DNA of 64,000 nucleotides from Squalus acanthias (lineage: Eukaryota), in NCBI GenBank assembly GCA_030390025.1, contig JASTWF010000322.1:124001-188000 (forward strand), in the 5' to 3' direction. A model generated the notes under the pieces. It was given only the letters and a program-made list of their open reading frames with translations, searched no databases and was not told where the DNA came from. This document shows, one piece after another, positions 1 to 64,000 of this stretch; the first letter of the stretch is position 1; every line of letters starts with the position of its first letter. Position numbers and translations under genes: made by a program.

Positions 1-59
1 GTGGGGTCCGAGTTCCTGCCGCGCTCTGGCCGCGGTTTAACCCAGATCTTTACTCCTAG

Positions 60-272
60 GCGGCCAAGGTCCTGGAGATCCCCATCATCGTCACCGAGCA
101 ATACCCCAAGGGGTTGGGGGCCACCGTGCCGGAGCTGGGCACCGAGGGAATGAGGAAGTTCAGCAAGACCTGCTTCAGCATGCTCACCGCCGAGGTGGAA
201 GCAGAACTGCGGACCCTCCCGAAACTGGAGTCGGTCATCCTGTGTGGAATCGAGACACAGGCTTGTATAATG
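60..272 (+). CDS. ISOC2: ISOC2 internal coding exon (213 nt; [26 protein letters not shown]...[10 protein letters not shown])
   Basis: ctcctag acceptor ends at 59 and GT follows at 273. The translation has the isochorismatase-family TEQYPxGLG and KTCFSM motifs and resembles vertebrate ISOC2. Confidence 0.93.
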
Positions 273-304
273 GTCCGTCACCTCAACCCTCTCTCCCGTC
301 TCTG

Positions 305-1974
305 GAGGTGTAGAGGGAGCTTTACTCTGTATCTAACCCCGTGCTGTACCTGCCCTGGGAGTGTTTGATGGGACACTGTAGAGGGAGCTTTACTCTGTAT
401 CTAACCCCGTGCTGTACCTGCCCTGGGAGTGTTTGATGGGGACAGTGCAGAGGGAGTTTTACTCCGTATCTAACCCGTACTGTACCTGCCCTGGGAGTGT
501 TTGATGGGACAGTGTAGTGGGAGCTTTACTCTGTATCTAACCCCGTGCTGTACCTGCCCTGGGAGTGTTTGATGGGACAGTGTAGAGGGAGCTTTACTCT
601 GTATCTAACCCCGTGCTGTACCTGCCCTGGGAGTATTTGATGGGACAGTGTAGATGGAGCTTTACTCTGTATCTAACCCGTGCTGTACCTGCCCTGGGAG
701 TGTTTGATGGGAGAGTGTAGAGGGAGCTTTACTCTGTATCTAACCCGTGCTGTACCTGCCCTGGGAGTGTTTGATGGGACAGTGTAGAGGGAGCTTTACT
801 TTGTATCTAAGCCGTGCTGTACCTGCCCTGGGAGTGTTTGATGGGACAATGTAGAGGGAGCTTTACTCTGTATCTAACCCCGTGCTGTACCTGCCCTGGG
901 AGTGTTTGATGGGACAGTGTAGAGGGAGCTTTACTCTGTATCTAACCCGTGCTGTACCTGCCCTGGGAGTGTTTGATGGGACAATGTTGAGGGAGCTTTA
1001 CTCTGTATCTAACCCCGTGCTGTACCTGCCCTGGGAGTGTTTGATGGGACAGTGCAGAGGGAGCTTTACTCTGTATCTGACCCGTGCTGTACCTGACCTG
1101 GGAGTGTTTGATGGGACAGTGTACAGGGATCTTTACTCTGTATCTAACCCCGTGCTGTACCTGCCCTGGGAGTGTTTGATGAGACGGTGTAGAGGGAGCT
1201 TTACTCTGTATCTAACCCCGTGCTGTACCTGCCCTGGGAGTGTTTGATGGGGACAGTGTAGAGGGAGCTTTACTCTGTATCTAACCCGTGCTGTACCTGT
1301 CCTGGGAGTGTTTGATGGGGACAGTGTAGAGGGAGCTTTACTCTGTATCTAACTCCATGCTGTACCTGCCCTGGGAGTGTTTGATGGGACAGTGTAGAGG
1401 GAGCTTTACTCTGTATCTAACCCCGTGCTGTACCTGCCCTGGGAGTGTTTGATGGGGACAGTGTAGAGGGAGCTTTACTCTGTATCTAACCCATGCTGTA
1501 CCTTCCCTGGGAGTGTTTGATGGGGACAGTGTAGAGGGAGCTTTACTCTGTATCTAACCCCGTGCTGTACCTGCCCTGGGAGTGTTTGATGGGACAGTGT
1601 AGAGGGAGCTTTACTCTGTATCTAACCCCGTGCTGTACCTGCCCTGGGAGTGTTTGATGGGACAGTGTATAGGGAGCTTTACTCTGTATCTAACCCGTGC
1701 TGTACCTGCCCTGGGAGTGTTTGATGGGACAGTGTAGAGGGAGCTTTACTCTGTATCTAACCCGTGCTGTACCTGCCCTGGGAGTGTTTGATGGGACAGT
1801 GTATAGGGAGCTTTACTCTGTATCTAACCCGTGCTGTACCTGCCCTGGGAGTGTTTGATGGGACAGTGTATAGGGAGCTTTACTCTGTATCTAACCCGTG
1901 CTGTACCTGCCCTGGGAGTGTTTGATGGGACAGTGCAGAGGGAGCTTTACTCTGTATCTAACCCGTGCTGTACC
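305..1974. repeat. Minisatellite, 67-69 bp unit, about 25 copies, in an ISOC2 intron
   Basis: Unit gtgtagagggagctttactctgtatctaacccgtgctgtacctgccctgggagtgtttgatgggaca. Confidence 0.95.
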
Positions 1975-1977
1975 GAC

Positions 1978-2390
1978 AAAACAGGAGGCGGCCGTTCAGC
2001 CCCTCGCACCTGATCTGTACCTCAACCATTTTACCCACCTTGGCTCCATATCCTTCGATACCCTTACTCAACAAAAATCCACCCATCTCTGTTTTGAAAG
2101 CTCCAATTGAGCCTCATCAGCTTTTTGGGGGAGAGTGTTCCAGATTTCCACCACCCTTTGTGTGAAGAAGTGCTTCCTGACATCACCCCTGAACGGCCTG
2201 GCTCGAATTTTAAGGTTCTGCCCCCCTTGTTCTGGACTCCCCCCACCAGAGGAAATAGTTTCTCTCTCTCTCCACCCTATCGAATCCTTTAATCGTCTTA
2301 AACACCTCGATTAGATCGCCCCTTAATCTTCTACACTCGAGGGAATACAAGCCACATCTGTGCAACCTGTCCTCGTAATCTAACCCTTTT
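1978..2390 (-). mobile_element. Degraded CR1 LINE 3' fragment
   Basis: The minus strand resembles the CR1 ORF2 C-terminus (RTLKF, FTQRVV-like) and the 3' tail. Confidence 0.75.
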
Positions 2391-2699
2391 ATAATTTTGC
2401 TGAATCTGCGCTGCCCCCCTCTCCAAGGATCAGTAGGAAGCCATGCTCAGGGGAAGGAGCGAAGGAACAGGACTGAAAGCCGGAGTGGAGAGAGCTGCAC
2501 TCTTCCCCCCTCAGCCGTTCGGTTCCTGACGAATGAGTGTTTGACACGGACACTGGCTGCCTCACAGGGAAAGGTGACCCAGGTCCCAGAAGTGCTTCTC
2601 TCACCATCCTATACCTCCGAATCCTCCAGAACCTCACACCGCAGATGAGATTACGACCCCCATGCGCGCTGCATCGCCACGGCCGCCTGATTTCACCAT

Positions 2700-4592
2700 C
2701 CGTAACACCGCCCGTCTCCGCCCTTGCCTCAGCTCATCCGCTGCTGAAACCCTCGTCCCTGCCCTTTGTCCCCTCCAGACTCGACTATTCCGACGCTCTC
2801 CTGGCCGGCCTCCAACATTCCACCCTCCGTAACCATCAACTCATCCAAACTCCTGCTGCCCCCGTGTCCTAACTCGCACCGAGTCCCGTTCACCCATCAC
2901 CCCCTGTGCTCGCCCCCTCCCTATCTCTGTAACCTCCTCCAGCCCTACAATTCACATCCTCCTGTTCAAAATCCCTCCATGGCCCTCGCCCCCTCCCTAT
3001 CTCTGTAACCTCCTCCAGCCCCTACAATTCTCATCCTCCTCTTCAAATCCCTCCATGGCCCTCGCCCCCTCCCTATCTCTGTAACCTCCTCCAGCCCCTA
3101 CAATTCTCATCCTCCTCTTCAAATCCCTCCATGGCCCTCGCCCCCTCCCTATCTCTGTAACCTCCTCCAGCCCCTACAATTCTCATCCTCCTCTTCAAAT
3201 CCCTCCATGGCCCTCGCCCCCTCCCTATCTCTGTAACCTCCTCCAGCCCCTACAATTCTCATCCTCCTCTTCAAATCCCTCCATGGCCCTCGCCCCCTCC
3301 CTATCTCTGTAACCTTCTCCAGCCCCTACAATTCTCATCCTCCTCTTCAAAATATCTCTGTAACCTCCTCCAGCCCCTACAATTCTCATCCTCCTGTTCA
3401 AATCCCTCCATGGCCCCTCGCCCCCTCCCTATCTCTGTAACCTCCTCCAGCCCCTACAATTCTCATCCTCCTGTTCAAATCCCTCCATGGCCCTTGTCCC
3501 CTCCCTATCTCTAACCTCCTCCAGCCCCTACAATTCTCATCCTCCTGTCCAAATCCCTCCATGGCCCCTCGCCCCCTCCCTATCTCTGTAACCTCCTCCA
3601 GCCCTACAATTCTCATCCTCCTGTTAAAATCCCTCCATGGCCCTCGCACCTCCCTATCTCTGTAACCTCCTCCAGCCCTACAATTCTCATCCTCCTGGTC
3701 AAATCCCTCCATGGCCCTCGCCCCCTTCTATCTCTGTAACCTCCTCCAGCCCCTACAATTCTCATCTTCCTGTTCAAATCCCTCCATGGCCCCTCGCCCC
3801 CTCCCTATCTCTGTAACCTCCTCCAGCCCCTACAATTCTCCTCCTCCTGTTCAAATCCCTCCATGGCCCTCGCCCCCTTCTATCTCTGTAACCTCCTCCA
3901 GCCCCTACAATTCTCATCTTCCTGTTCAAATCCCTCCATGGCCCCTCGCCCCCTCCCTATCTCTGTAACCTCCTCCAGCCCCTACAATTCTCCTCCTCCT
4001 GTTCAAATCCCTCCATGGCCCCTCGCCCCCTCCCTATCTCTGTAACCTCCTCCAGCCCCTACAATTCTCCTCCTCCTGTTCAAATCCCTCCATGGTCCCT
4101 CGCCCCCCTCCCTATCTCTGTAACCTCCTCCAGCCCCTACAATTCTCCTCCTCCTGTTCAAATCCCTCCATGGCCCTTGCCCCCTCCCTATCTCTGTAAC
4201 CTCCTCCAGCCCCTACAATTCTCATCCTCCTGTTCAAATCCCTCCATGGCCCTCGCCCCCTCCGTATCTCTGTAACCTCCTCCAACCCTCCGAGATCTCT
4301 GCGCTCCTCCAATTCTGGCCTCTTGAGCATCCCCGATTTCCATCGCTCCACCATTGGCAGCTGTGCCTTCAGCTGCCTGGGGCCCTGAGCTCTGGAATTC
4401 CCTCCCTAAACCTCCCCGCCTCTCTCTCCTCCTTTAAGACGCTCCTTAAAACCAACCTCTTCGACCCAGCTTTTGGTCACCTGTCCCTAATATCTCCTTA
4501 TGTGGCTCGGTGTCAAATATTTGTTTGATAATCGCTCCTGTGAAGCGCCTTGGGACGTTTTACTACGTTAAAGGCGGGGTATCAATGCAAGT
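2700..4592 (+). mobile_element. L2-type LINE 3' fragment with an internal tandem amplification
   Basis: SRLDYSDALLAGL (L2 RT C-terminal motif) and an L2-like tail ending gtgaagcgccttgggacgttttactacgttaaaggcg. Confidence 0.8.
2908..4285. repeat. Minisatellite, 76 bp unit, about 18 copies, derived from the L2 ORF2
   Basis: Unit cctcgccccctccctatctctgtaacctcctccagcccctacaattctcatcctcctgttcaaatccctccatggc. Confidence 0.93.
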
Positions 4593-4703
4593 TGCTGTAG
4601 TTGGACCCGATCGAAATCTGTTTGGTACGGAGCTGTGGTTGGCGGGGGGTCGCGAGCATGTTGGGGATGTGCCGGTAAATTCTCCTTGTTCTTTCTCGGG
4701 CAG

Positions 4704-4774
4704 AGCACGGCGCTGGATTTACTGGAACGGGGTCTGGACGTACACGTGGTGGCTGACGCCTGCTCCTCCCGCAG
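4704..4774 (+). CDS. ISOC2: ISOC2 coding exon (71 nt; STALDLLERGLDVHVVADACSSR)
   Basis: Pyrimidine tract plus cag acceptor (4701-4703), gtgagt donor at 4775. Phase fits both flanking exons. Confidence 0.93.
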
Positions 4775-5650
4775 GTGAGTGGCCTGGAGCAAGAGAGAGA
4801 GAGAGAGAGAAGAGGCCGTCTGGGCCTGTTGCACCATCTTTCGATACGGGACCTTACCTGAGGTCAGGAGACGCAGAGCAACGGAGGAGACTGGCACCTC
4901 CTCTCAGGCATTGTAGGGATGCTTTATGGTGTTGGTGCATCATGTGGCAGCCAGGGTGTACAGCGTCAAGTGAAGTAAATCTGGCCATGGTGAGGCCATC
5001 CCTGGCGTCCCGGGCAGCAATGTGGTCGGGTGCTGATGCCCTCTGTCCTGTGCAGCACCAGTTGTTTGCGGAGAACGTTTGGTGTTGCTGGTGTACCTGG
5101 TGTTGGGGCTGATTGTAGTGGGAGTCTGAGGACCAAGGTGAGATTTTCTTCAAGGGCACCGATGCTGATGGAATAGATGGCAGGTGAGGTTGAGATGACA
5201 GAAGTGATCGGTCAATGGTGAGAGAGGTTGTTCTAATGAGGTGACACTGGATATAGAGTTTGCTCCAAACACTTGCAAGCTGCATAAAGTTCAATCTGTC
5301 TTACAAATGCAGTAAGCAACAGCTTCTAACCTTAGAAAGTGAACACCTATGAAATGGGAACTTTTATAGACCATTTGCAGCTGCCAAGTTAAGAAATAAT
5401 CCCATGCTGACACAACACCGACCTCATTACCTGACGTGATCCCCGAGCAGCGGGGAAGCCGTTGGCAAACTCTTAAAATCGACGGATCAATTTATTAGAG
5501 TTTTTTGAGAATGTAACCGGCAGGGTAGATAAAGGGGAACCAGTGGATGTAGTATATTTAGATTTCCAAAAGGCATTCGGCTCCTATCTTCTATGATTCT
5601 ATGAAAAGGTATGGCGGTAGATAAGCAGTGGCTAGCATTTAAAGAAATAT

Positions 5651-5928
5651 GAGGAGAGAGGTCTTGGTGAGTCTTTGTGCAAGGGCTCACCTTGGAACAG
5701 AGATTGTCAGTGTTTGACAGCTTCTCAAATGCTGACAATTCATCTGTCAAAAAAATTTCGACAGATGAAGCGTCATACGCTGACGTCCTCTGTCACCGGC
5801 TTTCCCTTAATTGCAAGGCCAATCAAGGGAAAATAGCGTGGGTTCGTCAGATGTCGCTGGGGGCGGGACTAGAACCCGGAAGGCAGCAGTCCCGCCCCCA
5901 ACTCGTCATGGCTGGCAAAATCCAGACC
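5651..5928 (+). mobile_element. Partial copy (right end) of the non-autonomous PIF/Harbinger-like element at 27097-27785
   Basis: Near-identical to 27488-27785 and ends in the same TIR ggctggcaaaatccagacc followed by tat. Confidence 0.75.
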
Positions 5929-5949
5929 TATTATATCCGTTGATTATAA

Positions 5950-8062
5950 TAAATAAAGCCAATTACACAGGTATGAGGGGCGAGTTGGCTAAGGTAGATT
6001 GGAAAAATAGATTAAAAGGTATGGCGGTAGATAAGCAGTGGCTAGCATTTAAAGAAATATTTCATAATTCTCAACAAAAATATATTCCATTGAGAAACAA
6101 AAACTCCACGGGAAAAGTGATCCAACCGTGGCTAACTAAAGAAGTTAAGATTGAAAGAAGCTTATAATGTTGCAAAGAACAATAGTAAGCCTGAGGATTG
6201 GGAGAGTTTCAGAAACCAGCAAAGGATGACCAAAAAATTGATAAAAAGGGGAAAAAATAGAATATGAGAGAAAACTAGCAAGGAATATAAAAACAGATTG
6301 TAAGAGCTTCTACAAGTATGTAAAAAGGAAAAGAGTAGCAAAAGTAAACGTCGGTCCCTTAGAGGCTGAGACAGGAGAAATTATTATGGGAAATAAGGAA
6401 ATGGCAGAAACGTTAAACAAATATTTTGTATCTGTCTTCACATATAATATAAGTAGAGAAAAAGGACTAGAGAAACTAATGGGACTAAAAGCCGACAAAT
6501 CCCCTGGACCTGATGGCCTACATCCTAGGGTTCTAAAAGAGGTGGCTGAAGAGATAGTGGATGCGTTGGTTTTGATCTTCCAAAATTCCCTAGATTCTGG
6601 AACGGTCCCAGCAGATCGGAAGGTCACAAATGTAACACCGCTATTCAAGAAAGGAGGGAGAGAGAAAACAGGGAACTACAGGCCAGTTAGCCTGACAACA
6701 GTCATCGGGAAAATGCTGGAATCCATTGTTAAGGAAGTGGTATCAGGGCACTTAGAAAATCATAACATGATTAGGCAGAGTCAACATGGTTTGATGAAAG
6801 GGAAATCATGTTTGACAAATTTATTAGAGTTTTTTGAGGATGTAAGTAGCAGGGTAGATAAAGGGGAACCAGTGGATGTAGTATATTTGGATTTCCAAAA
6901 GGCATTCGATAAGGTGCCACATAAAAGGTTATTACACAAGATAAGGGCTCATGGGGTTGAGGGCAATATATTAGCATGGATAGAGGATTGGTTAACAGTT
7001 AGAAAACAGAGAGTAGGGATAAACGGATCTTTTTCAGGTTGGCAGGCTGTAACTAGTGTGGTGTCGCAGGGATCAGTGCTGGGGCCTCAGCTATTTACAA
7101 TCTATATTAATGACCTAGATGAAGGGACTGAGTGTAATGTATCCAAGTTTGCTGATGATACAAAGCTAGGTGGGACAGTAAGCTGTGAGGAGGACACAAA
7201 GAGTCTGCAAAGGTGTATAGCTAGACTGAGTGAGTGGGCAGTAAGGTGGCAGATGGAGGATAATGTAGGGAAATGTGAGGTTATTCACTTTGGTAGGAAG
7301 AATAGAAAAACAGAATATTTTTTAAATGGTGAGAAACTTTCAAATGTTAGTGTTCAGAGAGATTTGGGTGTCCTCGTGCAAGAAACACAGAAAGCTAGCA
7401 TGCAGGTACAGCAAGCAATAAGGAAGGCAAATGGCATGTTGGCCTTTATTGCAAGGGGGTTGGAGTATAAGAGTAAGGAAGTCTTGCTACAATTGTACAG
7501 GGCCTTGGTGAGACCACACCTGGAGTGCTGGGCACAGTTTTGGTCTCCTTATCTAAGGAAGGACATACTTGCCTTGGAGGCGGTGCAACGAAGGTTCACT
7601 AGATTGATTCCTGGGATGAGAGGGCTGTCCAATGAGGAGAGATTGAGTAGAATGGGCCTATACCCTCTGGAGTTTAGAAGAATGAGAGGTGATCTCATTG
7701 AAAGGTATAAGATTCTGAGGGGGGGATTGACAGGGTAGATGCAGAGAGGCTGTTTCCCCCCTGGCTGGAGAGTCTCGAACCAGGGGTCACAGTCTCAGGA
7801 TAAGGGGTCGGCCATTTAGGACTGAGATGAGGAGGAATTTCTTCACTCAGAGGGCGGTGAATCTTTGGAATTCTCTGCCCCAGAGGGCTGTGGAGGCTCA
7901 GTCGTTGAGTATATTCAAGGCTGAGATCGATAGATTTTTGGACTCTAGGGGAATCGAGGGATATGGAGATCGGGCGGGAAAGTGGAGTTGAGGTCGAAGA
8001 TCGGCCGCGATCTCATTGAATGGCGGAGCAGGCTCGAGGGGCCCAATGTTTTTATGTTTTTG
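5950..8062 (+). mobile_element. 5'-truncated CR1 LINE with RT-domain ORF 6386-7738, in an ISOC2 intron
   Basis: [34 protein letters not shown] and KFADD motifs, followed by the CR1 3' tail. Confidence 0.93.
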
Positions 8063-8083
8063 TGTTCTGTCGTGTCTCTGCAG

Positions 8084-8201
8084 CCAGGTCGACCGGCTGA
8101 TTGCGCTGTCCCGTATGAAACAGAGCGGCGCCTTCCTTACCACCAGCGAAGGAACTATGCTACAACTCCTGCGGGACGCCAAGCACCCGAAATTCCGGGA
8201 G
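8084..8201 (+). CDS. ISOC2: ISOC2 coding exon (118 nt; [39 protein letters not shown])
   Basis: ctgcag acceptor ends at 8083, gtgagt donor at 8202. 71+118 nt restores the frame. Confidence 0.93.
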
Positions 8202-8329
8202 GTGAGTGTGCAAGTGGTGGCGCGGAGGGGCGGGGGGTGCAGGTGTGCCTTGTCTAGTGGCGGATCGTGAACTTCGATCGAAACAAAAAAAGTCCCCACT
8301 GACGGAAATGTTTCCAAAGTGTTCCAAAA

Positions 8330-9165
8330 GCAAAAAAGACTTGCTGTATCTGACCTTGGTTAGACCACACTTGGAGCACTGTGCACAGTTCTGGTCTCCA
8401 TATACCTTGGTTAGACCACACTTGGAGCACTGTGCACAGTTCAGGCCTCCATATACCTTGGTTAGACCACACTTGCAGCACTGTGCACAGTTCTGGTCTC
8501 CCTATACCTTGGTTAGACCACACTTGGAGCAACATGCACAGTTCTGGTCTCCATATACCTTGGTTAGACCACACTTGGAGCACTGTGCACAGTTCAGGCC
8601 TCCATATACCTTGGTTAGACCACACTTGGAGCACTGTGCACAGTCCCGGTCTCCATATCCCTCGGTTAGACCACACTTGGAGCACTGTACACAGTCCTGG
8701 TCTCCATATACCCTGGTTAGACCACACTTGGAGCACTGTGCACAGTTCTGGTTTCCATATACCTTGGTTAGACCACACTTGGAGCACTGTGCACAGTTCT
8801 GGTTTCCATATTATAAAAAGGATATCGAGGCACTGGAGAAGGTGCAATAAAGGATTTACAAGGATGATACCAGAATTGAGAGGCTCTAACTATCAGGAAA
8901 GGATGATCAGGCTGGGGGCTCTTTTCTCTGGAAAAGAGAAGGCTGAGGGGAGACCTGATCGAGGTCTTTAAGATTATGAACAGGTTTGATAGGGTAGACG
9001 TAGAGAAGATGTTTCCACTTGTGGGGGAGACCAGAACTAGGGGCCATCAATATAAGATAGTCACTAATAAATCCAACCGGGAATTCAGGAGAAACTTCTT
9101 CCCCCAGAGAGTGGTGAGAATGTGGAACTCGCTACCACAGGGAGTGGTTGAGGCGAATAGTATAG
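8330..9165 (+). mobile_element. CR1 3' fragment with a 51-bp in-frame tandem amplification (about 9 copies, 8352-8812)
   Basis: (LVRPHLEHCAQFWSPYT)n, then normal CR1 C-terminal sequence. Confidence 0.88.
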
Positions 9166-9287
9166 AAGTTTACTATCCCTCGGCCCCTCCCCCTCATCTA
9201 CACACTCACCCCCGGCCCCTCCTCCTTATCTACGCACCATCCCTATCTCCGCGACCTCTTACTGAGACATCTTGGATGTATATACTC

Positions 9288-10400
9288 TAGGACTCGAGCC
9301 CCATAATCCAGGCCCACACTCCCCGGTGCCAGTACTGAGGGAGCGCTGCACTGTCGGAGGTAGATGTGTATCCTCTAGGACTTGAGCCCCATAATCCAGG
9401 CCCACACTCCCCGGTGCTAGTACTGAGGGAGCGCTGCACTGTCGGAGGTAGATGTATATACTCTAGGACTCGAGCCCCATAATCCAGGCCCACACTCCCC
9501 GGTGCCAGTACTGAGGGAGTGCTGCACTGTCGGAGGTAGATGTATATACTCTAGGACTCGAGCCCCATAATCCAGGCCCACACTCCCCGGTGCCAGTACT
9601 GAGGGAGCGCTGCACTGTCGCAGGTAGATGTATATACTCTAGGACTCGAGCCCCATAATTCAGGCCCACACACCCCGGTGCCAGTACTGAGGGAGTGCTG
9701 CACTGTCGGAGGTAGATGTATATACTCTAGGACTCGAGCTCCATAATCCATGCCCACACTCCCCGGTGCCAGTACTGAGGGAGTGCTGCACTGTCGGAGG
9801 TAGATGTATATACTCTAGGACTCGAGCTCCATAATCCATGCCCACACTCCCCGGTGCCAGTACTGAGGGAGCGCTGCACTGTCGGAGGTAGATGTATATA
9901 CTCTAGGACTCGAGCCCCATAATCCAGGCCCACACTCCCCGGTGCCAGTACTGAGGGAGTGCTGCACTGTCGGAGGTAGATGTATATACTCTAGGACTCG
10001 AGCCCCATAATCCAGGTCCACACTCCCCGGTGCCAGTACTGAGGGAGCGCTGCACTGTCGGAGGTAGATGTATATACTCTAGGACTCGAGCTCCATAATC
10101 CAGGCCCACACTCCCCGGTGCCAGTACTGAGGGAGCGCTGCACTGTCGGAGGTCGATGTATATACTCTAGGAGTCGAGCCCCATAATCCAGGCCCACACT
10201 CCCCGGTGCCAGTACTGAGGGAGTGCTGCACTGTCGGAGGTGCCGTCTTTCGTACGAGATATTAAACCGAGGGCCCCGTCGGCCCTCTCAGGTGGACGTA
10301 AAAGATCCCACGGCCACAATCGGAAGAAGAGCAGTGAGAGGAGTGGTGTGGGCAGAGGAGTTGTCCCCGGTGTGCTGGGATCAACATTTCTCCCTCAACT
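9288..10400 (+). mobile_element. Deu-domain-type SINE whose 88-bp segment is tandemly amplified about 11 times (9288-10240)
   Basis: The last unit runs into gtgccgtctttcgtacgagatattaaaccgagggccccgtcggccctctcaggtggacgtaaaagatccc, recalled as DeuSINE core-like. Confidence 0.7.
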
Positions 10401-10531
10401 GACAGCTTCCCAGTGTCTGACTCAGTGTCCCGTCCAAGGTAGGCCCAGCACGGGATTTATTCAGTCTGCTTTCGAGCTTGCCACGGGACATCGGGCTCTG
10501 ATATACATGCCCCTTCTACGCCTCCCCCCAG

Positions 10532-10612
10532 GTGCAAAAGATTATCATGGAACCGGCCCCCGACAGCAATCTGATTGCCCTCTTCCAAGGACAGAACCCA
10601 CTCTTCAGCTGA
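10532..10612 (+). CDS. ISOC2: ISOC2 terminal coding exon (VQKIIMEPAPDSNLIALFQGQNPLFS*)
   Basis: cctcccccag acceptor, TGA at 10610-10612. The EPAPDS..LFQGQN C-terminus matches ISOC2 rather than ISOC1. Confidence 0.9.
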   Translation: MQKIIMEPAPDSNLIALFQGQNPLFS

Positions 10613-10779
10613 GGGCCAGGCAATGACGGAACAGGGACCGAAGAGGCTGCTGATACAGGACATCTCTGAGCCAATTGGCTGGTCGGAAAGACAGCAGCAC
10701 TCTCCCTGGAGAGAGGTTCTCCAGAAATTCCTTCAGGTTACTAATGGCTGTAATCAAAGATTCAACCGGCTCCCTCCAA

Positions 10780-13700
10780 TCATCACAGACTCTACCCACC
10801 CATTTAATCTCCTCCCACAGCCCGTGTACACTCTCCCCTATCACAGACTCTACCCACCCATTGAATCTCCACCCACAGCCCATGTACACTCTCCCCTATC
10901 ACAGACTCTACCCACCCATTGAATCTCCACCCACAGCCCATGGACACTCTCCCCTATCACAGACTCTACCCACCCATTTAATCTCCACCCACAGCCCGTG
11001 TACACTCTCCCCTATCACAGACTCTACCCACCCATTGAATCTCCACCCACAGCCCATGTACACTCTCCCCTATCACAGACTCTACCCACCCATTTAATCT
11101 CCACCCACAGCCCATGGACACTCTCCCCTATCACAGACTCTACCCACCCATTTAATCTCCACCCACAGCCCATGGACACTCTCCCCTATCACAGACTCTA
11201 CCCACCCATTTAATCTCCACCCACAGCCCGTGTACCCTCTCCCCTATCACAGACTCTACCCACCCATTTAATCTCCACCCACAGCCCATGTACACTCTCC
11301 CCTATCACAGACTCTACCCACCCATTTAATCTCCACCCACAGCCCATGGACACTCTCCCCTATCATTGACTCTACCCATCCATTTAATCTCCACCCACAG
11401 CCCATGTACACTCTCCCCTATCACAGACTCTACCACCCATTGAATCTCCTCCCACAGCCCGTGTACACTCTCCCCTATCATTGTCTCTACCCACCCATTT
11501 AATCTCCTGCCACAGCCCATGGACACTCTCCCCTATCATTGTCTCTACCCATCCATTTAATCTCCTCCCACAGCCCATGGACACTCTCCCCTATCATGGA
11601 CTCTACCCACCCATTCAATTTCCCACAGCCCGTGTACACTCTCCCCTATCACAGACTCTACCCACCCATTGAATCTCCACCCACAGCCCATGGACACTCC
11701 CCCCTATCATTGTCTCTACCCACCCATTTAATCTCCTCCCACAGCCCATGGACACTCTCCCCTATCATTGTCTCTACCCATCCATTTAATCTCCTCCCAC
11801 AGCCCATGGACACTCTCCCCTATCATGGACTCTACCCACCCATTCAATTTCCCACAGCCCATGGACACTCTCCCCGATCACGGACTCTACCCACCTATTT
11901 AATCTCCTCCCACAGCCCATGGACACTCCCCCCTATCACGGACTCTACCCATCCATTTAATCTCCTCCCACAGCCCATGGACACTCTCCCCTATCACTGA
12001 CTCTACCCACCCATTGAATCTCCTCCCACAGCCCGTGTACACTCTCCCCTATCACAGACTCTACCCACCCATTTAATCTCCTCCCACAGCCCATGTACAC
12101 TCTCCCCTATCACGGACTCTACCCACCCATTTAATCTCCACCCACAGCCCATGGACACTCTCCCCTATCACGGACTCTACCCATCCATTTAATCACCTCC
12201 CACAGCCCATGTACACTCTCCCCTATCACGGACTCTACCACCCATTGAATCTCCTCCCACAGCCCGTGTACACTCTCCCCTATCATTGTCTCTACCCATC
12301 CATTTAATCTCCTCCCACAGCCCATGGACACTCTCCCCTATCACGGACTCTACCCACCCATTCAATTTCCCACAGCCCATGGACACTCTCCCCTATCACG
12401 GACTCTACCCACCCATTGAATCTCCTCCCACAGCCCGTGTACACTCTCCCCTATCACAGACTCTACCCACCCATTTAATCTCCACCCACAGCCCATGGAC
12501 ACTCTCCCCTATCACAGACTCTACCCACCCATTTAATCTCCACCCACAGCCCGTGTACCCTCTCCCCTATCACAGACTCTACCCACCCATTTAATCTCCA
12601 CCCACAGCCCATGTACACTCTCCCCTATCACAGACTCTACCCACCCATTTAATCTCCACCCACAGCCCATGGACACTCTCCCCTATCACGGACTCTACCC
12701 ATCCATTTAATCACCTCCCACAGCCCATGTACACTCTCCCCTATCACGGACTCTACCACCCATTGAATCTCCTCCCACAGCCCGTGTACACTCTCCCCTA
12801 TCATTGTCTCTACCCATCCATTTAATCTCCTCCCACAGCCCATGGACACTCTCCCCTATCACGGACTCTACCCACCCATTCAATTTCCCACAGCCCATGG
12901 ACACTCTCCCCTATCACGGACTCTACCCACCCATTGAATCTCCTCCCACAGCCCGTGTACACTCTCCCCTATCACAGACTCTACCCACCCATTTAATCTC
13001 CTCCCACAGCCCATGTACACTTTCCCCTATCACGGACTCTACCCACCCATTTAATCTCCACCCACAGCCCATGGACACTCTCCCCTATCACGGACTCTAC
13101 CCATCCATTTAATCACCTCCCACAGCTCATGTACACTCTCCCCTATCATGGACTCTACCACCCATTGAATCTCCTCCCACAGCCCGTGTACACTCTCCCC
13201 TATCATTGTCTCTACCCATCCATTTAATCTCCTCCCACAGCCCATGGACACTCTCCCCTATCATGGACTCTACCCACCCATTGAATCTCCTCCAACAGCC
13301 CATGTACACTCTCCCCTATCATGGACTCTCCCCACCCGTTTAATCTCCACCCACAGCCCATGTACACTCTCCCCTATCATTGTCTCTACCCATCCATTTA
13401 ATCTCCTCCCACTGCCCATGGACACTCTCCCCTATCACGGACTCTACCCACCCATTCAATTTCCCACAGCCCATGGACACTCTCCCCTATCACGGACTCT
13501 ACCCACCCATTGAATCTCCTCCAACAGCCCATGTACACTCTCCCCTATCATGGACTCTCCCCACCCGTTTAATCTCCACCCACAGCCCATGTACACTCTC
13601 CCCTATCACAGACTCTAACCACCCAATTAATCTCCTCCCACAGCCCATGTACACTCTCCCCTATCACGGACTCTACCCACCCATTTAATCTCCACCCACA

Positions 13701-14626
13701 GCCCATGGACACTCTCCCCTATCACGGACTCTACCCATCCATTTAATCACCTCCCACAGCCCATGTACACTCTCCCCTATCACGGACTCTACCACCCATT
13801 GAATCTCCTCCCACAGCCCGTGTACACTCTCCCCTATCACAGACTCTACCCACCCATTTAATCTCCACCCACAGCCCGTGTACACTCTCCCCTATCACAG
13901 ACTCTACCCGCCCATTTAATCTCCTCCCACAGCCCATCTACACTCTCCCCACCCATTTAATCTCCCACAGCCCATGTACACTCTCCCCTATCATGGACTC
14001 TACCCAACCATTTAATCTCCTCCCACAGCCCATGTACACTCTCCCCTATCACGGACTCTACCCACCCAATTAATCTCCTCCCACAGCCCATGTACACTGT
14101 CCCCTATCATGGACTCTACCCACCCATTTAATCTCCACCCACAGCCCATGTACACTCTCCCCTATCACGAACTCTACCCACCCATTTAATCTCCTCCCAC
14201 AGCCCATGTACACTCTCCCCTATCACGGACTCTACCCACCCATTTAATCACCTCCCACAGCCCATGTACACTCTCCCCTATCACGGACTCTACCCACCCA
14301 TTTAATCTCCTCCCACAGCCCGTGTACACTCTCCCCTATCACGGATTCTACCCACCCATTTAATCTCCTCCCACAGCCCGTGTACACTCTCCCCTATCAC
14401 GGACTCTACCCAACCATTTAATCTCCTCCCACAGCCCGTGTACACTCGCCCCTATCATGGACTCTACCCACCCATTTAATCTCCTCCCACAGCCCATGTA
14501 CACTCTCCCCTATCACGGACTCTACCCACCCATTTAATCTCCTCTCACAGCCCGTGTACATCTCCCCTATCACGGACTCTACCCACCCATTTAATCTCCT
14601 CTCACAGCCCATGTACACTCTCCCCT
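10780..14626. repeat. Minisatellite, about 58 bp unit, about 66 copies, directly downstream of the ISOC2 stop
   Basis: Unit catttaatctcctcccacagcccatgtacactctcccctatcacggactctacccacc. Confidence 0.95.
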
Positions 14627-14854
14627 GGCATGGATCTTTCCAACCTACCTAATCTTCTGAGGGAACGTTCTGATTGAACACGCACTGCCCAATCCCCAAC
14701 CCCTGACAGTGGAAAGCCGAGTGAAAAGGCCATTCAGCCCATCAAGGTTCATGCCTGCTGTACACAATGACGTGTGATTCTATCTCGATTTGCTCCTCTG
14801 GTTTCCCACTGTTATGTCGACCGTTGGATTACTCTACGCATCCCTAATTCTGTG

Positions 14855-14860
14855 AATAAA
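14855..14860 (+). terminator. Candidate ISOC2 polyadenylation signal AATAAA
   Basis: First AATAAA I could find after the stop codon. Confidence 0.4.
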
Positions 14861-14984
14861 CCTCTTCCTGATAATCCGCTCCAAATCTTCAGTCCTTTCC
14901 CGATGTGGACTCGAGCCTATGCTGTAGGCCGCACTTGTATTTCCCAGCGGGCGTTTATCTTTCTGCAGCATTCGAACCCAAAAA

Positions 14985-17900
14985 GGAGGAGTTCCATTCA
15001 GCCCCCTCGAGCCTGTTACACAGGAACAGGAGGAGGCCCATTCAGCCCCCTCGAGCCTGTTACACAGTAACAGGAGGAGGCCCATTCAGCCCCTCGAGCC
15101 TGTTACACAGGAACAGGAGGAGGCCCATTCAGCCTCTCGAGCCTGTTACACAGGAACAGGAGGAGGCCCATTCAGCGCCTCGAGCCTGTCACACAGGAAC
15201 AGGCCCATTCAGCCCCCTCGAGCCTGTTACACAGGAACAGGAGGAGGCCCATTCAGCTCCCTCGAGCCTGTTACACAGGAACAGGAGGAGGCCCATTCAG
15301 CCCTCTCGAGCCTGTTACCCAGGAACAGGAGGAGGCCCATTCAGCCCCTCGAGCCTGTTACAGAGGAACAGGAGGAGGCCCATTCAGTCTCTCGAGCCTG
15401 TTACACAGGAACAGGAGGAGGCCCATTCAGCCCCTCGAGCCTGTTACACAGGAACAGGAGGAGGCCCATTCAGCCTCTCGAGCCTGTTACACAGGAACAG
15501 GAGGAGGCCCATTCAGCGCCTCGAGCCTGTCACACAGGAACAGGCCCATTCAGCCCCCTCGAGCCTGTTACACAGGAACAGGAGGAGGCCCATTCAGCTC
15601 CCTCGAGCCTGTTACACAGGAACAGGAGGAGGCCCATTCAGCCCTCTCGAGCCTGTTACCCAGGAACAGGAGGAGGCCCATTCAGCCCCTCGAGCCTGTT
15701 ACACAGGAACAGCAGGAGGCCCATTCAGCCCCTCGAGCCTGTTACACAGGAACAGCAGGAGGCCCATTCAGCCCCTCGAGCCTGTTACACAGGAACAGGT
15801 AGAGGCCATTCAGCCCCTCGAGCCTGTCACACAGGAACAGGAGGAGGCCCATTCCGCCCCTCCAGCCTGTTACACAGGAACAGGAGGAGGCCCGTTCAGC
15901 CCCTCGAGCCTGATACACAGGAACAGGAGGAGGCCCATTCAGCCCCTCGAGCCTGTTACACAGGAACAGGAGGAGGCCCATTCAGCCCCTCCAGCCTGTT
16001 AAACAGGAACAGGAGGGGGCCCGTTCAGCCACCTCGAGCCTGTTACACAGGAACAGGAGGAGGCCCGTTCAGCCCCCTCGAGCCTGTTACACAGAAACAG
16101 GAGGAGGCCCATTCAGCCCCTCGAGCCTGTTACACGGGTACAGGAGGAGGGCCATTCAGCCCCTCCAGCCTGTTACACAGGAACAGGAGGAGGCCCATTC
16201 AGCCCCTCGAGCCTGTTACCCAGGAACAGGAGGAGGCCCATTCAGCCCCTCGAGCCTGTTACACAGGAACAGGAGGAGGCCCATTCAGCCCCTCGAGCCT
16301 GTTACACAGGAACAGGAGGAGGCCCATTCAGCCCCTCCAGCCTGTTAAACAGGAACAGGAGGGGGCCCGTTCAGCCACCTCGAGCCTGTTACACAGGAAC
16401 AGGAGGAGGCCCGTTCAGCCCCCTCGAGCCTGTTACACAGAAACAGGAGGAGGCCCATTCAGCCCCTCGAGCCTGTTACACGGGTACAGGAGGAGGGCCA
16501 TTCAGCCCCTCGAGCCTGTTACACAGGAACAGGAGGAGGCCCATTCAGCCCCTCGAGCCTGTTACCCAGGAACAGGAGGAGGCCCATTCAGCCCCTCGAG
16601 CCTGTTACACAGGAACAGGAGGGGGTCCATTCAGCCCCTCGAGCCTGTTACACGGGAACAGGAGGAGGCCCATTCAGCCCCTCGAGCCTGTTACACAGGA
16701 GCAGCCCCATTCAGCCCCTCGAGACTGTTACACAGGAACAGGAGGAGGCCCATTCAGCCCCTCGAGCCTGTTACACAGGAACAGGAGGAGGCCCATTCAG
16801 CCCCTCGAGCCTGTTACACAGGAACAGGAGGAGGCCCAATCAGCCCCTCGAGCCTGTTACACAGGAACAGGAGGAGGCCCAATCAGCCCCTCGAGCCTGT
16901 TACACAGGAACAGGAGGAGGGCCATTCAGCCCCCTCGAGCCTGTTACACAGGAACAGGAGGAGGCCCATTCAGCCCCTCGAGCCTGTTACACAGGATCAG
17001 CAGGAGGCCCATTCAGCCCCTCGAGCCTGTTACACAGGAACAGGTAGAGGCCATTCAGCCCCTCGAGCCTGTCACACAGGAACAGGAGGAGGCCCATTCA
17101 GCCCCTCCAGCCTGTTACACAGGAACAGGAGGAGGCCCGTTCAGCCCCTCGAGCCTGATACACAGGAACAGGAGGAGGCCCATTCAGCCCCTCGAGCCTG
17201 TTACACAGGAACAGGAGGAGGCCCATTCAGCCCCTCCAGCCTGTTAAACAGGAACAGGAGGGGGCCCGTTCAGCCACCTCGAGCCTGTTACACAGGAACA
17301 GGAGGAGGCCCGTTCAGCCCCCTCGAGCCTGTTACACAGGAACAGGAGGAGGCCCATTCAGCCCCTCGAGCCTGTTACACGGGTACAGGAGGAGGGCCAT
17401 TCAGCCCCTCGAGCCTGTTACACAGGAACAGGAGGAGGCCCATTCAGCCCCTCGAGCCTGTTACCCAGGAACAGGAGGAGGCCCATTCAGCCCCTCGAGC
17501 CTGTTACACAGGAACAGGAGGGGGCCCATTCAGCCCCTCGAGCCTGTTACACGGGAACAGGAGGAGGCCCATTCAGCCCCTCGAGCCTGTTACACGGGAA
17601 CAGGAGGATGCCCATTCAGCCCCTCGAGCCTGTTACACAGGAACAGGAGAAGGCCCATTCAGCACCTCGAGCCTGTTGCACAGGAACAGGAGGAGGCCCA
17701 TTCAGCCCCTCGAGCCTGTTGCACAGGAACAGGAGGAGGCCCATTCAGCCCCCTCGAGCCTGTTACACAGGAACAGGAGGAGGCCCATTCAGCGCCTCGA
17801 GCCTGTCACACAGGAACAGGCCCATTCAGCCCCCTCGAGCCTGTTACACAGGAACAGGAGGAGGCCCATTCAGCTCCCTCGAGCCTGTTATACAGGAACA

Positions 17901-19522
17901 GGAGGAGGCCCATTCAGCCCTCTCGAGCCTGTTACCCAGGAACAGGAGGAGGCCCATTCAGCCCCCTCGAGCCTGTTACACAGGAACAGGAGGAGGCCCA
18001 TTCAGCCCCCTCGAGCCTGTTAGACAGGAACAGGAGGAGGCCCATTCAGCCCCTCGAGCCTGTTACACAGTACAGGAGGAGGCCCATTCAGCCACCTCGA
18101 GCCTGTTACACAGGAACAGGAGGATGCCCATTCAGCCCCTCGAGCCTGTTACACAGGAACAGGAGGAGGCCCATTCAGTCCCTCGAGCCTGTTACACAGG
18201 AACAGGAGGAGGCCCATTCAGCCCCTCGAGTCTGTTACACAGGAACAGGAGGAGGCCCATTCAGCCCCTCGAGCCTGTTACACAGGAACAGGAGGAGGCC
18301 CATTCAGACCCTCGAGCCTGTTACACAGGAACAGGAGGAGGCCCATTCAGCCCCTCCAGCCTGTTAAACAGGAACAGGAGGAGGCCCGTTCAGCCACCTC
18401 GAGCCTGTTACACAGGAACAGGAGAAGGCCCGTTAAGCCCCCTCGAGCCTGTTACACAGGAACAGGAGGAGGCCCATTCAGCCCCTCGAGCCTGTTACAC
18501 GGGTACAGGAGGAGGGCTATTCAGCCCCTCGAGCCTGTTACACAGGAACAGGAGGAGGCCCATTCAGCCCCTCGAGGCTGTTACCCAGGAACAGGAGGAG
18601 GCCCATTCAGCCCCTCGAGCCTGTTACACAGGAACAGGAGGCGGCCCATTCAGCCCCTCGAGCCTGTTACACGGGAACAGGAGGAGGCCCATTCAGCCCC
18701 TCGAGCCTGTTACACAGGAACAGGAGGAGGCCCATTCAGCCCCTCGAGCCTGTTACACAGGAGCAGGCCCATTCAGCCCCTCGAGACTGTTACACAGGAA
18801 CAGGAGGAGGCCCATTCAGCCCCTCGAGCCTGTTACACAGGAACAGGAGGAGGCCCATTCAGCCCCTCGAGCCTGTTACACAGGAACAGGAGGAGGCCCA
18901 ATCAGCCCCTCGAGCCTGTTACACAGGAACAGGAGGAGGGCCATTCAGCCCCCTCGAGCCTGTTACACAGGAACAGGAGGAGGCCCATTCAGCCCCTCGA
19001 GCCTGTTACACAGGAACAGGAGGATGCCCATTCAGCCCCTCGAGCCTGTTACACAGGAACAGGAGAAGGCCCATTCAGCACCTCGAGCCTGTTGCACAGG
19101 AACAGGAGGAGGCCCATTCAGCCCCTCGAGCCTGTTGCACAGGAACAGGAGGAGGCCCATTCAGCCCCCTCGAGCCTGTTACACAGGAACAGGAGGAGGC
19201 CCATTCAGCTCCCTCGAGCCTGTCACACAGGAACAGGAGGAGGCCCATTCAGCCCCTCGAGCCTGTTACACAGTACAGGAGGAGGCCCATTCAGCCGCCT
19301 CGAGCCTGTTACACAGGAACAGGAGGAGGCCCATTCAGCCCCTCGAGCCTGTTACACAGGAACAGGAGGAGGCCCATTCAGCCCCTCGAGCCTGTTACAC
19401 AGGAACAGGAGGAGGCCCATTCAGCCCCTCGAGCCTGTTACACAGGAACAGGAGGAGGCCCATTCAGACCCTCGAGCCTGTTACACAGGAACAGGAGGAG
19501 GCCCATTCAGCCCCTCGAGCTT
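14985..19522 (-). repeat. 43-bp CR1-tail minisatellite, about 105 copies
   Basis: Unit gttacacaggaacaggaggaggcccattcagcccctcgagcct, contiguous with the CR1 3' end at 19523-19765. Confidence 0.95.
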
Positions 19523-19765
19523 GTTCCGCCATTCAGTGAGATCATGAGCTGATCTGTATCCTAATTCCAATCACCTGTCTTGGCTCAATATCCCTTCATA
19601 ACCCTTGTCTAGCAAATATCTATTGATCTCAGATTTATAAATGATTAATTGACCCCCAGCATCTAGTGCTTTTTGTGGGAGAGAGTTCCACACTTCTACC
19701 ACCCTTTGTGTAAAGAAGTGTTTCCCTAACTTCTCTCCTGAATGGCCTGGCTCTGATTTTAAAGT
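19523..19765 (-). mobile_element. CR1 3' fragment that runs into the 43-bp array
   Basis: Minus-strand [13 protein letters not shown] followed by the CR1 3' UTR. Confidence 0.8.
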
Positions 19766-19769
19766 TTTG

Positions 19770-20447
19770 CTGAAACTTTCTAAAACACTGGTTAGGCCCC
19801 AGCTGGAGTATTGTGTCCAATTCTGGGCACCGCACTTTAGGAAGGATGTCTAGGCCTTGGAGAGGGTGCGGAGGAGATTGACCAGAATGGTACCAGGGAT
19901 GAGGGACCTCAGTGATGTGGAGAGACTGGAGAAGCTGGGGTTGTTCTCCTTAGAGCAGAGAAGGTTAAGGTGGAGATTGACCAGAATGGTACCAGGGATG
20001 AGGGACTTCAGTTACTTGGAGAGACTGGAGAAGCTGGAATTGTTCTCCTTGGAGCAGAGAAGGTTAAGGGGAGATTTAATAGAGGTGTTCACAATTATGA
20101 AGGGTTTTGATGGAGTAAATAAGGAGAAACTGTTTCCAGTGGCAGGAGGGTGGGTAACCAGAGGGGACAGATTGAAGATAATCGGCAAAAGAACCAGAGG
20201 GGGAGATGAGGAAACATTTCTTTACGCAGCGAGTTGTTGTGATCTGGAACGCGCTGCCTGAAAGGGCGGTGGAAGCAGATTCAATAGTAACTTTCAAAAG
20301 GGGAATTGGAGAAATACTTGAAGGGGAAAAATTTGCAGGGCTGTGGGGGAAGAGCGGGGGGAGAGTGGGACTAATTGGAGAGCTCGACCAAAGAGCCGGC
20401 ACAGGCACGATGGGCCGAATGGCCTCCTGTGCAATATGATTCTATGA
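19770..20447 (+). mobile_element. CR1 3' fragment with an internal duplication of about 100 bp
   Basis: LTRMVPGMRD...LEQRRLR occurs twice; tail tatgattctatga. Confidence 0.85.
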
Positions 20448-20551
20448 CCGTAAACATTTAAATAATATTTTAACAATATAGTTTGTTGCGTGGGGAAATA
20501 TATTTACAGCTCATCACACACTCCTGGCATTGTATATCCTATCGCTCTCCT

Positions 20552-21166
20552 ACAAGAGCAGGTCAGAGGCTGGGTATTCTGCGGCGAGTGTCTCACCTCC
20601 TGACTCCCCAAAGCCTTTCCACCATCTGCAAGGCACAAGTCAGGAGTATGATGGAATACTCTCCACTTGCCTGGATGAGTGCAGCTCCAACAACACTCAA
20701 GAAGCTCGACACCATCCAGGACAAAGCAGCCCGCTTGATCGGCACCCCATCCACCACCTTAAACATTCACTCCCTCCACCACCGGCGCACCGTGGCTGCA
20801 GTGTGCACCATCTACAAGATGCACTGCAGCAACTCGCCAAGGCTTCTTCGGCAGCACCTCCCAAACCCGCGACCTCTTCCACCTAGAAGGACAAGGGCAG
20901 CAGGCGCATGGGAACACCACCACCTCCAAGTTCCACCTCCAAGTCACACACCAGCTCGACTTGGAAATATATCGGCCGTTCCTTCATCGTCGCTGGGTCA
21001 AAATCCTGGAACTCCCTCCCTAACAGCACTGTGGGAGCACCTTCACCACACGGACTGCAGCGGTTCAAGAAGGTGGCTCACCACCACCTTCTCAAGGGCA
21101 ACTCGGGATGGACAATAAATGCTGGCCTTGCCAGTGACGCCCACATCCTGTGAATGAATAAAAAAT
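20552..21166 (+). mobile_element. 3' fragment of a distinct CR1/L2-superfamily LINE
   Basis: KAQVRSMMEYSPLAW...LDTIQDKAARLI (RT C-terminal region); 3' end aataaatgctggccttgccagtgacgcccacatcctgtgaatgaataaaaaa. Confidence 0.75.
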
Positions 21167-21294
21167 AGGACTCTCTGATAAGGTGACTAATCATCAGTGT
21201 CTCAGTATCTATACAAGCCGTAAACTCCAATCTATGGCAGCTTACTGACATCTACTGGCTGAAGCCAATACTGCGACCGAGTGAGAACAGATTC

Positions 21295-21466
21295 AACAAA
21301 GACTTGCATTTCTATGGCGCCTTTCCCGATCTCAGGACGTCCCAAAGCGCTTTACAGCCAATGAAGTACTTTTTGTCACTGTTGTAATGTAGGAAACGCA
21401 GCAGCCAATTTGCGCACAGCAAGCTCCCACAAACAGCAATGCGTTAATGGCCAGATCATCTGTTTT
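21295..21466 (-). mobile_element. L2/SINE-type 3' tail fragment
   Basis: Reverse complement contains gtaaagcgctttgggacgtcctgag, like the L2 tail near 4540. Confidence 0.6.
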
Positions 21467-21489
21467 TCATTGTGTCATTGAATAGCAGA

Positions 21490-24400
21490 ACAGGCTCGAG
21501 GGGCTGAATGGGCCTCCTCCTGTTCCTGTGTAACAGGCTCGAGGGGCTGAATGGGCCTCCTCCTGTTCCTGTGTAACAGGCTCGAGGGGCTGAATGGGCC
21601 TCCTCCTGTTCCTGTGTAACAGGCTCCAGGGGCTGAATGGGCCTCTTCCTGTTCCTGTGTAACAGGCTCGAGGGGCTGAATGGGCTTCCTCCTGTTCCTG
21701 TGTAACAGGCTCGAGGGGCTGAATGGGCCTCCTCCTGTTCCTGTGTAACAGGCTCGAGGGGCTGAATGGGCCTCCTCCTGTTCCTGTGTAACAGGCTCCA
21801 GGGGCTGAATGGGCCTCCTCCTGTTCCTGTGTAACAGGCTCCAGGGGCTGAATGGGCCTCCTCCTGCTCCTGTGTAACTGGCTCGAGGGCTTAATGGGCC
21901 TCCTCCTGTTCCTGTGTAACAGGCTCGAGGCGGCTGAATGGGCCTCCTCCTGTTCCTGTGTAACAGGCTCGAGGCGCTGAATGGGCCTCCTCCTGTTCCT
22001 GTGTAACAGGCTCAGGAGGCTGCATGGGCCTCCTCCTGTTCCTATGTAACAGGCTCGGGGGGCGCTGAATGGGCCTCCTCCTGTTCCTGTGTAACAGACT
22101 CGAGGGGCTGAATGGGCCTCCTCCTGTTCCTGTGTAACAGGCTCGAGCGACTGAATGGACCTCCTCCTGTTCCTGTGTAACAGGCTCGAGGGGCTGAATG
22201 GGCCTCCTCCTGTTCCTGTGTAACAGACTCGAGGGGCTGAATGGGCCTCCTCCTGTTCCTGTGTAACAGACTCGAGGGGCTGAATGGGTCTCCTCCTGTT
22301 CCTGTGCAACAGGCTCGAGGGACTGAATGGGCCTCCTCCTGTTCCTGTGTAACAGGCTCGAGGGGCTGAATGGGCCTCCTCCTGTTCCTGTGTAACAGGC
22401 TCGAGGGACTGAATGGGCCTTCTCCTGTTCCTGTGTAACAGGCTCAGGGGGCTGAAAGGGCCTCCTCCTGTTCCTATGTAACAGGCTCGGGGGGCGCTGA
22501 ATGGGCCTCCTCCTGTTCCTGTGTAACAGGCTCGAGGGGCTGAATGGGCCTCCTCCTGTTCCTGTGTAACAGGGTCGAGGGGCTGAATGGGCCTCCTCCT
22601 GTTCCTGTGTAACAGGCTCGAGGGGGCTGAATGGGCCTCCTCCTATTCCTGTGTAACAGGCTCGAGGGGCTGAATGGGCCTCCTCCTGTTCCTGTGTAAC
22701 AGGCTCGAGGGACTGAATGGGCCTCCTCCTGTTCCTGTGTAACAGACTCGAGGGGCTGAATGGGCCTCCTCCTGTTCCTGTGTAACAGGCTCGAGGGACT
22801 GAATGGGCCTCCTCCTGTTCCTGTGTAACAGGCTCGAGGGGCTGAATGGGCCTCCTCCTGTTCCTGTGTAACAGGCTCGAGGGACTGAATGGGCCTCCTC
22901 CTGTTCCTGTGTAACAGACTCGAGGGGCTGAATGGGCCTCCTCCTGTTCCTGTGTAACAGGCTCGAGGGACTGAATGGGCCTCCTCCTGTTCCTGTGTAA
23001 CAGGCTCAGGGGCTGAATGGGCCTCCTCCTGTTCCTATGTAACAGGCTCGGGGGGCGCTGAATGGGCCTCCTCCTGTTCCTGTGTAACAGGCTCAAGGGG
23101 CTGAATGGGCCTCCTCCTGTTCCTGTGTAACAGGCTCGAGGGGCTGAATGGGCCTCTTCCTGTTCCTGTGTAACAGGCTCGAGGGGGCTGAATGGGCCTC
23201 CTCCTGTTCATGTGTAACAGGCTCGAGGGGCTGAATGGGCCTCCTCCTGTTCCTGTGTAACAGGCTCGAGGGGCTGAATGGACCTCCTTCTGTTCCTGTG
23301 TAACAGGCTCGAGGGGCTGAATGGGCCTCCTCTGTTCCTGTGTAACAGGCTCGAGATGGCTGAATGGGCCTCCTCCTATTCCTGTGTCACAAGCTCGAGG
23401 GGCTGAATGGGCCTGTTCCTGTGTAGCAGGCTCGAGGGGCTGAATGGGCCTCCTCCTGTTCCTGTGTAACAGGCTCGAGGGGCTGAATGGGCCTCCTCCT
23501 GTTCCTGTGTAACAGGCTCGAGGGGGCTGAATGGGCCTCCTCCTGTTCCTGTGTAACAGGCTCGAGGGGCTGAATGGGCCTCCTCCTGTTCCTGTGTAAC
23601 AGGCTTGAGGGTGCTAAATGGGCCTCCTCCTGTTCCCGTGTAACAGGCTCGAGGGGCTGAATGGGCCTCCTCCTGTTCCTGTGTAACAGGCTCGAGAGGC
23701 TGAATGGCCTCCTCCTGTTCCTGTGTAACAGGCTCGAGGGGCTGAATGGGCCTCCTCCTGTTCCTGTGTAACAGGCCCGAAGGGCTGAATGGGCCTCCTC
23801 CTGTTCCTGTGTAACAGGCTCGAGGGTCTGAATGGGCCTCCTCCTGTTCCTGTGTAAACAGGCTCGAGGGGCTGAATGGGCCTCCTCCTGTACCTGTGTA
23901 ACAGGCTCGAGGATCTGAATGGGCCTCCTCCTGTTCCTGTGTAACAGGCTCGAGGGGCTGAATGGGCCTCCTCCTGTTCCTGTGTAACAGGCTTGAGGTT
24001 GCTAAATGGGCCTCCTCCTGTTCCCGTGTAACAGGCTCGAGGGGCTGAATGGGCCTCCTCCTGTTCCTGTGTAACAGGCTTGAGGGTGCTAAATGGGCCT
24101 CCTCTGTTCCTGTGTAACAGGCTCGAGATGGCTGAATGGGCCTCCTCCTATTCCTGTGTCACAAGCTCGTGGGGCTGAATGGGCCTGTTCCTGTGTAGCA
24201 GGCTCGAGGGGCTGAATGGGCCTCCTCCTGTTCCTGTGTAACAGGCTCGAGGGGCTGAATGGGCCTCCTCCTGTTCCTGTGTAACAGGCTCGAGGGGGCT
24301 GAATGGGCCTCCTCCTGTTCCTGTGTAACAGGCTCGAGGGGCTGAATGGGCCTCCTCCTGTTCCTGTGTAACAGGCTTGAGGGTGCTAAATGGGCCTCCT

Positions 24401-27003
24401 CCTGTTCCCGTGTAACAGGCTCGAGGGGCTGAATGGGCCTCCTCCTGTTCCTGTGTAACAGGCTCGAGAGGCTGAATGGCCTCCTCCTGTTCCTGTGTAA
24501 CAGGCTCGAGGGGCTGAATGGGCCTCCTACTGTTCCTGTGTAACAGGCCCGAAGGGCTGAATGGGCCTCCTCCTGTTCCTGTGTAACAGGCTCGAGGGTC
24601 TGAATGGGCCTCCTCCTGTTCCTGTGTAAACAGGCTCGAGGGGCTGAATGGGCCTCCTCCTGTCCCTGTGTAACAGGCTCGAGGGTCTGAATGGGCCTCC
24701 TCCTGTTCCTGTGTAACAGGCTCGAGGGACTGAATGGGCCTCCTCCTGTTCGTGTGTAACAGGCTCGAGGGGCTGAATGGGCCTCCTCCTGTTCCTGTGT
24801 AAACAGGCTCGAGGGTCTGAATGGGCCTCCTCCTGTTCCTGTGTAACAGGCTCGAGGGGCTGAATGGGCCTCCTCCTGTTCGTGTGTAACAGGCTCGAGG
24901 GGCTGAATGGGCCTCCTCCTGTTCCTGTGTAAACAGGCTCGAGTGGCTGAATGGGCCTCCTCCTGTTCCTGTGTAAACAGGCTCGAGGGGCTGAATGGGC
25001 CTCCTCCTGTTCCTGTGTAACAGGCTCGAGGGGCTGAATGGCCCTCCTCCTGTTCCTGTAAACAGGCTCGAGGGGCTGAATGGGCCTCCTCCTGTTCCTG
25101 TGGAACAGGCTCGAGGGGCTGAATGGGCCTCCTCCTGTTCCTGTGTAACAGGCTCGAGGGGGCTGAATGGGCCTCCTCCTGTTCCTGTGTAACAGGCTCG
25201 AGGTGCTGAATGGGCCTCCTCCTGTTCCTGTGTAACAGGCTCGAGGGTCTGAATGGGCCTCCTCCTGTTCCTGTGTAAACAGGCTCGAGGGGCTGAATGG
25301 GCCTCCTCCTGTCCCTGTGTAACAGGCTCGAGGGTCTGAATGGGCCTCCTCCTGTTCCTGTGTAACAGGCTCGAGGGGCTGAATGGGCCTCCTCCTGTTC
25401 GTGTGTAACAGGCTCGAGGGGCTGAATGGGCCTCCTCCTGTTCCTGTGTAAACAGGCTCGAGTGGCTGAATGGGCCTCCTCCTGTTCCTGTGTAAACAGG
25501 CTCGAGGGGCTGAATGGGCCTCCTCCTGTCCCTGTGTAACAGGCTCGAGGGTCTGAATGGGCCTCCTCCTGTTCCTGTGTAACAGGCTCGAGGGGCTGAA
25601 TGGGCCTCCTCCTGTTCCTGTGTAACAGGCTTGAGGGTGCTAAATGGGCCTCCTCCTGTTCCCGTGTAACAGGCTCGAGGGGCTGAATGGGCCTCCTCCT
25701 GTTCCTGTGTAACAGGCTTGAGGGTGCTAAATGGGCCTCCTCTGTTCCTGTGTAACAGGCTCGAGATGGCTGAATGGGCCTCCTCCTATTTCTGTGTCAC
25801 AAGCTCGAGGGGCTGAATGGGCCTGTTCCTGTGTAGCAGGCTCGAGGGGCTGAATGGGCCTCCTCCTGTTCCTGTGTAACAGGCTCGAGGGGCTGAATGG
25901 GCCTCCTCCTGTTCCTGTGTAACAGGCTCGAGGGGGCTGAATGGGCCTCCTCCTGTTCCTGTGTAACAGGCTCGAGGGTCTGAATGTGCCTCCTCCTGTT
26001 CCTGTGTAAACAGGCTCGAGGGGCTGAATGGGCCTCCTCCTGTCCCTGTGTAACAGGCTCGAGGGTCTGAATGGGCCTCCTCCTGTTCCTGTGTAACAGG
26101 CTCGAGGGGCTGAATGGGCCTCCTCCTGTTCGTGTGTAACAGGCTCGAGGGGCTGAATGGGCCTCCTCCTGTTCCTGTGTAAACAGGCTCGAGTGGCTGA
26201 ATGGGCCTCCTCCTGTTCCTGTGTAAACAGGCTCGAGGGGCTGAATGGGCCTCCTCCTGTTCCTGTGTAACAGGCTCGAGGGGCTGAATGGCCCTCCTCC
26301 TGTTCCTGTATAACAGGCTCGAGGGGCTGAATGGGCCTCCTCCTGTTCCTGTGGAACAGGCTCGAGGGGCTGAATGGGCCTCCTCCTGTTCCTGTGTAAC
26401 AGGCTCGAGGGGGCTGAATGGGCCTCCTCCTGTTCCTGTGTAACAGGCTCGAGGTGCTGAATGGGCCTCCTCCTGTTCCTGTGTAACAGGCTCGAGGGTC
26501 TGAATGGGCCTCCTCCTGTTCCTGTGTAAACAGGCTCGAGGGGCTGAATGGGCCTCCTCCTGTCCCTGTGTAACAGGCTCGAGGGTCTGAATGGGCCTCC
26601 TCCTGTTCCTGTGTAACAGGCTCGAGGGGCTGAATGGGCCTCCTCCTGTTCGTGTGTAACAGGCTCGAGGGGCTGAATGGGCCTCCTCCTTTTCCTGTGT
26701 AAACAGGCTCGAGTGGCTGAATGGGCCTCCTCCTGTTCCTGTGTAAACAGGCTCGAGGGGCTGAATGGGCCTCCTCCTGTTCCTGTGTAACAGGCTCGAG
26801 GGGCTGAATGGCCCTCCTCCTGTTCCTGTATAACAGGCTCGAGGGGCTGAATGGGCCTCCTCCTGTTCCTGTGGAACAGGCTCGAGGGGCTGAATGGGCC
26901 TCCTCCTGTTCCTGTGTAACAGGCTCGAGGGGGCTGAATGGGCCTCCTCCTGTTCCTGTGTAACAGGCTCGAGGTGCTGAATGGGCCTCCTCCTGTTCCT
27001 ATG
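21490..27003 (+). repeat. 43-bp CR1-tail minisatellite, about 128 copies, opposite orientation to 14985-19522
   Basis: Unit caggctcgaggggctgaatgggcctcctcctgttcctgtgtaa, with recurring variant units forming higher-order blocks. Confidence 0.95.
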
Positions 27004-27096
27004 TGTCCTTTTGTGAAAAGGATGGACATCGGCTGATTCCTCAAACCTCCCCATTCCGCGCTCTCTCTCATCCTGTTTCTGTGCTGTAAACTGTAT

Positions 27097-27785
27097 GGGC
27101 TGGATTTTACCAGCCCTTTGGAGGCGGGACTGCCAGGAAAATGGCAGACACTGGTAGTTAACAGGCAGTTTTGAGGCTTTTCCCCATTTTACGCCTGCAA
27201 TTGCGGGCTTCCCGACGTCGGGGAAACCCCGCCAGGGTCAGCGAGGCGAGCAGTGGGTCTGCAGGGGGTGAGAGGGGTCGAAATGTCCGCCGTGGAGGTG
27301 AGTGATGGGTGCAAGTGTGGACAGGTAAGTCTGAGAGGTGAGTGTGAAGTGTTGGAAAAAGTTTCCTTACCTTTGTTTCTTTCTGCAGGCTTCAACCATT
27401 GAGGATCTGGAGGTGCCTCATCTCAACGGCAGAGCTGACAGAATGGCTGCTGCATTCTCAGATGCAGCAGCCATCTGCTTTCTGCTGAGGAGAGAGAGGT
27501 CTTGGTGAGCCTTCAGTGCAAGGGCTCACCTTGGAACAGAGATTGTCAGTGTTTGACAGCTTCTCAAATGCTGACAATTCATCTGTCAATAAAATTTCGA
27601 CAGATGAAGCGTCATCTGCTGACGTCCTCTGTCACCGGCTTTCCCTTAATCGGCCGGTAAGCCCGCAGGGCAAGGCCAATCAAGGGAAAATAGCGTGGGT
27701 TCGTCAGATGTCGCTGGGGGCGGGACTAGAACCCGGAAGGCAGCAGTCCCGCCCCCAACTCGTCATGGCTGGCAAAATCCAGACC
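27097..27785. mobile_element. Non-autonomous DNA transposon, PIF/Harbinger-like (689 bp)
   Basis: Imperfect TIRs gggctggattttaccagcc / ggctggcaaaatccagacc and a 3-bp TAT TSD (27094-27096, 27786-27788). Confidence 0.75.
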
Positions 27786-27804
27786 TATTATATCCGTTGA
27801 TTAT

Positions 27805-28440
27805 AATAAATAAAGCCAATTACAGCGGTATGAGGGGCGAGTTGGCTAAGGTAGATTGGAAAAATAGATTAAAAGGTATGGTGAGACCACACCTTGAGTA
27901 CTGTGTGCAGTTTTGGTCGCCTTATCTGAGGAAGGATGTTCTTGCCATGGAAGGAGTTCAGCGAAGATTCACAAGGCTGATACCTGGGATGGCAAGAATG
28001 ACGTATGAAGAGAGATTGGGTCGATTGGGCTTATACTCGCTGGAGTTTAGAAGAATGAGAGGGGATCTCATTGAAACTTATAAAATTCTGACAGGACAGG
28101 ACAGGACAGGACAAACTAGATGCAGGAAGGATGTTCCCGATGGCCGGGGGAGTCCAGAACCAGGGGTCACAGTCTAAGGATAAGGGGTAAGCCATTTAGG
28201 ACAGAAATGAGGAAGAATTTCTTCACCCAGAGAGTGGTGAACCTGTGGAATTCTCTACCACAGAAGGCAGTTGAGGCCAATTCATTAAATAGATTCAAGA
28301 AGGAGTTAGATATAGTTCTTAAGGCTAAAGGGATCAAGGGATATGGGGAGAAGGCAGGGACAGGGTACTGAATTTGGATGATCAGCCATGATCTCATTGA
28401 ATGGCGGAGCAGGCTCGAGGGGCTGAATGGCCTACTCCTG
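27805..28440 (+). mobile_element. Chimeric CR1 fragment (short endonuclease-RT linker piece fused to a 3' end)
   Basis: KVDWKNRLKGM joins directly to [12 protein letters not shown]; the tail runs into a 43-bp array. Confidence 0.85.
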
Positions 28441-30349
28441 TTCCTGTGTAACAGGCTCGAGGGGCTGAATGGGCCTCCTCCTGTTCCTGTGTAACAGGCT
28501 CGAGGGGGCTGAATGGGCCTCCTCCTGTTCCTGTGTAACAGGCTCGAGGTGCTGAATGGGCCTCCTCCTGTTCCTGTGTAAAAGGCTCGAGGGTCTGAAT
28601 GGGCCTCCTCCTGTTCCTGTGTAAACAGGCTCGAGGGGCTGAATGGGCCTCCTCCTGTCCCTGTGTAACAGGCTCGAGGGTCTGAATGGGCCTCCTCCTG
28701 TTCCTGTGTAACAGGCTCGAGGGGCTGAATGGGCCTCCTCCTGTTCGTGTGTAACAGGCTCGAGGGGCTGAATGGGCCTCCTCCTGTTCCTGTGTAAACA
28801 GGCTCGAGTGGCTGAATGGGCCTCCTCCTGTTCCTGTGTAAACAGGCTCGAGGGGCTGAATGGGCCTCCTCCTGTCCCTGTGTAACAGGCTCGAGGGTCT
28901 GAATGGGCCTCCTCCTGTTCCTGTGTAACAGGCTCGAGGGGCTGAATGGGCCTCCTCCTGTTCCTGTGTAACAGGCTTGAGGGTGCTAAATGGGCCTCCT
29001 CCTGTTCCCGTGTAACAGGCTCGAGGGGCTGAATGGGCCTCCTCCTGTTCCTGTGTAACAGGCTTGAGGGTGCTAAATGGGCCTCCTCTGTTCCTGTGTA
29101 ACAGGCTCGAGATGGCTGAATGGGCCTCCTCCTATTCCTGTGTCACAAGCTCGAGGGGCTGAATGGGCCTGTTCCTGTGTAGCAGGCTCGAGGGGCTGAA
29201 TGGGCCTCCTCCTGTTCCTGTGTAACAGGCTCGAGGGGCTGAATGGGCCTCCTCCTGTTCCTGTGTAACAGGCTCGAGGGGGCTGAATGGGCCTCCTCCT
29301 GTTCCTGTGTAACAGGCTCGAGGGTCTGAATGGGCCTCCTCCTGTTCCTGTGTAAACAGGCTCGAGGGGCTGAATGGGCCTCCTCCTGTCCCTGTGTAAC
29401 AGGCTCGAGGGTCTGAATGGGCCTCCTCCTGTTCCTGTGTAACAGGCTCGAGGGGCTGAATGGGCCTCCTCCTGTTCGTGTGTAACAGGCTCGAGGGGCT
29501 GAATGGGCCTCCTCCTGTTCCTGTGTAAACAGGCTCGAGTGGCTGAATGGGCCTCCTCCTGTTCCTGTGTAAACAGGCTCGAGGGGCTGAATGGGCCTCC
29601 TCCTGTTCCTGTGTAACAGGCTCGAGGGGCTGAATGGCCCTCCTCCTGTTCCTGTATAACAGGCTCGAGGGGCTGAATGGGCCTCCTCCTGTTCCTGTGG
29701 AACAGGCTCGAGGGGCTGAATGGGCCTCCTCCTGTTCCTGTGTAACAGGCTCGAGGGGGCTGAATGGGCCTCCTCCTGTTCCTGTGTAACAGGCTCGAGG
29801 TGCTGAATGGGCCTCCTCCTGTTCCTGTGTAACAGGCTCGAGGGTCTGAATGGGCCTCCTCCTGTTCCTGTGTAAACAGGCTCGAGGGGCTGAATGGGCC
29901 TCCTCCTGTCCCTGTGTAACAGGCTCGAGGGTCTGAATGGGCCTCCTCCTGTTCCTGTGTAACAGGCTCGAGGGGCTGAATGGGCCTCCTCCTGTTCGTG
30001 TGTAACAGGCTCGAGGGGCTGAATGGGCCTCCTCCTGTTCCTGTGTAAACAGGCTCGAGTGGCTGAATGGGCCTCCTCCTGTTCCTGTGTAAACAGGCTC
30101 GAGGGGCTGAATGGGCCTCCTCCTGTTCCTGTGTAACAGGCTCGAGGGGCTGAATGGCCCTCCTCCTGTTCCTGTATAACAGGCTCGAGGGGCTGAATGG
30201 GCCTCCTCCTGTTCCTGTGGAACAGGCTCGAGGGGCTGAATGGGCCTCCTCCTGTTCCTGTGTAACAGGCTCGAGGGGGCTGAATGGGCCTCCTCCTGTT
30301 CCTGTGTAACAGGCTCGAGGTGCTGAATGGGCCTCCTCCTGTTCCTATG
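28410..30349 (+). repeat. 43-bp CR1-tail minisatellite, about 45 copies
   Basis: Same unit and same order of variants as about 25100-27003. Confidence 0.95.
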
Positions 30350-30442
30350 TGTCCTTTTGTGAAAAGGATGGACATCGGCTGATTCCTCAAACCTCCCCAT
30401 TCCGCGCTCTCTCTCATCCTGTTTCTGTGCTGTAAACTGTAT

Positions 30443-31131
30443 GGGCTGGATTTTACCAGCCCTTTGGAGGCGGGACTGCCAGGAAAATGGCAGACACTGG
30501 TAGTTAACAGGCAGTTTTGAGGCTTTTCCCCATTTTACGCCTGCAATTGCGGGCTTCCCGACGTCGGGGAAACCCCGCCAGGGTCAGCGAGGCGAGCAGT
30601 GGGTCTGCAGGGGGTGAGAGGGGTCGAAATGTCCGCCGTGGAGGTGAGTGATGGGTGCAAGTGTGGACAGGTAAGTCTGAGAGGTGAGTGTGAAGTGTTG
30701 GAAAAAGTTTCCTTACCTTTGTTTCTTTCTGCAGGCTTCAACCATTGAGGATCTGGAGGTGCCTCATCTCAACGGCAGAGCTGACAGAATGGCTGCTGCA
30801 TTCTCAGATGCAGCAGCCATCTGCTTTCTGCTGAGGAGAGAGAGGTCTTGGTGAGCCTTCAGTGCAAGGGCTCACCTTGGAACAGAGATTGTCAGTGTTT
30901 GACAGCTTCTCAAATGCTGACAATTCATCTGTCAATAAAATTTCGACAGATGAAGCGTCATCTGCTGACGTCCTCTGTCACCGGCTTTCCCTTAATCGGC
31001 CGGTAAGCCCGCAGGGCAAGGCCAATCAAGGGAAAATAGCGTGGGTTCGTCAGATGTCGCTGGGGGCGGGACTAGAACCCGGAAGGCAGCAGTCCCGCCC
31101 CCAACTCGTCATGGCTGGCAAAATCCAGACC
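30443..31131. mobile_element. Duplicate of the PIF/Harbinger-like element
   Basis: Appears identical to 27097-27785 at offset 3346, flanks included. Confidence 0.75.
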
Positions 31132-31150
31132 TATTATATCCGTTGATTAT

Positions 31151-31812
31151 AATAAATAAAGCCAATTACAGCGGTATGAGGGGCGAGTTGGCTAAGGTAG
31201 ATTGGAAAAATAGATTAAAAGGTATGGTGAGACCACACCTTGAGTACTGTGTGCAGTTTTGGTCGCCTTATCTGAGGAAGGATGTTCTTGCCATGGAAGG
31301 AGTTCAGCGAAGATTCACAAGGCTGATACCTGGGATGGCAAGAATGACGTATGAAGAGAGATTGGGTCGATTGGGCTTATACTCGCTGGAGTTTAGAAGA
31401 ATGAGAGGGGATCTCATTGAAACTTATAAAATTCTGACAGGACAGGACAGGACAGGACAGGACAAACTAGATGCAGGAAGGATGTTCCCGATGGCCGGGG
31501 GAGTCCAGAACCAGGGGTCACAGTCTAAGGATAAGGGGTAAGCCATTTAGGACAGAAATGAGGAAGAATTTCTTCACCCAGAGAGTGGTGAACCTGTGGA
31601 ATTCTCTACCACAGAAGGCAGTTGAGGCCAATTCATTAAATAGATTCAAGAAGGAGTTAGATATAGTTCTTAAGGCTAAAGGGATCAAGGGATATGGGGA
31701 GAAGGCAGGGACAGGGTACTGAATTTGGATGATCAGCCATGATCTCATTGAATGGCGGAGCAGGCTCGAGGGGCTGAATGGCCTACTCCTGCTCCTATCT
31801 TCTATGATTCTA
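31151..31812 (+). mobile_element. Duplicate chimeric CR1 fragment with a normal, unamplified tail
   Basis: Copy of 27805-28440 with one extra gacag unit; ends cctatcttctatgattctat. Confidence 0.85.
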
Positions 31813-32528
31813 TATTATATCCGTCGATTATAATAAATAAAGCCAATTACATAGGTATGAGGGGCGAGTTGGCTAAGGTAGATTGGAAAAATAGATTAAA
31901 AGGTATGGTGGTCGATAAGCAGTGGCTAGCATTTAAAGAAATATTTCATAATTCTCAACAAAAATACATTCCATTGAGAAACATAAACTCCACGGGAAAA
32001 GTGATCCAACCGTGGCTAACTAAAGAAGTTCAGGATAGCATTAGATTGAAAGAAGAAGCTTATAATGTTGCAAAGAATAATAGTAAGCCTGAGGATTGGG
32101 AGAGTTTCAGAAACCAGCAAAGGTTGACCAAAAAATTGATAAAAAGGGAAAAAATAGAATATGAGAGAAAACGAGCAAGAAATATAAAAGCAGATTGTAA
32201 GAGCTTCTACAAGTATGTAAAAAGGAAGAGAGTAGCAAAAGTAAACGTCGGTCCCTTAGAGGCTGAGACAGGAGAAATTATTCTGGGGAATAAGGAAATG
32301 GCAGAAACGTTAAACAAATATTTTGTATCTGTCTTCACAGTAGAAGACACAAAAAGCATACCAAAAATGATGGGGAACCAAGGGTCTAATGAGGGTGCGG
32401 AACTTAACGTAATTAATATAAGTAGAGAAAAAGGACTAGAGAAACTAATGGGACTAAAAGCCGACAAATCCCCTGGACCTGACGGCCTACATCCTAGGGT
32501 TCTAAAAGAGGTGGCTGCAGAAATAGTG

Positions 32529-33280
32529 TCCAACACCGCCTTCAGTGTGCCAGTGCAGCCTTCGGTCGCCTGAGGAAGAGAGTGTTTGAAGACCAGGACC
32601 TCAAACCCGGCACTAAGCTCATGGTCTACAGAGCAGCAGTAATACCCGCCCTGCTGTATGCCTCAGAGTCATGGACCATGTATAGCAGGCACCTCAAAGC
32701 ACTGGAGAGGTACCACCAACGCTGCCTCCACAAGATCCTGCAAATCCATTGGCAGGATAGGCGCACCAACGTCAGTGTTCTCGCTCAGGCCAACATCCCC
32801 AGCATCAAAGCTCTGACCACGCTCGATCAGCTCCGATGGACGGGTCACATTGTCCGCATGCCTGATACGAGACTCCCAAAACAAGCGCTCTACTCGGAGC
32901 TCCGGCACGGCAAGACAGCCCCAGGTGGGCAGAGGAAACGCTTCAAGGACACCCTCAAAGCCTCCTTGAAAAAGTGTAACATCCCCACCGACACCTGGGA
33001 ATCCCTGGCCCAAGACCAGAGCACAAAGTGGAGGAGAAGCATCCGGGAAGGCGCCGAACACCTCGAGTCTCTTCGCCGGGAGCAAGCAGAAGCCAAGCGC
33101 AAACAGCGGAAGGAGCGCACGTCAACCCAAGCACCCCACACCCACCCGCCCCCTTCAACCACCGTCTGCCCCACCTGTGACAGAGACTGTCGGTCCTGCA
33201 TTGGACTCATCAGTCACCTGAGAACTCATTTTTAGTGTGGAAGCAAGTCATCCTCGGTTCCGAGGGACTGCCTAAGAAGA
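32529..33280 (+). mobile_element. 5'-truncated RTE-clade LINE
   Basis: TKLMVYRAAVIPALLYASESW, LRWTGHIVRMPDTRLPK, GGQRKRFKD, C-terminal CPTC...HLRTH finger and an (AAG)n tail. Confidence 0.88.
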
Positions 33281-33923
33281 GGATGCACTGGTTTTGAGCT
33301 TCCAAAATTCCCTAGATTCTGGAACGGTCCCAGCGGATTGGAAGGTCGCAAATGTAACACCGCTATTCAAGAAAGGAGGGAGAGAGAAAACGGGGAACTA
33401 CAGGCCAGTTAGCCTGACAACAGTCATCGGGAAAATGCTGGAATCCATTGTTGAGGAAGTGGTATCAGGGCACTTAGAAAATCATAACATGATTAGGCAG
33501 AGTCAACATGGTTTGATGAAAGGGAAATCATGTTTGACAAATTTATTAGAGTTTTTTGAGGATGTAACTAGCAGGGTAGATAAAGGGGAACCAGTGGATG
33601 TAGTATATTTGGATTTCCAAAAGGCATTCGATAAGGTGCCACATAAAAGGTTATTACACAAGATAAGGGCTCATGGGGTTGGGGGTAATATATTAGCATG
33701 GATAGAGGATTAGTTAACGGACAGAAAACAGAAAGTAGGGATAAACGGGTCTTTTTCGGGTTGGCAGGCTGTAACTAGTGGGGTGTCGCAGGGATCAGTG
33801 CTGGGGCCTCAGCTATTTACAATCTATATTAATGACCTAGATGAAGGGACTGAGTGTAATGTATCCAAGTTTGCTGACGATACAAAGCTAGGTGGGACAG
33901 TAAAAAGTGAGGAGAACACAAAG

Positions 33924-34124
33924 TGTCGTAAGAATGAGCCTTACGCGTGGTGAAATTAAAGTAAGCTTTAATCAACTAAAAAGGTGCTACATACAAAAGA
34001 GGTCTTACTCTATGCCTCTCCAGGATCCAACTGATCAGTCCAGTATTTAGTATTTATCCTGGACTAATCACAGGAAGTGATGCAATAAAGTTCGAGTCAC
34101 AGGAAGCTGTATTGTGTTACCACA
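33924..34124 (-). repeat. 3' LTR (201 bp), preceded on the minus strand by the PPT (poly-G)-AGAA (34125-34137)
   Basis: Differs from 38206-38399 by one substitution and a 7-bp duplication. Confidence 0.93.
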
Positions 34125-34188
34125 TTCTCCCCCCCCCAAAAGATTAGGAGGCCGGGATGAAGTTCGAGTCACAGGAAGCTGTATTGTG

Positions 34189-37100
34189 TTACCACATTCT
34201 CCCTCCATTTCGTAGCCGCTGGACGAGGGAGAGCCGCACCCGTTTGGGTTCTCGTAGCGGTAGAGGGCCCCTAGCCCGTTTACCCGCCGCGGGCCGTGGA
34301 CCAGAGTCCGAGTGATCCAGTCCGCTCTGTGAGGGGTCAGGACGATCCTGACTGTGTACTGGTGCCCGAACGGGTGTCGGGCAGGGCTGTGGCAGATCCG
34401 TTTCCGAGCGTACGGTACAGGGTGGATCGTGGCTGCGCGTGCGAGCCCCGACGGGCTCATAGTCAGTCTGCCCCAGGTCGGCATGCTGGAGTGAGGTACC
34501 AGCCGGCGTCAGATCCAGATCGTGATGAGAGGCACCTGGCGAGCCCAGAGATGTGCCTGGTACAATATCATCCCCTGGTGTCCCTCTATGTTTCGGCGGG
34601 CAGGGAGCCAGATCCCGCAATGACACGGTAGATTCCCGACCGTCAGGATACCGAATATAGGCGTAGGTAGGGTTGACGTCAGTGAGCTCAACCTCATCTA
34701 CCAGGGGGTCATTCTTAGACGCCCGGACATATCTTCGGAGTAGCACTGGTCCCGGTGCAGTCAGCCACGACGGGAGAGATATCCCATAGGATGAGCGACG
34801 CTGAAATCGGAAGAACCGTTCATGAGGCGTCGTGTTTCTGGCGGTCGAAAGGAGGGACCGTGTGGAGTTTAATGCGTCTGGAAGTACTGCTTCCCATTGC
34901 TGGTTGGGTAGGCCCCGAGATCTCAAAGCCAGACGTACCGCATTCCAGATGATAGCGTTAAAACGCTCGACTTGCCCATTCCCGACCGGATGATAAGGCG
35001 TCGTTTTGCTGGCAGCAATACCCCATTCCGAGAGATAGGCCTTGAGTTCTCCTGACATAAAAGAAGGGCCCCGATCCGAATGAACATAGGATGCCATGCC
35101 ACAGAAAGCAAATACCTGCTCAAGGCAGCTGATAACCGTGGTCGTCAGCATATTGGGGCAGGGAAAGGCAAACGGAAAACGGGAATACTCATCGACCATG
35201 GTCAATAGATAAGTGTTGCGAGTTGAAGAGGGCAATGGCCCCTTAAAATCGATGCTAAGCCGTTGCATTGGCTGGGTCGCATGTATGAGTATACCACCCG
35301 AGGGGTGGAAAAACCGAGGTTTCAATTCCGCACAGACTCTGCAGTCCGAGCACATCTTCTTTACATCCCCGGTAGAGAATGGGAGATTTCGGGACCGCAC
35401 GAAGTGTAGCATGCGAGTAACGCCCGGATGACACAACCCATCATGGATGTCTACGAGCGTAGAGGGTGCCATGGCAGAGCAGAATGCTCGTGTGAGGGTA
35501 TCCGGAGCCACATTCTCCTTGCCAGGTCGATAGTGGATGGTGTAACCAAAAGAGGCCAATTCCAGCCGCCAAAGCTGGATTTTATTATTTTTAATTTTGG
35601 TCCGTTTTCGATTATCGAGCATGAAGGCGACCGATCGCTGGTCCGTGATTAAGGTAAAGTGCTGGCGAGCTAGGAGATGACTCCACTTCCGTACTGCCTC
35701 TATGATGGCTGTAGCTTCTTTCTCGACTGGAGGATAATGTAGCTCAGCCCCTTGAAAAGTCCTGGACAAAAATGCCACCGGACGACCTTCCTGATTCAGA
35801 GTGGTTGAGATCGCCACCTCCGAGGCATCACACTCAATGACAAAAGGAAGACTCTCATCGATGGAGTGAAGAGCCGCTTTCTCCAACTGTTTTTTCAGGA
35901 GGTTAAAGGCTGCAACAGCCGCTGTGTCTAGTGGGAATGTGCTGGCCTTCAGTAGAGGTTGGATTCGGTCCGAGAAGTTAGGAATCCATTTAGCATAGTA
36001 TGCAAACAGGCCGAGGGCCCGGCGCAAGGAGGCTGGATTCTTAGGTGGCGGGAGTTCTTGGAGTGGGCGAAGCCTTTCAGGGTCAGGTTTAATGATGCCA
36101 TTGCCCACACAATAGCCAAGGATGTTGATGGTTGGTTGTGACTCAATGGATTTAGCCGCATTTAATGTCAAATTACGGTGCTGGAGTGCATCCCAAAATC
36201 GTTGGAGATTGGCGTCATGTTCCCGCTGATTGCGACCTGCGACAGTAATATTGTCCAGATAAGGAAACGTATCCTTCAAGTCTTCCTGTTTGACCAGGTC
36301 ATCCATTGCTCGCTGGAAGACAGCCACTCCATTAGTGACCCCAAAGGGGAGGCGACGAAATTGATACAGCCGTCCATTGGCTTCAAAGGCCGTATACTGC
36401 TTGTCTGAGACCTTCAAGGGTACCTGATGATAGGCACTTTTCAGATCATATGTTGAGAACACCGTGTACTCAGCCAATTTATTAACCATATCATCGATGC
36501 GCGGCAATGGGTATGCGTCCAAGTCCGTATATTGATTGATGGTCTGTGAATAGTCAATGCACAGCCGTTTCTTGTGAGGTTGTAGAGGGTTCTTAACAAT
36601 AACGACCTGGGCGAGCCATGGCGACGAACAAGGCTCGATGATATCCTCTGCTAAAAGCCGAGAAATCTCAGCCGCAATAAAAGACTGGTCTTCCTGACTG
36701 AAACGTCGTGACTTTGTTATAATCGGTTTGCATCGAGGAGGGATATTGGAAAACAGTGAGGGTTCATCCAGTGAAGCTGCTGACAATGCACAGAACGGTA
36801 ATCGAGGTAGTATATTAGAAATAGTGAATTCAGGTTTGGATCCGCCGAACTCAATGGTGAGCTTCTTATGCTGCTTTTGAAAATCCAGCCCTAAGATAAG
36901 ATCACTACATAAGTCCTTGAGCACCGAAAGCCGGGTGGAGGGATACCTGCGACCATTAAGTGTTATTTCAACCATACAAAAGCCAGAAATTCTGGTATTA
37001 AGTGATGACTGAGCCATCGCAATTGCCTGGTCCGATGGGAAAACATGTAGCTTTAACTCTGCAACAATCTGTTCCCTAATGAAACTATCAGTGCTACCTG

Positions 37101-38127
37101 AGTCAATTAAGGCATCTAAAGTATGTCCATTAATTGATGCTTTTGTAGCTGCATGGAATAGGTTCTGAGGACAAGCAGCTGTAATTGGTGTCGTTGCACA
37201 AAGAGTGGCTGAAACTCTAGGTGTGTTTCTTCGAGAGGAAGCACGATAGATTTTAGCCGGAACATCTTGATAGGCCCTTACCGGGGCAGTTCGGTAGGAC
37301 TTAGCTTGATAAGCCCTCATAGAGGCTCTTGATAGGCAAACCTTTGCAAAATGACCCTTTTTGTTGCAATGACTGCAAAACGCATTGCGAGCAGGGCAGA
37401 ATTTCCGAGGGTGGAACTCATCACCACAAAAGAAGCATTTCTTAGATTGCCAAGAGGCTGCCACAGTGGGGTCATCATCCTCTTCATCAGTGAAGTCATC
37501 AGATTGATCGTCAGGGATAAAGACCTCCCTAATAGAGTTCACCTGTGGCCTCTTAAATTGCCTGACTGTAGTTAAGGCAGTAGACCGAGGTCTGGGCACT
37601 GTATAAAGGTCTGCATTTCTTTTTGCCAGATCTAGAGAGCAAGCCATGTCATAAGCTCTCTGAAGCTCAAGTGTCTTACTTTCCAGTAGACGCTGGCGTA
37701 TAAATGGGGAGGCAAGCCCGCAGATGAAAGCATCACGGATCATTTCTTCACGGTACAGCTCAGCTGAGGCCGCCTTAAAGTTACAGTCCATACTAAGTCT
37801 GCGAAGCTCTTGGAGGAATTTCTCAATGGATTCCTCCGGCCCTTGTTGGGCTGTAGCTAGTAGATGTCTGGCATAGACCTCATTCGGTGTCTTAGTATAT
37901 AGTCTCTTAAGCGTCCGAATTGCCTCCTCGTAACTGTCCCATTCCTCCACATACTGAAATACATTCGGGGTGACACAGTTGATGAGTATCCGCAACTTTG
38001 AGTTATCATCAGCCTTGCAATATTCAAGAAAATTTTCAAATGTGCGGTACCAGTGTTTCCACACCTTACCGGCTGCTGGGGTGTTTGGGTCCAAGTCAAG
38101 ACGCGATGGTTTAAGGATGTTTTCCAT
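34189..38127 (-). CDS. Gag-Pol polyprotein, 1312 aa, single uninterrupted ORF (Gag, protease, RT, RNase H, integrase)
   Basis: CFFCGDEFHPRKFC..CSHCNKKGHFAKVC knuckles; LIDSGS protease; DLKSAYHQ, LPFG and YLDN in RT; CDAS, EKE and TDQ in RNase H; HHCC, SIDF, SDRG and GQVERFN in integrase. Confidence 0.95.
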   Translation of the reverse strand: MENILKPSRLDLDPNTPAAGKVWKHWYRTFENFLEYCKADDNSKLRILINCVTPNVFQYVEEWDSYEEAIRTLKRLYTKTPNEVYARHLLATAQQGPEESIEKFLQELRRLSMDCNFKAASAELYREEMIRDAFICGLASPFIRQRLLESKTLELQRAYDMACSLDLAKRNADLYTVPRPRSTALTTVRQFKRPQVNSIREVFIPDDQSDDFTDEEDDDPTVAASWQSKKCFFCGDEFHPRKFCPARNAFCSHCNKKGHFAKVCLSRASMRAYQAKSYRTAPVRAYQDVPAKIYRASSRRNTPRVSATLCATTPITAACPQNLFHAATKASINGHTLDALIDSGSTDSFIREQIVAELKLHVFPSDQAIAMAQSSLNTRISGFCMVEITLNGRRYPSTRLSVLKDLCSDLILGLDFQKQHKKLTIEFGGSKPEFTISNILPRLPFCALSAASLDEPSLFSNIPPRCKPIITKSRRFSQEDQSFIAAEISRLLAEDIIEPCSSPWLAQVVIVKNPLQPHKKRLCIDYSQTINQYTDLDAYPLPRIDDMVNKLAEYTVFSTYDLKSAYHQVPLKVSDKQYTAFEANGRLYQFRRLPFGVTNGVAVFQRAMDDLVKQEDLKDTFPYLDNITVAGRNQREHDANLQRFWDALQHRNLTLNAAKSIESQPTINILGYCVGNGIIKPDPERLRPLQELPPPKNPASLRRALGLFAYYAKWIPNFSDRIQPLLKASTFPLDTAAVAAFNLLKKQLEKAALHSIDESLPFVIECDASEVAISTTLNQEGRPVAFLSRTFQGAELHYPPVEKEATAIIEAVRKWSHLLARQHFTLITDQRSVAFMLDNRKRTKIKNNKIQLWRLELASFGYTIHYRPGKENVAPDTLTRAFCSAMAPSTLVDIHDGLCHPGVTRMLHFVRSRNLPFSTGDVKKMCSDCRVCAELKPRFFHPSGGILIHATQPMQRLSIDFKGPLPSSTRNTYLLTMVDEYSRFPFAFPCPNMLTTTVISCLEQVFAFCGMASYVHSDRGPSFMSGELKAYLSEWGIAASKTTPYHPVGNGQVERFNAIIWNAVRLALRSRGLPNQQWEAVLPDALNSTRSLLSTARNTTPHERFFRFQRRSSYGISLPSWLTAPGPVLLRRYVRASKNDPLVDEVELTDVNPTYAYIRYPDGRESTVSLRDLAPCPPKHRGTPGDDIVPGTSLGSPGASHHDLDLTPAGTSLQHADLGQTDYEPVGARTRSHDPPCTVRSETDLPQPCPTPVRAPVHSQDRPDPSQSGLDHSDSGPRPAAGKRARGPLPLREPKRVRLSLVQRLRNGGRMW

Positions 38128-38205
38128 GATGGGTGATTCCCTGGATCCTTAGTTCCGAGTTCGTCCAAAAAGTTTGAGTGCGAAGTTTCCCAAAGTTGAT
38201 TAAAT

Positions 38206-38399
38206 TGTCGTAAGAATGAGCCTTACGCGTGGTGAACTTAAAGTAAGCTTTAATCAACTAAAAAGGTGCTACATACAAAAGAGGTCTTACTCTATGCCTC
38301 TCCAGGATCCAACTGATCAGTCCAGTATTTATCCTGGACTAATCACAGGAAGTGATGCAATAAAGTTCGAGTCACAGGAAGCTGTATTGTGTTACCACA
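38206..38399 (-). repeat. 5' LTR (194 bp)
   Basis: Minus strand TGTGGTAAC...TTACGACA, with TATA-like GATAAATA and ATTAAA. Confidence 0.93.
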
Positions 38400-38523
38400 C
38401 AACAAAGAGTCTGCAAAGGGATATAGATAGACTAAGTGAGTGGGCAGTAAGGTGGCAGATAGAGTATAATGTAGGGAAATGTGAGGTTATTCACTTTGGT
38501 AGGAAGAATAGAAAAACAGAAAC

Positions 38524-39015
38524 ATCTCTCTCTCTGTATATCAGTGTGGTTCTGATCCTGTGTCTCTGATACTGTCAGTGAGTGAGGGACCGATACTGTA
38601 TCTCTCTCTCTGTATATCAGTGTGGGACTGATCCTGTGTCTCTGATACTGTCAGTGAGTGAGGGACCGATACTGTATCTCTCTCTCTGTATATCAGTGTG
38701 GGACTGATCCTGTGTCTGTGTGTCTCTGATACTGTCAGTGAGTGAGGGACCGATACTGTATCTCTCTCTCTGTATATCAGTGTGGGACTGATCCTGTGTC
38801 TGTGTTTCTCTGACACTGTCAGTGAGTGAGGGACCGATACTGTGTCTCTCTGTATATCAGTGTGGGACTGATCCTGTGTCTCTGATACTGCCAGTGAGTG
38901 AGGGACCGATACTGTATCTCTCTCTGTATATCAGTGTGGGACTGATCCTGTGTCTCTGATACTGTCAGTGAGTGAGGGACCGATACTGTATCTCTCTCTC
39001 TCTATATCAGTGTGG
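38524..39015. repeat. Minisatellite, about 76 bp unit, about 6 copies
   Basis: Unit tctctctgtatatcagtgtgggactgatcctgtgtctctgatactgtcagtgagtgagggaccgatactgta. Confidence 0.9.
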
Positions 39016-39019
39016 GAGG

Positions 39020-40642
39020 TGTCTCTCAGACCCCTCTGCCTCAGGGAGATATCTGTACACTGACTGGTGTCCCTCAGTCCTCTCTCTCTCAGGAAGATAT
39101 CTGTACACTGACTGGTGCCTCTCAGTCCCTCTCTCTCTCAGGGAGATATCTGTACATTGACTGGGGTCTCTCAGTCCCTCTCCCTCAGGGAGATCTCTGT
39201 ACACTGACTGGTGTCTCTCGGCCCCTCTCTCTCAGCGAGATATCTGTACACTGACTGGTGTCTCTCAGTCCCCTCTCCCTCAGGGAGATATCTGTACACT
39301 GACTGGTGTCTCTCAGTCCCCTCTCCCTCAGGGAGATATCTGTCCACTGACTGGTGTCTGTCTCAGTCCCTCTCTCTCAGGGAGATATCTGTACACTGAC
39401 TGGTGTCTCTCAGTCCCCTCTCCCTCAGGGAGATATCTGTACACTGACTGGTGTCTCTCAGTCCCTCTCTCTCAGGGAGATATCTGTACACTGACTGGTG
39501 TCTCTCAGTCCCCTCTCCCTCAGGGAGATATCTGTCCACTGACTGGTGTCACTCAGTCCCCTCTCCCTCAGGCAGATATCTGTACACTGCCTGGTGTCTC
39601 TCAGTCCCCTCTCCCTCAGGGAGATATCTGTACACTGACTGGTGTCTCTCCGTCCCTCTCCCTCAGGGAGATATCTGTACACTGACTGGTGTCACTCAGT
39701 CCCCTCTCCCTCAGGCAGATATCTGTACACTGCCTGGTGTCTCTCAGTCCCTCTCTCCCTCAGGGAGATATCTGTACACTGACTGGTGTCTCTCGGCCCC
39801 CTCTCTGGGAGATATCTGTACACTGACTGGTGTCGCTCAGTCCCTCTCTCTCAAGGAGATATCTGTACACTGACAGTCCCTCTCTCTCAGGGAGATATCT
39901 GTACACTGACTGGTGTCTCTCAGTCCCCTCTCCCTCAGGGAGATATCTGTACACTGACTGGTGTCTCTCAGTCCCCTCTCCCTCAGGGAGATATCTGTAC
40001 ACTGACTGGGGTCTCTCAGTCCTCTCTCTCTCTCAGGGAGATATTTGCACACTGACTGGTGTCTCTCAGTCCCTCTCTTCAGGGAGATATCTGCACACTG
40101 ACTGGTGTCTCTCAGTCCCCTCTCCCTCAGGGAGATATCTGTACACTGACTGGTGTCTCTCGGCCCCTCTCCCTCAGGGAGATATCTGTACACTGACTGG
40201 TGTCTCTCAGTCCCTCTCCCTCAGGGAGATATCTGTACACACACTGGTGTCTCTCAGTCCCCTCTCTCTCAGGGAGATATCTGTACACTGACTGGTGTCT
40301 CTCAGTCCCTCTCCCTCAGGGAGATATCTGTACACTGACTGATGTCTCTCAGTCCCTCTCTCTCAAGGAGATATCTGTACACTGACTGGTGTCTCTCAGT
40401 CCCTCTCTCCCTCAGGAGATATCTGTACACTGCCTGGTGTCTCTCAGTCCCTCTCTCCCTCAGGGAGATATCTGTACACTGACTGGTGTCGCTCAGTCCC
40501 CTGTCCCTCAGGGAGATATCTGTACACTGACTGGTGTCTGTCTCAGTCCCTCTCCCTCAGGGAGATATCTGTACACTGACTGGTGTCTCTCAGTCCCCTC
40601 TCTCTCAGGGTAATATCTGTACACTGACTGGTGTCTCTCAGT
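39020..40642. repeat. Minisatellite, about 48 bp unit, about 33 copies
   Basis: Unit cagggagatatctgtacactgactggtgtctctcagtcccctctccct. Confidence 0.93.
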
Positions 40643-41344
40643 TTATCGCTTTCTTAATCCCACGATTGTAGGCTTTGCAAAATCCCCCAGAAACTTGTAT
40701 AAGAACCCTAAAGGGGGTGAGTTTTGGACCTTAACACGAATTTGGAATGATGGGACCTAAATGAAGGAATTTGAGGTCAAAACCTCAGTTTTGGACATTT
40801 TTAAGGATCAGGGAAGAAAAATACTGAGGAAAATGACTTTGGATAATATTATACCTTTAAAAGGGCCATTGGGAAAACCTGCAGTTACAGAAACAACACA
40901 GGCTGCGGGAAAGGGTGTGGTGAGGCAGTGGACAGCTTTCGGATATTGGGACCAAGCCAAGCTGTCTGGGAGATGTTTGCACTGCAATCCAACCAAGGAG
41001 GAAGAGCCTCGCCCAAAACCTCACAAACACATCCAAAAAAACAAATAAACCAAGACCCTTTTGAAATCCCCAGGTCCAAACAGAATGCTGGAAGTCTGAA
41101 AACAATTCCGAACAATAAGACTTCCAGCACATAGCTTCACAACCCATCATCCCATCAAAAACCAATTAGCCAAGTATCTACAGGAACAGACTTAACGAGC
41201 CCGCCAAAAACCTGAGACAAAAGGAGCAAGATTTGGCGCGTAGATAAAGGCCCTGCCTAAATGGGAGACATCGGAAGCCATCAGGACAAGTTAACATAAA
41301 GTTAAAGTCATCAGACTTAATGAGCCCGCCAAAACCTAAGACAA

Positions 41345-42120
41345 TAGAATAAACATAGAAGATAGGAGCAGGAGTAGGCCATTCGGCCCCTCAAGCCTGC
41401 TCCACCATTCGATGAGATCATGGCTGATCATCCAAACTCAGTACCCTGTCCCTGCTTTCTCCCCATATCCCTTGATACCTTTAGCGTTAAGAAATATATC
41501 TAACTCATTCTTGAATATATTTAATGACTTGGCCTCAACTACCTTCTGTGATAGAGAATTCCACAGGTTCACCACTCTCTGGGTGAAGAAATTCTTCCTC
41601 ATTTCTGTCCTAAATGGCTTACCCCTTATCCTTAGATTATGACCCCTGGTTCTGGACTCTCCGACCATCGGGAACATTCTTCCTGCATCTAGTTTGTCCA
41701 GACCTGTCAGAATTTTATATGTTTCGATGAGATCCCCTCTCATTCTTCTATACTCCAGCGAGTATAAGCCCAATCGACCCAATCTCTCCTCATATGTCAT
41801 TCCTGCCATCCCAGGTATCAGCCTTATGAATCTTCGCTGAACTCCTTCCATGGCAAGAACATCCTTCCTCAGATAAGGCGACCAAAACTGCACACAATAC
41901 TCAAGGTGTGGTCTCACCAAGGCCCTGTACAACTGCAGCAGGACATCCCTGTTCCTGTACTCAAACCCTTTCGCTATGAAGGCCAACATACCATTTGCCT
42001 TCTTCACCGCCTGCTGCACCTGCATGCTTACCTTCAGCGACTGGTGCACAAGGACACCCAGGTCTCATTGCACTTCCCCTTCTCCCAATCTGTTGCCATT
42101 CAGATAATAGTCTGCCTTTC
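41345..42120 (-). mobile_element. CR1 3' fragment
   Basis: ORF 41438-42049 is the CR1 RT C-terminus, followed by the tail. Confidence 0.9.
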
Positions 42121-42344
42121 AAGGCCAGGCAAGGGCTGGAACTGAGACCGCGAGCTGGGAGCGAGTCGGCATCGCTCAACACACGGTCCAGCTCCAGGAG
42201 GTGGCGCCCCGACAGGCCTCCAACGCAACGAACCAACAAGAAGAGCCGCCAAGGGCACCACGAGATAGACCGACACTTGAAAGTACCGCGGAAACCAAGG
42301 CCCCGGAAGTTTCGACTTCCGAGTAAGACTCTTTAAACATAAAG

Positions 42345-42837
42345 TATCGTCAAAGACAGGCTTTATTATTTACTTGCAGCAAGGAGAATGCATGCAGTCA
42401 ACGACTACTTGACATTCTGAAGAATCACAGAAAATGGAACATCTTTATACACTGAAAATACAAGCTTTCCATATCACATGACATGTTGTTTAAATTAAGC
42501 TAAGTTAAAAGTTAAAAAATAGAAATGCCTTATGATGAGACTAGCTTAGCTCTACAGTCATGGAGTCTGTCTGTCTGTCCTTCTTCTCCCACCAAGGCCA
42601 AGGCACCTGGCTGTTTACTTCACTAGTCCTTGGTTATCTCAAGTTGATTAGAAGAAGCCTTTTTGTGCTGTACCAGCAGACTATGAAAACAGCATAGTCT
42701 GCAAAGTTTAAATTCATCTCCATGAGAAGTCATAAACAACTTTATCTTTTCCCAAACAAGTCAGAGTCGGCCATTTTGTATCACTCTTTCTGTGTCTAGG
42801 AAGCCATTTTGTGTCCAAGAAAAAATACACTTCCAAC
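42345..42837 (-). mobile_element. Possible ERV/LTR-like segment
   Basis: AT-rich; minus-strand TATAAA (about 42448) followed by AATAAA (about 42367). Termini and TSD not established. Confidence 0.3.
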
Positions 42838-43233
42838 CGCCAGGCGACACCGAAAGACCAACACCAGGAAAACCCGAAGACACGCAGGTTTCCACACTAC
42901 AAACTATTCCTGACTTACCCCTGGGTAAGATTTTCCCTTAAAAAACCTCTAAACCCTACCTCTAAGGAAGAAATCGGGTACTCGCCTGATAGAATCCAAT
43001 ACGCACCTTACCGCATCAGCGGACAGACCCAAACTGACCTGGAGTGCAGCTGGAGTCTTCCACCACGTCCGGGGTACGGCAGGCCCCCAACAACCAAAAA
43101 CCTCAGTGAACCCCGAAATCGCGAAATACCTCAACTGTCAAGAACTGTCAATTGGTGAGCATTATCCCTGATCCTCTGGAATTAAACCTCGCTAGGCAGT
43201 GGGATTGGGAGGGATAAGGGGTTTTTGTATATT

Positions 43234-43862
43234 GTAAATGGTATGTTGGCCTTTGTAGTGAAAGGGTTCGAGTACAGGAACAAGGTCTTGCTGCAGCTGT
43301 ACAGGGCCTTGGTGAGACTACACCTTGAGTATTGTGTGCCGTTTTGGTCGCCTTATCTGAGGAAGGATGTTCTTGCCATGGAGGCTGATACCTGGAATGG
43401 CAGGAATGACGTATGAAGAGAGATTGGGTCGATTGGGCTTATACTCGCTAGAGTTTAGAAGAATGAGAGGGGATCTCATTGAAACTTATAAAATTCTAAC
43501 AGGACTAGACAGACTAGATGCAGGAAGGATGTTCCTGATGGCCAGGGAGTCCAGAACCAGGGGGTCACAGTCTAAGGATAAGGGGTAAGCCATTTAGGAC
43601 TGAGATGAGGAGGAATTTCTTCACCCAGAGAGTGGTGAACCTGTGGAATTCTCTACCACAGAAGGCAGTAGAGGCCAATTCATTAAATATATTCAAGAAG
43701 GAGTTAGATATATTTCTTAAGGCTAAAGGGATCAAGGGATATGGGGAGAAAGCAGGGACAGGGTACTGAATTTGGATGATCAGCCGTGATCTCATTGAAT
43801 GGCAGAGCAGGCTCGAGGGGCTGAATGGCCTACTCCTGCTCCTATCTTCTATGTTTTCTATG
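43234..43862 (+). mobile_element. CR1 3' fragment
   Basis: NGMLAFVVKGFEYR onward, plus the tail. Confidence 0.9.
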
Positions 43863-44452
43863 CAATTCTCCCTCGCCGGTACCGTGTGTTCCCCAACCTG
43901 TGTTTTAAGCATTAAGTGTGTTTTAAGTTTGTTCCCCTTTTCTTTAATAAAAGTCAAAACTCTTTCATCAAAACCTGTTGTCTACTGCACCTTTGTTCAC
44001 AACCCCCAAATAAGTCCACGGTCTAGAACCAGGGGCGTGGGAGCGATTCGACCCGCTCACTGAGTCAGAGGTGAAGCTGACCCCTACCACACCACCCCCG
44101 ACAGATGTGTAGCTCTTAGTGCCTTTGCCCAGACAGGGGCCGATGTCAAGCCGTCTGCGTACCTTAGTCTCCGCATTCTGACGATCGCCGTGCCGACGTT
44201 CAGACCGTTCACAGACGTTCCCCAAGAGAGGTGACTCCTCGCAGACACCGGGACAGTCTGAGCGCGCGCCGTGGCATTGAATCTTGGTGTGGCCGTAAAC
44301 GAGACTCGCGGTCATAGCCAATCCGCGACACGTTTTCCAAAACTTTGATTGGGAACCGCGCGTTCGAACGCAGTCTTTAAACTCGTGGTACATCTCGAGA
44401 ACCAGGGAGGTAGAAGACGGGAAGAAACTCTACTATACGTACAATACATATC

Positions 44453-45287
44453 AGCATGGCAGATGCATTATAATGTGGATAAATGCGAGGTTATCCACTT
44501 TGGTGTCAAAAACAGAAAGGCAGATTATTATCTGAATGGCAATAGATTGGGAGAAGGGGAAGTGCAACGAGACCTGGGTGTCCTTGTGCACCAGTCGCTG
44601 AAGGTAAGCATGCAGGTGCAGCAGGCGGTGAAGAAGGCAAATGGTATGTTGGCCTTCATAGTGAAAGGGTTTGAGTATAGGAACAAGGATGTCCTGCTGC
44701 AGTTGTACAGGGCCTTGGTGAGACCACACCTTGAGTAGTGTGTGCAGTTTTGGTCGCCTTATCTGAGGAAGGATGTTCTTGCCATGGAAGGAATTCAGCG
44801 AAGATCCACAAGGCTGGTACCTGGGATGACAGGAATGACATATGAAGAGAGATTGGGTCAATTGGGCTTATACTCGCTGGAGTTTAGAAGAATGAGAGGG
44901 GATGTCATTGAAACTTATAAAATTCTGACAGGACAGGACAAACTAGATGCAGGAAGGATGTTCCCTATGGTCGGGGAGTCCAGAACCAGGGGTCATAATC
45001 TAAGGCTAAGGGGTAAGCCATTTAGGACAGAAATGAGGAGGAATTGCTTCACCCAGAGAGTGATGAACCGGTGGAATTCTCTGCCACAAAAGGCAGTAGA
45101 GGCCAATTCATTAAATATATTCAAGAAGGAGTTGGATATATTTCTTAAGGCTAAAGGGATCAAGGGATATGGGGAGAAAGCAGGGACAGGGTACAGAGTT
45201 TGGATGATCAGCCATGATCGCATTGAATGGCGGAGCAGGCTCGAGGGGCCAAATGGCCTACTCCTGCTCCTATCTTCTATGATTCTA
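44453..45287 (+). mobile_element. CR1 3' fragment
   Basis: WQMHYNVDKCEV onward, plus the tail. Confidence 0.9.
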
Positions 45288-45589
45288 ATACCTTTGGTGC
45301 CTCTGGGACACCGGTCCCACTCGCAAGAGTTGGAGCGCTGCCCGCTTGCGAACTTGGCATTCACCGGGATTTACAGGCATCTGCCAACCTAGCGACCGGC
45401 TTGCCAACGCTGCAGCAATCAGGCTCTAGTTGACCCTTGCCCATCTGGAGCGGTTCCACACCAGCGTTTGGTAACAGAGCGACCCACCCCCCGCCACGTG
45501 CAAACGCTCCTCAAGGCAGTCCTGGTGGCACTTGCTGAGAGTGGGCTTTTGGAACCCTGCATCCGGTTAGAAAGTACAAAGCGCCCTGT

Positions 45590-46635
45590 CATAGAAACAT
45601 AGAAGATAGGAGCAGGAGTAGGCCATTCGGCCCCTCGAGCCTGCTCCGACATTCAATGAGATCATGGCTGATCATCCAAATCCAGTACCCTGTCCCTGCT
45701 TTCTCCCCATATCCCTTGATCCCTTTAGCTTTAAGAAATATATCTAACTCATTCTTGAATATATTTAATGACTTGGCCTCAACTACCTTCTGTGGTAGAG
45801 AATTCCACAGGTTCACCACTCTCTGGGTGAAGAAATTCCTCATCTCAGTCCTAAATGGCTTACCCCTTATCCTTAGACTGTGACCTCTGGTTCTGGACTC
45901 CCCCGCCATCGGGAACATCCTTCCTGCATCTAGTCTGTCTAGTCCTGTTAGAATTTTATAAGTTTAATGAGATCCCCTCTCATTCTTCTAAACTCCAGCG
46001 AGTATAAGCCCAATCGACCCAATCTCTCCTCATACGTCATTCCTGCCATCCCAGGTATCAGCCTTGTGAATCTTCGCTGAACTCCTTCCATGGCAAGAAC
46101 ATCCTTCCTCAGATAAGGCGACCAAAACTGCACACAATACTCAAGATGTGGTCTCACCAAGGCCCTGTACAACTGCAGCAAGACATCCTTGTTCCTGTAC
46201 TCGAACCCTCTCGCTACGAAGACCAACATACCATTTGCCTTCTTAACCGCCTGCTGCACCTGCATGCTTACCTTCAGCGACTGGTGCACAAGGACACCCA
46301 GGTCTCGTTGCACTTCCCCTTTTCCCAATCTATTGCCGTTCAGATAATAATCTGCCTTTCTGTTTTTGCCACCAAAGTGGATAACCTCGCATTTATCCAC
46401 ATTATACTGCATCTGCCACGCTTCTGCCCAATCACCCAACCTGTCCAAATCATCCTGGAATTTCTCAGTATCCTCCTCACAGCACACACGCCCAACCAGC
46501 TTTGTGTCGTCTGCAAACTTTGAGATATTACATCCAATTCCCTCGTCTAGATCATTAATGTATATTGTGAATAGCTGGGGTCCAAGGACCGATCCCTGCG
46601 GTACCCCACTAGTCACTGCCTGCCACTCGGAAAAC
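45590..46635 (-). mobile_element. CR1 3' fragment
   Basis: SGVPQGSVLGP and KFADDTKL, plus the tail. Confidence 0.92.
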
Positions 46636-46897
46636 AGCGTCCACTCCCGCTCCGGCACGCGTTACATCACGGGGAGGAGCGGCGAATGGGAGAAACACCT
46701 CACCGTCGCGTGGGGAGGTACGAGAACCGTAGATGACCCCCCCCAGTCTGTCCTGACCTCTCAATATGCCTTCCCTTTCCCCACACCCGCACCCCAAAAA
46801 TTAAATCACCGACATTCAGGTCCAAACATGTCTCGCACGGTGACGCAAAATGGGCAGCATCGGATCAGCCGCCCGATATTCAGCTCCATCACAGTCA

Positions 46898-47367
46898 CAG
46901 AATAGAACGATAAGGCACAGGAAGAGGCCATTTGGCCCATCGTGCCTGTGCCGGCTCTTTGGTCGAGCTCTCCAATTAGTCCCGCTCCCCCCCGCCTGCT
47001 CTTCCCCCACAGCCCTGCACATTTTTCCCCTTCAAGTATTTATCCGAAACTCTTTTGAAAGTTACTATTGAATCTGCTTCCACCGCCCTTTCAGGCAGCG
47101 CGTTCCAGATCACAACAACTCGCTGCGTAAAAAAAAATGTTTCCTCATCTCCCCCTCTGGTTCTTTTGCCGATTATCTTCAATCTGTGTCCTCTGGTTAC
47201 CCACCCTCCTGCCACTGGAAACAGTTTCTCCTTATTTACTCCATCAAAACCCTTCATGATTTTGAACACCTCCATTAAATCTCCCCTTAACCTTCTCTGC
47301 TCTAAGGAGAACAACCCCAGCTTCTCCAGTCTCTCCACATCACTGAAGTCCCTCATCCCCGGTACCA
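46898..47367 (-). mobile_element. CR1 3' fragment
   Basis: VPGMRDFSDVERLEKLGLFSLE; same subfamily as 19770-20447. Confidence 0.85.
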
Positions 47368-47589
47368 CTGTCAATGGAACGGAATAGCCGGCGCTGTGGA
47401 TTACAGGTGACTGATCCACTACCGCCGGAGCAGGATTTCTACCCCATAGCGCGTTCAAACCGTTGCAGATACAGCGGGGCAAATGAGATTTGCTTTAGAA
47501 AATGGATTCATGATTTAACCCTGCTTCTCTCCCCATTGCCTGCGGCCTTCTTGCTCACCCGTACCGCAAATCAAAGTCAATATTGTGCA

Positions 47590-47782
47590 GAACGCGCTGC
47601 CTGAAAGGGTGGTGGAAGCAGATTCAATAACCACTTTCAAAAGGGAATCGGATAAATACTTGAAGGGGGAAAAAGTGTGCAGGGCTGTGGGGAAAGAGCG
47701 AGGCGGGAGTGGGACTCGTCGGAGAGCTCGACCACAGGCGATACGGGCTGAATGGCCTCCTCCTGTGCTGTACCATTCTATC
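47590..47782 (+). mobile_element. Short CR1 3' tail
   Basis: NALPERVVEADS followed by the tail. Confidence 0.75.
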
Positions 47783-47904
47783 TTACAGGCTTGTCCTCTT
47801 CCTCAGGGAGACAGATACACCGGAGGACCATCGATTGCAGGATTTTAAAAGCCGATTGCTTTGACATTATGCAGGGCCAAAATGGTGCAGTTTTGAGAAG
47901 TGTT

Positions 47905-48080
47905 TTGTCTGTCTCTCTCTCTTCTGTCTCTCTCTCTGTGTCTCTCTCTCTGTCTGTCTCTCTTGTGTGTCTCTCTCTCTCTGTCTGTCTCTCTGTGTCT
48001 CTCTCTCTCTGTCTGTCTCTCTGTGTCTCTCTCTCTCTCGCTCTCTCTCTCTCTGTGTCTCCATCTCTCTCTCTCTCTCG
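47905..48080. repeat. Imperfect (CT)n/(CTGT)n microsatellite
   Basis: Seen directly. Confidence 0.9.
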
Positions 48081-48224
48081 TTTCCGCTCAAAATAGTTTG
48101 CATATTGCGAACACAAAACCTGCCCTGAACCAGCGCAACCGGGCATTCATTTAAAAAGTAATTTTTTTTGTAAAAAGTTTTGCTTTCAAAAATATTCCTT
48201 GATATATTTAAGAGTGGTAACAGC

Positions 48225-49430
48225 TACAGCAACTTACATTTATCCGGCACCTTTAATGTAGTAAAACGTCCCAGGGCGCTTCACAGGGGCAATTATCAAA
48301 CACAATTTGACACCGAGCCACATAAGGAGATATTAGGACAGGCGACCAAAAGCTTGGTCAAAGAGGTCGGTTTTAAGGAGCGTCTTAAAGGAGGAGAGAG
48401 AGGCGGAGAGGTTTAGGGAGGGAATTCCAGAGCTCAGGGCCCCAGGCAGCTGAAGGCACGGCCGCCAATGGTGGAGCGATGGAAATCGGGGATGCTCAAG
48501 AGGCCAGAATTGGAGGAGCGCAGAGATCTCGGAGGGTTGTAGGGCTGGAGGAGGTTACAGAAATAGGGAGGGGGCGAGGGGCCATGGAGGGATTTGAACA
48601 GGAGGATGAGAATTGTCGGGCTGGAGGAGGTTACAGAGATAGGGAGGAGGGACGAGGGCCATGGAGGGATTTGAACAGGAGGATGAGAATTGTAGGGCTG
48701 GAGGAGGTTACAGAGATAGGGAGGGGGCGAGGGGCCATGGAGGGATTTGAACAGGAGGATGAGAATTGTAGGGGCTGGAGGAGGTTACAGAGATAGGGAG
48801 GGGTGAGAGGCCATGGAGGGATTTGAACAGGAGGATGAGAATTGTAGGGGCTGGAGGAGGTTACAGAGATAGGGAGGGGGCGAGGGGCCATGGAGGGATT
48901 TGAACAGGAGGATGAGAATTGTAGGGGCTGGAGGAGGTTACAGAGATAGGGAGGGGTGAGAGGCCATGGAGGGATTTGAACAGGAGGATGAGAATTGTAG
49001 GGGCTGGAGGAGGTTACAGAGATAGGGAGGGGGCGAGGGCCATGGAGGGATTTGAACAGGAGGATGAGAATTGTAGGGCTGGAGGAGGTTACAGAGATAG
49101 GGAGGGGGCGAGGGGCCATGGAGGGATTTGAACAGGAGGATGAGAATTGTAGGGCTGGAGGAGGTTACAGAGATAGGGAGGGGGCGAGGGCCATGGAGGG
49201 ATTTGAACAGGAGGATGAGAATTGTAGGGCTGGAGGAGGTTACAGAGATAGGGAGGGGGCGAGGGCCATGGTGGGATTTGAACAGGAGGATGAGAATTTT
49301 GAAATCGGGGCGTTGCCGGACCGGGAGCCAGTGCCGGTCAGCGAGCACTGGGGTGAACGGGACTCGGAGCGAGTTAGGACACGGGAGCGAGGACCGGTTT
49401 ACGCAGGGTGGGAGGCCGGAGAGCATCGGA
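48225..49430 (-). mobile_element. L2-type LINE 3' fragment with the 76-bp unit amplified about 10 times (48540-49298)
   Basis: Reverse-complement counterpart of 2700-4592. Confidence 0.82.
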
Positions 49431-49933
49431 ACAGTCGATTCTGGAGGCCGGGCGCAGTCTTGAGTAACTCAGCCGAAAATCGGTTTATTAGAAAAAAAAA
49501 AGAAGCATTTTTTAATCACAGTGTCAGTCCACCAGCTGTGAGTAACCTGATTTGAAATGCCTTTTACAAACTATACAGAGACATGTGCTGCTTATAATTG
49601 GGGTACAGTAGTCAGTTTCTGAAAAAAAAAATTACATTCAATGGCTTTGGAAAGGTGACGGGGCGGATTCTTTGCAGGTCTGTGATCAAAGTTGCCCGCC
49701 ATCGTCTGCGCCGGCCGCGCCGAGGTCGGGCGAAACCCGCCAGGAGGAACCAGCGCAACCGAGCTTAAACTCCACCCCCACCCCGTGAGCGCCTGATGCC
49801 ATCGCACTGACGCTCCCCCCCGCTTCCCGATGAGACCGGATTGAGTCGCAGCGGGGAGTCTCGGCCCTGCTCTCTCCAGCCTCACCCGATCGACGACGCT
49901 CGGACTCCCAAGGGTTAAATCACGAGGAGCGAT

Positions 49934-50147
49934 TGACATGATTCTTGGAAAATGACTTCTGAAATAATACTGGGCGGACTGCGGGTGGCGCTGTCCAGGG
50001 AGAGTGTAAACACTTGGCCATGTGCCCAGCATGCTCGGGACATTCTTTAACAGGAACTATGAAGGACAACTAGAGCTCCATGTTGTAAAAGTTGATTAAA
50101 GCCTTGTTTAATACTCAGACCAAGTGCCCAGTCGTTTTTTTACGTCA
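49934..50147 (+). mobile_element. Solo LTR (214 bp)
   Basis: TGACATG...TTACGTCA flanked by a perfect 5-bp TSD GCGAT; similar to 52820-53048. Confidence 0.85.
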
Positions 50148-50189
50148 GCGATCACACAATCTCTGGTTGTGCTCCCTGGAATTTAGCCA

Positions 50190-51108
50190 GTTAAGGGGCG
50201 GTCTGATCGAAGTTTTCGAGATATTAAGGGGGAACTGACGGGGGGAGATAAATAGAGAGCGACTATTTCCGCTGGTTGGGGAGTCGAGGACTAGCCGGGG
50301 GGCATCGTCTAAAAATTAGAGCCAGACCTTTCAGGAGTGAAGTTAGGAAACACTTCTACACACAAAGGGTGGTAGAAGTTTGGAACTCTCTTCCGCAAAC
50401 TGCAATTGATGCTGGGTCAATTGTTAATTTTAAATCGGAGACTGATAAGCTTTCTGTTAACCGAAGGTATTAAGGGATATGGGGCAAAGGCGGGTCTATG
50501 GAGTTAGGTCGCAGATCAGCCCATGATCTCATTGAATGGCGGAACAGGCTCGAGGGGCTGAATGGGCCTCCTCCTGTTCCTGTGTAACAGGCTCGAGGGG
50601 CTGAATGGGCCTCCTCCTGTTCCTGTGTAACAGGCTCGAGGGGCTGAATGGGCCTCCTCCTGTTCCTGTGTAACAGGCTCGAGGGGGCTGAATGGGCCTC
50701 CTCCTGTTCCTGTGTAACAGGCTCGAGGGGCTGAATGGGCCTCCTCCTGTTCCTGTGTAACAGGCTCGAGGGGCTGAATGGGCCTCCTCCTGTTCCTGTG
50801 GTAACAGGCTCGAGGGGGCTGAATGGGCCTCCTCCTGTTCCTGTGGTAACAGGCTCGAGGGGGCTGAATGGACCTCCTCCTGTTCCTGTGTAACAGGCTC
50901 GAGGGGGCTGAATGGGCCTCCTCCTGTTCCTGTGGTAACAAGCTCGAGGGGCTGAATGGGCCTCCTCCTGTTCCTGTGTAACAGGCTCGAGGGGGCTGAA
51001 TGGGCCTCCTCCTGTTCCTGTGTAACAGGCTCGAGGGGGCTGAATGGGCCTCCTCCTGTTCCTGTGTAACAGGCTCGAGGGGGCTGAATGGGCCTCCTCC
51101 TGTTCCTA
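50190..51108 (+). mobile_element. CR1 3' fragment whose tail is amplified as the 43-bp array (50546-51108, about 13 copies)
   Basis: [24 protein letters not shown], then the repeats. Confidence 0.88.
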
Positions 51109-52125
51109 CGCTAGCGGCATAGGAAGGCTGCAGTTCACAAAGAAAGGGATTCCCTCGAGTGAGTAACGGCACAAGTGGAACCCAGCACCCAACATCTCCG
51201 TTGACTCTTTTCCTGTTGCTTGAGAGCTAGTGGGGGGAAGAAAAAAAAAACCAGAACAACGATCTTTGGATTCCGACAGAGCTGCCCCTGCTTAGCCGAG
51301 CCAGCGGACAGCTCCCGGCTCCCAGGTAGTGTTTCAACATGGAAAGAAAATCGTCCGGCGGGCGTCCGAAGAGGGTGGGTCGAATGCCACGCCCGCGGTT
51401 TGACCTCTTCGCCCTGGGGTTGCAATTTCGGTTGCCAGCTGTCGTTTTAGTGTTTCGAATGTGTCTCTGTGTTGTCTTACTTGTCAATAAACACCGCAAG
51501 TCATTCTTAGCCTGTAAACGCGCTCTCTCTCTCTCTCTCTCCGGAGCCGTGTTTCACTTCCTGACCGCTGAGGCGAGTTTAAAAACCAGCTTGGTTCCGT
51601 GTGAACGGGCGATGGCAGTTTCCTGCTGTTGAGTCCCAGGTCAGTGCACAGCTTCCGATGAGAGTTGGGAGTGAGCCTTGTTTGGTTGTCTACTTTCCTT
51701 CCCCTTCTTGTTCCTTCTGATCCAGCTCTTTCCCCACCCCCGCCACTCCACATTGAGAGGCAGGTGGCGCTTACCCGTGCTGCTTGGCGGGAGTGAAAGG
51801 GCTCGACCGTCAGCACCACGAGATAGAGGGGTTTCGCTTCGGCCAAGCACTGTGGGTAAGACACACCGCCATTAGGATGCGACCGGCCGTTTCTTAATCC
51901 GTCACGTGTCTGGGCTAGAGTCCCAACTGCTCTGCATTACCAACACCGGGGGTGCAAGGACTGGGGCGTCGGGGGGGGGGGGGGGGGGGGTTGGAGATGC
52001 GATTAGAAACAGGAGCTCCCGATTGAAGGAATTAACAGCCGCACATTTCATCACCTGAGCTCGCCCGGGTCCGCCTTCAAAAATTGACGGGCGGCTGCGA
52101 AGGCCGACGGGATCCTTGCCTTTAT

Positions 52126-52572
52126 TAGCCGTGATGAGGAGATGCCGGTGTTGGACTGGGGTGGAGAAATGTGAGAAGTCGCACAACACCAGGTTATAGT
52201 CCAACAGCTTTATTTGAAATCACAAGCTTTCGGAGCGGCAGCTCCTTCGTCAGGTGAAGTGAAGAGATGCATATAGGCACAGCATATATAGTCAGAGAAC
52301 ACTGCCAGGTGACTACAGTTAATCTTTCTGCCGTGATTATCTCTCTCCGAGGTGTGATAAAGGGCAGTTGGAAAGATTAACTGTAATCACCTGGCCGTGT
52401 TCTCTGACTATATATGCTGTGCCTATATGCATCTCTTCACTTCACCTGACGAAGGAGCAGCGCTCCGAAAGCTTGTGATTTCAAATAAAGCTGTTGGACT
52501 ATAACCTGGTGTTGTGCGACTTCTCACATTTGTCCACCCCAGTCCAACACCGGCATCTCCACATCATGGCTA
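52126..52572. mobile_element. Fold-back Penelope-like element (arms about 200 bp) with minimal hammerhead cores
   Basis: Near-perfect inverted repeat; CTGACGA-a-GGAGC-agc-GCTCC-GAAA at 52446-52470, mirrored in the left arm. Confidence 0.8.
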
Positions 52573-53122
52573 TTTCCCCTTAGCAGAGAGGTCAATAACC
52601 AGGGGGGCATTGATTGAAAGTAATTGGGAGAAGGTTTAGAGGGGAGTTGAGGAGAACGCTCTTCACCCAGAGGGTGTGGTTGGGGGATCTGGAACTCACT
52701 GCCTGAAAGGGTGGTAGAGGCAGACACCCTCATCGCATTTAAACAGCGCTTGGATACACGCTTGAAGCGCCGTAACCTACAGGGCTACGGACCAAGAGCT
52801 GGAAAGTGGGATTAGGGTGTGACATGAATTTTGTCATCCATGTGGAAATGACTTATAAAATAATACTGGGCGGCCTGCTGGTGGCGCTGTCCAGGGAGAG
52901 TATAAATACTCGAGCATGGGCCCAGCTTGCGCAGGACATTCTTCAACAGGAACCAGTGAAGGACACAACTAGATCTCCATGTTGGAAAACAGTTGATTAA
53001 AGCTTTGTTTAACGCTTAGACCAAATGCCTAGTAGTTTTATTACGGCAGGGTTGGATGGCTCTTTGTCGGCCGGCACGGACACGATGGGCCGAATGGCCT
53101 CCTTCTGAGCCGTAAATTCTCT
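52573..53122 (+). mobile_element. CR1 3' fragment interrupted by a solo LTR
   Basis: WNSLPERVVEA-like sequence; the tail resumes at 53049. Confidence 0.75.
52820..53048 (+). mobile_element. Solo LTR (229 bp)
   Basis: TGACATG...TTACGGCA with TATAAATA and ATTAAA; flanks GGGTG/GGGTT (TSD with one mismatch). Confidence 0.8.
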
Positions 53123-53249
53123 GAAAGGAGCTGGATCGATTCCCGATTCGGCAGGGGGTGAAAAGTACAGGAATTTTCTGGCGACGGCGAGCGGGATAAC
53201 CCCCAGAGCTCAGGCGACGAGACGGACGGGTCTGACGGGAAGGGGGCAA

Positions 53250-54233
53250 TCAGCTGGCCGGCGGCTTCTTGGCCTCCGGCGCGCACTGGTGGGCGTGGAG
53301 GCTGGACGAGCTCTTGAACTGCTGGCCGCAGTCTGCGCAGGTGCGGGGCCCCTTCCAGGTGTGGACCCGCTGGTGTCGCCCTAGCACCGAGAGGCGGGAG
53401 AAGCCGCGCTCGCAGACGGGGCACTTGAAGGGCCGCTCCTGGCTGTGGGTGCTCTGGTGCTGGACCAGGATGGAGGACTTGGTGAAGCCCTTGCCGCAAG
53501 TGGCGCACTTGAAGAGCTTGGCCCCGGCATGGGCCCGCTGGTGCTGGAGCAGGCTGGAGGAGTAGCGGAACTCCTTGGCGCAGTCGGGGCACTTGAAGGG
53601 CTTCTCCCCGGTGTGGGTCCGCTGGTGGCTCCGCAGGCTGGAGGGGTCGCTGAACTTCTTGGCGCACTCCAGGCACTGGAAGGGCTTCTCCCCGGTGTGC
53701 ATGCGCTGGTGGATCACCAGCATGCACGAGCGGCTGAAGGGCTTGCCGCAGAAGGGGCATTTGAAGGGCTTCTCCCCGGTGTGGGTCCGCTCGTGGCGCC
53801 GCAGGCTGGACAGCTCGCTGAACTCCTTGCCGCAGGTCGGGCATTTGAAGGGCTTCTCGCCCGTGTGGGTCCTCTCGTGGCGCCGCAGGTTGGACAGCAG
53901 GTTGAAGTCCTTCCCGCAGTCCTCGCACTTGAAGGGCTTCTCCCCCGAGTGCACCCGCAGGTGCTGCTTGAGGTTGGAGTACTTGTTGAAGCTGCGCCCG
54001 CACTCGTTGCAGATGTAGGTCTTGCGCCCGCTCTTCGGGCCCTGGCCCCGCCTCCGACGGCGCCGGCGGGGGGGCGGGTCGTCCTGGGCGCCCCCCGAGC
54101 CGGCCCAGTCGCCCAGGAGCTCCTCCGGCCGGTAGAGGGACTCCGAGTGGCTGGAGTCGCCGTCGGAGGCCGAGTCCTCTTCGGCGGCTGGGGACTCCTC
54201 CTCGGCGCCAGGCGCGTCCTCCTCGGTCGCCAT
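53250..54233 (-). CDS. C2H2 zinc-finger protein, 327 aa: acidic N-terminus, basic NLS-like RRRRRRR, 8 canonical fingers plus 1 degenerate finger
   Basis: TGEKPF linkers, high GC3, and a ttctag acceptor placing the exon start at 54242, 9 nt before the ATG. Orthology not assigned. Confidence 0.92.
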   Translation of the reverse strand: MATEEDAPGAEEESPAAEEDSASDGDSSHSESLYRPEELLGDWAGSGGAQDDPPPRRRRRRRGQGPKSGRKTYICNECGRSFNKYSNLKQHLRVHSGEKPFKCEDCGKDFNLLSNLRRHERTHTGEKPFKCPTCGKEFSELSSLRRHERTHTGEKPFKCPFCGKPFSRSCMLVIHQRMHTGEKPFQCLECAKKFSDPSSLRSHQRTHTGEKPFKCPDCAKEFRYSSSLLQHQRAHAGAKLFKCATCGKGFTKSSILVQHQSTHSQERPFKCPVCERGFSRLSVLGRHQRVHTWKGPRTCADCGQQFKSSSSLHAHQCAPEAKKPPAS

Positions 54234-54419
54234 GGGCAGCTCCTAGAACACGGGCAGATGGCACAGTTACTGCCTGGCGCGAGGGTTTGACAGTCCTCGC
54301 TTTCCTCTCCGTCGCAGTCCCCGAAACTCTTTCCCTGCTCTTTGCCCACTGGCCTGCCACATCAAGGAGCTCGCCCTTTGTGGGTTATGCTCCACACGAG
54401 CCTCCTCCCACCCTTCTTA

Positions 54420-54748
54420 CATAGAAACATAGAAGATAGGAGCAGGAGTAGGAGTAGGCCATTCGGCCCCTCGAGCCTGCTCCGCCATTCGATGAGATCA
54501 TGGCTGATCATCCAAACTCAGTACCCTGTCCCTGCTTTCTCCCCATATCCCTTGATACCTTTAGATTTAAGAAATATATCCAACTCCTTCTTGAATATAT
54601 TTAATGACTTGGCCTCAACTACCTTCTGTGGTAGAGAATTCCACAGGTTCACCACTCTCTGGGTGAAGAAATTCTTCCTCATTTCTGTCCTAAATGGCTT
54701 ACCCTTTGTCCTTAGACTATGACCCCTGGTTCTTGACTCTCCGACCAT
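54420..54748 (-). mobile_element. CR1 3' fragment
   Basis: ORF 54518-54754 plus the tail. Confidence 0.85.
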
Positions 54749-54829
54749 CTTCATCTCAAACTATCCTTCTATTAGAGTCCTGCCACTGGCTTGCTGGTGA
54801 GGGGGGGTGGGCAAGGTGGGGGGGAAGAG

Positions 54830-55358
54830 TAGTTCTGGTCACCACACTTTAGGAAGGATGTGAAGGCCCTTGAGAGGGTGCAGAGGAGATTTACCAGAAT
54901 GGATCCGGGGATGGGGGAATCTTAGCTACAAGGACAGGTTTGAGAAGCTGGATTTGTTTTCATTAGAGCAAAGGAGGTTTGAGGGGTGATTTGTTAGAGG
55001 TGTACAAGATTATGACGGGTTTGGATAGGCTAGACAGGGAAAGGCTGCTCCCACTAGTTGATGGTACAAGGACTAGGGGACACAGATTTAAGGTTTTCGG
55101 CAAGAGATATAGGGGGGATGTGAGGAAAAACCTTTTTACGCAGCGAGTGGTGAGGACCTGGAACTCGCTGCCGACGGAAGTGGTGGAAGCGGAGACACTC
55201 GATGTTTTCAAGGGGAGACTGGATAGGCACTTGAGGGAAAATAAACTTGCAGGGCTACGGGGATAGAGCGGGGGAATGGGACTGACTGGATTGCTCTACA
55301 GAGAGCCGGCACGGACTCGATGGGCTGAATGGCCTCCTTCTGTGCCTTTGTGACTCTG
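54830..55358 (+). mobile_element. CR1 3' fragment
   Basis: RGDLLEVYKIM...FTQRVVRTWNSLP. Confidence 0.85.
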
Positions 55359-55584
55359 TGATTAATCAAAACCAGAGATGTTGTGGAGGGCTCAGTCCAG
55401 TGGGAAGCCCCTCAGTAGATGGTAAGGTCAACCTCACCCACCTGGTTTCTGAGGGGAGGGACACCGAGGGTTCCACGAACACCACTTATTCCTCGTGGGT
55501 TGTTAAGATTTTGCCGCGAGATCTCGCCTCCATCGTAGCGACTGTCTGAATTGGAGAACTCCCATTTTGGGTTACGGCTTGCGT

Positions 55585-55788
55585 AGAACGTACAGTCCAG
55601 AGACAGGCCATTCGGCCCAACTGGTCCGTGCCAGTGTGTCTGCTCCACACCAGCCTCCTCCCCCCCTCTTCATCTCACCCCATCACCATATCCTGCCATT
55701 CCTTTCTCCCTCATGTGTTTATCCAGCTTCCCCTTAAATGCATCGACGCTATTCGCCTTAACCACTCCCTGTGGTAGCGAGTTCCACA
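55585..55788 (-). mobile_element. CR1 3' tail fragment
   Basis: Reverse complement tggaactcgctaccacagggagtggtt followed by the tail. Confidence 0.7.
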
Positions 55789-57412
55789 GGAGGAGGGAGG
55801 GGCTGGATGGGGTCACCACAGGAGGGAGGGGCTGAATGAGGTCACCACAGGAGGGAGGGGCTGAATGAGGTCACCACAGGAGGGAGGGGCTGGATGGGGT
55901 CACCACAGGATGAGGGAGGGGCTGAATGAGGTCACCACAGGATGAGGGAGGGGCTGGATGGGGTCACCACAGGATGAGGGAGGGGCTGAATGAGGTCACC
56001 ACAGGATGAGGGAGGGGCTGAATGAGGTCACCACAGGAGGGAGGGGCTGAATGAGGTCACCACAGGAGAGGGAGGGGCTGAATGAGGTCACCACAGGAGG
56101 AGGGAGGGGCTGAATGAGGTCACCACAGGAGGGAGGGAGGGGCTGAATGAGGTCACCACAGGAGGGGGGAGGGGCTGAATGAGGTCACCACAAGAGGGAG
56201 GGAGCGGCTGAATGAGGTCACCACAAGAGGAGGGTGGGGCTGAATGAGGTCACCACAGGATGAGGGCGGGGCTGAATGAGGTCACCACAGGAGGGAGAGG
56301 CTGAATGAGGTCACCACAAGAGGAGGGTGGGGCTGAATGAGGTCACCACAGGAGGGAGGGGCTGAATGAGGTCACCACAGGAGAGGGAGGGGCTGAATGA
56401 GGTCACCACAGGAGGAGGGAGGGGCTGAATGAGGTCACCACAGGAGGGAGGGAGGGGCTGAATGAGGTCACCACAGGAGGGGGGAGGGGCTGAATGAGGT
56501 CACCACAAGAGGGAGGGAGGGGCTGAATGAGGTCACCACAAGAGGAGGGTGGGGCTGAATGAGGTCACCACAGGATGAGGGCGGGGCTGAATGAGGTCAC
56601 CACAGGAGGGAGAGGCTGAATGAGGTCACCACAGGAGGGAGGGGCATAATGAGGTCACCACAGGAGGGAGGGGCTGAATGAGGTCACCACAGGATGAGGG
56701 AGGGGCTGAATGAGGTCACCACAGGAGGGAGGGGCTGAATGAGGTCACCACAGGATGAGGGAGGGGCTGAATGAGGTCACCACAGGAGGGAGGGACTGAA
56801 TGAGGTCAGCACAGGAGAGGGAGGGGCTGAATGACGTCACCACGGGAGGGGGAGGGGCTCAATGAGGTCACCACAGGATGAGGGCGGGGCTGAATGAGGT
56901 CACCACAGGAGGGAGAGGCTGAATGAGGTCACCACAGGAGGGAGGGAGGGGCTGAATGAGGTCACCACAGGAGGGGGAGGGGCTGAATGAGGTCACCACA
57001 GGAGGGGCTGAATGAGGTCACCACAGGAGGGGCTGAATGAGGTCACCACAGGAGGGGCTGAATGAGGCCAGCACACGAAGGTGGGGCTGAATTAGGTCAC
57101 CACAGGAGGGAGTGGCTGAATGAGGTCACCACAGGAGGGAGGGGCTGAATGAGGTCACCACAGGATGAGGGAGGGGCTGAATGAGGTCAGCACACGAGGG
57201 TGGGGCTGAATTAGGTCACCACAGGAGGGAGTGGCTGAATGAGGTCACCACAGGAGGGAGGGGCTGAATGAGGTCACCACAGGATGAGGGAGGGGCTGAA
57301 TGAGGTCACCACAGGATGAGGGAGGGACTGAATGAGGTCACCACAGGAGGGCAGGGCTGAATGAGGTCACCACAGGAGGGTGGGGCTGAATGAGGTCACC
57401 ACAGGAGGGCGG
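55789..57412. repeat. G-rich minisatellite, about 25-33 bp unit, about 50 copies
   Basis: Unit ggggctgaatgaggtcaccacaggaggga. Confidence 0.93.
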
Positions 57413-58160
57413 GACTTTGTGACGTCTCATCAAGAGACGGGGCCTTGCCCTCTCCGGCTGCTGGGTGACGTCACAAAGGGGAAGAGGGGGCGGAGCCCGG
57501 AGAGAGCAGGCGCGGCTTGCAACGTCACAAAGGGGGAGAGTGGGCGGATCCCGGAGAGAGGAGGCGTGGCCTGGGGACGTCACAAAGGGGAAGAGGGAGG
57601 GGGGCGGAGCCCGGGGCTTCGAATTAACCGACGGTTCGGAGCCCGGGTTGTTCGCTGCTGCGCGGCGGCGGCTGAGGGTGAGTGACGCCTCCCCAGGTGT
57701 CATTCTCTGACTCTACAACCCTCACACGGGATATATATATATAAATCGAGGCACCTTGCAGCGGGTGTGCACTAACCTGCTGGCGGTCGGTGTGTGAATT
57801 TGTGAGGCGGGAGCAGAGGGCGGCCCCGGTTTTCTCTCTCGCTCTCCCCCTCTGCCCGCCTCAGGCCTGACGAGCGGCTCCGACCATGCGGCGCCTGCGC
57901 ACACTCCCCCGGCCCAGGTGCGCAGGCGCGGCTCTCCCCGGCCCGCGGGCGCTGGCAGTCTGGGGGGGCGGGGCCCCGCCGCGCCTGCGCCGACCACCCG
58001 CGCCTGCGCACTGGCGGCCCCACCCAGCCGGCGGATGGAGGGCTTTCTGGCGCGCGGGGCACTCTGGGAGGCGCGGGCCGCCATGGCCCGCCAACAACAA
58101 CAGCAACAACTGGAAGTGAGAGGAAAAACCCCACTAACTGGGGCCTGGGCGCACCGCAGC
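57413..58160. promoter_or_regulatory. CpG-island promoter with CRE (TGACGTCA 57466-57473), GC boxes and four NRF1-like GCGCCTGCGC motifs (57891-58010)
   Basis: High CpG density, motifs seen directly, candidate splice donors on both strands. Confidence 0.75.
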
Positions 58161-58535
58161 AGGGCAAAACAGATCCCCTTTCAATCTTTTTATCACCAGA
58201 TATAATCAGAGAGAGGTTTATATACAATCATAGAATGGTTACAGCACAGAAGGAGGCCCCTCGAGCCCGTGCCCGATCTCTGCAAGAGAATTTCAGCTAG
58301 TCCCACTCCCGCTAGCCCTGCATATTTTTCCCCTCAGGTATTTATCCAATTCCCCTTTTGAAAGCCGCGATTGAGTCTGCCTCCACCACCCTTTCAGGCA
58401 GCGCATTCCAGATCCTAACCACTCGCTGCGTAAAAAAAGTTTTTCCTCATGTCGCCTTTGGTTCTTCTGCCAATCACCTTAAATCTGTGTCCTCTGGTTC
58501 TCGACCCTTCCGCCAATGGGAACAGTTTCTCTCTA

Positions 58536-59498
58536 ATACAATAGCAAAATACTGCAGATGCTGGAAATCCGAAATAACAACAGAAAACGTTGGAAACACT
58601 CAGCAGGTCAGGCAGCATCCGTGGAGAGAGAAACAGAGTTAACGTTTCAGGTCGAAGACCTTTTCATCAGAACTGGAAAAAAGCAGGAAATGGAACAGAT
58701 TTTAAAGCAAGTTCAGGGGCTGGGAAAAGGGGGAGGGGATGAAAGAACAAAAGGGAAGGTCAGTGATAGGATAGAAGGCAGGAGAGGTTAAGAGACATTG
58801 AGAGACATTAAGACATATTCAAGGCAAGAGGAGAGATTGGGGAGACCAAACGCAGATTGGGTGACCGCTTTCGGAACACCTCCGTTCAGTCTGTAAGGGG
58901 GACCCCGAGCTCCCGGTGGCCTGTCACTTTAATTCTCTTCTCCGCTCCACTCCCACTCTGACCTCACCGTCCTCGGCCTCTTGCATTGTTCCACGGAAGC
59001 TCAGCGTAAGCTCGAGGAACAGCACCTCATCTTTCGATTAGGCAATCTACAGCCCTCTGGACTCAACATAGAGTTCAACAATTTCAGATCATAATCTCGG
59101 CCCCTTCACATGTTTTTTTTATCCACACTTTTTGTTTGGCCCTTTCTTTCTTCTCTCCCACATGGCAGCTGTCCTTCATTCTGCCAGCGCAATTCACACT
59201 TCCAGAGCCATCCTTTGTTTCTTAACCTGTCCCATTACCATCTCTTGCCTTGAATATCTCTTAATGTCTCTCAATGTCTCTTAATCTCTCCTGCCTTCTA
59301 TCCTATCACTGACCTTCCCTTTTGTTCTTTCATCCCCTCCCCCATTTCCCAGCCCCTAAACCTGCCTTAAAATCTATTCCATTTCCTGCTTTTTTCCAGT
59401 TCTGACGAAAGGTCTTCGACCTGAAACGTTAACTCTGTTTCTCTCTCCACGGATGCTGCCTGGCCTGCTGAGTTTTTCCAGCGTTTTCTGTTGTTATT
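58536..59498 (+). mobile_element. Truncated Penelope-like element with inverted pseudo-LTRs, GIY-YIG remnant and hammerhead core
   Basis: Arms about 58573-58830 and 59242-59498; IGETKRRLGDRF at about 58836; CTGACGA-a-AGGTC-ttc-GACCT-GAAA at about 59402-59426; 14-bp TSD acagtttctctcta. Confidence 0.85.
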
Positions 59499-60741
59499 AC
59501 AGTTTCTCTCTATCTACTCTGTCCAGACCCCTCATGCTTTTGAACACCTCTATCAAATCTCCTCTAAACCTTCTCTGCTCTAAGGAGAACAATCCCAGCT
59601 TCTCCAGTCTCTCCACATCACTGAAGTCTCTCATCCCTGGTATCATTGCCGTAAATCTTTTCTGCACCCTCTCTAAGGCCTTCACATCCTTCCTAAAGTG
59701 CGGTGCCCAGAATTGGACACAATACTCCAGTTGAGGCCGAACCAGTGTTTTATAAAGGTTCATCATAACTTCCTTGCTTTTGTATTCTGTGCCTCTATTT
59801 ATGAAGCCCAGGATCCCGTATGCTTTAAAAACCGCTTTCTCAACCTGCCCTGCCACCTTCAACGATTTGTGCGCACATTCCCCCAGGTCTCTCTGTTCAT
59901 GCACCCCCTTTAGAATTGTACCCTTTAGTTTATATTGCCTCTCCTCATTCTACCAAAATGTATCACTTCACACTTTTCTGCGTTAAATTTCATCTACCAC
60001 GTGTCCGCCCATTCCACCAGCCTGTCTATGTCCTCTTGAAGTCTATCACTATCCTCCTCACTGTTCAGTATACTTCCAAGCTTTGTGTCACCTGCAAATT
60101 TTGAAATTGTGCCCTGTACACCCAAGTCCAAGTCATTATTATATATCAAGAAAAGCAGTGGTCCTAGAACCGACCCCTGGGGAACACCACTATATACCTT
60201 CCTCCAGTCCGAAAAACAACCATTCACCACTACTGTCTGTTCCCTGTCACTTAGCCAATTCCGTATCCATGCTGCCACTGTCCCTTTTATTCCATGGGCT
60301 TCAACTTTGCTGGCGAGCCTATTATGTGGCACTTTGTCGAATGCCTTTTGGAAATCCATATACACCACGTCAACCGCATTGCCCTCATCAACCCTCTCTG
60401 TTACCTCATCAAAAAACTCGATCAAGTTAGTTAAACACGATTTGCCTTTAACAAATCCGTGCTGGCTTTCCTTAATTAATCCACACTTGTCCAAGTGACT
60501 GTTAATTTTGTCCCTGATTACTGTTTCTAAAAGCTTCCCCACTACCGAGGTTAAACTGACCGGCCTGTAGTTGCTGGGTTTATCTTTACACCCTTTTTTG
60601 AACAAGGGTGTAACATTTGCAATTCTCCAGTCCTCTGGCACCACCCCCGTATCTAAGGAGGATTGGAAGATTATGGCCATTTCCTCCGCGATTTCCTCCT
60701 TCACTTCCCTCAGTGTCCTAGGATGCATCCCATCTGATCCT

Positions 60742-61750
60742 AGAAACATAGAAACATAGAAGATAGGAGCAGGAGTAGGCCATTCGGCCCCTCGAGCCTG
60801 CTCCGCCATTCAATGAGATCATGGCTGATCATCCAAACTCAGTACCCTGTACCTGCCTTCTCCCCATATCCCTGGATACCTTTAGCTTTAAGAAATATAT
60901 CTAACTCATTCTTGAATATATTTAATGACTTGGCCTCAACTACCTTCTGTGGTAGAGAATTCCACAGGTTCACCACTCTCTGGGTGAAGAAATTCTTCCT
61001 CATTTCTGTCCTAAATGGCTTACCTCTTATCCTTAGATTATGACCCCTGGTTCTGGACTCTCCGACCATCGGGAACATTCTTCCTGCATCTAGTTTGTCC
61101 AGACCTGTCCGAATTTTATATGTTTCGATGAGATCCCCTCTCATTCTTCTATACTCCAGCGAGTATAAGCCCAATCGACCCAATCTCTCCTCATATGTCA
61201 TTCCTGCCATCCCAGGTATCAGCCTTGTGAATCTTCGCTGAACTCCTTCCATGGCAAGAACATCCTTCCTCAGATAAGGCGACCAAAACTGCACACAGTA
61301 CTCAAGGTGTGGTCTCACCAAGGCCCTGTACAACTGCAGCAGGACATCCCTGTTCCTATACTCAAACCCTTTCGCTATGAAGGCCAACATACCATTTGCC
61401 TTCTTCACCGCCTGCTGCACCTGCATGCTTACCTTCAGCGACTGGTGCACAAGGACACCCAGGTCTCGTTGCACTTCCCCTTCTCCCAATCTATTGCCAT
61501 TCAGATAATAGTCTGCCTTTCTGTTTTTGACACCAAAGTGGATAACCTCACATTTATCCACGTTATATTGCATCTGCCACGCTTCTGCCCACTCACCCAA
61601 CCTGTCCAAATCATCCTGGAGTTTCTCGGTATCCTCCTCGCAGCACACACTCCCACCCAGCTTTGTGTCATCTGCAAACTTGGAGATATTACATTTAGTT
61701 CCCTTATCTAGATCATTAATGTATATTGTGAATAGCTGGGGTCCAAGGAC
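60742..61750 (-). mobile_element. Young CR1 3' fragment nested in an older CR1
   Basis: ORF 60839-61648; flanks ctgatcct/ctggtcct (8-bp TSD with one mismatch). Confidence 0.9.
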
Positions 61751-62120
61751 CTGGTCCTGGTGACTTATCTACTTTAAGTACAGCCAGCCTTTCTAGTACA
61801 TCCTCTTTGTCAATTCTTATCCCATCCAGTATCTCCACTACCTCCTCCTTTACTATGTCTATGGCAGCATCCTCTTCCTTGGTGAAGACAGATGCAAAGT
61901 ACTCATTTAGTACCTCAGCCATACACTCTGCCTCCAATTGTAGGTCTTCTTTTTGGTTCCTAATCGACCACACCCCTTCTCTTACTACCCATTTACTATT
62001 TATATGCCTATAGAAGATTTTTGGATTACCTTTTATGTTGGCTGCCATTCTATTCTCATACCCTCTCTTTGCCCCTCTTATTTTCTTTTTCACTTCTCCT
62101 CTGAACTTTCTATATTTAAC

Positions 62121-62338
62121 CTGATCATGGCTGATCTTCGACCTCAACTCCACTTTCCCGCCCGATCCCCATATCCCTTGATTCCCCTAGAGTCCAAAAA
62201 TCTCTCGATCTCTGTCTTGAATATACTCAATGACTGAGCCTCCACAGCCCTCTGTGGCAGAGAATTCCAAAGATTCACCACCCTCTGAGTGAAGAAATTC
62301 CTCCTCATCTCAGTCCTAAATGGCCGACCCCTTATCCT
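62121..62338 (-). mobile_element. CR1 3' fragment
   Basis: IRGRPFRTEMRRNFFTQRVVNLWNSLP. Confidence 0.8.
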
Positions 62339-62559
62339 GTTGTTGCTGGTTAGCCCAGTTGCCAATACACTCCTAACCCCCACCGTCTGATTCTGCCCGC
62401 CAGGAAAACCAGCCACCGCCCTGATTTACATTTTCCTTTTTGCAATTCCGCTTGTTGTTTATTGCAACAGCGAAAAGTACTGACAAACACTGCGGAACAC
62501 TGAGGCTTACCAATCTCACAGACCGGCAGTGGCGTTCCAGAGCCACATCACAATTTAAA

Positions 62560-64000
62560 AAGTGACGCGGACCAGAGGAAGCAGCTGATTGGGTGAGTAC
62601 GGCCAGGTGAGTATTTATACTACTCTGTAGTTTGACAGTTAAGGTTAATAGTTTATAAAGTTTAGAAGGTCCTCATTTTTGTGGTTATAGTTTCTAAGGT
62701 CTCTGTTGTGTAGCAGGGAGTGCTAGTATACAAGGGCCCTTGAGTATATCATTTAATTGTAGTGTAATTTGTGGTATTGATTTGAGTTAATTTAAATGAA
62801 TTAAAGGATAAGTCATGGCAGCACAGCTCAGCCCTGTGGCATGCTCCTCCTGCACTATGTGGGAAATCAGGGACAATTCCTGTGTCCCTGTTGACCATGT
62901 ATGCGGGAAGTGTATCCAGCTGCAGCTACTGGCAGACCGCATTGCGGCGCTGGAGCTGCGAATGGATGCATACTGGAGCAGTCGCGATGCTGAGGACATC
63001 GTGGATAGCACGTTTAGGGAGTTGGTCACACCGCAGGTAAAGGCTGCACAGGCAGGAAGGGAATGGGTGACCACCAGGCAGAGTAGTAGGCACAGGCAGG
63101 TAGTGCAGGGGGGTCCCCTGTGGACATCCCCCTCTCAAACAGATATACCACTTTGGATATTGTTGAGGGAGATGGCTTATTGGGGGAAGGCAGCAGCAGC
63201 CAACTTCCTGGCACCATGGGTGGTTCTGCTGCACAGGACGGGAGGAAAAAGGGTGGTAGAGCTATAGTGATAGGGGTTCTATTGTAAGGGGAATAGATAG
63301 GCGTTTCTACGGCCGCAAACGAGACTCCAGGATGGTATGTTGCCTCCCTGGTGCAAGGGTCAAGGATGTCTCGGAGCGGCTGCAGGGCATTCTGGAGGGG
63401 GAGGGTGAACAGCCAGTTGTCGTGGTGCATATAAGTACCAACGATATAGGTAAAAAATGGGATGAGGTCCTAAAAGCTGAATATAGGGAGTTAGGAGGTA
63501 AATTAAAAAATAGGACCTCAAAGGTAGTAATCTCAGGATTGCTACCGGTGCCACGTGCTAGTCAGAGTAGAAATAGAAGGATATTTCAGATGAATACGTG
63601 GCTAGAGGAATGGTGCAAGGGGGAGGGATTCAAATTCCTGGGACATTGGAACCGGTTCTGGGGGAGGTGGGACCACTACAAACTGGACGGGTTGCACCTG
63701 GGCAGGACCGGGACCGATGTCCTAGGGGGAGTGTTTGCTAGTGCTGTTGGGGAGGGTTTAAACTAAAATGGCAGGGGGTTGAGAACCTGTGCAGGGAAAC
63801 AGAGGAAAGAGAAGCAAGGATAGAAGCAAAAGACAGGAAGGAGAAAAGCAAAAGTGGAAGGCAGAGAAATCAAGGGTGTAAATCAAACAGGGCTACAGTA
63901 AATAATAATTCTAAAAGGAATAAGAGTGCTAAAAAAACAAGCCTGAAGGCTTTGTGTCTTAATGCGAGGAGCATTCGTAATAAGGTGGATGAATTAGCTG
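62560..64000 (+). mobile_element. 5' end of a CR1 LINE: 5' UTR, frameshifted ORF1 (62815-63766; zinc finger/leucine zipper plus SGNH esterase) and start of the ORF2 endonuclease
   Basis: CSSC...CGKC and LQLLADRIAALE; VIGGSIVRG, STND and DGLHL; KALCLNARSIRNKVDEL at the window end. Confidence 0.88.

Follow-up and report, generated by a model that had tools for sequence, protein, structure and literature searches.

Pairing of the primer-binding site with the element's own LTR suggests self-primed reverse transcription in a chromodomain-less clade of metazoan Ty3/gypsy retrotransposons

A complete LTR retrotransposon in the genome of Squalus acanthias carries, at the position of its primer-binding site (PBS), a sequence that is complementary to a segment of its own LTR. 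Related elements keep this pairing at the same position while its sequence changes from family to family. The element lies on the minus strand of the window, by which we mean the whole 64-kb stretch of DNA that was analyzed, and the site singled out in an earlier note on this DNA is its 5' end. Our analysis establishes the pairing, its fixed position and its covariation across families. The earlier note had read the arrangement as a tRNA-independent, self-priming design, and this reading is supported by the covariation, by the fixed geometry and by the lack of a TGG at the LTR end. Self-priming of the type known from the yeast element Tf1 is the best interpretation of the pairing, and on the comparative evidence described below we regard it as probable. 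Priming of this kind is known; what appears to be new, and is well supported by sequence comparison, is its use in a metazoan clade that lacks a chromodomain and probably belongs to the Mag lineage. The features of the element are listed in Table 1.

Table 1. Features of the retrotransposon in the window, in the order of its minus-strand transcript
Feature	Position	Strand	Remarks
5' LTR, TG...CA, 194 nt	38206..38399	minus	aligned with 3' LTR; ends ...TTACGACA
TATA-like box, GATAAATAC	38325..38333	minus	start 74 nt, end 66 nt before the primer arm; putative function
Primer arm in LTR, AGTTGATTAAA	38249..38259	minus	last six bases are ATTAAA, poly(A)-signal-like
Hairpin 1, GCUUA-CUU-UAAGU, 5 bp	38236..38248	minus	directly behind the primer arm; predicted fold
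Hairpin 2, CGUAAGG / UCUUACG, 7 bp, last pair G.U	38209..38227	minus	just before the LTR end; predicted fold
Spacer, single A	38205	minus	between the terminal CA of the LTR and the PBS; column invariant in 23 of 23 aligned families
Candidate PBS, TTTAATCAACT	38194..38204	minus	complementary to the LTR arm
gag-pol, one open frame, 1312 codons	34189..38127	minus	ATG 38127, stop 34191-34189
Polypurine tract, GGGGGGGGGAGAA	34125..34137	minus	abuts 3' LTR
3' LTR, 201 nt	33924..34124	minus	second primer-arm copy at 33977-33967; no PBS behind it

The two LTRs differ by one mismatch and a 7-nt indel. The sole mismatch falls inside hairpin 1, at whose position relatives carry an RCC...GGY stem, and a hairpin directly behind the arm is predicted in most of the 20 families that were folded. 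The single gag-pol frame encodes two CCHC knuckles, protease, reverse transcriptase, RNase H (PF17917, E 1e-25) and integrase. Its best solved relative is Ty3 Gag-Pol (E 3.7e-59), and no chromodomain was matched in the protein at E values up to 0.01.

Several other characteristics of the locus were recorded. Contigs from three other sequencing runs skip 39 nt near 34160-34196 on the minus strand (joint 34159 to 34199). A clean 5-bp target duplication is absent at the LTR ends as defined here (38400-38410 and 33914-33923), and CTTTGT is found on both flanks only when the 5' LTR takes two extra bases (TG). Just before the LTR start, TG is present in 15 of 28 other copies and G in 24 of 28, so the true LTR end may lie further out, unless these bases reflect a target preference. 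A clean 5-bp duplication does occur in one copy of a sister family (L114). The stretches 25040-28000, 38527-39017 and 38980-40650 are taken up by long satellite arrays, whose periods are about 43, 38 and 48 nt, and the array with the 38-nt period abuts the 5' side of the element. A direct repeat of about 600 nt, with copies 100% identical and 3346 nt apart (27786-28389 and 31132-31740; also noted at 43287-44940), flanks a proline- and glycine-rich tandem repeat and codes for the C-terminal portion of a reverse transcriptase frame of the LINE type. This repeat looks like a local duplication, not an LTR pair.

In the window copy, the 11 nt at 38204-38194 are the perfect reverse complement of the LTR motif at 38259-38249, exactly to the base as the earlier note had claimed. 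The bases that flank the duplex are unpaired, and it is therefore exactly 11 bp long. The intervening loop of 44 nt (38248-38205) does contain the second stem that had been described, although this stem is somewhat longer, at 7 bp including a G.U pair over 38227-38209; it sits where a U5 stem-loop would. No TGG adjoins the LTR, the nearest being 13 nt downstream of the LTR end (38192-38190). When the first 20 nt after the LTR were shuffled, a complement of at least 11 nt anywhere in the LTR arose in 12 of 20,000 shuffles. The 73-nt stretch at 38262-38190 folds with a z score of -3.33 (1 of 200 dinucleotide shuffles folded as well), and the MFE and centroid folds of the 182-nt leader both contain the 11-bp helix; the leader overall is no more stable than its shuffles (z = -0.10). 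A partner for the arm is present only behind the 5' LTR, not behind the 3' LTR.

The 3.7-Gb host genome contains numerous MHC class I exons, as expected of a jawed vertebrate. The LTR has at least 1442 first-look candidate matches genome-wide, and the 40 that were scored are 99-100% identical; as judged by these sequences, the family is very young. The arm and the PBS are invariant among 28 LTR-to-leader junctions (28 other copies, from 29 loci), so that copies of this family cannot show covariation. The bases just after the PBS do differ among the 28 copies, in three forms represented by 20, 7 and 1 copies. The TGG downstream of the LTR was rejected as a possible displaced tRNA site, since priming is tied to the LTR boundary and since this TGG varies with the three forms and is absent in the sister families. 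G-to-A changes at this TGG are also seen in contigs from other organisms. Near-identical copies (95-100%) occur in runs from five different organisms, which could reflect shared ancestry among close species or recent spread.

Sister families were recovered by a protein search of the same genome with a distant relative as the query. A second family, which accounts for 28 of the 30 loci in that search, has an arm and a PBS that pair over 13 nt; in a third family the two pair over 12 nt; and one decayed copy found in the same search has a PBS with two mismatches. The proteins of these two sister families are 67-71% identical to that of the window element, and their LTRs are otherwise unlike. In the three vertebrate families, the gag ATG lies 66-109 nt from the PBS helix. 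The sister family is very abundant and young, and in most of its scored copies a frame of about 1315 residues is uninterrupted.

More distant relatives extend this picture well beyond one genome. Proteins 45-68% identical to that of the window element are numerous, with named hosts that include shrimp, copepod, ascidian, cnidarian and nematode genomes. Overall, relatives with 45-71% protein identity keep the pairing, comprising the two sister families and about 20 families on metagenome contigs. The latter came from a scan of metagenome contigs with a 16-protein alignment, which yielded 552 confirmed relatives, of which 80 loci were kept (loci are numbered with the prefix L). Inverted repeats with a loop of 20-100 nt were sought in the 300 nt before the gag ATG at the 26 metagenome loci in which both a gag start and the DNA before it are available. 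In 19 of the 26 loci, the longest such repeat was 10-19 nt, as compared with 9 of 520 shuffles that reached at least 10 nt. All 19 positive loci share one geometry, with the 3' arm directly behind ...CA and one A, and the 5' arm 21-66 nt upstream. Three further positives were found in contig tails, in which a 3' LTR is followed by the next PBS, and another inside L071. Taken over all relatives, the partner lies 21-70 nt upstream, and the PBS starts 1 nt past the terminal CA in every relative with a definable LTR end. Two older copies (L084 and L085) have pairing of 7-8 nt plus more with mismatches, and the PBS of L085 still matches its 3' LTR copy over 16 nt. The repeat is absent in L039, L057, L107 and L109, in which no LTR end is definable, and L043, whose LTR end is not definable either, is ambiguous.

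Covariation was assessed in an alignment of 23 distinct rows that spans 20 nt before the end of the arm to 20 nt past the start of the PBS and is gap-free at both ends. Because rows were picked for showing the repeat, the percentages of paired cells given here are inflated, but the double changes and the slid controls are independent of this choice. The comparison that the earlier note had proposed, between the PBS 11-mer and the LTR motif across the family, gave a strongly positive result. Over 16 pairs and 23 rows, 87.5% of cells pair, as compared with 71.6% in shuffles (reached in 0 of 500), and when the partner is slid by 1-3 columns, only 27-51% of cells pair. Changes on both sides are found in 12 of the 16 pairs tested, and the number of cells changed on both sides is 59, versus 19 in shuffles (again reached in 0 of 500). 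The 11-bp core is paired in 248 of 253 cells. Although pairing outside the core drops to 18, 17, 12, 13 and 14 of 23 rows, these outer five pairs are still paired in 64% of cells, versus 52% in shuffles (0 of 500), and in relatives the pairing often extends to 12-19 nt. Some columns show little variation: CAATTT is invariant in 23 of 23 rows, and the last three pairs are A:U throughout, apart from one G.U pair in a single row. The clearest individual example is the comparison of L035 and L066, which differ at 5 of about 243 aligned positions, 2 of the 5 being one compensating pair. In L073 and L097, the LTR arm lacks the TTAAA ending (ATTGAA and ATGAAA, respectively) and the PBS keeps TTTAAT, so that one family has a G.U pair and the other a mismatch. 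This pattern fits pairing at the RNA level and indicates that the hexamer is not indispensable.

These observations can be accommodated in a scheme similar to that of Tf1. Minus-strand DNA synthesis begins at a point that defines where the 5' LTR ends, and therefore the primer must anneal at 38204 and downstream. In the genomic RNA, the 11-nt segment of the R region at 38259-38249 would fold back over the 44-nt loop, with its two small hairpins, and pair with 38204-38194. A cut past the last A of the arm (after 38249), for which the RNase H of the element is the most likely enzyme by analogy with Tf1, would leave a 3'-OH, from which reverse transcriptase could copy the spacer, U5 and the remainder of R. 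The short minus-strand DNA would then transfer to the 3' end of the RNA, onto a copy of R that would have to reach past the arm. Later, the plus strand would copy the primer, so that a mutation in the arm would be written into the PBS; such copying would account for the ease with which arm and PBS change in concert. From these relations we infer the location of the arm at or near the 5' end of the RNA, the cut, the enzyme responsible and the poly(A) site.

The sequences upstream of the arm bear on where the transcript might start. The earlier note had placed the TATA-like box about 55 nt from the motif, which is too close (see Table 1). Its caution regarding the transcription start is nonetheless justified, because a TATA box is conserved upstream of the motif in three families: a TATAAATACT box is common to the LTRs of all three families of the genome, 74-96 nt upstream of the arm. 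The primer segment may therefore lie within the RNA rather than at its 5' end. If transcription starts about 30 nt past the box, the distance from the 5' end of the RNA to the arm would be roughly 40-65 nt, which suggests a primer with a 5' tail, unlike the primer of Tf1. However, two characteristics of the alignment point against such an early start set by the TATA box. G is present at -10 in 23 of 23 rows and A at -11 in 20 of 23, so that a near-invariant AG stands exactly 11 nt from the end of the arm. An AG at the far end of the arm resembles an initiator motif, and these two bases hint at a start or cut signal. Also, pairing drops sharply beyond 11-13 nt, and this drop counts against a long 5' tail on the primer, because such a tail would also be copied by the plus strand. 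Conversely, it cannot be that every family starts its transcript precisely at the 11-mer, given that pairing often covers 12-19 nt and that the outer pairs exceed controls. Searches for transcript ends gave no element reads in one raw poly(A) RNA run, no polyadenylated retrocopies (LTR arm followed by 0-30 nt and A12) in the genome and no poly(A) tails on metagenome contigs, whose ends inside LTRs look like assembly breaks.

The overlap of the arm with a possible poly(A) signal, also pointed out in the earlier note, raises the question of whether the duplex has a different role. The overlap is present in the window copy (ATTAAA), and 13 of the 23 aligned families have AATAAA or ATTAAA at the end of the arm, but the other 10 lack a canonical hexamer and have GTTAAA, TTTAAA, TTAAAA, TGAAAA, ATTGAA or ATGAAA instead. 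A G/T-rich stretch follows the hexamer in many families, and these two characteristics together indicate that the hexamer is probably a poly(A) signal in many of them. Local RNA helices that include the poly(A) hexamer of R are known from HIV-1, in which the poly(A) hairpin is found in both R copies. In the window element, the hexamer in R is likewise within a helix that could keep the 5' copy silent, but the partner is the PBS and is available at the 5' end only; the duplex may thus hide ATTAAA in the 5' copy alone. An explanation in which the helix does nothing else, with the 5' R copy paired, the 3' copy used and priming performed by some other molecule, would account for the frequent hexamer and for a partner that exists only behind the 5' LTR. 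It does not explain why that partner always starts 1 nt past the CA of the LTR, a point fixed by the start of the minus strand, and no other primer site is present or conserved. Given also the families with non-canonical hexamers, we consider poly(A) masking as the sole function quite unlikely. As a second role of the same duplex, however, masking is fully compatible with priming, so that this earlier suggestion is tenable as an addition to self-priming but not as its replacement.

A function of the long-range helix solely in packaging, dimerization or control of gag translation appears similarly improbable. In invertebrate relatives, the helix is near the start codon, the gag ATG being within 1-21 nt after the PBS in many of them, and the pairing of L104 extends into the ATG context. 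Yet the distance to the ATG in the three vertebrate families is much larger, and such functions leave both the fixed junction with the LTR end and the missing alternative primer site unexplained. It is very unlikely that the primer is a host small RNA (a tRNA, a tRNA fragment, or an snRNA or rRNA end) that ends in ...AGUUGAUUAAA, with the LTR motif being incidental. The same 11-mer core does recur in five families from at least three sources (window, L114, L111, L041 and L098), as a shared host primer might require. However, the 23 families have at least 16 different PBS sequences, each matched by its own LTR, and four PBS sequences are present within one assembly (L035, L036, L038 and L051). 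A PBS that differs between families even in one assembly, yet changes with its own LTR, cannot be explained by a tRNA or other host RNA primer, which gives the LTR no reason to covary. There is also no TGG for the CCA end of a tRNA, and the window contains no tRNA genes or Rfam matches. A search for host tRNA families gave 63 matches, of which 20 small regions were examined; these 20 host tRNA genes, representing Lys-UUU and Cys-GCA only, pair with the PBS over at most 5 nt, a sample too narrow by itself to exclude tRNAs. Finally, chance complementarity might be suspected because both arms are A/T-rich and because the shuffled controls already pair in 72% of cells as a consequence of conserved columns. 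The low shuffle frequencies (12 of 20,000, 0 of 500 and 9 of 520) and the compensating changes argue otherwise, and this explanation, refuted by the comparison of families, can practically be dismissed. Self-priming of the Tf1 type thus is the interpretation that we favor.

To our knowledge, self-priming has been proven only in fission-yeast elements; predictions of it exist for related chromoviruses and for a few groups of copia elements in plants. Stem-loops between the primer and the PBS, forming a U5-IR-like structure, are a feature of Tf1-type self-priming. Tf1 and Tf2 of Schizosaccharomyces pombe and Tj1 of S. japonicus resemble the window element in that the PBS beside the 5' LTR pairs with the element's own LTR RNA and not with a tRNA, in the stem-loops between primer and PBS (predicted here) and in having an RNase H domain available for the cut. 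They differ in that they are chromoviruses of yeast, whereas the window clade lacks a chromodomain and has metazoan hosts, and in that the window arm overlaps a poly(A)-signal-like hexamer. Also, the mechanism is experimentally demonstrated for Tf1 and Tf2, as described in passages of PMC7175516 and PMC5341516, whereas for the window element it is predicted from sequence. According to the former source, the primer duplex of Tf1 has 11 bp, the same core length as in the window element (PMC7175516). The primer of Tf1 is the first 11 nt of its transcript, whereas the window arm is perhaps internal, as judged by its TATA box.

Self-priming has been assigned, in the literature consulted, to Tf1, Tf2 and Tj1, to fungal relatives together with the vertebrate sushi group, to Tcn1 and to plant TAR copia elements (PMC6317226, PMC6934838, PMC2864245, PMC4600332). 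Vertebrate hosts are therein already on record for the sushi group (PMC6317226, PMC4600332). As in our study, self-priming of sushi-ichi, of Tcn1 (fungi and mosses) and of the plant TAR copia elements is predicted from complementarity between LTR and PBS alone. The gypsy members among these, the Tf1/sushi group and Tcn1, are chromoviruses, whereas the clade of the window element has no chromodomain, none being present in the Pfam lists of the 120 relatives listed. By the chromodomain test, the window element, which would work like Tf1, is outside the Tf1/sushi chromovirus group.

The window element looks like a member of the Mag lineage, a placement made by features rather than by a tree. It has the domain order PR-RT-RH-IN, two CCHC knuckles, no env and short LTRs (127-231 nt across the clade). 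With Mag, SURL / C-clade and Jule elements it has in common the single gag-pol frame, the two CCHC knuckles and the short LTRs, and both groups occur in marine invertebrate and vertebrate hosts. Two CCHC knuckles are given for the Mag lineage in PMC2577118, the LTR of the Mag C model is listed at about 174 nt in Table 1 of PMC3601003, and Mag-like features are also covered in PMC2996953 and PMC6238403. Mosquito elements of this lineage are reported to have primer sites for tRNA-Leu or tRNA-Ser (PMC3286476), whereas the window element has no such site. In the literature searched, no report of self-priming in Mag/SURL elements was found, and a mention in older original papers on individual elements is possible. 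The search returned self-priming only for Tf1/sushi, Tcn1 and plant TAR elements, plus a hairpin idea for the fungal element GalEa.

A broader reading combines these points, and we put it forward tentatively, as plausible rather than probable. A whole clade of metazoan Ty3/gypsy elements, without a chromodomain and probably of the Mag lineage, might do without tRNA primers and use instead a segment of R that carries the poly(A) hexamer. This clade would be common in marine invertebrates and have thousands of young copies in the present vertebrate. One duplex would then have three jobs, namely to prime reverse transcription, to silence the 5' poly(A) signal and to rewrite the PBS to match the LTR in each cycle. 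The primer might also be cut from inside the RNA rather than consist of its first bases, which would depart from self-priming as described for Tf1.

If the clade self-primes, then priming without a tRNA has either evolved repeatedly or is an old trait that is widespread among the gypsy elements of animals. Such elements would be misjudged by annotation pipelines in which a tRNA-type PBS is required. Given abundant and very young copies in a vertebrate, RNA ends and strong-stop cDNA should be readable directly from tissue. The family could thereby settle whether an internal segment of the RNA can serve as a self-primer and whether priming is linked to poly(A) control.
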